Source: Candidatus Wildermuthbacteria bacterium
GTDB taxonomy: Bacteria; Patescibacteriota; Minisyncoccia; Minisyncoccales; UBA10102
Length of the DNA: 35,317 bases
Assembly: GCA_016186115.1 (NCBI GenBank)
Contig: JACPMK010000001.1
Location: forward strand, 1-35,317
Reading direction: 5' to 3'
The position numbers were made by a program, and so were the translations under genes. The notes below the pieces were generated by a model. That model was not told the origin of the DNA. It saw only the letters and a program-made list of their open reading frames with translations, and searched no databases. Of this stretch, positions 1 through 35,317 are shown in pieces. Numbering within the stretch: position 1 is the stretch's first letter; each line of letters opens with the position of its first letter.

Positions 1-141
1 CAGAACCCATTTTGCGGAGAACCCCGATTGACCGCCTCCGCTTCGCTCCGGCGGGACGCTCGGGCGCGGCGGAATTCCCCCCACACCCCCCTTCCGCCGC
101 GCCCTCGCTTCTGGCATTCCGGCGAAAAAATCCGACGGCTA
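1..141 (+). repeat. 141-bp GC-rich structured repeat, copy 1 (may be truncated by window edge)
   Basis: Exact reverse complement of 3081..3221. Internal hairpins CCGCC-TCC-GC-TTC-GC-TCC-GGCGG (32-54) and a 13-bp stem GGGCGCGGCGGAA/TTCCGCCGCGCCC (62-74/92-104). Confidence 0.95.
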
Positions 142-186
142 CATTGAAAAAAGAATGGGAAGTTGATATGATTCTATTGCAAGTCA

Positions 187-221
187 TAAAATGTATTATA
201 TCACTTTCCATACATTATAAT
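187..221 (+). promoter_or_regulatory. Putative -10 box (TATAAT 216-221, near-leaderless) overlapped by an inverted repeat that may be the XRE operator
   Basis: TATAAT lies 5 nt before ATG 227. AATGTAT (190-196) and ATACATT (210-216) form an inverted pair. Confidence 0.4.
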
Positions 222-226
222 CTACT

Positions 227-427
227 ATGTCCACAATAGGCAAGAACATCAAGAAATTTCGGCAGGAAAAAGAGCTTTCGCAAGATAAGCTGTCTAAACT
301 TGCCGATTTATCACTCAATACGGTTGTTAAGATAGAACTGGATGAAAGCCCGAACCCGACCATTGAGACAATCCAAAAAATTGCGAAAGCTCTTGATGTT
401 TCGGTTGATGATCTCTTGAAAAAATAA
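227..427 (+). CDS. XRE/Cro-family helix-turn-helix regulator
   Basis: IGKNIKKFRQEKELSQDKLS...IE...NPTIETIQKIAKALDVSVDDL is a typical HTH_3 pattern. Confidence 0.9.
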   Translation: MSTIGKNIKKFRQEKELSQDKLSKLADLSLNTVVKIELDESPNPTIETIQKIAKALDVSVDDLLKK

Positions 428-428
428 T

Positions 429-1124
429 ATGAACAGACCATATACAACTTTATTTTTGTTAGTTTCAGTGGACGGAAAAATTTCTACTGGTGATACCGAC
501 ACAATGGATGTTGATAAGGATTATCCAAGAATTGATGGGGTGAAAGAGGGTCTGAAGCAGTACTATGATTTAGAGATGGAAACCGACCTATTCTCTCTAA
601 ACACGGGGCGCGTTTTTGCAAAAGTCGGAATGAACGAAAAGACGGACGAACCAAAGAAATTACCAGTTAGTTTTGTTGTGATAGATAACGAACCACACCT
701 GACAGAGAGGGGTGTTTCTTATCTTGCAAAGAAATCAAAAAATCTTATTGTCGCCACCACAAACAAAACTCATTCTGCCATATCGCTAAAAAATAAATTC
801 GATAACATTAGTGTTTTTGAATACCAAGGAAAAGTAGATTTTGGAGATTTATTTTCTAAATTGAAAGAACAATTTGGTGCGGAGAGACTTACTATTCAAT
901 CAGGTGGTACCCTAAATACCACTCTCGTTAGAGAGGGTCTAGTTGATCGTGTTTTTCTTGTGATAGCTCCTGCGCTTGTTGGTGGTAAAAACACCTCCAC
1001 ATTGATGGATGGCGAGTCTCTGCACGCTCCCGATGAGCTAAATAAAATCAAGGCTCTTGAATTGGTAGAGGCAAAACCCCTTAAAAATTCCTACCTGCTT
1101 TTGGAGTACAAAGTCAAAAATTAG
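429..1124 (+). CDS. RibD C-terminal / dihydrofolate-reductase-fold protein
   Basis: SVDGKI N-terminal motif, QSGGTLN, EGLVDRVFLVIAPALVGG. Confidence 0.85.
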   Translation: MNRPYTTLFLLVSVDGKISTGDTDTMDVDKDYPRIDGVKEGLKQYYDLEMETDLFSLNTGRVFAKVGMNEKTDEPKKLPVSFVVIDNEPHLTERGVSYLAKKSKNLIVATTNKTHSAISLKNKFDNISVFEYQGKVDFGDLFSKLKEQFGAERLTIQSGGTLNTTLVREGLVDRVFLVIAPALVGGKNTSTLMDGESLHAPDELNKIKALELVEAKPLKNSYLLLEYKVKN

Positions 1125-1125
1125 T

Positions 1126-1674
1126 ATGTCAATAAAAATCACTTATTTTGTTCACGGAACTACGACTGATAACGAACAACATATTTCCTCTGGCTGGAAA
1201 GATATTGAACTCTCGGAACTCGGCGTGAAGCAGTCCATAGAACTGAGAGAGCAGACCAAAGATAAAAATTTTGATGTCGTGTTCTGCTCTGATCTTAAAC
1301 GCGCTTATAACTCCGCAAAACTCGCTTGGGAGGGCATCTGCGACATTATTCCCGACGCACGGCTTCGTGAGTGCAATTACGGCACACTAAACGGGGCATC
1401 ATCGGACATTGTTGAACCCATGCAGGAGGACGAGGCAATCACGAAGCCGTTTCCAGGCGGCGAAAGTTATGAAGATGTTAAAGCCCGTGTCGCGGATTTT
1501 CTCGCGTTCCTAAAACAAAACTACGACGGTAAACACATCGCCATTGTCGCGCACAAAGCGCCACAACTTTCGCTGGATGTGCTCCTCAAGGGTAGGACAT
1601 GGAGACAAGCACTTGCCGAGGATTGGCGTAAGGCCAAAGCATGGAAACCAGGCTGGGAATATGAATTGGAATAG
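1126..1674 (+). CDS. Histidine phosphatase (phosphoglycerate mutase-like) family protein
   Basis: VHGTT (RHG variant), SDLKRA, LRECNYG, PGGESYEDV, IVAH. Confidence 0.85.
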   Translation: MSIKITYFVHGTTTDNEQHISSGWKDIELSELGVKQSIELREQTKDKNFDVVFCSDLKRAYNSAKLAWEGICDIIPDARLRECNYGTLNGASSDIVEPMQEDEAITKPFPGGESYEDVKARVADFLAFLKQNYDGKHIAIVAHKAPQLSLDVLLKGRTWRQALAEDWRKAKAWKPGWEYELE

Positions 1675-1676
1675 TT

Positions 1677-3083
1677 ATGGAAAAACAGATTATTACAATC
1701 GGATACATAATACCGACATTTGATGAAAATCATATTGATTTTTATAGCGGGGCGTCTTTGATGGATGCTGATATTCTACTAATTTCTCCAGAATCATTTG
1801 AGCCAAGGGGAGGTTATGGGAGTTGGATCGAATTTTCTTCAGGAGGAGGTTGCTACAATGCTTCAACATCAAGTGAATACGAGAAAAAAATATCTCATCT
1901 CAAAAAAGAAGTAACGGATTTTTTACAATCTGGAAAAAGTGTTTTTGTCATTTTGTCTAAAGAAGAAAGTCATCTACTTTCATCTGGCGTATCTCACCCC
2001 AGGAAAGGGGAAAATTTACACAGTACATATACGAAAACTAACTATGATTTTTTACCAATCAGTATTGGTACACTAGTGTCCGCCTCCGGGAAAAATATTG
2101 AATTTTCTGGAAACCCACTATTCAGCGATTTTCACGAAAAATTTAAGAAGAGTTTGGAATATCAGCTCTACATTGAGAATCCGGGTAGTGCTCAAGTGAT
2201 TTTTACCGGAAAAGACAAGACGAAAATTCTAGGTGCAATTTATAAAGTTAAAAATGGACATCTTGTAGTATTACCACTCATAAATTATGACGAGAAAAAA
2301 TTTACCGAACACAGGGGTAAGGGTAAAGAAAAGAAAGCATATTGGACAAAAGAGGCAATACAATTCGGCAAATCTCTAGTTAAAACACTTGTTGATGTAG
2401 ATAAAGCTCTTCGCAAAAGCGGAGACAGAACCCCACCTCCCGATTGGACTAGTCAAGCAGATTTTCAATTAACTCAAGAGCAGGTTTTACAGAAAGAGAT
2501 TGAGAAGAAATCAACGGAAATTGATAAGCTCATTTCGCAAAAAAGTGAATTACAGGAGAAAATAGAACAAGAAGTGAGATTGCGTGATTTACTTTTCGAG
2601 AAAGGAAAAATACTTGAAAATGCAATTAATATCGCATTGGAAATTTTGGGTTATACAGCGGAAAATTACAACGACGGAAACCTTGAAATAGATCATGTTA
2701 TCACTTCGCCGGAAAAAGATCGATTTATTGGTGAGGCAGAGGGAAAGGATACTTCTGCGGTAAACATTGAAAAATTCAGCCAGCTAACAAGAATCATTCA
2801 AGAAGATTTACGGAGGGAGGAAGTCGAAAATCCTGCAATTGGTATTTTGTTTGGGAATGGCTTTCGACTGACAAAGCCATCTGAAAGAGTAGAACAATTT
2901 ACGACCAAGTGTATTAGCACTGCGAAGTCATTAAATTGTGTTTTGGTGAGAACGCCCGATTTGTTCCGAGTCGCAAAATACGTAAAAGAGTCTAGGGACG
3001 ATTCTTTTGCGAAAAGCTGTCGAGATGTTATAAAAGATAGTATTGGGAAAATTGTTGATTTTCCTGAAATACCAAAAACATAG
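1677..3083 (+). CDS. Hypothetical protein with coiled coil and C-terminal PD-(D/E)xK-like nuclease-type domain
   Basis: Long AT-rich ORF. Coiled coil QKEIEKKSTEIDKLISQKSELQEKIEQE; LENAINIALEILGY...IDHVI...FIGEAEGK resembles a restriction/Mrr-like fold. Confidence 0.55.
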   Translation: MEKQIITIGYIIPTFDENHIDFYSGASLMDADILLISPESFEPRGGYGSWIEFSSGGGCYNASTSSEYEKKISHLKKEVTDFLQSGKSVFVILSKEESHLLSSGVSHPRKGENLHSTYTKTNYDFLPISIGTLVSASGKNIEFSGNPLFSDFHEKFKKSLEYQLYIENPGSAQVIFTGKDKTKILGAIYKVKNGHLVVLPLINYDEKKFTEHRGKGKEKKAYWTKEAIQFGKSLVKTLVDVDKALRKSGDRTPPPDWTSQADFQLTQEQVLQKEIEKKSTEIDKLISQKSELQEKIEQEVRLRDLLFEKGKILENAINIALEILGYTAENYNDGNLEIDHVITSPEKDRFIGEAEGKDTSAVNIEKFSQLTRIIQEDLRREEVENPAIGILFGNGFRLTKPSERVEQFTTKCISTAKSLNCVLVRTPDLFRVAKYVKESRDDSFAKSCRDVIKDSIGKIVDFPEIPKT

Positions 3084-3221
3084 CCGTCGGATTTTTTCGC
3101 CGGAATGCCAGAAGCGAGGGCGCGGCGGAAGGGGGGTGTGGGGGGAATTCCGCCGCGCCCGAGCGTCCCGCCGGAGCGAAGCGGAGGCGGTCAATCGGGG
3201 TTCTCCGCAAAATGGGTTCTG
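3081..3221 (-). repeat. 141-bp GC-rich structured repeat, copy 2 (inverted)
   Basis: Exact reverse complement of 1..141. Its first 3 nt on the + strand are the TAG stop of the 468-aa ORF. Confidence 0.95.
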
Positions 3222-3263
3222 ACCACCAAAATCCAAAATAACTATTCGAGTCAACGCTAATCT

Positions 3264-3845
3264 ATGCAAAAAAGAGTATTTTTAATTCACGGTTGGGACG
3301 GTTCGCCGGATAGCTGCTGGTTTCCGTGGCTCAAAAACGAATTAGAGCAGCGAGGTTTTGCGGTTGAAGTTCCGGCAATGCCCAATCCCGAAGCGCCAAA
3401 GATTGAGGAATGGATACAATATCTTTCGCAATTGGCAGGCGATGCCGACGAAAATACCTATTTTGTCGGGCACAGCATGGGATGCCGCGCCATTCTTGGT
3501 TTTCTGCAAGGGATCGATGAGGCAAAAAGGATTGGCGGGGCTGTTTTGGTTGCAGGATGGATTAGTTTGTCGCCGTACGCCTTTGAAAGCGAAGAGGATA
3601 AATTAGTTGCCCAGCCATGGCTTCAGATGCCGATTGATTGGGACAGAGTCAAAAAAGTAGGCAACAAATTTGTAGCGATTTTTTCCGATGACGATCCATT
3701 CGTTGCATTGGAAGAAAACAAAGCAACATACGAAGAAAAACTCGGCGCAAAAATAATCGTTGAGCACAACAAAGGGCATTTTAGCGACGACGCCGGCGTA
3801 AAAGAATTGCCCTCTGCCCTCGCCGCCCTTCTCGAAATTGCTTAA
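3264..3845 (+). CDS. RBBP9/YdeN-family alpha/beta hydrolase
   Basis: IHGW, WFPWL, GHSMG nucleophile elbow, SDDDPFV, GHF. Confidence 0.9.
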   Translation: MQKRVFLIHGWDGSPDSCWFPWLKNELEQRGFAVEVPAMPNPEAPKIEEWIQYLSQLAGDADENTYFVGHSMGCRAILGFLQGIDEAKRIGGAVLVAGWISLSPYAFESEEDKLVAQPWLQMPIDWDRVKKVGNKFVAIFSDDDPFVALEENKATYEEKLGAKIIVEHNKGHFSDDAGVKELPSALAALLEIA

Positions 3846-3872
3846 CTAAGTTAAGCAATTCTGCAGTAGTTT

Positions 3873-4229
3873 ATGGCAAAAATTTGGAAATTAAATTTGT
3901 ATCATCATATATTCCCTTACGTGGCGAACGGGGAGAAAACCGTGGAAGGTAGGGCATGGTCGGAAAAAAGAGATTATCGCAGAATGAGGCGCGGCGATAA
4001 AATTATTTTCAGCGATCTCGGCAGCGACAAAAAAGTTACTGCCGCAATCAAAAGCGTACAGCATTACAAAACCGTTCGGGAGTATTTGAAGAAAGAAGGA
4101 TTAAAAAAGTGTTTGCCGTGGGCAAAAGATTTGGCCGATGGCATCGGCATTTATTACGGCATTGCCGAGGACTGGGAAGAGCGCATCCGCCACGGCGGCA
4201 TCTTCGCAATCCGAATAAAAATGCTGTAG
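3873..4229 (+). CDS. ASCH-domain protein
   Basis: GEKTVEGR (GxKxxExR) and GDKIIF. Confidence 0.8.
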   Translation: MAKIWKLNLYHHIFPYVANGEKTVEGRAWSEKRDYRRMRRGDKIIFSDLGSDKKVTAAIKSVQHYKTVREYLKKEGLKKCLPWAKDLADGIGIYYGIAEDWEERIRHGGIFAIRIKML

Positions 4230-4265
4230 GATGAGGAAAAGATTTGGAGAAGTAGAGTTTAATCG

Positions 4266-4293
4266 AAAATTAAGAATTAAACATTAAAAATTC
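4266..4293 (+). repeat. Degenerate heptamer tandem array (4 units)
   Basis: AAAATTA AGAATTA AACATTA AAAATTC. Confidence 0.55.
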
Positions 4294-4299
4294 TGCAAT

Positions 4300-4839
4300 A
4301 TGTATATTCCCATTATTTTGGGCACGGCGAGAGAGGGAAGAAGGGCGGAAAAAGCTGCGAAATTTGTATTGCAGGAGGTTGCGAATGCAGGGATCGAAAC
4401 CGAACTTATTGATGTGCGCGATTTCCCAATTTCTGCAACCGGAGAGCAAGCGCCGGCATTGCAAGAACTTGGCGAAAAATTCAAGCGGGCAGACGGGTAT
4501 ATTATTGTAACGCCAGAGTATAATCACGGCTATCCGGGAGAATTAAAGCAGCTACTCGATTCTTTCTACAATGAGTATGCCAGAAAACCAATCGGGTTTT
4601 GCGGCGTCTCCGGGGGAATTCTGGGTGGTGCGAGGGCAATAGAGCAACTGCGACTGGTTGCGATTGAATTGCACATGGTGCCTATACGCGAGGCAGTGTA
4701 TTTTGGGAACATCAACAATCTTTTTGACGAGCAAGGGAATATTCAGGATCCCTCATGCGCAAAGAGAGTGCAGACCCTTTTAGGGGAGCTCTTGTGGTAT
4801 GCAAAAGCTCTCAAGCCGGCAAGAGAGGAAGGGCGTTGA
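4300..4839 (+). CDS. NAD(P)H-dependent FMN reductase (flavodoxin-like)
   Basis: GTAREGR, TPEYNHGYPGELK, GGARAIEQLR. Confidence 0.9.
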   Translation: MYIPIILGTAREGRRAEKAAKFVLQEVANAGIETELIDVRDFPISATGEQAPALQELGEKFKRADGYIIVTPEYNHGYPGELKQLLDSFYNEYARKPIGFCGVSGGILGGARAIEQLRLVAIELHMVPIREAVYFGNINNLFDEQGNIQDPSCAKRVQTLLGELLWYAKALKPAREEGR

Positions 4840-4864
4840 CAAGAAAAAGAGGGCATGGTATAAG
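4836..4864 (+). promoter_or_regulatory. Sigma70 promoter for nusA operon
   Basis: TTGACA-17 bp-TATAAG with extended -10 TG. Confidence 0.75.
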
Positions 4865-4879
4865 AAAAATCAGAAAGAA

Positions 4880-4899
4880 ATGTCCGCGCGAGCGGGCAT
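4880..4899 (+). promoter_or_regulatory. nusA leader hairpin (rimP/nusA-leader-like attenuator)
   Basis: ATGTCCGC-GCGA-GCGGGCAT stem with GNRA tetraloop and a weak T-tract, between promoter and nusA. Confidence 0.5.
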
Positions 4900-4944
4900 C
4901 GTTTTATAGAAAACGCAATTTTTAATTTATTTCTCAATTTATTA

Positions 4945-4972
4945 AAAATTAAGAACTAAAAATTAGAAATTT
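4945..4972 (+). repeat. Degenerate heptamer tandem array (4 units)
   Basis: AAAATTA AGAACTA AAAATTA GAAATTT. Confidence 0.55.
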
Positions 4973-4979
4973 TATCGGT

Positions 4980-6194
4980 ATGATCGATCTCAAAAGTTTT
5001 TCAGTTCTGCTTGATCAGATCGCAGAAGAAAAAGGTTTGAACAGGCAGCAAGTCATTGAGGCCATCGAGCAGGCAATTGCTGCTGCTTATAAAAAGGACT
5101 ACGGAAAACGCGGTCAGAATATCAAGGCAAAATTAAATCTGGAAACAGGCAAAGTTGAGTTTTGGCAGGAAAAACTTGTGGTGGATGAAAGCATGATTTA
5201 TTCCGAAGAAGAGCTGGAGCAGCTGAAAGAAAAAAGGGAACCGATTGAGGAAGAAGCAGAAGAAGGCAAGAAGATCAGGTTTAATCCCGAGCGCCATCTT
5301 ATGGTTGAGGAGGCAAAGACATTGCAGGAAGATGCAAAAGTGGGCGATGCCATTGAAATTCCTTTGGAAAGCAAAATGGATTATGGCAGAATCGCAGCGC
5401 AAACAGCAAAGCAAGTCATTTTGCAAAAGATTCGCGAGGCCGAGCGTTCTTCGATCTGGAATGAATTTAAGTCCAAAGAAGGAGAGCTGCTTTCCGGCAT
5501 TATTCAGCGCATCGAAGGAAGAGTTATTTTTGTAGACCTTGGCAAAACACTCGGAATTTTTCCAAAAGAAGAACATGTGCCGGGGGAGTTTTACCGCCCC
5601 GGCCAAAGATTGCGGTTTTACGTTTTGCGCGTGGAGGACAGCCCCAAAGGGCCAAGCGTGCTTTTGTCGCGGGCATATCCCAAATTTGTTTCCAAACTTT
5701 TTGAATTGGAAGTTCCGGAGATTCCTGCCGGCACCATTGAAATTAAATCAATTGCCAGAGAAGCGGGATCGCGTTCCAAGGTGGCGGCGGCATCTTCGGC
5801 AGAAGGAGTGGATCCGATCGGCGCTATGGTTGGCCAGCGGGGCACAAGAGTGGGGTCAGTGATCAATGAACTGGGTGGAGAAAAAATTGATATTGTGGAA
5901 TGGGCCGAGGATCCGGAACTTTTTGTTGCGCACGCGCTCTCCCCTGCCAAAGTGTTACAAGTCACTGTATTGCCGAAGAATCGGGTTATTGCTTTGGTGC
6001 CAGAGGATCAGTTGTCGCTCGCAATCGGGAAAGAAGGGCAGAATGTGCGGCTTGCTGCAAAACTTACTGGCTGGAAAATTGATGTGCGCACGCCCGAAGG
6101 CAAACAAGTTGAAATGGAGGAGGGGCAGGAAGAAAAACCCGACGAGCAAGCAGAAGAAAAAACAGAAGAGACAAAAGAAGAAACCCCCGCATAA
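4980..6194 (+). CDS. nusA: Transcription termination/antitermination factor NusA
   Basis: GRIAAQTAKQVILQKIREAER, S1 and KH domains (AREAGSRSKVA, LSLAIGKEGQNVRLAAKLTGWKID). Confidence 0.98.
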   Translation: MIDLKSFSVLLDQIAEEKGLNRQQVIEAIEQAIAAAYKKDYGKRGQNIKAKLNLETGKVEFWQEKLVVDESMIYSEEELEQLKEKREPIEEEAEEGKKIRFNPERHLMVEEAKTLQEDAKVGDAIEIPLESKMDYGRIAAQTAKQVILQKIREAERSSIWNEFKSKEGELLSGIIQRIEGRVIFVDLGKTLGIFPKEEHVPGEFYRPGQRLRFYVLRVEDSPKGPSVLLSRAYPKFVSKLFELEVPEIPAGTIEIKSIAREAGSRSKVAAASSAEGVDPIGAMVGQRGTRVGSVINELGGEKIDIVEWAEDPELFVAHALSPAKVLQVTVLPKNRVIALVPEDQLSLAIGKEGQNVRLAAKLTGWKIDVRTPEGKQVEMEEGQEEKPDEQAEEKTEETKEETPA

Positions 6195-6197
6195 AAT

Positions 6198-7220
6198 ATG
6201 GAATATTCTGTTCGGAGGACTCCGAAATCAAAAATTGAAATTGAGATCGTTCTTTCTCCTCAAGAATTGAAAGAATACGAGGAGAAGGCCTTAGAGGTAT
6301 TACGGAAAAATCTTTCACTCGAGGGGTTTCGTCCGGGAAATGTTCCCTTGGAAATTGCTCGTAAAGAATTGGGCGAGAGCCCCGTTCTGGAGAAAGCAGC
6401 AAAAGATGCGATTTCCGAAAGTTATGTCGAGGTTATCGGCAAGGAAAATCTCGATGTGATTGGGGAGCCAGAGATTATGGTCAAGAAATTTGCGCGAGAA
6501 AACCCCTTTATTTTTACGGTCGCAGTTTCTATTGTCCCCGAAGTTGCGCTGCCGGATTATAAAAAGATTGCCAAGCAAGTAGAAAGAAAGAATGTCGCAG
6601 TCCAAGATCAAGAGATTGAGGATACCTTGCGCTGGCTTCAAAGCAACAGAAAACAAGAGGGAGAGGAAAAATTGCCGGAGCTTGATGATGAATTCGCAAA
6701 ATCCCTTGGGGAATTTGAAAATATGGATGGCTTGCGAACGAGCATCAGGGCAGGGCTTACTGCAGAAAAAGAAACGCAAGAGAAAGAACGGGTGCGTCAA
6801 GAAATTTTGAATACTATTGCAAAAGAAACAAAAGTGGAGGTTCCAGATGTTTTGATTGAGCAGGAAAAACATCTCATGCTCGAAAATACCAAACAGGGAA
6901 CAGTTCAGATGTTTCAAATTACATTCGAAGAATATTTGAAGAAAATCAATAAATCAGAGGAAGAATTGTTGCAGTCCTTTCGCCAAGAGGCGGAAAAGCG
7001 GGTAAAGAATTCTTTGATATTGCGGGCAATTATCAAAAAGGAGAATATCGAGGCAAGCGCCCAAGAAGTTGAGGAAGAGGTGAATAAAGCGTTACAACGA
7101 TATAAAACTCCCCAAGCCGCAGAGAAAGAGATTGACCTTGCGCGACTTGTGCGGTATATGAAAAGTGTAATCGAAAATGAGAAAACCCTTCGTTTTCTCG
7201 AAGAGTTTGTACAAAAATAA
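6198..7220 (+). CDS. tig: Trigger factor, lacking the FKBP domain
   Basis: Ribosome-binding motif [21 protein letters not shown], position upstream of clpP. Confidence 0.92.
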
Positions 7221-7234
7221 TTTTTTATAGAGCC

Positions 7235-7819
7235 ATGAATCTAACTCCTACTGTTATTGAAAAATCCCAATATGGAGAGCGGGCGTATGACATCTACTCG
7301 AGATTGCTCAAAGAGCGCATTATCTTTTTGGGAACGCCAATCAATGATTTGGTGGCGAATTCTATTATTGCCCAGATGCTGTTTTTGGCTTCCCGCGACC
7401 CAAAAAAATCCATTGAATTTTACATCAATACTCCTGGAGGGTTGGTGACCTCGGGTTTGGCAATTTATGACACCATGCAATATATCCAGTGCCCGGTTTC
7501 TACGGTGTGCGTGGGGATGGCTGCTTCCATGGGAGCAGTATTGCTTGCGTCAGGGACCAAAGGACAAAGATATGCCTTGCCCAATGCCCAGATTATGCTT
7601 CATCAGCCAATGGGAGGCGCGCAAGGGCAGGCAATTGAGGTGGAGATTGCGGCAAAGCAAATTGTGAAGATTCGGGAGCGTCTCAACGGTATTCTGGCGA
7701 AGCATACCGGGCAGCCCTATGAGAGAATTGAAAAAGATACGGATCGCGATTTTTACCTTACTGCCGAAGAAGCAAAGGCATACGGAGCAATCGATGAGGT
7801 AATCTTTTCCAAAAAGTAA
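7235..7819 (+). CDS. clpP: ATP-dependent Clp protease proteolytic subunit
   Basis: [19 protein letters not shown] (Ser), MLHQP (His), DRD. Confidence 0.98.
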
Positions 7820-7832
7820 CCTCCGCCGGGTT

Positions 7833-7861
7833 TTGACATTCTCATGCGTTTTTGGTATGCT
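7833..7861 (+). promoter_or_regulatory. Sigma70 promoter for rny
   Basis: TTGACA-17 bp-TATGCT with extended -10. Confidence 0.7.
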
Positions 7862-7899
7862 GGAAATAGATATGTGTAGCCAATTGTTTCTCAAACAAT

Positions 7900-9429
7900 A
7901 TGAATCCTTTTATTCTACTGGCGGTAGCATGTTTGACGCTGGCCATAGGAGCTATTCTTGGGTACTTTGCTCGTCAGTCAATTGCCAAGAGGCAGGCGGG
8001 CACAATTGAACAAAAACTCCAAAAGCGCATTGATGAGTTCGAAAAGGAAGGCGAAGCGATTATTGCAAAATCCCAAACCGAAGCGCGGGAAGTTTTAGAG
8101 TCCGCAAAAACGGAAGAAACCGAACGCAGAAAGACATTGCTTGCCGCAGAGCAGCTTTTGTTAAAACGCGAGAGTGCCATTGAACGCAAAGCATCAGAAT
8201 TGGAAGAAAAAGAAAAAAAACTTAAGACCAATGCAGACCAGATCGAGAATATTCAAAAGGAAGTTGAGGGGTTAAAAACAGAAGCATTGCAAAAGTTAGA
8301 ACAGGTGGCAAAGCTTTCACCCGAGCAGGCAAAAGAAGAATTGTTCAGCCGCGTGGAAAAGAAATACGAACAAGATATTCTGGGAAGAGTCCGGAAGCTT
8401 GAGCAGGAAGGCGAGGAACGCTTCGAGCGCAGGGCAAAAGAAATATTGGCATACGCAATTCAAAAAACAGCAGTTTCCCAGAACCAAGAAATTACCACCA
8501 CGACAGTAGTGCTTCCTTCCGAAGATATCAAAGGAAAAATCATTGGCAAGGAAGGAAGGAATATCCGTTCTCTGGAGCGTCTTGCCGGCGTTGAAATTAT
8601 TGTAGACGAGACCCCAGAAGCAGTAGTTATTTCCGGGTTTGATCCGGTGCGCCGTCATATTGCAAAGATCGCCTTGGAACGGCTCATCAAAGACGGGAGA
8701 ATCCATCCTGCCAGAGTGGAAGAAGAAGTGCTCAAGGTTCAGGCAGAAATTGAGACGCAAACCAAAGAAGCAGGAGAGACAGCGATCTACGACGTCGGTT
8801 TGGTGGGGGTAGATCCAAAACTTACTCATTTGCTGGGCCGGTTAAAATTCCGCACCAGCTATGGCCAGAATGTATTGCTTCACTCCATTGAAGTTGCGCA
8901 TTTGGCCTCGGCGATTGCTTCGGAAGTTGGAGTGGATGCATTAGTTGCAAAGAAAGCCGGCTTATTTCACGATGTTGGCAAGGCCTTGGATCATCAGCTT
9001 GAGGGTTCGCATGTGGAAATCGGGATTCGAATTTTGGAAAAGTTTGGAGTCGAAAAACCAGTGATCGACGCCATGAAATCGCATCACGAGGATTATCCCT
9101 ATGAATCGATTGAAGCGGTTATTATTCAGACGGCAGATGCGATTTCCGCCTCGAGACCCGGCGCGAGAAAAGACAATCTTGAAAATTATCTCAAGCGCAT
9201 TGGCGAATTGGAAAAAATTGCGGCAGGGTTTGGAGGAGTGGAAAAGGTGTATGCAATCCAGGCGGGAAGAGAGATTCGGGTCTTTGTGAAGCCAGATGAC
9301 GTGAATGATTTAAGTGCGCAGCAGCTTGCCCGCGATATCGCAAATCGTATCGAGGAAGAATTGCGCTATCCCGGAGAAATCAAAGTTACCCTCATTCGTG
9401 AAAATCGTTTCGTCGAATACGCCCGGTAG
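7900..9429 (+). CDS. rny: Ribonuclease Y
   Basis: N-terminal TM helix, coiled coil, KH domain (KGKIIGKEGRNIR), HD domain (RTSYGQNVLLHS, HDVGK). Confidence 0.98.
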   Translation: MNPFILLAVACLTLAIGAILGYFARQSIAKRQAGTIEQKLQKRIDEFEKEGEAIIAKSQTEAREVLESAKTEETERRKTLLAAEQLLLKRESAIERKASELEEKEKKLKTNADQIENIQKEVEGLKTEALQKLEQVAKLSPEQAKEELFSRVEKKYEQDILGRVRKLEQEGEERFERRAKEILAYAIQKTAVSQNQEITTTTVVLPSEDIKGKIIGKEGRNIRSLERLAGVEIIVDETPEAVVISGFDPVRRHIAKIALERLIKDGRIHPARVEEEVLKVQAEIETQTKEAGETAIYDVGLVGVDPKLTHLLGRLKFRTSYGQNVLLHSIEVAHLASAIASEVGVDALVAKKAGLFHDVGKALDHQLEGSHVEIGIRILEKFGVEKPVIDAMKSHHEDYPYESIEAVIIQTADAISASRPGARKDNLENYLKRIGELEKIAAGFGGVEKVYAIQAGREIRVFVKPDDVNDLSAQQLARDIANRIEEELRYPGEIKVTLIRENRFVEYAR

Positions 9430-9469
9430 TGCAGCTCCCTTGGACAGGCTTAGCCTGTCTACAATAGGA

Positions 9470-9506
9470 AAAAGAAAAACTGCCTCAAAAAGGCAGTTTT
9501 TCTTTT
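9470..9506. terminator. Bidirectional intrinsic terminator between rny and tRNA-Gly
   Basis: AAAAGAAAAACTGCCT-loop-AGGCAGTTTTTCTTTT. Confidence 0.8.
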
Positions 9507-9507
9507 G

Positions 9508-9578
9508 AGCGGGTGATGGGAATCGAACCCACATGGTCAGGTTGGAAACCTGATGCACTACCACTGTGCTACACCCGC
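9508..9578 (-). tRNA. tRNA-Gly(TCC)
   Basis: Cloverleaf; anticodon arm TCAGG-TT-TCC-AA-CCTGA. Confidence 0.95.
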
Positions 9579-9618
9579 GCCTACGCCAGCTATCGCTGGC
9601 TTCGGCGGGTAAACCCGC
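9579..9618 (-). repeat. REP-like palindromic element
   Basis: Minus strand CCCGCC-GAA-GCCAGC-GATA-GCTGGC-GTA-GGC, plus GCGGGT-AA-ACCCGC. Confidence 0.6.
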
Positions 9619-9649
9619 TAGAGTCAGCAAACTCTGGCAATAAATTTTT

Positions 9650-9723
9650 TGGTCGGGGTGTCCAGATTCGAACTGGAACTGCATCCTCCCAAAGGACGCG
9701 TGCTACCATTACACCACACCCCG
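9650..9723 (-). tRNA. tRNA-Pro(TGG), CCA encoded
   Basis: Anticodon arm CGTCC-TT-TGG-GA-GGATG. Confidence 0.93.
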
Positions 9724-9784
9724 CAAATCAGGTATGTTATAGCATTTTTGCCTTGCAGATTCAATGTATGGTATACTCATTATA

Positions 9785-10774
9785 ATGATTACCTTTCACG
9801 ACGTCTTGGCTCAGTTAACGTTCAACGATCAGTGCAGGAAGTTTGGAATCCCCTTGTGGCAGTGCCCGCATTTCTTGTTCTTTGTCATGGGCATGCTCAT
9901 TATTGTCTCGATTCTTATTGCGTATGCACTTGGTTCTCAACTGGTGGATGATCCTTTCGTTGTGAATCTTATTATCCTTGGCCTGACCGCTTCTCTTATC
10001 ACGATCGCATTCATTATTACTCACTCTTTTGAAAAATTAGCAGAAGCAAACCGTTTAAAATCAGAGTTTGTCGGTATTGTTTCCCATCAACTTCGCACTC
10101 CTCTTACCAACTTCATCTGGGCGCTCGATTTTCTCAACACCGAGGCAAAGGAAGATGTCACCGAGAAGCAGGAGGGGTATTTTCATATTCTCGAGGCCAA
10201 TGCCGACCGGATGAAAAATCTGGTAAACGAACTTCTTACGGTTTCCCGTATCCAAGAAGGAACATTGCCTTTGTATAAACAAGAATTTTCTTTTGTGCAG
10301 CTTGTCAACGTAGTGGTTTCAGAATTCAGCCCTTTAATTCGCGCTTCTAATATTAAGCTTGTGGTAGAGGGAGGTAGCGATCTTCCCAATGTGTACAGTG
10401 ACCCGGCCCGACTTCGCAATGTGGTTTCGAATTTGCTGGACAATGCTATTAAATACACCAAAAAAGCAGCAGACAAATCACAGAACCAGCAGGAACAGCC
10501 GGTGATTACTCTTCGGTATGAGGCCCGTGGCGACAAACTCTATTTTGAAATTCAAGATCAGGGAATCGGCATCCCGAGAAATGATGAAAAATATATTTTC
10601 CAGCGATTTTTCCGTTCCAGCAACGTGCTTAAACATGAAACACAAGGATCGGGACTGGGCTTGTACATTGCAAAATCAATTGTTGAAAAGGCAGATGGTG
10701 AAATGGGATTCCATTCCGAAGAGTACAAGGGGTCGACCTTTTGGTTTACCGTACCTTTTGCAACCCATGTATAA
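9785..10774 (+). CDS. Membrane-bound sensor histidine kinase
   Basis: Two TM segments, H-box SHQLRTP, N-box NLLDNAIKY, DQGIGI, GSGLGL. ATG 9785 chosen because TGn-TATACT lies at 9772-9777. Confidence 0.93.
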   Translation: MITFHDVLAQLTFNDQCRKFGIPLWQCPHFLFFVMGMLIIVSILIAYALGSQLVDDPFVVNLIILGLTASLITIAFIITHSFEKLAEANRLKSEFVGIVSHQLRTPLTNFIWALDFLNTEAKEDVTEKQEGYFHILEANADRMKNLVNELLTVSRIQEGTLPLYKQEFSFVQLVNVVVSEFSPLIRASNIKLVVEGGSDLPNVYSDPARLRNVVSNLLDNAIKYTKKAADKSQNQQEQPVITLRYEARGDKLYFEIQDQGIGIPRNDEKYIFQRFFRSSNVLKHETQGSGLGLYIAKSIVEKADGEMGFHSEEYKGSTFWFTVPFATHV

Positions 10775-10786
10775 AAAGCAATTATT

Positions 10787-11170
10787 ATGAAAACAATTCT
10801 TTTTGTTGAAGACGAGTCAGCATTGCAAAAAACATTTGAAGATACATTAAAAGAGCAGGGATATTCCGTAATTCATGCGCTTGATGGCGAGACAGGGCTG
10901 CGTTTAGCAAAAGAGAAAAATCCCGACTTGGTGTTGCTCGATCTTATCTTGCCCAAGATGAGTGGATTTGAAGTATTGGAAGAGCTTAAACAAGACAAGG
11001 CCACCAAGCATATCCCAGTGATTATTCTTACCAATCTCGAAGACATGCAGAACGTGCAGAAGGCAGTGGATTTGGGAGCTACAACCTATCTTTTGAAATC
11101 AAGTTATCGACTTGAGGAAATTGTATCAAAAGTTAAACAAGCATTAGGAGAAACCCCCTTTTCACAGTGA
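10787..11170 (+). CDS. Single-domain response regulator receiver (CheY-like)
   Basis: VEDE, LLDLILPKMSG, ILTN, LLK. Confidence 0.93.
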   Translation: MKTILFVEDESALQKTFEDTLKEQGYSVIHALDGETGLRLAKEKNPDLVLLDLILPKMSGFEVLEELKQDKATKHIPVIILTNLEDMQNVQKAVDLGATTYLLKSSYRLEEIVSKVKQALGETPFSQ

Positions 11171-12924
11171 CACGCGTTGAGGATCAACAGCTCAAGGCAT
11201 TTCTCAAAGATGCCGGACTGGTGGCAGATAAACAACTGAAAGAGGCAGAGAAAAAAGCGCACAAAGCCGATCTTTCTCTCGGCGATGTTTTGGTCGCAGA
11301 AGGATTTATTTCTCAAACGGACCGTTCCAAGACAGAAGCGTATATTCTTGGGATCCCATTCGTGAATCTCGAGAATAAAAAAATTGATCCTGAAATTTTG
11401 CGCATTATTCCGGAGCCCATTGCCCGTTCCCACAATATCGTCTCTTTTCGCAAGAATGGAAAAAATTTGGAGGTTGCAATGCTGGATCCCCAGGATTTAG
11501 TGACCATTGATTTTATTCGTAAGAAATCAGACCTCAAAATTTTCCCGCGGCTCACTACTCCCGAAAGTATTAAGCATGCGCTTCGGCAGTATTCAAAAAG
11601 CTTGGAAGCGGAATTCGGGGATATTATCAGGCAGGAAGTAACGGGTATTAAAGCCATTCAGCAGGCAGATATAGAAGAAGGGGCAGAGGTGGAAGAGCTG
11701 CAAAAAGCAGCAGAAGATCTTCCCGTGATCCGGATCGTGGATACATTGCTCAAGCACGCGGTACTGCAACGCGCCTCGGACATTCATATTGAGCCAACCG
11801 AAAAAGAAGTGCTGGTGCGTTACCGTATCGATGGAGTTTTGAGAGACGCGATGGTGCTTCCCAAGCAAGCAGCATCCGGAATTGTAGCCCGTATCAAGGT
11901 TCTTTCGAATTTGAAACTCGATGAGCACCGCCTTCCGCAGGACGGCCGTTTTAAAATTGAAACCGAGGACTACAAATATTCTATTCGTGTTTCTATTTTA
12001 CCGGTATTCGACGGCGAAAAGATCGTGATGCGTTTGCTTTCCGAAACATCCAAGGCCTATACCCTAGAGCAGTTGGGATTACGCGGCGAGGCATTGGAGC
12101 ATGTTCAGAGGGGCCTCAAGCGTCCGGTTGGCATGATTTTGATTACGGGCCCCACTGGCTCCGGGAAAACAACAACTTTGTACGCCATGATGGAAATTTT
12201 GAATACTCCCGAAGTCAATATTTCGACCGTAGAAGATCCAGTAGAATACCGTATGCTCCGCATCAATCAGACCCAGGTGAATCCGAAAATTGGACTCACG
12301 TTTGCCTCGGGACTGCGCTCTCTTTTACGCCAAGATCCAGATATCATCATGGTTGGAGAGATTCGCGACAAAGAAACAGCGGGCCTCGCAATCAATGCCG
12401 CGCTTACCGGGCACTTGGTGCTTTCAACTTTGCATACGAATACTGCCGCCGGCGCAATTCCCCGTTTGATTGATATGAAGGTTGAGCCATTTTTGTTGGC
12501 TTCCACCGTGAATCTTGTGATTGCGCAGCGACTGGTTCGTCGATTGTGCGAAGACAAGGAAGAGTACCGGCTTTCGCCACAGGATCTCGAACGTTTTAAG
12601 GAATATTGTGATATCGAAAAAGTAACCAAGACCATGCGGGAATCAAAAATGATTCCTTCCAACCGGACATTGCTGGACGTGTCATTTTATAAACCAAAAC
12701 CAAATGCAGAATCCCCTGACGGCTACCGGGGAAGAGTTGGAATTTATGAAGTATTGCCCGTGACCGAAACCATCAAGGGGTTGTTGGTAGAGCGCGCTTC
12801 TTCTGATCGGATTCAGCAACAGGCAGAACGCGAAGGCATGCTGACCATGATTGAGGACGGGCTATTAAAAGCAATCCAAGGCGTTACGACCATTGAAGAA
12901 GTCCTGCGTGTTATTAACGAATAA
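11167..12924 (+). CDS. pilB: Type IV pilus assembly ATPase PilB/GspE
   Basis: ASDIHIEP, RLPQDGR, GPTGSGKTTT, EDPVEY, LRQDPD, TGHLVLSTLH. Confidence 0.95.
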   Translation: MTRVEDQQLKAFLKDAGLVADKQLKEAEKKAHKADLSLGDVLVAEGFISQTDRSKTEAYILGIPFVNLENKKIDPEILRIIPEPIARSHNIVSFRKNGKNLEVAMLDPQDLVTIDFIRKKSDLKIFPRLTTPESIKHALRQYSKSLEAEFGDIIRQEVTGIKAIQQADIEEGAEVEELQKAAEDLPVIRIVDTLLKHAVLQRASDIHIEPTEKEVLVRYRIDGVLRDAMVLPKQAASGIVARIKVLSNLKLDEHRLPQDGRFKIETEDYKYSIRVSILPVFDGEKIVMRLLSETSKAYTLEQLGLRGEALEHVQRGLKRPVGMILITGPTGSGKTTTLYAMMEILNTPEVNISTVEDPVEYRMLRINQTQVNPKIGLTFASGLRSLLRQDPDIIMVGEIRDKETAGLAINAALTGHLVLSTLHTNTAAGAIPRLIDMKVEPFLLASTVNLVIAQRLVRRLCEDKEEYRLSPQDLERFKEYCDIEKVTKTMRESKMIPSNRTLLDVSFYKPKPNAESPDGYRGRVGIYEVLPVTETIKGLLVERASSDRIQQQAEREGMLTMIEDGLLKAIQGVTTIEEVLRVINE

Positions 12925-12938
12925 AGATGCGCTGATCT

Positions 12939-14162
12939 ATGCCCATCTATTCTTACTCAGCCATTTCCCATAAGGGAGAAAAAATTACGGGCAAGGAAAA
13001 TGCGAGCAGCGAGCGGGAGCTTGCGCAAACATTGCGCCAAAGGGGATTTATCCTCACTTCATTTGAAGAGGAGGGAGTAAAAATCAAAAAATCATTGCTC
13101 AAGGATTTTACTGGAGGGCTTTTTGGAGTAGGGCTCGTGGACAAACTTGTGTTCATACGAAACCTCAAGGTCATGGCTTCTGCAGGAGTTCCTATCCCCC
13201 GTGCTTTGGACATACTTTCAAAGCAAGTCAAGAAAAAAAAGTTTCGCGATGCAATTCTTGATGTGAGGGAGCGTGTACTAAAGGGGCAGGCGCTTTCTCA
13301 GGCAATGGAGGCATACCCGGATATTTTTTCAGAGCTGGTGGTTAATATGGTGCGCGTGGGTGAAGAATCAGGAGGACTCGAAGAAGTATTGTCTCATCTT
13401 GCGTTTCAGTTGGAGAGAGAGCATGACGTCAAATCAAAGATCATGGGTTCTTTGCTGTATCCTGCGGTGGTGATTACGGCAATGATTCTGATCGGGATTG
13501 TCATGCTTATTTTTGTGGTCCCTCGTATGGCCAGCGTCTTTGATGAGTTGGGAGTGCACCTGCCCATCACAACAAGAATTGTGATTGGAATCGGTCAATT
13601 CATGGCTACCAAGTGGTACCTGTTCTTCTTGGGATTAGGGGGAGCTGCTTTTTTCTTTCGGTGGATCTACAGAAAAACTTTCTGGGGGAAAAATATGGCT
13701 GGCAGAATTGTGCTTTCTTTTCCTATTATCTCTGGGATTGTGCGTAAAACAAATACGGCTTTTACGGCCCGAACCTTGAGTTCTTTGATTGCCGCAGGAG
13801 TTGCGTTGGTGCGTTCTATCGAAATCACTTCCCGCGTGGTGGGGAATGTGTATTTTCAAAAAGCGCTTCAGCATTGCGCAGAGAGGGTGCAGACCGGAGA
13901 AAAATTTTCTCAAGTATTAAAGCATTATGAAAATTTGTACCCCGTTGTTTTGATTCAGATGGTGGAAATCGGGGAAGAAACCGGCCAGACCACGGAAGTG
14001 CTTTCCAAACTCGCCGAATTTTATGAAGAGGAGGTAACGAATCTCACGAAAAATCTCACCTCTATTATTGAGCCGATTCTTATGCTGGTCATTGGAGCTG
14101 TGGTTGGATTTTTTGCCATTTCAATGGTCCAGCCCATGTATTCGATGCTCAGTGCTTACTAG
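12939..14162 (+). CDS. pilC: Type IV pilus platform protein PilC/GspF
   Basis: Two T2SSF repeats (GEESGGL, GEETG), YPAVV, IEPILM. Confidence 0.95.
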   Translation: MPIYSYSAISHKGEKITGKENASSERELAQTLRQRGFILTSFEEEGVKIKKSLLKDFTGGLFGVGLVDKLVFIRNLKVMASAGVPIPRALDILSKQVKKKKFRDAILDVRERVLKGQALSQAMEAYPDIFSELVVNMVRVGEESGGLEEVLSHLAFQLEREHDVKSKIMGSLLYPAVVITAMILIGIVMLIFVVPRMASVFDELGVHLPITTRIVIGIGQFMATKWYLFFLGLGGAAFFFRWIYRKTFWGKNMAGRIVLSFPIISGIVRKTNTAFTARTLSSLIAAGVALVRSIEITSRVVGNVYFQKALQHCAERVQTGEKFSQVLKHYENLYPVVLIQMVEIGEETGQTTEVLSKLAEFYEEEVTNLTKNLTSIIEPILMLVIGAVVGFFAISMVQPMYSMLSAY

Positions 14163-14170
14163 GCTTTTTT

Positions 14171-15082
14171 ATGCATGAGCCATGGCAGAGAAAAAAGATG
14201 CAGAATGGGTTTACATTAGTGGAACTTATGTTCTTTGTGCTGATTTTGGGAATTATTGTTGGTATGACCGTGGTCCTGTTTGCAAATCTTCAAAGGGGAT
14301 CAGACGTGAAACGTATCAGCGAAGATATGATTGGGATTCTTCAGTTGGCTCAAAGCAAAACCTTATCGTCAAATGGCGCAAGCAAATATGGAGTGTACTT
14401 TGAGACCAGTACGAACCCTCATCAGTATATTCTTTTTAAGGGCAATACTTTTAGCACGAGCGATCCCAATTCAAAAGAAATTTACAAGTTGCCATCGGGC
14501 GTAGAAATTTCTGCAATCAATCTGGGAGGAGGAAGTGAAATTGCCTTTGACCGTCTCACCGGAACATTGAATCCCTCGGGCAGTATCGCGTTACGATCTA
14601 TTGCAGACCCCTCTCTTGTCCAGACCATTTATATTGAGGACTCGGGCGTAGTGGGAATTGCAAGTTCTTCTGCTCCTTCTGATGCCAATCGTACCAAGGA
14701 TTCGCGTCATGTCCATTTTACCTATGATAGTATCTTGCGCCCTATCGACCCGGCCACAGAAAAACTTGTGTTGACGTTTGCCACAACAACCAAAGAAATT
14801 CTCCTGACGCAGAACATGCAGGCAGGCCAGATATATTGGGAAGGCGAGGTGGATGACGGCGGAGAAATTCAGCAGGTAAAAATTCATACCCATGCATTCA
14901 ATGATCCTGTGCTTGGAACCCGATTTTCCATTCATCGCGACCGGAGATTCAACACCAAACCTTTAACCATTGATATTGACGGGACCGTCGATCCAGATCC
15001 CGGTACTCTTATTCAGTACAATGCAAATGGTCAAACCAGCCAAGGAACTTCTATTTATGTGTCAGAACCAGAGCGGCAATAA
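14171..15082 (+). CDS. Prepilin-type N-terminal cleavage protein (minor pilin)
   Basis: G|FTLVE followed by a hydrophobic helix; alternative start 14198. Confidence 0.88.
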   Translation: MHEPWQRKKMQNGFTLVELMFFVLILGIIVGMTVVLFANLQRGSDVKRISEDMIGILQLAQSKTLSSNGASKYGVYFETSTNPHQYILFKGNTFSTSDPNSKEIYKLPSGVEISAINLGGGSEIAFDRLTGTLNPSGSIALRSIADPSLVQTIYIEDSGVVGIASSSAPSDANRTKDSRHVHFTYDSILRPIDPATEKLVLTFATTTKEILLTQNMQAGQIYWEGEVDDGGEIQQVKIHTHAFNDPVLGTRFSIHRDRRFNTKPLTIDIDGTVDPDPGTLIQYNANGQTSQGTSIYVSEPERQ

Positions 15083-15623
15083 CAAAGGCCTCGCCCGCCA
15101 TAGCTCATTTCAGCGAGCGAAGGCGGGTGTCCTCCTTATGGAAGTTATTATTGCAACTGCGCTCGTCAGCGTGGTCGCGGTAAGCATTCTTGGTCTTGCT
15201 GCGTTTGCATTGGATCAGAACGCATACGCCAGAGAGGCAACGCAAGCCGTTTTTCTTGCTCAGGAAGCATTGGAAGGAGTGCGAAATTTTCGGGATGGAA
15301 TTGCTTGGAATGCTAACGATCCTGCCAATGAATATGACGGGCTTGGCGTGGTAAGTACCGGAGTTCCTTATCATACAAAGAAATCGAACGGCGCTCCCCC
15401 TCAATGGCAGCTCATCCAGGGGCAAGAGGTAGTGGGCAATTTCACGAGGAGCATTCAATTTGATAACGTGCAGCGCGACGGAAATGACAATATTGTTTCT
15501 TCGGGGGGTACCACGGATGTCAATACAAAAAAAGCAACGGTAACGGTTTCGTGGCAGAGAAAAGGAGCAATTCGACAAATTATTCTTGCTTCGTATTTTA
15601 CGAATTGGAGTATAAGTCCATGA
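15057..15623 (+). CDS. Prepilin-like minor pilin (PilV-like)
   Basis: G|VLLME then hydrophobic helix; AVFLAQEALEGVR; start uncertain. Confidence 0.8.
   Translation: MCQNQSGNNKGLARHSSFQRAKAGVLLMEVIIATALVSVVAVSILGLAAFALDQNAYAREATQAVFLAQEALEGVRNFRDGIAWNANDPANEYDGLGVVSTGVPYHTKKSNGAPPQWQLIQGQEVVGNFTRSIQFDNVQRDGNDNIVSSGGTTDVNTKKATVTVSWQRKGAIRQIILASYFTNWSISP
15093..15128 (+). repeat. REP-like palindrome within prepilin leader
   Basis: GCCCGCC-ATA-GCTC-ATTTCAGC-GAGC-GAA-GGCGGGT. Confidence 0.65.
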
Positions 15624-16135
15624 ACAACAAAGAAAAAGGCACAACCATATTGGAGGTCGCTATCTATATTGCGGTCTTGGCGATTATTGTAGCAGCAGTC
15701 GGTTCCCTATTGCTTTGGGCAATACGTTCGCAGACAAAAGCGCGGGTACTCAAAGAGACCACGCTGTACGCCAGCAATGCCATGGACGCGATGACGAGAA
15801 AAATCAGGGAGGCGCAGAGCATATACGAGCCCACGACCTCTCTCAATCAGCTTTCTCTCGAAACAGCAGCCAATCCCCCAATTGATGAGAGTAGTACGTA
15901 TGTTGATTTATTTCTCTGCGATACAAGAATTTGTCTAAAGCGGGAGGGGGAAAATCCGGTGCCCCTTACTTCAGAAGAATTGGAGGTGCAGACATTGGAA
16001 TTTCGCGAGGTCACAACCACATTCATTCCTTCGGTTGAGATTACCCTCGAAGCACAATATAAGAATCCGTCTGCAAAGCCGGAACTTACGGCTTCTGCCA
16101 GAATAGTATCAACAGTTTCTTTCCGAGCATATTAA
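15620..16135 (+). CDS. Prepilin-like minor pilin (PilW-like)
   Basis: MNNKEKG|TTILE plus hydrophobic helix; ATGA overlap with upstream stop. Confidence 0.82.
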   Translation: MNNKEKGTTILEVAIYIAVLAIIVAAVGSLLLWAIRSQTKARVLKETTLYASNAMDAMTRKIREAQSIYEPTTSLNQLSLETAANPPIDESSTYVDLFLCDTRICLKREGENPVPLTSEELEVQTLEFREVTTTFIPSVEITLEAQYKNPSAKPELTASARIVSTVSFRAY

Positions 16136-16140
16136 TTCAT

Positions 16141-17388
16141 ATGTCTTTACAAGAGGTATCAGCAATGCAAAGGGGTTTTGTCGTATTTTTCCTTACTTTG
16201 GTTCTTTTTGGAGTTATTCTTGTCATTGTGCTGGGGATTGCCTTGATAAGTACAACCCAGCAGCGTGCTCTCGGCGAGACCATCCAATCTGCCAAAGCAT
16301 ATTATGCAGCAGAGTCAGGAGTTGAAGATGCCTTGCTGCGTTTATCAAAGGCAATGAATTGGTCGAATACGTATTCCTTTCCCGTGGAATCTACAGCCAC
16401 TGTAGACGTTGATATTTCTGACGTAGCAGCCGGCACAAGAACTGTCCTTGCAGAGGGAAATTCGTCAAGCAGGGTGCGAAAAGTCAAGATTATCTACGAG
16501 CTTTCAGCGGGCAATGCCCAATTTTTCTATGGCGCTCACATCGGAGAAGGAGGATTACGGTTGAGTCCCAATAGTGCGGTCTTCGGCAACGTATTTTCGA
16601 ACGGCGATGTGATCCAAGGGTCCAATGCGGGAATTAAAAATACGGTCGAGATTGCTGGCGCAGGTCATCGAATCTCGGGAGGATATGTCAATGATAATGC
16701 GTATGTGGATGTTTGCCAAAATACCAATGTGATCGGGGATTTGCATGCCAATAGCAGTTCGGGATGCGGTGCGTTTATTCCTTTGGGCGCCCCTCCTGCG
16801 TCCATTCCCCTGCCCCTTTCTTCTGCCCAGATTGATCAATGGAAGGCAGATGCAGAAGGCGGAGGGGTTATCGTCGGAGATTACACCGTTCCCTTTGGAG
16901 GAGGAGCGATAACGTTGGGACCTAAAAAAATAACAGGAAACCTTATTGTTCAGAATAATGCCGAATTGATTCTGACAGGCACTCTTTGGGTGAATGGGAA
17001 TGTGATCCTTAATAATAATTCATGGGTTCATTTGCACGGTAATTACGGCACCACAAGCGGCATGATCATAAGCGATAGCGTGATTACTCTTTCGGAGAAT
17101 AACGACTCTACGGGCTCTGGCCAACCCGGAAGTTACCTCATGTATATTTCCACTTCTTCGGCAAACCCTGCGATTATTGTGGAGGAGAATGTACAAGTCG
17201 ATATTCTGTATGCAGGAAATGGATGGGTTGACATAGCAAATAACGCCTCGGTGAGAGAAGTAAACGCATATGGAATTGAGCTTGGGAATAATGCCGGATT
17301 GTACTATGAGATCGGTCTTCAGGATGTGCTTTTTACCAATGGCCCAGGCGGAGGATGGACTGTTGCAAGTTGGCAAGAAGTAGAATAA
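16141..17388 (+). CDS. PilX-like pilus protein with beta-helix-like C-terminal region
   Basis: RG|FVVFF (no Glu5), AYYAAESGVEDALLRL, Gly/Asn-rich repeats, C-terminal WQEVE. Confidence 0.75.
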   Translation: MSLQEVSAMQRGFVVFFLTLVLFGVILVIVLGIALISTTQQRALGETIQSAKAYYAAESGVEDALLRLSKAMNWSNTYSFPVESTATVDVDISDVAAGTRTVLAEGNSSSRVRKVKIIYELSAGNAQFFYGAHIGEGGLRLSPNSAVFGNVFSNGDVIQGSNAGIKNTVEIAGAGHRISGGYVNDNAYVDVCQNTNVIGDLHANSSSGCGAFIPLGAPPASIPLPLSSAQIDQWKADAEGGGVIVGDYTVPFGGGAITLGPKKITGNLIVQNNAELILTGTLWVNGNVILNNNSWVHLHGNYGTTSGMIISDSVITLSENNDSTGSGQPGSYLMYISTSSANPAIIVEENVQVDILYAGNGWVDIANNASVREVNAYGIELGNNAGLYYEIGLQDVLFTNGPGGGWTVASWQEVE

Positions 17389-17405
17389 AAAGGTACAATA
17401 CAAAA

Positions 17406-18509
17406 ATGTTTGATTTCCTTACTTTAAAACCCCAGGCATTCGGACTTGATATATCGGATCTTTCGATTAAAGTAGCGCGACTCAAAAAGAGAGGGGGCCG
17501 GTATCGTCTTGCTTCGTTTGGAGAATTTCCATTGCAGCAAGGCATTATTGAGAATGGCGAAATAAAAAAAGAAGAAGCGCTTATCGATATTCTTGGGAAT
17601 CTTCAGAAGCATACCAAGGGAACGCGATTGGACACTGCTTATGTTATTGCTTCTCTTCCGGAAGAGAAAGCATTTCTTCAGGTGATTCAGCTGCCCTTGA
17701 TGAAGAAAGAAGAATTGAAGCAAGCCGTGCTGGTGGAGGCAGAAAATTACATCCCCTATTCAGTGGAGACCGTTTACATTGATTATGCGTTGCTTCCTCT
17801 GGCGCCCAATAATTCCAATCATCTTGATGTGCTTTTGGCGTCTCTGCCGCGGGAAATCGTGGATTCGTATGTTGCCGCACTGCGCAAGGCGCGTCTTACT
17901 CCTCTCGCATTTGAGATTGAGTCCCTTGCTATTGCCAGAGCCCTTATTAAAAAAGAGACAATCCCGTACCCTTATTTATTGATTGATGTCGGCGCAACAA
18001 GGGCAAGTTTTAGTGTGTTCGCCGGTTCCAGTTTGAAATTCACTTCTTCGATTCCAATTTCTGCTGTTCAGTTCACGAGAGCAATTGCAAAATCCTTTGC
18101 CGTTGATGAAAAAGAAGCAGAAGAGATCAAAAAGCGCTATGGTCTTTCCGCAAAAGATCATCCTGATGGAAAAAGGGTTTTCGATGCTTTGGTTCCGGTG
18201 CTTACCGATTTGGTTGAGCAGATGGAAAAATATATCGACTATTACGAGTCGCATGCGAAAAACGGATATTCCTCCGTTAAGGAGGGCAAGATTAAAAAAG
18301 TGCTTTTGTGCGGAGGAGGAGCTGTGCTGCGCGGATTCCCCGAGTTTCTCTCCCAGCAACTGCGAATTGATGTTGAACTCGGCAACCCCTGGGCAAATAT
18401 TCTGCCCGAAGTTACCAGAGAAGTGCCCCAGATCCCCTATGAGGAATCCCTCCGCTACGTGACGGCACTGGGGCTTGCTATCCGCGGAGTGCAATCATCA
18501 AGAGAATAA
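17406..18509 (+). CDS. pilM: Type IV pilus assembly protein PilM
   Basis: FGLDISD, EAENYIPY, IDVGA, LCGGGA, ALGLAIR. Confidence 0.92.
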   Translation: MFDFLTLKPQAFGLDISDLSIKVARLKKRGGRYRLASFGEFPLQQGIIENGEIKKEEALIDILGNLQKHTKGTRLDTAYVIASLPEEKAFLQVIQLPLMKKEELKQAVLVEAENYIPYSVETVYIDYALLPLAPNNSNHLDVLLASLPREIVDSYVAALRKARLTPLAFEIESLAIARALIKKETIPYPYLLIDVGATRASFSVFAGSSLKFTSSIPISAVQFTRAIAKSFAVDEKEAEEIKKRYGLSAKDHPDGKRVFDALVPVLTDLVEQMEKYIDYYESHAKNGYSSVKEGKIKKVLLCGGGAVLRGFPEFLSQQLRIDVELGNPWANILPEVTREVPQIPYEESLRYVTALGLAIRGVQSSRE

Positions 18510-18513
18510 TTTC

Positions 18514-19071
18514 ATGATCAACCTCCTTCCCCCTTCATATAAAGAAGAACTGCAGAGAGAAGAGCAGTTTCGAATTTTTGCGACGATCGCAATCGCTCTT
18601 ATTTGCGGTCTTCTTTCCTTTGCGCTTATTCTTCTTTCCATCCGCATCTACGCGAGAGGCGTGGTATCGAATGAAACATTTCAAATTTCTTCCATGAAAA
18701 CCATAAGCAAAGAAGGGGAGCAAATCAAAGAAGAGATCAAAAATCGCAATGCAACCCTCTCTGGGCTTACTTCGTTTTATGACCACAACACATCTGCATA
18801 CTCGCTTATGAAAGAAATTGAGGCAACGCTTCCCTCTGATGTTGCGCTTACATCTTTTTCCTTTTCCTCCTCTGCGACAAAGGAAAAGGAAGTGCAGTGG
18901 CGTATTGCGCTTGCAGGAATTGCGCCCACCAGAGAAAGCATCCACGTGGTGCAGGAAAATTTGAAAAAGAACCCAAATTTCGCAAAGGTTTCTTTTCCTT
19001 CCACCACATGGACGGGTCCTGCAACGAATGTCGCTTTTAATGTTACGTTTGAGGCAAAGCCAATTCGTTAG
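18514..19071 (+). CDS. pilN: PilN-like protein
   Basis: MINLLPP motif, one TM helix, follows pilM. Confidence 0.82.
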   Translation: MINLLPPSYKEELQREEQFRIFATIAIALICGLLSFALILLSIRIYARGVVSNETFQISSMKTISKEGEQIKEEIKNRNATLSGLTSFYDHNTSAYSLMKEIEATLPSDVALTSFSFSSSATKEKEVQWRIALAGIAPTRESIHVVQENLKKNPNFAKVSFPSTTWTGPATNVAFNVTFEAKPIR

Positions 19072-19086
19072 AATACATTTTTATTT

Positions 19087-19665
19087 ATGTTTCAAAGGAG
19101 AAGATTTATTGTCACCATTGGGATTGTTTGCATGATGGTGCTTGGCATTGGGGTTGTGATAGTCATGCAGGTGAAAAATGGGATTTTCCAGAGCGCACAA
19201 GAGCTGCGTACGATGAGAGTTGAAGCCGCAAAGCTTGAGATGGAGAGAAAAGACATCGAGCGCTATCGTTCTTTTGTATTGCAGAAAGGTTCTGAATGGC
19301 AGTCCGTCAATGCCCTTTTTGTCAATGCGGAAACGCCGATTGATTTTGTGGAATTTCTTGAAGAAGTTGCCGGCAAATCGGGAGCTGTTTTTTCTATTAA
19401 TCCCGGCGAAAGAAGAGCCGAAGAGGGCGAACGCTGGCCCTTCATGAGATTTCAAATTTCTTCTTCCTCTTCGTATCTGGAATTTCTTAAGATTCTTTAC
19501 GAGCTCGAAAATTCTCCCTATTTGATAACTGTAGAGGGCGTAACGGTAAACAATAGCCGTCTTCTTCCGCAGCAAGGTCAACCTTCCGGCATAGCCAAGA
19601 ACTTACCGCAAAATCCGGAGGGCATTGTTGATTTTTCTATCAGTTTTAAAGTATACGTACGATGA
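19087..19665 (+). CDS. pilO: PilO-like protein
   Basis: TM helix, coiled coil, FLKILYELENSPYLITV; follows pilN. Confidence 0.72.
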   Translation: MFQRRRFIVTIGIVCMMVLGIGVVIVMQVKNGIFQSAQELRTMRVEAAKLEMERKDIERYRSFVLQKGSEWQSVNALFVNAETPIDFVEFLEEVAGKSGAVFSINPGERRAEEGERWPFMRFQISSSSSYLEFLKILYELENSPYLITVEGVTVNNSRLLPQQGQPSGIAKNLPQNPEGIVDFSISFKVYVR

Positions 19666-19964
19666 AATCTCGATCTTCTTTTCGCGCCGTTGGATCCGTT
19701 GTTTCCAAAGCCCCGCGTTTCTTGGCAGAACACGCATTTTTCTTTTATCTCTTTCTGATCTTGGCTTTTTGCATTTTTGCGACTTTCCTTTTCTATTTTT
19801 ACGTCTGGATCCCGCAGCGCGAGCAGCCGAAAAATATTCGCAGCAATACGCAATTCTATCAGAATGTTTTTGAACGCGTGCAGCAAATTCGCCAAGATCG
19901 CGCGAAAAATTTTCAAGACGCAGATACTTTTCATCCCCGCAATCTCTTTCGCTACCCCATGTAG
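19662..19964 (+). CDS. Small membrane protein ending the pilus operon
   Basis: ATGA coupling to pilO; one TM helix; PRNLF near the C-terminus. Confidence 0.65.
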   Translation: MKSRSSFRAVGSVVSKAPRFLAEHAFFFYLFLILAFCIFATFLFYFYVWIPQREQPKNIRSNTQFYQNVFERVQQIRQDRAKNFQDADTFHPRNLFRYPM

Positions 19965-20038
19965 GATCTCTCTTTTCAGAGCTTGCGCATACGCGACTTT
20001 TTCTGTATTATTGGATGGGAGTTCTGCCCGTTCAGCGC

Positions 20039-20110
20039 GCCCCTATAGCTCAATGGATCGAGCACGGGCCTTCTAAGCCTGGGATGTAGGTTCGACTCCT
20101 ACTAGGGGCA
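20039..20110 (+). tRNA. tRNA-Arg(TCT)
   Basis: CGGGC-CT-TCT-AA-GCCTG. Confidence 0.93.
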
Positions 20111-20126
20111 CCCTGCCTACTTGGAT

Positions 20127-20198
20127 GGAGGTATTGGTGTAGTGGCAGCACAAGGGTCTGTGGAGCCCTTAGGAGGGGTTCAAATCCCCTATACCTCC
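20127..20198 (+). tRNA. tRNA-His(GTG) with G-1:C73
   Basis: AGGGT-CT-GTG-GA-GCCCT. Confidence 0.92.
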
Positions 20199-20218
20199 CT
20201 GTCAGCAGGTGTACAATA

Positions 20219-20253
20219 AATCAAAAACCCGCTACGTACAGCGGATTTTTGAT
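20219..20253. terminator. Probable bidirectional terminator
   Basis: ATCAAAAACCCGCT...AGCGGATTTTTGAT between convergent tRNA-His and the acidic ORF. Confidence 0.6.
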
Positions 20254-20266
20254 AATGATTCAGAGT

Positions 20267-20437
20267 TTATTCTTCTTCGGTTTCAGGTTCTTCTGCTGGA
20301 GATTCAACAGTTTCTGCTGCCTCCTCCTCTTCTTCTTCCGGGACTTCATCAAATTTTTCGGTTTCGCCGTCATCAGCGCCGAATGTATCGTCATCGAAGC
20401 CGATGAATGGATTGAGCCGAATATCTTCAAATGTCAT
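20267..20437 (-). CDS. Very acidic 56-aa hypothetical protein
   Basis: 25 of 56 residues are D/E; consensus promoter upstream and terminator downstream. Confidence 0.65.
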   Translation of the reverse strand: MTFEDIRLNPFIGFDDDTFGADDGETEKFDEVPEEEEEEAAETVESPAEEPETEEE

Positions 20438-20509
20438 GATGTTTGATGTCGATATAATTGTGAGTGCCAAATGGTTGAAATTTGGACGCTCGACCTTTGC
20501 ATACGCCCT

Positions 20510-20537
20510 ATTATAAAAATCCAAGCATTGTTGTCAA
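20510..20537 (-). promoter_or_regulatory. Consensus sigma70 promoter
   Basis: Minus strand TTGACA-16 bp-TATAAT. Confidence 0.75.
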
Positions 20538-20687
20538 CCCCTGCGGCGAAAGTTTTCCCCAGAATATTTTTTAAAAAGCAAATTATTGCAGATTCTCTCC
20601 TTTTGTGGTATTTTATAAAGGTATAGTTTTCCTCTTTGGGGCTTACTATGAGCTTGTGTGCGATGAGCTTGTTGAATCCGATGGAGA

Positions 20688-20759
20688 GCTCCTGTAGTTC
20701 AACGGATAGAACAGAGGACTCCTAAGCCTCTAATGTAGGTTCAATTCCTGCCAGGAGCA
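20688..20759 (+). tRNA. tRNA-Arg(CCT)
   Basis: GAGGA-CT-CCT-AA-GCCTC. Confidence 0.92.
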
Positions 20760-20772
20760 CCGAGAGTATATC

Positions 20773-20843
20773 GGGCCCGTAGTATACCGGCAACACGCCT
20801 CCATGGCATGGAGGAGTAAGGGGTTCAATTCCCCTCGGGTCCA
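20773..20843 (+). tRNA. tRNA-Ala(GGC)
   Basis: CCTCC-AT-GGC-AT-GGAGG; G3:U70. Confidence 0.93.
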
Positions 20844-20890
20844 CTCGTGGCAAGCCATCCTAGGCGAATCGAGTGGAGGCGCGAAAAGAA

Positions 20891-20973
20891 GGAGGGTTGC
20901 GCCGAATGGTAAGGCACTGGTTTCGAAAACCAGCGGGTGAAAACCCTTGCAGGTTCGAGTCCTGCACCCTCCG
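20891..20973 (+). tRNA. tRNA-Ser(CGA)
   Basis: CTGGT-TT-CGA-AA-ACCAG; long variable arm. Confidence 0.93.
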
Positions 20974-20993
20974 CAGCGTACTACTTTCTTTCT

Positions 20994-21392
20994 ATGAAAT
21001 TCTTTTTCCAAAAATCAAAAAAATCCATTGGTTCCTTCGGGGAAGTCGAAAAGCAGATTGAAGAAATCCAGACAAGGATCGACGAACTTTCGCATTCCCT
21101 TGAGGAGTTAAGTAGCCAGATGAAAAAAGCAATCAGCAGAATTGCGGTGATCCGATTTAATCCTTTTCGCGAAGTGGGGGGAGATCAAAGTTTTACTATA
21201 AGTTTTCTGGATGAGGAGAATAATGGGGTTGTTGTTACGAGTCATTACCTTCACGACTCCACGCGGGTCTACGCAAAGTCCATCAAAAATGGAACATCGG
21301 AATACTCGCTTTCTGAAGAAGAAAAGCAGGCGATTGAAAAAGCCCATTCTTCGAAACCCGAAACGAAGAATTCAAGATCTGTTGCGGTATGA
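20994..21392 (+). CDS. DUF4446-like protein
   Basis: RFNPFREVGGDQSF...NGVVVTS...RVYAK...LSEEE. Confidence 0.75.
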   Translation: MKFFFQKSKKSIGSFGEVEKQIEEIQTRIDELSHSLEELSSQMKKAISRIAVIRFNPFREVGGDQSFTISFLDEENNGVVVTSHYLHDSTRVYAKSIKNGTSEYSLSEEEKQAIEKAHSSKPETKNSRSVAV

Positions 21393-22894
21393 GAGCGCGG
21401 GAAAAAGTTTCCGAAACAAGACCTCCTATTATTGTCGTAATGGGTCATGTTGATCACGGGAAATCTTCGTTGCTCGAAGCAATTCGAGAGGATTTCCGTA
21501 TCACCTCTCGCGAGTCAGGAGGCATCACGCAGCACATCGGAGCATATCAGGCAGAGTATCAAGGCAAGGCACTCACGTTTATTGACACCCCGGGACACGA
21601 GGCGTTTTCTGCGATGCGTTCAAGAGGCGCAAGGGTGGCGGATATCGCAATTCTGGTGGTTGCCGCGGACGAAGGAGTAAAACCCCAAACCGAGGAAGCC
21701 ATTGAACAAATCAAAAAAGCAGGGATTCCTTTTGTTGTAGCATTGAATAAAATTGATAAGCCCGGAGCAAATCCCGACAAAACAAAAATGGAGCTGGCGC
21801 AGCGCGAGATTCTGGTTGAGACATTGGGGGGAAAAGTTCCGAGCGTTGCAACGTCGGCTATCACAAAGAAGGGTATCCCGGAACTTCTTGAGCTTTTGCT
21901 TTTGATTGCAGAAATGGAAGGGCTTAAGGCCGATCCTGAAAAGTTGGGAGAGGGCATTGTGATTGAGTCCACCGTGAACAGCAAACGCGGCACAGCAGCT
22001 ACGCTTTTGATCCGTGACGGGAGTTTGGAGGTCGGCAATGGCGTTGCGACGCCTTCCACGTTTGGCAAAATTCGCGCAGTCGAAGATTTTCAGGGCAACG
22101 CGATTCGCAAAGCAGGTCCCTCTGCTCCTGTTGTGGTGATTGGTTTGGAGGGGTTCCCGAAAGTCGGAGAAGAATTCCATGTGTTCGAGAATTTGGATGA
22201 AGCGAAACAATTTACTTTTTCTCATCAGGAAAAGATAGCGGAAAAAGCGAACGAGAAAGCGTCTCAAGAGGACGAGGGAAAACCATCTATTGTCCTCGTA
22301 CTGAAAGCAGACGTTGCTGGTTCCCTTGAGGCCCTAGAGAACGTGATTAGTTCTATTCCGCAGGATAAGGTGAAGATTGATATCGTGAAGAGAGCGGTTG
22401 GTGATATGAACGAAGATGATGTAAAATTCGCACAAAGTGCGGGAGCCCGGATTCTTGGCTTTCGCACAAAGATCGAAAAGGGAGCAAAAGAATTCGCAGA
22501 GAGAACAGGAGTTTCTGTGGCTCTATTCGATGTGATCTATGAAGTGGTGGAAAAATTGCGAAAGAGTATGGAAAAAATTATTGTGCCAGAGATTGTCAGG
22601 GTTGAGAAGGGAAGAGCCCGCATTTTGGCGGTATTCGGTAAAGAGAAAAATCGGCAGATCATTGGCGGGAGGGTTGTTGAAGGAGAAATGCGCAAGGGCG
22701 CAACCGTGGAAGTTGTAAGGCAAGAAACAAAGCAGGGGGAGGGAAAGATCGTAAATCTTCAGCGCAATAAACAGGATGTGCCGAGCGCAACCAAGGGTTT
22801 TGAGGTTGGGATGCTGTTTGAGTCGGCTGTACAGGTTCAGCCCGAAGACGTGCTTACCTTCTCTGTCGAGGAAGAAGTGAAGGGGGAATTGTAA
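21389..22894 (+). CDS. infB: Translation initiation factor IF-2 (no N-terminal domain)
   Basis: RPPIIVVMGHVDHGKS, GGITQHIGAY, DTPGHEAFSAMRSRGA, NKID. Confidence 0.97.
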   Translation: MRAREKVSETRPPIIVVMGHVDHGKSSLLEAIREDFRITSRESGGITQHIGAYQAEYQGKALTFIDTPGHEAFSAMRSRGARVADIAILVVAADEGVKPQTEEAIEQIKKAGIPFVVALNKIDKPGANPDKTKMELAQREILVETLGGKVPSVATSAITKKGIPELLELLLLIAEMEGLKADPEKLGEGIVIESTVNSKRGTAATLLIRDGSLEVGNGVATPSTFGKIRAVEDFQGNAIRKAGPSAPVVVIGLEGFPKVGEEFHVFENLDEAKQFTFSHQEKIAEKANEKASQEDEGKPSIVLVLKADVAGSLEALENVISSIPQDKVKIDIVKRAVGDMNEDDVKFAQSAGARILGFRTKIEKGAKEFAERTGVSVALFDVIYEVVEKLRKSMEKIIVPEIVRVEKGRARILAVFGKEKNRQIIGGRVVEGEMRKGATVEVVRQETKQGEGKIVNLQRNKQDVPSATKGFEVGMLFESAVQVQPEDVLTFSVEEEVKGEL

Positions 22895-22906
22895 TTCTAT
22901 GCGAAT

Positions 22907-23254
22907 ATGGCGAAAGAGCGAGTCCCTCGGGTGAATAATCTTGTCCAGAAAGTGCTTGGAGAAATTTTATTGCGCGAGTATGATTTTGGCAAACATATTC
23001 TTATTACCATTACAAGGGTTGAGGCGACTCCAAACTTGCAAGAAGCCAGAATTTATATTACGGTAATACCGGAGGAAAAACAGGGGCAGATATTGAAAAT
23101 TCTTTCCCGGAATGTATACCATATTCAGCAAGAGCTTAATGAGCGTCTCCGCATGAGGCCCGTCCCCCGCATCAAGTGGCTTATTGAGAAAGGAACAGCC
23201 CAAGCCCAGCGAGTGGAAGAGCTATTGGAAGAGATCAAAAGAAAGGAGCAGTAA
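22907..23254 (+). CDS. rbfA: Ribosome-binding factor A
   Basis: ITITRVE..PNLQEARIY, LRMRPVPRI; follows infB. Confidence 0.9.
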   Translation: MAKERVPRVNNLVQKVLGEILLREYDFGKHILITITRVEATPNLQEARIYITVIPEEKQGQILKILSRNVYHIQQELNERLRMRPVPRIKWLIEKGTAQAQRVEELLEEIKRKEQ

Positions 23255-23271
23255 AATTGGCAAAAGAGTTT

Positions 23272-23343
23272 GGCGTCGTGGCGAAGTGGCAACGCAGCGG
23301 TCTGCAAAACCGCTATACGTGGGTTCAATCCCCACCGACGCCT
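23272..23343 (+). tRNA. tRNA-Cys(GCA)
   Basis: GCGGT-CT-GCA-AA-ACCGC. Confidence 0.93.
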
Positions 23344-23361
23344 CTTGGGATTATTGAATGG

Positions 23362-23445
23362 GCCCGGGTGGCGGAATGGTATACGCGGAGGACTTAAAAT
23401 CCTCTGCCGCAGGGCTTGTGGGTCCGAGTCCCACCCCGGGCACCA
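23362..23445 (+). tRNA. tRNA-Leu(TAA), CCA encoded
   Basis: GAGGA-CT-TAA-AA-TCCTC; variable arm. Confidence 0.92.
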
Positions 23446-23452
23446 GAACCAT

Positions 23453-23480
23453 AAAAAGCACAAAGAGCTGTGCTTTTTTG
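23453..23480 (+). terminator. Intrinsic terminator after tRNA-Leu
   Basis: AAAAAGCACA-loop-TGTGCTTTTTT. Confidence 0.6.
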
Positions 23481-23559
23481 TTTGTGATAATTTTTGGGCT
23501 TGTGGTGCGTCTCCAAAAGATCAGAGAAAAGGTCGAAAGATAAAGTAATATTGTTGTGT

Positions 23560-23781
23560 ATGGATAATCAAACACGAATAGGTTTGGGAGTATTGGTTGT
23601 TAACATCCTGATCATAGGAAGTATTTTGGGGTATTTGATGGGTGCGAATAATGCGCTTGGCCGGTTGCTTGGGGAGGAAAGAATGGCGAGCATTGAGAAT
23701 GGTTTGAAGGGCACAACGGAGCAAGGCGCGGTTTCCGAGTCGCGTGATGAATGCGAGGATGCGCAATCAATGGGACGATGA
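23560..23781 (+). CDS. Small hypothetical membrane protein
   Basis: MDNQTRIGLGVLVVNILIIGSILGYLMG hydrophobic N-terminus. Confidence 0.55.
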   Translation: MDNQTRIGLGVLVVNILIIGSILGYLMGANNALGRLLGEERMASIENGLKGTTEQGAVSESRDECEDAQSMGR

Positions 23782-23900
23782 AATTGATACATTGATTTTG
23801 GCAACTTTGTTTATTTTTATTGCCGTCTGTAAGAATGGAAAGCAACAGTCGTCTTGTAAGATGTCACCCCTTTCGATAGCTTCGTTCTTTTACATCATAA

Positions 23901-23989
23901 TGTTTGGATTTGATGCGCCTTGAACTCATACGGCTCGAGGTCGACTCGTATGGGGAATTATTCGGGATAGCCGGTGCTTCAATCCAACA
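23901..23989 (+). ncRNA. Candidate structured RNA (long irregular hairpin)
   Basis: Nested pairings TTGGATT/AATCCAA, GCGCC/GGTGC, TTGAA/TTCGG, CTCATACG/CGTATGGG. Confidence 0.35.
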
Positions 23990-24022
23990 GAGAGCAGATA
24001 AGTAATAACTAATGTATTACTT

Positions 24023-24208
24023 ATGACAGAAGCAGGCAGAGAACGGCGAGGATTTGCCGCAATGGATCCGGAAAAACAGAGGAGAATTGCGAGCAAAGGA
24101 GGGAAGGCAGCTCATCAATCGGGTAGAGCGCACGAATTTACTTCCGAAGAAGCAGCTGAAGCTGGCCGGAAGGGCGGAAGGGCATCTGCGCGCAGCCGAA
24201 CGTCCTAA
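24023..24208 (+). CDS. KGG-repeat stress-induced protein (YciG/GsiB/Con-10-like)
   Basis: GFAAMDPEKQRRIASKGG...HEFTSEEAAEAGRKGG. Confidence 0.92.
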   Translation: MTEAGRERRGFAAMDPEKQRRIASKGGKAAHQSGRAHEFTSEEAAEAGRKGGRASARSRTS

Positions 24209-24228
24209 GAAGCTTGCGCGATCCTCGA

Positions 24229-24267
24229 AAACAAATTACGGGAGATTTAATCTCCCGTAATTTGTTT
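24229..24267. terminator. Bidirectional terminator, 17-bp perfect stem
   Basis: AAACAAATTACGGGAGA-TTTAA-TCTCCCGTAATTTGTTT between convergent genes. Confidence 0.8.
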
Positions 24268-24278
24268 GTATCAACCCT

Positions 24279-24773
24279 TTATCTTTCCAAAATTTCGATC
24301 GTACTTTTCTTCACGCCGAATTGGAGAGCTTGACCATAGCTTGGAAACCAGATATCGACTTGATCGCGCTTTCTCGGGTGCATACGGTCTTCTACAACGA
24401 AGACCCTTTCGCCATAAAGATCCGGAAGCTTAATCCTTGTTCCCAAGGGGAGCATGTTCGTCGCCACAATTCCATCCCTTACCATTGTCCCTGCGGCAGT
24501 AATAAACGGAGTATCATCAGTTTGTTCGGGCGTAGAGGAATAGGCAGTGACAAGAATATGAGACCGGGGGATGGCAAGTTTGGGCTTGTCGTGAGCAATC
24601 GTTGAGAGGAGGGAACTGGATCGGATTACGATCATTCCCTCCCCAATACTTGGGGGATCATCCGTTGTGGCGGTCAGCTCTTCATTTGCCCCGTTGCTTC
24701 CCAGCGTGGGGGTAACGGAGAGGGTGAGAACTACCACTCCAGCGATGACAATTTTACGTATAGGTATTCTCAT
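24279..24773 (-). CDS. Secreted 3D-domain (MltA-like) cell-wall protein
   Basis: Signal-like N-terminus; VTAYSS, LPLGTRI, VEDRM, VDIW. Confidence 0.85.
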   Translation of the reverse strand: MRIPIRKIVIAGVVVLTLSVTPTLGSNGANEELTATTDDPPSIGEGMIVIRSSSLLSTIAHDKPKLAIPRSHILVTAYSSTPEQTDDTPFITAAGTMVRDGIVATNMLPLGTRIKLPDLYGERVFVVEDRMHPRKRDQVDIWFPSYGQALQFGVKKSTIEILER

Positions 24774-24927
24774 AAAAAAATCCCATCATTAAAGGGATTA
24801 TTCTTGAGTATACATCAAACCAGAGCAAAAGTCAAGGGCTGGGAGCGGTAAAGCGATAGTCCTTTCTCTCGCCGGCAGAAGTCAATAATTGGTATGGTAG
24901 CATGGTTTTTCTCCACAATTTTCTCTT

Positions 24928-24955
24928 TTGACAATGATAGGTGGAATGATACAAT
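24928..24955 (+). promoter_or_regulatory. Sigma70 promoter for nrdR-nrdJ
   Basis: TTGACA-16 bp-TACAAT with extended -10. Confidence 0.7.
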
Positions 24956-24993
24956 TGGAATATTCCCCATTGGTATAGCACGTTCTCAACAGG

Positions 24994-25009
24994 ATACAAT
25001 ATATTGACA
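24994..25009 (+). promoter_or_regulatory. NrdR box
   Basis: ATA-CAATATATTG-ACA matches the core CwAtATaTwG, just upstream of nrdR. Confidence 0.7.
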
Positions 25010-25018
25010 TTTTCCCTT

Positions 25019-25468
25019 ATGCGTTGTCCTATTTGTCACCGCGAGTCGCGAGTCACCAATTCACGGATCGCAGATCAGGGGCGCGCAATCAAGCGGCGGA
25101 GAGTGTGCGTAGGATGCAGAAGGCGTTTTACTACCTATGAGAGAGCGGAATTGGTTGGCACAGAAGTGCTTAAAAGGGATGGGTCGCGGGAACCCTATTA
25201 TCGCCATAAGCTTGAGTTAGGTCTTCGCAAGGCCTTAGAAAAGCGACCCCTTACCGAAGCACAGTTCCAGAAGCTGATTTCCGCTATCGAGGGCGAGATT
25301 TTGAACCAAGAGAAGGAGCTTATCACTTCTGAAGAGATCGGACAGATTGCGCTTTCCCATCTTAAGTCCTTCGATAAGGTAGCGTATTTAAGATTTGCCT
25401 CTGTGTACAGAAACTTTCGCAGTCCGCACGCCTTTGAGCGGGAAATTGAAAAGCTTTCCCAAAAATAA
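25019..25468 (+). CDS. nrdR: Transcriptional repressor NrdR
   Basis: MRCPIC, KRRRVCVGCRRRFTTYE, ATP cone, VAYLRFASVY. Confidence 0.97.
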   Translation: MRCPICHRESRVTNSRIADQGRAIKRRRVCVGCRRRFTTYERAELVGTEVLKRDGSREPYYRHKLELGLRKALEKRPLTEAQFQKLISAIEGEILNQEKELITSEEIGQIALSHLKSFDKVAYLRFASVYRNFRSPHAFEREIEKLSQK

Positions 25469-25501
25469 ACGTCATCCATGTAATAGCAACTTCATTACCC
25501 T

Positions 25502-27889
25502 ATGCTTCAAATCACCAAACAAGAGAAGGAGTATACGAATGCCCGTTTTTCAGAAAACGCCCTGCGAATGATGAAAAAACGCTATTTAGTTGTGAATGGG
25601 CAGGGAGAACAGGAAACGCCAGCAGATTTATTTCTGCGCGTGGCGCGTGCCTTGGCTGAAGTGGAGAAAGCGTATGGAAAAGGCGATGGAGAAATTGATC
25701 AAATTACCAAGGACTTTTTTGATGTGCTTGCCAATAAAGAGTTTACTCCGGCCGGCCGCACCCTCCGCAATGCCGGGAACGAAACCGTTTTGATCGCAAA
25801 TTGTGTGGTACTGCCGATCGAGGACTCCATGGAGGGCATTTTCCAAACCTTAAAGGAGGCCTCTCTGCTTCAGCAAGTTGGATGCGGGCTGGGTTTTGAT
25901 CTTTCGTCTTTGCGCCCCGTGGGATTTCCTACCAAAAGAACGCAGGGTGAGGCCTCTGGCCCCGTTTCTTTTTTGAGGGTATACAACGAAGCATTTAGGA
26001 CCGTGAAACAGCAAGGTCGCCATGGCGCGAACATGGCCATGATGCGCATTGACCACCCTGATATTTTGGATTTTATTCATGCCAAGAATCGGGAGGGAGA
26101 AATCGAGTGTTTCAACATTTCTGTTACAGTTACAGATGAATTTATGAATGCCCTGGAGCAAGATCCTAATCAAGCATGGCATTGTAAATTCAAAGATAAG
26201 AAAACCAAGCCCCGGATGGTCTCGCGCTATCCAAATGGTTCTGTGTACAATATCGAAGAAGTTGATATGTCCGTAGGACAGCTTTGGCAGGAGTTGGTTC
26301 ATTCTGCATGGTTGAATGGAGAACCGGGAATTGTATTTATCGATACGGTGAATAAAACCAATCCCCTGCCGGGGTTGGGCCCTATTGCAACTTCAAATCC
26401 TTGCGCAGAGCAATTTCTTCATCCTTACGATAATTGTAATTTGGGATCGATTAACTTGGCCGCTTTTGTAAAAGAAGGAAGGGTGGACTGGGATCGATTA
26501 AGTTTCGTGACAAGAACGGCAGTCCGGATGCTCGATAATGTTATTGATAAATTTGATTTCCCAGTGGCAAAACTCAATGAGATGGCACGAGGGAATCGCA
26601 GAATAGGGTTGGGAATTATGGGATTTGCGGATATGTTGTATCAATTGCGAATACAGTATAATTCTCGAGATGGGTTGGAAATGGCAGAAAAGGTGATGGG
26701 TTTTGTTCAAGACGAATCCCACAAAATGTCTGAAGAGCTTGCAGCGGGAAAAGGCATTTTCCCCAACTATCATTTGAGTGTTTTTGCCAAGCAAGGAATC
26801 AAACAGCGGAATGCCGCTCTTACCACAGTGGCTCCTACGGGCTCCATCAGCATGATGACTGATGCCTCTTCGGGTATCGAACCAAATTTTGCTTTGGCCT
26901 ATGTGAAGCAAGATAAAGACGGCATGCAATATCGTTACTTCAATACCTATTTTGAACAAGCCCTCAATCAACTTAATTTGAGCTCCGAAGAAAAAGAACT
27001 CGTGAAAAAAGAAATTATTGAAAAGGGGACAATTCAACATTTGAAGAATTTGCCAGAGGATTTTCGCGATGTATTCGTGATTTCTATGGATATGTCGGGA
27101 AAAGAGCATATGCAGATGCAGGCCGCGTTTCAAAAACATGTCGATAACTCTATTTCCAAGACCATTAATTTTCCCAATTCGGCAACCGAAAAGGAGGTTT
27201 CCGAAAGCTTTGCCGATGCATGGCAACTGGGTTGTAAAAGTTGCACCGTATATCGTGAGGGCAGCAGAGTGATTCAAGTACTGAATCTTGGAACGGGGGA
27301 GAATATCGCTGCTCCGACAGGAGCCCCCTCTCAAAAAGGCGGAGGATCTTTTGGCGGCAGCTATAAAAAAATTTCGCCAAGGCCGCGGCCGGAGGTCATG
27401 AATGGGAAGACCTATCGCGTAAAAACTGGCTATGGAAATTTGTACGTTACGATCAATAGCGATGAAAAAGGCGAACCCTTTGAAGTTTTTGCTAATATTG
27501 GGAAAAGCGGCGGATTCTTTCAGGAGCAATCCGAGGCGATTACCCGTCTTATCTCTTTGGCGTTGCGATCTGGCATCAAAGTGGAGAAGGTGATCGATGA
27601 TTTGAAGGGAATCCGCGGGCCAATGCCTATTTTCACTGACAAGGGTACTATTCTTTCGCTTCCCGATGCAATTGGAAAAATATTGGAGCAGCACGTAACC
27701 GGTACCCCCCAAGTGGAGGATTTATTGCAAAAGCCGGAGAATCAGGAAGCATTTCCCTTTGTGCAGCAGGAAGACAAATCAATTGCGGATCTTGGGTTTA
27801 TGCCCGGCTGTCCGGAATGCGGCTCTCCTCTGGCCATGGCCGAGGGATGCATCAGTTGCAAAAACTGCGGATTTAGCCGGTGCACATAA
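25502..27889 (+). CDS. nrdJ: Class II (adenosylcobalamin-dependent) ribonucleotide reductase with fused TSCPD domain
   Basis: NCVV, TSNPCAEQ, CNLGSINL, APTGSIS, TVYREGSR, C-terminal CPECG...EGCISCKNCGFSRC; no nrdB nearby. Confidence 0.92.
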   Translation: MLQITKQEKEYTNARFSENALRMMKKRYLVVNGQGEQETPADLFLRVARALAEVEKAYGKGDGEIDQITKDFFDVLANKEFTPAGRTLRNAGNETVLIANCVVLPIEDSMEGIFQTLKEASLLQQVGCGLGFDLSSLRPVGFPTKRTQGEASGPVSFLRVYNEAFRTVKQQGRHGANMAMMRIDHPDILDFIHAKNREGEIECFNISVTVTDEFMNALEQDPNQAWHCKFKDKKTKPRMVSRYPNGSVYNIEEVDMSVGQLWQELVHSAWLNGEPGIVFIDTVNKTNPLPGLGPIATSNPCAEQFLHPYDNCNLGSINLAAFVKEGRVDWDRLSFVTRTAVRMLDNVIDKFDFPVAKLNEMARGNRRIGLGIMGFADMLYQLRIQYNSRDGLEMAEKVMGFVQDESHKMSEELAAGKGIFPNYHLSVFAKQGIKQRNAALTTVAPTGSISMMTDASSGIEPNFALAYVKQDKDGMQYRYFNTYFEQALNQLNLSSEEKELVKKEIIEKGTIQHLKNLPEDFRDVFVISMDMSGKEHMQMQAAFQKHVDNSISKTINFPNSATEKEVSESFADAWQLGCKSCTVYREGSRVIQVLNLGTGENIAAPTGAPSQKGGGSFGGSYKKISPRPRPEVMNGKTYRVKTGYGNLYVTINSDEKGEPFEVFANIGKSGGFFQEQSEAITRLISLALRSGIKVEKVIDDLKGIRGPMPIFTDKGTILSLPDAIGKILEQHVTGTPQVEDLLQKPENQEAFPFVQQEDKSIADLGFMPGCPECGSPLAMAEGCISCKNCGFSRCT

Positions 27890-27902
27890 AGATAGAAAAG
27901 CT

Positions 27903-28457
27903 ATGAAGGATAGATTGATTTTTTGCCTTCTTCTTCTGTTGGCGATTGTAAGTATTGGCGTACGTTTTCTCCCGCATTTTCCAAATTTTACGCCCATAGG
28001 CGCCTTCGCCTTGTTTGCGGGAGCATACTTTTCTCGGAAGTATAAGTGGGGGCTTGGTTTGCCCTTGCTCCTTATGCTTGTTTCAGATTTCTTTATTGGT
28101 TTTTATGATTGGAAATTAATGGCTGTGGTGTACGCAAGTTTTGCCATATATGGCATTATTGGGATGCTTGTGGCGAAGAGGCAAAACGCAGGCACAGTGG
28201 TATTGGGAAGTTTTGCTGGGGCAGTTTTCTTCTATCTTGCGACGAATTTTGCGGTCTGGGCGTTTTCTCCGTGGTATGAGAAAACTTTTGAGGGTTTGAT
28301 ACTTTCCTATGCGCTCGCCTTGCCATTTTTTCGATTTACCCTTCTGGGAGATTTAGTTTTCTCTGGAATTTTCTTTGGCGTATACGAGTTCGCAAGACAA
28401 CTTGTCTTGCGTCCGAGCTCTTTCCAGCAAAGTGTCTTTATGATAAAGAAGAAGTAG
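27903..28457 (+). CDS. DUF6580-type membrane protein (ECF S-component-like putative transporter)
   Basis: RFLPHFPNFTPIGAFALFAGA, FFYLATNFAVW, ALPFF..TLLGD; about 6 TM helices. Confidence 0.72.
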   Translation: MKDRLIFCLLLLLAIVSIGVRFLPHFPNFTPIGAFALFAGAYFSRKYKWGLGLPLLLMLVSDFFIGFYDWKLMAVVYASFAIYGIIGMLVAKRQNAGTVVLGSFAGAVFFYLATNFAVWAFSPWYEKTFEGLILSYALALPFFRFTLLGDLVFSGIFFGVYEFARQLVLRPSSFQQSVFMIKKK

Positions 28458-28498
28458 CTATACACCACACAGCTCTTTAAACTTTTGAAAGGAGTACA

Positions 28499-28879
28499 AT
28501 GCCACAAGAAATGAGAGTTCCGAGGGAGAGACCAAGAACCGTAGGGGGAAAAACGGAAAAAATTCGTACTGGCCACGGCAATACCTACATCACCATCAAC
28601 TTCGATGACCAGGGCAAGCCCTTTGAGGTGTTCACCACGCTGGGGAAGGCTGGTGGCTGCGATGCGGCCAATCTGGAGGCCATCTCCAGGCTGGCCTCAC
28701 TGGCCCTGCGGTCGGGGATTGACGTGAAAGAGGTTATCGAGCAGCTTCGGGGCATCACGTGCCACCCGCAGTGGGACCAGGGCGTCCTCATCAAATCGGC
28801 GCCGGATGCCATTGGCATTGTCCTTGAGAGGCATGCCGTGGGCAGGGACCGTCGACAGTTGCGTTTGACTCCAGCTTGA
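28499..28879 (+). CDS. Stand-alone TSCPD-domain protein (NrdJb-like)
   Basis: RERP...TGHGNTYITIN...PFEVF..LGKAGGC...SAPDAI; paralogous to the NrdJ C-terminal domain. Confidence 0.85.
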   Translation: MPQEMRVPRERPRTVGGKTEKIRTGHGNTYITINFDDQGKPFEVFTTLGKAGGCDAANLEAISRLASLALRSGIDVKEVIEQLRGITCHPQWDQGVLIKSAPDAIGIVLERHAVGRDRRQLRLTPA

Positions 28880-28900
28880 GGCAGCCGTTTCCTAAAACCA

Positions 28901-28929
28901 GAGGACGACTTTTTTGCAAAGTCGTCCTC
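28901..28929. terminator. Bidirectional terminator
   Basis: GAGGACGACTTT-loop-AAAGTCGTCCTC. Confidence 0.75.
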
Positions 28930-28952
28930 ATTTTGTTCGAGATTTAATGAAG

Positions 28953-29023
28953 AGCGGGTGATGGGAATCGAACCCACGTACTCTGATTGGCAACCAGATG
29001 CACTACCATTGTGCTACACCCGC
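28953..29023 (-). tRNA. tRNA-Gly(GCC)
   Basis: TCTGG-TT-GCC-AA-TCAGA. Confidence 0.95.
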
Positions 29024-29070
29024 AACGTAAGAAATTTCTGAAAGAAATTTCTACGTCTCGCATTTCGCGG

Positions 29071-29142
29071 TGCCGCGGGGGTGAATCGAACACCCGACGC
29101 CATCCTCTTCAGGGATGCGCTCTACCACTGAGCTACCGCGGC
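29071..29142 (-). tRNA. tRNA-Phe(GAA)
   Basis: CATCC-CT-GAA-GA-GGATG. Confidence 0.95.
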
Positions 29143-29166
29143 ATAAATTAAATTGTTACATTGCTG

Positions 29167-29240
29167 TGGGCGCGTCCTGACTCGAACAGGAGACCTTCTC
29201 GGTGTAAACGAGACGCTCTAACCAACTGAGCTACGCGCCC
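29167..29240 (-). tRNA. tRNA-Val(TAC)
   Basis: TCTCG-TT-TAC-AC-CGAGA. Confidence 0.95.
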
Positions 29241-29284
29241 TCTCGGTGGGACGCTGAGCGTCCCCAGAACAACGCTAAGCGTTG

Positions 29285-29369
29285 TGCCCAGGGCGGGAGT
29301 CGAACCCGCACGGCCTTGCGGCCACTACCCCCTCGAAGTAGCGCGTATAGCCAATTCCGCCACCTGGGC
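29285..29369 (-). tRNA. tRNA-Leu(GAG)
   Basis: CTACT-TC-GAG-GG-GGTAG; variable arm. Confidence 0.92.
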
Positions 29370-29393
29370 CCGACTACAAACTGCCAGCTTGTA

Positions 29394-29819
29394 TTATTTT
29401 TTCGTCTCCGTAGGTTCGGTTATCTCTTCGGCTGTCTCGGTTACTTCTGCTTCCTTCTCCGTACCTGCCGTTGCTTCCTTCACTTTCGCACGTACTCGTT
29501 TTGCAGTTGCCTGTCTGAGATAATACAATTTTGCCCGGCGTACCCTTCCTTTTTTTACCACCTCTATTTTGGAAATCGACGGAGAATGAAGTGGGAAAAT
29601 TCGCTCCACCCCTACTCCATGACTGATTTTGCGGACTATAAAAGTTGCGGAAATCCCGGCCCCGTGTTTTCTTGCTATGACAATACCCTCAAAGGGCTGG
29701 ATTCTTTCTTTGTCCCCTTCTTTCACCTTTTGGTACACCCTTACAGTATCTCCCGCACGAAAATCGGGTATCTCCTTTTTGATATATGGTTGTACAAACG
29801 TTTCAATTGATGAAGACAT
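29394..29819 (-). CDS. rplS: 50S ribosomal protein L19
   Basis: [36 protein letters not shown]. Confidence 0.98.
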
Positions 29820-29823
29820 ATGT

Positions 29824-30501
29824 TTATTGCGATTCGATTCTTTGCAAAACTTCTTGTAAATCTTTCGGCAATTCCGAAGAAAACTCTTTTGTGATGCCGT
29901 TGGGCAGTGGTATTTTTAGATAACTGGCATGAAGGAATTGGCGATTGAGCCCTTCGGGAATCGGCTGATTTTTAAACCCATACAGTTTGTCTCCTGCAAT
30001 GGGATGAGATTTCCAAACCATATGAGCTCTGATCTGATGCTTCCGGCCTGTTTTGGGGGTAATTTCCAAAAGCGTATATTGAGGAAAACGCTTGAGCACT
30101 CGATACAAGGTTACAGCTTCCCTGCCATTTTTTGTCTGCGCGTGCTCTGGCAGATATGCTTTTTGTTTTCTGCGATCTTGAGGCGACCTGCCAAGCAACG
30201 TTTCGATTATTCCTTTGTCCTCCTTTACATTTCCCACTACGAGACAGATATATTTTTTCTCAACACGCCGTTCTTTGAATTGCTGCTGAAGAAAGGAAAA
30301 AAGTTCCTTGGTTTTCGCCACCAAAAGCACGCCAGAGGTATCCTTGTCGAGCCGGTGGACAATGCCGCATCTTCGTTCTGCGCCCAGCTCCTTTTGAGAA
30401 GGACGCTGCTCTAAAAGAACTTGTGCTTTTTCAATAGGCAATCCCGCGGGCTTGTCGAGCACTAACAGTGTAGCATCTTCGTATAGGATTTTCAATGGCA
30501 T
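29824..30501 (-). CDS. RluA/RluD-family pseudouridine synthase (no S4 domain)
   Basis: [29 protein letters not shown]. Confidence 0.93.
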
Positions 30502-30564
30502 AGGGTACAGGAATATTGTGCTCTTTTCTTAATCAAAAGGCAAGCTAAGAAAAACCGGGCGCCT

Positions 30565-30993
30565 TTATTCAAGCACCCGGTATATTCCCCGGAACTTTGG
30601 GCCGAGGAACTTTTCTAGTGGATCCTCCACGACTCGTCTTGCCCGCCACGAGGCGTGAATTACCGTGTGGTGTTCTGTTATGATCCCGACATGGCCGACT
30701 GGAAAACATGCTCGGTTTTCGTCTCGGTATCCTCCCCATCGGCCTTGGGTGAAAATAAGATCTCCCGGCGCGTGTTCGCCAAAGGGAATTGGTTTCCCAG
30801 CATAGAGCTGCCCGAGAAGATCTTGCGGCAATGCAATGCCGTGTGCATGAAATACGCAGGAGATAAAGACAAAACAATTCACTAATTCCGGAGGTCTGCA
30901 TTCTTCTTCCAAAAAGCAATAACGTGCTCGCGCGACAAATGCACGAGCTGTTTGTACCGCAAGGAGTCCTGTTGATGTTCTGGCAATACTCAT
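30565..30993 (-). CDS. NlpC/P60-family protein
   Basis: NCF (DCS variant), PGDLIF, GHVGI, IHAS; start trimmed to avoid tRNA overlap. Confidence 0.8.
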   Translation of the reverse strand: MSIARTSTGLLAVQTARAFVARARYCFLEEECRPPELVNCFVFISCVFHAHGIALPQDLLGQLYAGKPIPFGEHAPGDLIFTQGRWGGYRDENRACFPVGHVGIITEHHTVIHASWRARRVVEDPLEKFLGPKFRGIYRVLE

Positions 30994-31037
30994 CTTCCCT
31001 CCATGCCCTGCAGATTTTAAAGAGCATTCATGAGATG

Positions 31038-31109
31038 TGGGCGCATCAGGATTTGAACCTGAGACCCCTTCCGTGTCGAGGAAGTGCTCTGCCACTGAGC
31101 TATGCGCCC
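31038..31109 (-). tRNA. tRNA-Val(GAC)
   Basis: CTTCC-TC-GAC-AC-GGAAG. Confidence 0.93.
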
Positions 31110-31798
31110 GTATATTGATTGACAACTTTTTCGCAGAAGAATTTACTTAAAGATAAGAGTTTTCTCTGGATTGCAACATTTCCGCAGCGTATATGGCAGA
31201 CGCCATTATAGTTAGCATAAGTCTTAGAGCCGAGCGTACGTTTGTCTATATTTACCTGTTTGAAACAATTTAATGGGAGTTTCAATTCTCTTGCCCAGAA
31301 TTGTTTTATCTCTTTCGGAATTTGGTCTGCTCGTATGTACAGCTCACACCGTATTTTTTCAACTTCTATGTGATAAATGTTCTGTATAAGTGCGAGGAAG
31401 AATTTTAGGATAAGAGGATCGGAGCTACCAAGAGCAGTTTCTGTATTTTTCTTGGCTCCTTCTCCAAAATATAGAAGCGCTAGAGTTAATTCAAGGATTT
31501 CTTTTTTGAGGACGTCAACCTTTCGTAAGGTGATGAGTGCTTGATTTTCTGCATCCTGCAATCGTTTTGCTTTTTGTGCATTGTGCCACCGAACAGCTTT
31601 GCTTCTTGCTTTCGTTAGTGCTCGTTCCCATCGCAAATGAAGTCGCTCTCGCTGCCTTTTTGTAAGTATCACTTCTTGGAGCCATCCGCTTAGTGTTGAC
31701 CGTGGTATTCCTAATTTTTGTTCGATATTCCTAAGGGAGATTCCTTGCTTTCTCAATTTGAGCGCATCTGGTTTTAACTCGTACCACCTCGATTTCAT
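31100..31798 (-). CDS. HTH plus LAGLIDADG-like hypothetical protein abutting tRNA-Val
   Basis: N-terminal LRKQGISLRNIEQKLGIPRSTLSGW HTH; LALLYFGEGAK helix; stop codon inside the tRNA 5' end. Confidence 0.7.
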   Translation of the reverse strand: MKSRWYELKPDALKLRKQGISLRNIEQKLGIPRSTLSGWLQEVILTKRQRERLHLRWERALTKARSKAVRWHNAQKAKRLQDAENQALITLRKVDVLKKEILELTLALLYFGEGAKKNTETALGSSDPLILKFFLALIQNIYHIEVEKIRCELYIRADQIPKEIKQFWARELKLPLNCFKQVNIDKRTLGSKTYANYNGVCHIRCGNVAIQRKLLSLSKFFCEKVVNQYTGA

Positions 31799-31902
31799 GT
31801 ATCCATGATAACACTTGTTGTTCGGTTAGTAAAAGCTTTCTATCCACAATGTGCCCTTTGTTTGAAAATGCGCGAACCTTCTTTGAACGAAACTGACGCT
31901 CC

Positions 31903-32081
31903 GCCCCGCCGCCGCTCGCTAACGCTCGCCACCCCGCAAAAAAGTTTTCTTCACATTTTTTGATTTGCGCGCCCGATTTTTTCTTTTAAAAGGAAAAGAA
32001 AACTTTTTTGCTGGGTTCTGCTCTGAACGAGCAGGGCGGCGGGGCTTCGCTTCGGCTCGGGCGCGCTTTGGACGCCGACGG
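31903..32081 (+). repeat. Large imperfect hairpin / border element
   Basis: GCCCCGCCGCC (31903-13)/GGCGGCGGGGC (32035-45); GCAAAAAAGTTTTCTT (31936-51)/AAGAAAACTTTTTTGC (31996-32011). Confidence 0.8.
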
Positions 32082-32095
32082 AATTTGTGCCAGCG

Positions 32096-32485
32096 TTAGC
32101 TGGCGCGCCGCTCAAAATTTTTCAAATAATCCTTAATTCTTTCACGGTCTTCGTTTTCTTTTTCGCCCTTGAAATATATCTCAATAAAATCAATTTTACA
32201 ACTTTGGCAATGAAAGGCGTAGATAACTCGTATTCCACTCTTTGAACCCCGCCCTTTTAGGGCCTTGCAAGCGAATTTTTTTATTTTACAAACATAAATT
32301 TCTTCCGTGCAAAAACCTTGTATCGGAAAAACGCTTGAATTATTTATCTTCTGAATATGATAAAACTCAATAGCCGCTATTTTTGCGAGCTCTAAATCAC
32401 TCTCAAGTGATTTGAATTTTTTGAGTAGTTTTTTGAAATCTTTTTGAAATTCCGGCGTTTCGCCATAATTAATCTTGCTGGTCAT
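32096..32485 (-). CDS. RelE/HigB-like toxin candidate
   Basis: TPEFQKDFKKLLKK...KGRGSKSGIRVIYA...IEIYFKGEKEN. Confidence 0.75.
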   Translation of the reverse strand: MTSKINYGETPEFQKDFKKLLKKFKSLESDLELAKIAAIEFYHIQKINNSSVFPIQGFCTEEIYVCKIKKFACKALKGRGSKSGIRVIYAFHCQSCKIDFIEIYFKGEKENEDRERIKDYLKNFERRAS

Positions 32486-33248
32486 AGTTTCTCACAGAAG
32501 TTTTAGGAGTGCGGTAGAATACGGCCTCGTAATCAAGCGGCTGATTTTCTTTCGCAACGAGCCAAGGAGTGTCCTCGTGAGAATATTCGCTTAATTCTGT
32601 GGCGTTCTTATCGCCCAATCTTGCTATTACTTCGTCAATATGACGCAATTCGCGCGCGTCTTTTAATTTTGTCAAATCCGGTTCACGAATTGGCAAGTAT
32701 TTTCTTTGCGGATAATTAAAATATTTTCCTTCTACTTTTACAACCTCGCCGTTTTTGATCATATCGTCAACAATAGTTTTGAACTCAACGGGTGTAGGCC
32801 CATAATGATTTTTAATATATGTCGCGCCGACAAGCTGTTCCTCAAATTTTTCGTAAAAATCAAAATCAATAAAATAAAGCAATTTATAAACCACGGCTTC
32901 GCCGACATTCGGCTTGCCGCCTACTTTTGATAAAACATAAAGTAAAACTTCTTTGAATTTTTCAAGATTTTTTTGAGGAACGCTTATTCTCATTCCTGAT
33001 TTTTCTTCTTTTATTTTTTTCACAATTTTTTTAATCTCTGCCGTATTGGAGGGAACCTTGCCCTTGATAAAATCGTTAAAATCAATGCCAAAAACATCTG
33101 CAAGTTTTTTTGCTTCTGAAATAGTTATGTCACGCTCGCCTTGTTCTATCTGAATATAAGTCGGGCGAGAAACGCCAATCTTTGACGCCAAAAACTCCTG
33201 CGTCAAATTGTGCTTTTTTCGTTGTTCTAATATAAATTTACCAAGCAT
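32469..33248 (-). CDS. XRE-HTH plus Panacea/DUF4065 (SocA-like) antitoxin candidate
   Basis: N-terminal HTH; KLLYFIDF...Y...YGPTP...LSEYSHEDTPW. Confidence 0.82.
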   Translation of the reverse strand: MLGKFILEQRKKHNLTQEFLASKIGVSRPTYIQIEQGERDITISEAKKLADVFGIDFNDFIKGKVPSNTAEIKKIVKKIKEEKSGMRISVPQKNLEKFKEVLLYVLSKVGGKPNVGEAVVYKLLYFIDFDFYEKFEEQLVGATYIKNHYGPTPVEFKTIVDDMIKNGEVVKVEGKYFNYPQRKYLPIREPDLTKLKDARELRHIDEVIARLGDKNATELSEYSHEDTPWLVAKENQPLDYEAVFYRTPKTSVRNYDQQD

Positions 33249-33260
33249 ATTGTTATCTCC

Positions 33261-33333
33261 AGTATAATCCTTGTAAAATTCTTTGTCAAGCCAGTGCCAA
33301 GATATTTGACAAACACCACGAAAGGACTAAAAT
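33261..33333. promoter_or_regulatory. Back-to-back sigma70 promoters
   Basis: Minus strand TTGACA-17-TATACT (33289-33261); plus strand TTGACA-16-TAAAAT (33306-33333). Confidence 0.7.
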
Positions 33334-33497
33334 AAATAGGGAGTGACGATTGTTTGCGGCAATAGCATCTCTCCCCATTCACAGAAATGTCTTTTTCGCC
33401 CTTTGGGGCATTTCAGCTAGACCTGTAATAAACCACAACTTTATTTTAACAGATTTAGACAATTTAATAAACAAGAGCGGTTAATAATCCAAACAAC

Positions 33498-33719
33498 ATG
33501 GTTAATCAAGTATTCGTTAGCCCTGACGGCGAGGATTGGAAAGTTAAGGTTGTCGGTAATCAAAAGGCTTCGGCCATTTGCGACACAAAAGCGGAAGCGG
33601 TTGAGCGCGCCAAAGAAATCGCGCAAAATCAACGCCTTGAACTTCTTGTCCAAAACTTAGACGGGACTATCGGCTGGAGAAATTCCTACGGGAACGATCC
33701 GAGAAAATCAAAAGGATAG
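33498..33719 (+). CDS. DUF2188-like small protein
   Basis: WKVK...AS...TKAEAVERAKEIA...DGTI..RNSYGNDP...KG. Confidence 0.85.
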   Translation: MVNQVFVSPDGEDWKVKVVGNQKASAICDTKAEAVERAKEIAQNQRLELLVQNLDGTIGWRNSYGNDPRKSKG

Positions 33720-33726
33720 AAGATAG

Positions 33727-33759
33727 AAAAAGAACGAGACCGCAACTCGTTCTTTTTTT
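33727..33759. terminator. Bidirectional terminator
   Basis: AAAAAGAACGAG-loop-CTCGTTCTTTTTTT. Confidence 0.8.
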
Positions 33760-33776
33760 GCATTTTTCAAAAATTT

Positions 33777-34862
33777 TTAACTTCTATTTCCCTTTTTAAT
33801 ATTGCAAGGACGGCATCGTAATTCAGCGTTTGAAAGTTCGGTTCTACCGCCCTTACTCCACGGGTCTACATGATCCATTGTTAATTCCTCGGTATAAAAA
33901 TACTTTTTGCAGTCCGCACATTGATATTTATTCTCTTTATTCGGCTTCTTCTTTCTTAAAAATTCTTTTTTGTCGTCGCTAGAAAATAATCTTTTATCGT
34001 CAACGCTGATATTATTAACAATGGCTTGAATAATATCTTCTATTTCTTTTGCTTTATCAGTCAATTTTGCGTCGTCGCTCTTTAAATATCTTTTGACACG
34101 AGAATTTATTTCGTCTTTATTTTGTTTCCATATAACCGAGTCCTTAAAATATTTTCTCGCCAAATCAAAATAAATATCTAATTGTCCATAGTCATCAAAA
34201 ATTTCCCTAACGAATTTAATATATTTGCCTATCTCTCTTTGGTCGTCTGTAAAAGATTTTTTCTGATTTGCATTTATATAGTCGTTTATACTCTGCGCGT
34301 CTTTCGGCAAATTTTTCAATTCCATCAATAATTGCAAAACTCTATATTGATTTTTACCTCGGCTGTTGGCGTTTAGAACTTTCAGCGCGTCTCTATCTTG
34401 CCCGACATAAACAGTTAAACCTCTTAAATACTCGCCGTGAAAAAGGCCGTTCAAGACTTCATAAGGAGAAAGTGGAACGCCCAAAGTGTTAATTCTTCTA
34501 AATATCTCCCTTTTTAATTGTTCTTTGCCTTCACAAACAATGATTGAAAGCTCGGCATTATTGATTATATCTTGAACTTTTTTGTCCGTTTGTTTCCACA
34601 ATTTATCTTGATATTGGATGTCGTTTTCAATAAATTTTTTAATGGCTTCTATTCTTTGTTTGCCGTCCAATACTTCCAAAATTCCTTCGTCATTTTTCCA
34701 AAAATAAAAAGCGGGTAACGGAATCCCATTAACGATACTGTCTATAACTAGTATTTGTTTTCCGGTATCATAAACTATCTCTCTTTGGAGTTCTATGTCG
34801 CTGATAATTTTTCCGTCCCTAAGTTGTTCGTATAAAGTTTTGATATTCATATTATTTTTCAT
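33777..34862 (-). CDS. DUF262 (GmrS/ParB-like) plus HNH endonuclease
   Basis: LQRE, IDSI..GIPLP, LDGKQR, FRRINT.G..L; CADC...DHVDPWSKGG.T..SN...CRPCN. Confidence 0.88.
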   Translation of the reverse strand: MKNNMNIKTLYEQLRDGKIISDIELQREIVYDTGKQILVIDSIVNGIPLPAFYFWKNDEGILEVLDGKQRIEAIKKFIENDIQYQDKLWKQTDKKVQDIINNAELSIIVCEGKEQLKREIFRRINTLGVPLSPYEVLNGLFHGEYLRGLTVYVGQDRDALKVLNANSRGKNQYRVLQLLMELKNLPKDAQSINDYINANQKKSFTDDQREIGKYIKFVREIFDDYGQLDIYFDLARKYFKDSVIWKQNKDEINSRVKRYLKSDDAKLTDKAKEIEDIIQAIVNNISVDDKRLFSSDDKKEFLRKKKPNKENKYQCADCKKYFYTEELTMDHVDPWSKGGRTELSNAELRCRPCNIKKGNRS

Positions 34863-35316
34863 TTTTAATTACCTCTCTATTTTTTATTAAAATTCTTTCA
34901 AAAGGTGCCCTGAAAGGTTTTCCGTCCTTTTCAATCCAGAGCGTAGCCTTATCACCCTTGAACCTTACTGTTTTTTCAACCTGAACCCCTTTTCCTACAA
35001 TCTTAAACTGCTGTGGATTATACTTTGTCAAAAAAGTAACTGGAACACCCATAATACCATCAAAATCAGAAGGTATTTTTTTTGTTTTTTCTACGTCCAC
35101 GCCATTATAATTGTAATATTTTGGGTATTTTTCGGGGCTATAATTCTCCGTCAAAATCATCCTATCGTGCCTATAAGCAACATCCAAATTCGTGTACCAT
35201 TTACAAGCACGAGGCACTGATCCTTCGGGATTTTTTGAAAGAACAAGAGTACCATCAGCTAATCGAAATCCGGATAATTGTTTTGCGTAACCAAGCCACA
35301 TTTTATTGTCTTTTAT
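34852..35316 (-). CDS. EcoRI-family adenine methyltransferase, C-terminal part (5' end outside the window)
   Basis: IKDNKMWLG, WYTNLD, YPKY.NY, IPSDFDGIMGVPVTFLTKYNP.QF; frame open to the window edge. Confidence 0.82.
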   Translation of the reverse strand: MKDNKMWLGYAKQLSGFRLADGTLVLSKNPEGSVPRACKWYTNLDVAYRHDRMILTENYSPEKYPKYYNYNGVDVEKTKKIPSDFDGIMGVPVTFLTKYNPQQFKIVGKGVQVEKTVRFKGDKATLWIEKDGKPFRAPFERILIKNREVIKNEK

Positions 35317-35317
35317 A

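Follow-up and report, generated by a model that had tools for sequence, protein, structure and literature searches.

The window, by which we mean the whole 35,317-nt stretch of DNA analysed here, begins at the start of contig C1 of a 667-kb, three-contig genome and opens with a four-gene cassette bracketed by a long inverted repeat. Upon comparing the sequence within the window, we found positions 1-141 to be the 100% reverse complement of positions 3081-3221, with an arm-to-arm spacing of 2939 nt, as an earlier reading made from the letters alone (the sequence-only reading) had claimed. The left arm, a (1..141, no strand assigned), opens the contig and is therefore cut by the contig end; it appears to form the inner part of an internal inverted attP-like site (site 2 below). 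The right arm, a' (3081..3222, no strand assigned), carries hairpins and, judging from a comparison of arm ends with the genomes G008 and G160, the P-type half of an attachment site on the attR side. With a G+C content of 67%, the arms stand out from the cargo (38.9%) and the remaining window (45.0%), and each is built of an attachment half-site of ~30-40 nt beside the core, plus conserved GC hairpins.

The main hairpin (65..101, + strand) consists of a 13-bp GC stem and a 17-nt C-rich loop that begins with ATTCC and reads G6-TGT-G6 on the other strand. Its counterpart in the right arm lies at 3121-3157, and a GCGAAGC motif is present in each arm, such that the stem, loop and motif previously described were all found in both copies. 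Across aligned hairpin copies, compensatory changes occurred at 8/8 consensus pairs and the ATTCC loop start was invariant (25/25), while the exact 31-mer of the hairpin is present in at least 120 Patescibacteria species genomes. Loci with two hairpins carried them as inverted pairs in 17/19 cases, and the arms remain complementary inside one element while diverging between elements. The sequence-only reading had noted that the contig start would suit a multicopy element, which we could rule out within this genome: the full-length 141-nt arm has two copies only, and it is the hairpin core alone that recurs (at C2:303790 and C2:93359). Rfam covariance models searched against window positions 1-3400 gave no match to the arms at E-values up to 1, and a simple scan, whose loop limit of 8 leaves out the main hairpin, detected no intrinsic terminator at the arms.

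All genes of the cassette read on the + strand. Just inside the left arm lie two overlapping promoter-like sites (144..192), which match the consensus at a frequency not above that in shuffled sequences, and downstream of them an XRE-type HTH_3 regulator (227..427; Pfam HTH_3, E=3e-14) with PADLOC matches to a control protein and a CapH-like protein. Its top NCBIfam match, RstR, reached 47 bits against a cut-off of 80 and is ordinary HTH_3 likeness. This HTH gene is the conserved first gene at the recombinase-proximal arm, with homologues there at 28 hairpins, compared to 1 elsewhere. The cargo proper comprises a RibD_C-like pyrimidine reductase family protein (429..1124; Pfam RibD_C, E=5.5e-22, under every NCBIfam cut-off), a histidine phosphatase (branch 1) family protein (1126..1674; Pfam His_Phos_1, E=6.8e-31) and a 468-aa protein (1677..3083) whose TAG stop at 3081-3083 is supplied by the opening three bases of the right arm, again as first noticed in the sequence-only reading. 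For the 468-aa protein we found no relative in Pfam, NCBIfam or the PDB; a weak PADLOC match was confined to a coiled-coil stretch, and an atlas query returned clusters of hypothetical proteins of 463-473 aa in several phyla. A Pfam profile search detected no recombinase domain between the arms, in line with what had been reported for this interval.

The cargo varies widely between cassettes of this kind, as had been expected of a mobile unit. Besides 8 loci in relatives, we collected 17 further paired cassettes, in which 65 Pfam families were represented among 69 ORFs. Most of this cargo is defence-related (restriction-modification, DUF262/GmrSD, SMODS and AAA_15/21), and AhpC and a Na/Ca exchanger also occur. 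In one sequencing run (X4), we observed a variant that diverges right after the HTH gene, at position 426.

We consider it probable that the cassette forms the cargo module of an integrative island with two parts, brought by a large serine recombinase (LSR) to the 3' end of a tRNA gene; in this genome, that gene is most likely tRNA-Ala(cgc) of contig C3. Such an island would read, in order, tRNA 3' end, core, b, LSR, b', core', a, HTH gene plus cargo, a', core and flank Y, with each module enclosed in a long inverted repeat of its own; the a/a' pair would be the one seen in the window. The LSR would read towards the tRNA, its 3' end being encoded in b, and the HTH gene and cargo would read away from the LSR. 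Sites 1 (tRNA/b) and 3 (a'/Y) would behave as attL and attR, and site 2, in the middle, would be a complete inverted copy of the a'-core-b joint, that is, the presumed attP. We found the corresponding site rule (tRNA-core-b at site 1, the inverse of a'-core-b at site 2, and a'-core-Y at site 3) in 7/7 complete loci, with core lengths of 3-9 nt. The layout lies mid-contig in G029, with arms of 152 nt and 114 nt, each matching at 100%, as well as in G160:C15, G160:C7, G258, G102 and G202, and it is present in the single-contig 1.16-Mb genome G224 and at loci L152, L159, L188, L241 and L262. These islands measure about 5-9 kb and contain no phage genes. The cargo reads away from the LSR in 8/8 complete loci, and the LSR and HTH genes are divergent at 11/12 loci, the exception being L147, where the LSR points towards the HTH-proximal arm.

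The recombinase that we assign to the island belongs to a family found in 111/301 genomes of the order, often with several members per genome; the genome studied here carries four LSR genes, all adjacent to tRNAs, plus two arm remnants. In the sister island on contig C2 and in relatives, the protein comprises Resolvase, Recombinase and Zn_ribbon_recom domains. Among proteins of solved structure, A118 Int and SPbeta SprA are closest to it, and its best NCBIfam match is CcrA with 85.8 bits against a cut-off of 700 (CcrB, 73.2 against 900). Among the best 30 LSR loci, a tRNA lies at the LSR 3' end in 28, convergent with it in 28/28, and the b/b' repeat is present in 24.

Synteny and sequence suggest that the LSR of this cassette most likely lies just off the start of C1, on contig C3 beside tRNA-Ala(cgc). 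Outward of the right arm, the core CCAC (3223..3226, + strand), presumably the crossover region, is common to the 3' end of tRNA-Ala(cgc), and the core at the same tRNA in a single-contig relative is also CCAC. Chromosomal flank Y (3227..3845, + strand) follows, with a Ser_hydrolase gene at 3264-3845 and then ASCH, FMN_red and NusA. C3 begins within a putative LSR gene adjoining tRNA-Ala(cgc). The assembled piece, a 191-aa C-terminal fragment, counts against the placement in that it has no Pfam match by itself and, in tblastn, aligns with the C-terminal portion of the reference LSR at only 30% identity. At empty sites in relatives, tRNA-Pro(cgg)-tRNA-Ala(cgc) is followed by NusA within 185-235 nt (G316 and G324) or by a Ser_hydrolase gene (G319), and when the tRNA side of site 1 is set directly against the Y side of site 3, the CCA end found at these empty sites is recovered. 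The join between the starts of C3 and C1 was placed by synteny, and the stretch missing between them comprises the 5' part of the LSR gene, b' and the outer end of a. Also counting against this placement, the start of C2, at tRNA-Ala(tgc), would have a longer core in common with site 3. Our first guess, a join of the C2 end to the C1 start by analogy with G029, was ruled out by synteny, which pairs the C2 end (tRNA-Ile(tat)) with the end of C1 beside tRNA-Val(gac), and the start of C1 with tRNA-Ala(cgc) on C3; at the empty site of this sister island, tRNA-Ile(tat) and tRNA-Val(gac) lie 2-178 nt apart in 5 relatives.

In the complete loci, the core flanks the cassette in inverted orientation, and a direct core repeat flanks the whole island only. 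Because of this site logic, the cassette alone would not be excisable, only the island as a whole. The LSR would be expected to integrate at the core with the entire island as its mobile unit, and cargo would be exchanged between islands via the conserved backbone of arm plus HTH gene. In short words, the junction of an excised circle would look the same as the internal site, the arms being at least as long as the reads. Where the sequence-only reading had proposed a stand-alone, non-autonomous cassette acted on in trans, the cassette appears instead to be one island module with its LSR immediately beside it, beyond the contig start. The island model leaves a part without a known role: as described in PMC3783163, known serine integrases recombine attP with attB only, which gives no known function to an internal attP. 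Furthermore, if the mobile form were a double-stranded circle carrying two identical attP sites in inverted orientation, integration would be expected in either polarity; a single polarity is seen, which counts against the model. We also ruled out that two elements had inserted in tandem, or that a cargo circle had entered the recombinase element, as sites 2 and 3 have no common dinucleotide in direct orientation. Full-text literature searches yielded no paper describing this layout; the terms recombinase, integrase, tRNA and inverted repeat are absent from the main text of PMC12455944, whose supplementary files may hold island tables.

The inverted sites raise the question whether the cassette is a phase-variable invertible segment, in which the adjacent serine recombinase would flip the cargo between inverted sites at the outer ends of the arms to switch expression, as Cin does on the P1 C segment. 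The geometry allows it: sites 2 and 3 are inverted with their inner halves in common, there is a serine recombinase beside the cassette, the arms match perfectly, and in L147 the LSR and HTH gene have the reverse of their usual relative orientation. We nevertheless regard inversion, which had also been suggested from the letters, as unlikely. A single orientation prevailed for the cargo (8/8), for LSR and tRNA (28/28) and for LSR and HTH gene (11/12), counts that compare genomes, with short reads blind to inversion across arms of at least 141 nt and a minority state thus possible. Moreover, the cargo has its own promoter-like sites just inside the arm, and the enzyme is a large integrase-type serine recombinase and not a small invertase.

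Long terminal inverted repeats with hairpins, the absence of a transposase inside and the spread of the hairpin across many genomes would also suit a non-autonomous transposon of the MITE or PATE-like kind, on which a DDE or HUH transposase, encoded elsewhere, would act in trans. This is very unlikely in view of the complete loci, in which the cassette is bounded by an inverted core, always abuts an LSR module beside a tRNA, and shows no direct target-site duplication flanking its arms, the mark of IS elements and MITEs. The presence of the full 141-mer in only two copies in the genome likewise argues against transposition.

As the repeat is precisely 141 nt long and the contig begins with it, the left copy might be a fold-back or chimeric contig end produced by a de Bruijn assembler at k=141, and a second, unrelated genome contains a 3213-nt contig (G259:C2) with perfect terminal inverted repeats of exactly 141 nt. 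We found the left copy to be genuine and hold such an artefact to be highly improbable. The inner junction of arm a (112-141 into the start of the cargo) was present in Logan contigs of 4/4 runs, both inner arm junctions were recovered in independent Logan contigs in 4/4 runs from 2 studies, and the left junction as a whole (112-222) was contained in independent k=31 contigs from these 4 runs and 2 studies. The outer-arm contig had double depth, at 94.8 compared to 46-47 in the flanks (run X1) and 19.7 compared to 9.5-11 (run X3), and the same structure lies inside long contigs and in a single-contig genome. The assembler probably sets the length of the left arm only, not its existence; MEGAHIT has a default largest k of 141, and several related public contigs bear names of the form k141_. 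The 141-nt length is most likely set by the assembler's word length, because G259:C2 shows exactly the same length while arms inside contigs measure 114-315 nt. The repeat should therefore run outward past 141 nt, at least to the 4-nt core CCAC at 3223-3226. In Logan contigs of four runs, we observed extra letters before position 3222 that are absent from the window (21 in X1, 16 in X3, 23 in X4 and 16 in X5); the arithmetic of these letters, taken from the starts of the Logan flank contigs, gave no consistent fit to any of 3 candidate partner arms and was not used as evidence. The attR half-site may be truncated or misassembled in this assembly, with 16 nt of the canonical a' end missing before 3222. 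Apparent joints of 111 to 3111 and of 1154 to 1462, with 21-nt sides in a single run only, were disregarded. The assembly break at a repeat that had been anticipated is real, the start of C1 falling within the arm. Such repeats systematically break assemblies and yield small contigs with inverted terminal repeats that can be mistaken for complete linear viruses or be mis-binned.

That the cassette is itself a free-standing linear replicon or virus ending in inverted terminal repeats, as whole 3.2-4.7 kb contigs made of arm, cargo and arm (G259:C2, G310:C29, L181 and L197) and a 4386-nt contig with 99-nt terminal repeats filed in IMG/VR might suggest, is barely credible, given that graph assemblers emit such contigs for repeat-bracketed segments, that 32 kb of chromosome directly adjoin the cassette, which has a depth equal to that of its flanks (46 versus 47-54, 9.5 versus 11, 19.5 versus 22 and, in run X4, 16 versus 11.4), and that its cargo proteins show neither replication nor capsid families.

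The genomes of Patescibacteria are tiny, and few mobile elements have been described from them. In the islands, a conserved regulator is followed by genes for restriction-modification and other kinds of defence, which would make the islands a main route by which these bacteria gain and swap immunity genes. At the same time, the combination of an internal inverted attachment site with long, perfect and structured arms does not fit known serine integrases and poses a testable mechanistic question.

Among known systems, the closest are the islands and prophages of large serine recombinases (the A118 Int, SPbeta SprA and Bxb1 type, and tRNA-targeting islands), which the present islands resemble in the Resolvase, Recombinase and Zn-ribbon domains of their LSR, in site-specific insertion, in a short common core, in hybrid end sites and in empty sites in relatives. 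They differ in the inverted full copy of the presumed attP between recombinase and cargo, in arms of 90-315 nt, well beyond the ~50 bp of the att sites used by large serine recombinases, in the LSR 3' end lying inside an att arm, and in their ~5-9 kb size without phage genes. SCC elements, with CcrA/CcrB, are likewise LSR-driven carriers of interchangeable accessory genes at the 3' end of a conserved gene; here, however, the LSR is not a Ccr protein (85.8 versus 700 bits for CcrA), the target is a tRNA and not rlmH, and the internal site is inverted, whereas the composite sites of SCC are direct repeats. The serine-invertase segments (Mu G/Gin, P1 C/Cin and Salmonella H/Hin) resemble the locus in their adjacent serine recombinase and in inverted repeats with crossover sites at the outer ends, but not in the large recombinase, the orientation fixed across genomes, or the whole operons with their own regulator in place of alternative gene ends. 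Integron cassettes with attC are similarly promiscuous, small variable-gene cassettes, each bounded by a structured recombination element; in contrast, our cassettes have inverted arm pairs and not direct arrays (17/19 two-hairpin loci), the recombinase next to them belongs to the serine class and not, as IntI does, to the tyrosine class, and the site logic would not let a cassette leave alone. The circle of the yeast 2-micron plasmid is divided in two by a pair of long inverted repeats that hold FLP sites, much as an excised circle of ~5-9 kb would be split into recombinase and cargo parts by two inverted 250-450-bp segments holding the recombination site, with the differences that the recombinase here is of the serine and not the tyrosine class, that the islands are seen integrated at chromosomal depth, and that no replication genes were recognised in them. 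Finally, in CTXphi, a folded single-stranded attP is recombined with dif by XerCD: the attachment site of the single-stranded circle is a stem of two inverted copies, and a one-strand exchange yields attL, a short segment, an inverted full site, a long segment and attR, the very order of the present islands. By this analogy, the island order, fixed module polarity and arm complementarity could conceivably be the footprint of a single-stranded circular mobile form, whose inverted copies would pair into a double-stranded attachment site as in CTXphi, with a serine-class recombinase and as a pan-Patescibacteria carrier of defence cassettes, a doubtful and speculative reading. The enzyme differs from that of CTXphi, the loops would measure 1.4 kb and 2-6 kb, and filamentous-phage genes are absent; to our knowledge, serine recombinases cut both strands only, and double-strand recombination of a folded single-stranded circle, which we rejected, would on paper leave hairpin-capped chromosome ends, unlike the observed order. 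If the single-stranded reading were true, the islands would represent an as yet undescribed life cycle or mode of serine recombination.

The four-gene cassette at the start of the window is enclosed by arms a (1-141) and a' (3081-3221), which we confirmed to be exact reverse complements (100%) separated by 2939 nt. Each arm contains the main hairpin, a 13-bp stem with a 17-nt loop (65-101 in the left arm, 3121-3157 in the right), with G6-TGT-G6 on one strand of the loop and a C-rich run on the other, as well as a GCGAAGC motif. The G+C content was 67% in the arms, 38.9% in the cargo and 45.0% in the remaining window. The right arm opens with TAG, which serves as the stop codon of the last cargo ORF (1677-3083). 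Three of the four ORFs encode HTH_3, RibD_C-like and His_Phos_1 proteins; the 468-aa product of the fourth has no assigned family, and its look-alikes are clusters of hypothetical proteins from several phyla. A family search found no recombinase among the four, in line with the sequence-only reading that neither recombinase nor transposase lies between the copies, and a defence-system search gave no match of this cargo to a recognised system.

Because the left arm stands at the very start of the contig, and because its 141 nt equal the maximum default k of a widely used assembler, it could be suspected to be an artefact. We compared window positions 1-4300 with Logan public contigs (k=31) from four runs of two studies. 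In all four runs, one contig spanned from 112 across 141/142 into the cargo and another ran from the cargo to 3110, and the outer-arm contig was twice as deep as those of cargo and flank (94.8 vs 46-47 in run X1; 19.7 vs 9.5-11 in run X3). This indicates two arm copies per genome and a real left junction, so the left copy is not a misassembled contig end. The assembler probably determined only the length of the arm, not its existence: a 3213-nt contig of another genome (G259:C2) has perfect terminal inverted repeats of, again, exactly 141 nt, and arms internal to contigs measured 114 to 315 nt. The notion of an assembly break at a multicopy element was borne out only as far as the break is concerned, which does fall at the repeat; the 141-mer has just these two full copies in the genome, which comprises three contigs (C1, of 35,317 bases and identical to the window, C2 and C3) and 667,097 bases. 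At 3221/3222 the window lacks 16-23 letters that begin the flank-covering public contig in all four runs and that match the canonical end of arm a' in genomes G008 and G160; the attR half-site of the window may thus carry a 16-nt deletion or reflect an assembly slip.

Relatives place the cassette within a larger island. Of 301 genomes from its order, 26 contained the GC-rich core of the arm at 86-100% identity, mostly as inverted pairs spaced 1.5-5 kb apart, with contig ends a strikingly common location. Genome G029 is assembled across both flanks: there, a perfect pair of 152-nt arms surrounds a 2.2 kb cargo and abuts a second perfect pair, of 114 nt, around a 526-aa large serine recombinase (LSR), the far arm of the LSR module overlapping the 3' end of tRNA-Leu. 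The same two-module layout was found in G160 (contigs C15 and C7), G258, G102, G202 and the single-contig, 1.16-Mb genome G224, as well as in named public contigs of Harrisonbacteria, Magasanikbacteria and others. Upon aligning the boundaries of seven complete loci, we obtained the same three junctions in all seven: tRNA end, presumed crossover core and LSR-module arm b on the tRNA side (site 1); the inverse of a', core and b in the middle, between the modules (site 2); and a', core and flank on the flank side (site 3). This short core is 3-9 nt long and identical to the final tRNA bases (7/7). In integrase terms, these arrangements would make site 1 attL, site 2 an inverted attP and site 3 attR. 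A second, unrelated a-type arm family, which does not have the C-rich-loop hairpin, occurs in the same architecture at loci L098-L108 (G224, G194, G202), which suggests that the layout predates any single arm sequence. At a further locus (L022; G008:C9:17000-26000), two inserts break up the tRNA cluster Leu-Val-Phe-Gly, which is compact in the window (28952-29369): one of 3.2 kb separates Val from Phe, and one of 2.7 kb separates Phe from Gly. The former encodes an HNH endonuclease and a LexA-S24-methylase fusion and includes an a' arm, and the tRNA-Phe 3' end is repeated (19 nt) 172 nt downstream.

Members of the LSR family were present in 111 of 301 genomes of the order (E up to 1e-30). Among the 30 best loci, own genome included, 28 had a tRNA near the LSR 3' end (-120 to +400 nt), always convergent with the LSR (28/28), and 24 had the b/b' repeat (66-159 nt, 74-100% identity); two of the other six have too short an upstream sequence to judge. 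Mismatches between b and b' rose from 2% in the core-adjacent 20 nt to 10-29% at 80-120 nt (14 arm pairs), a gradient showing that their similarity is maintained in the core-proximal part. Many LSR genes begin 130-420 nt from a contig start, indicating that site 2 breaks assemblies as a rule.

The genome of the window has four LSR genes adjoining tRNAs in 667 kb. At the end of C2 (C2:393561-395297; L005 4264-6000), tRNA-Ile(tat) is followed by a 119-nt arm, a 527-aa LSR ORF, which continues without a stop through the arm into the tRNA complement, and the inverted 119-nt arm; the last 119 nt of C2, which in this resemble the start of C1, are the inverse of a stretch 1.55 kb inward, with one mismatch. 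Both C2 and C3 start inside an LSR gene, running into tRNA-Ala(tgc) (C2:1-600) and tRNA-Ala(cgc) (C3:1-700), and these two genes are paralogous, with about 89-93% DNA identity over 390-490 nt. A distant fourth LSR (C3:3159-4415) lies beside tRNA-Arg(tcg). Remnants of hairpin-family arms were seen at C2:303750-303850, 0.8 kb from tRNA-Ser(gga), and at C2:93300-93440, directly beside tRNA-Gln(ttg), with no LSR near either; the end of C3 looks by eye like the interior of a 16S rRNA gene.

Judged by synteny, the cassette most likely belongs to the island at tRNA-Ala(cgc). It is followed by genes for Ser_hydrolase, ASCH, FMN_red and NusA, and in relatives tRNA-Pro(cgg) and tRNA-Ala(cgc) precede NusA within 185-235 nt (G316, G324) or a Ser_hydrolase gene (G319), while in G007 tRNA-Ala(cgc) is followed by 3.3 kb, an arm core and FMN_red. 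At the start of C3, tRNA-Pro(cgg) precedes tRNA-Ala(cgc), which terminates in CCAC followed by arm b; window positions 3223-3226 are CCAC followed by flank, so that the two outer halves regenerate the CCA end of empty sites. Missing from the assembly are the 5' end of the LSR gene, b' and the outermost portion of a; the probable reason is the roughly 90% identity between the LSR genes at the C2 and C3 starts. The C2 start may be an alternative partner. The C2-end island joins the other end of C1: five relatives keep FtsH, tRNA-Ile(tat) and tRNA-Val(gac) together, the tRNAs 2-178 nt apart, and here FtsH, tRNA-Ile(tat) and the LSR lie at the C2 end and tRNA-Val(gac) at window 31037-31109. A second island of the same family indeed occupies window 31100-35317, with an a-type arm at ~31850-32130 and cargo at 32096-35317, encoding a 129-aa partner (32096-32485, minus), an HTH_3 plus SocA/Panacea antitoxin (32469-33248, minus), DUF2188 (33498-33719, plus), GmrSD_N plus HNH (33777-34862, minus) and part of an EcoRI-type methylase, truncated where the contig ends (34852-35301, minus).

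Cargo varies behind a common backbone. In 17 paired cassettes, 69 ORFs matched 65 Pfam families, as anticipated for a repeat that brackets variable cargo elsewhere; these included defence-type families (eight DNA methylases, four different type II endonucleases, Vsr and three AAA_15/21 ATPases) as well as 11 HTH_3 proteins, AhpC, a pyridine-nucleotide oxidoreductase, a Na/Ca exchanger and others. Relatives' cargo comprised Dcm with a partner, GmrSD, SMODS with AGS_C, and an SDH protease. A contig from run X4 agrees with the window as far as 426, where the HTH gene ends, and differs from it over the next 230 letters: it is a co-occurring variant with other cargo behind the same arm and regulator. 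Hence, arms and HTH gene are shared while cargo changes. The first cargo gene was a 65-73-aa HTH_3 gene in five of eight complete loci, and among the 121 loci listed with an exact match to the hairpin 31-mer, 28 hairpins had an HTH homologue immediately inside the arm, the position it takes in the window, and one had it placed otherwise.

Polarity is fixed, which argues against the proposal of an invertible segment: with the LSR side set left, cargo reads away from the LSR in 8/8 complete loci, LSR and tRNA converge in 28/28, and LSR and HTH are divergent in 11 of the 12 listed exact-31-mer loci having both. At the lone exception, a public contig (L147, 900-6291), the LSR points at the HTH-side arm and is surrounded by two full inverted attP-like copies (a'-core-b, about 320 nt), which could represent either an inverted module or an assembly that was routed through 168 nt of shared sequence.

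The hairpin itself is conserved in structure. A consensus fold of 25 copies from different genomes had eight pairs, 8/8 with compensatory double changes, an invariant ATTCC at the loop start, and a conserved 2x2 internal loop and two further pairs flanking the stem; its orientation relative to the core varies between lineages. Covariation that preserves the structure, combined with the unchanging loop, suggests that it acts as single-stranded DNA or as RNA. No Rfam family matched in the arms (window 1-3400). The exact 31-mer occurred in at least 120 species-representative genomes, the matches listed including Saccharibacteria, Peregrinibacteria, Woesebacteria, Doudnabacteria, Magasanikbacteria, Giovannonibacteria and many more. 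A few listed contigs fell in bins of other phyla (Gammaproteobacteria, Bacteroidia, Lentisphaeria, Paludibacter, Dadabacteria), possibly as mis-binned Patescibacteria fragments.

Beyond the architecture, recurrence, target, empty sites, variable cargo and fixed polarity established here, we propose that the LSR would integrate the island at the tRNA end through recombination at the core. As sites 1 and 3 are direct and site 2 is inverted to both, the excisable unit would be the whole island; the earlier idea of a mobile cassette was therefore half right, in that the cassette belongs to a putatively mobile island but probably does not move as a unit by itself. Cargo may be swapped between islands via the conserved backbone. 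For serine integrases, attP and attB are reported to be the only pair recombined when no directionality factor is available (PMC3783163). A double-stranded circle with two equal inverted attP should insert in either polarity, yet only one was observed. Selection might act against the other polarity, in which transcripts reading through from the tRNA would drive the LSR; alternatively, the mobile form might itself be polar. CTXphi-type insertion, in which a single-stranded circle carries a folded attP, gives exactly the observed site order; since serine recombinases are not known to exchange single strands, we consider such a mobile form improbable here.

These islands bear on genome assembly and on virus calling. 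A 4386-nt contig in the viral collection IMG/VR (L264) consists of arm, cargo and arm with 99-nt perfect inverted terminal repeats and looks like an assembler-emitted cargo module rather than a virus; similar small contigs occur in genome bins (G259:C2, G310:C29, L181, L197). The nearest solved or named LSR relatives are the A118 integrase, SPbeta SprA, CcrA/B and XisF, each scoring well short of the respective family cut-offs. Overall, the element most likely belongs with LSR islands at tRNA genes, a known class, from which it departs by its unusual internal inverted attP-like site, and elements of this kind are spread across the Patescibacteria.
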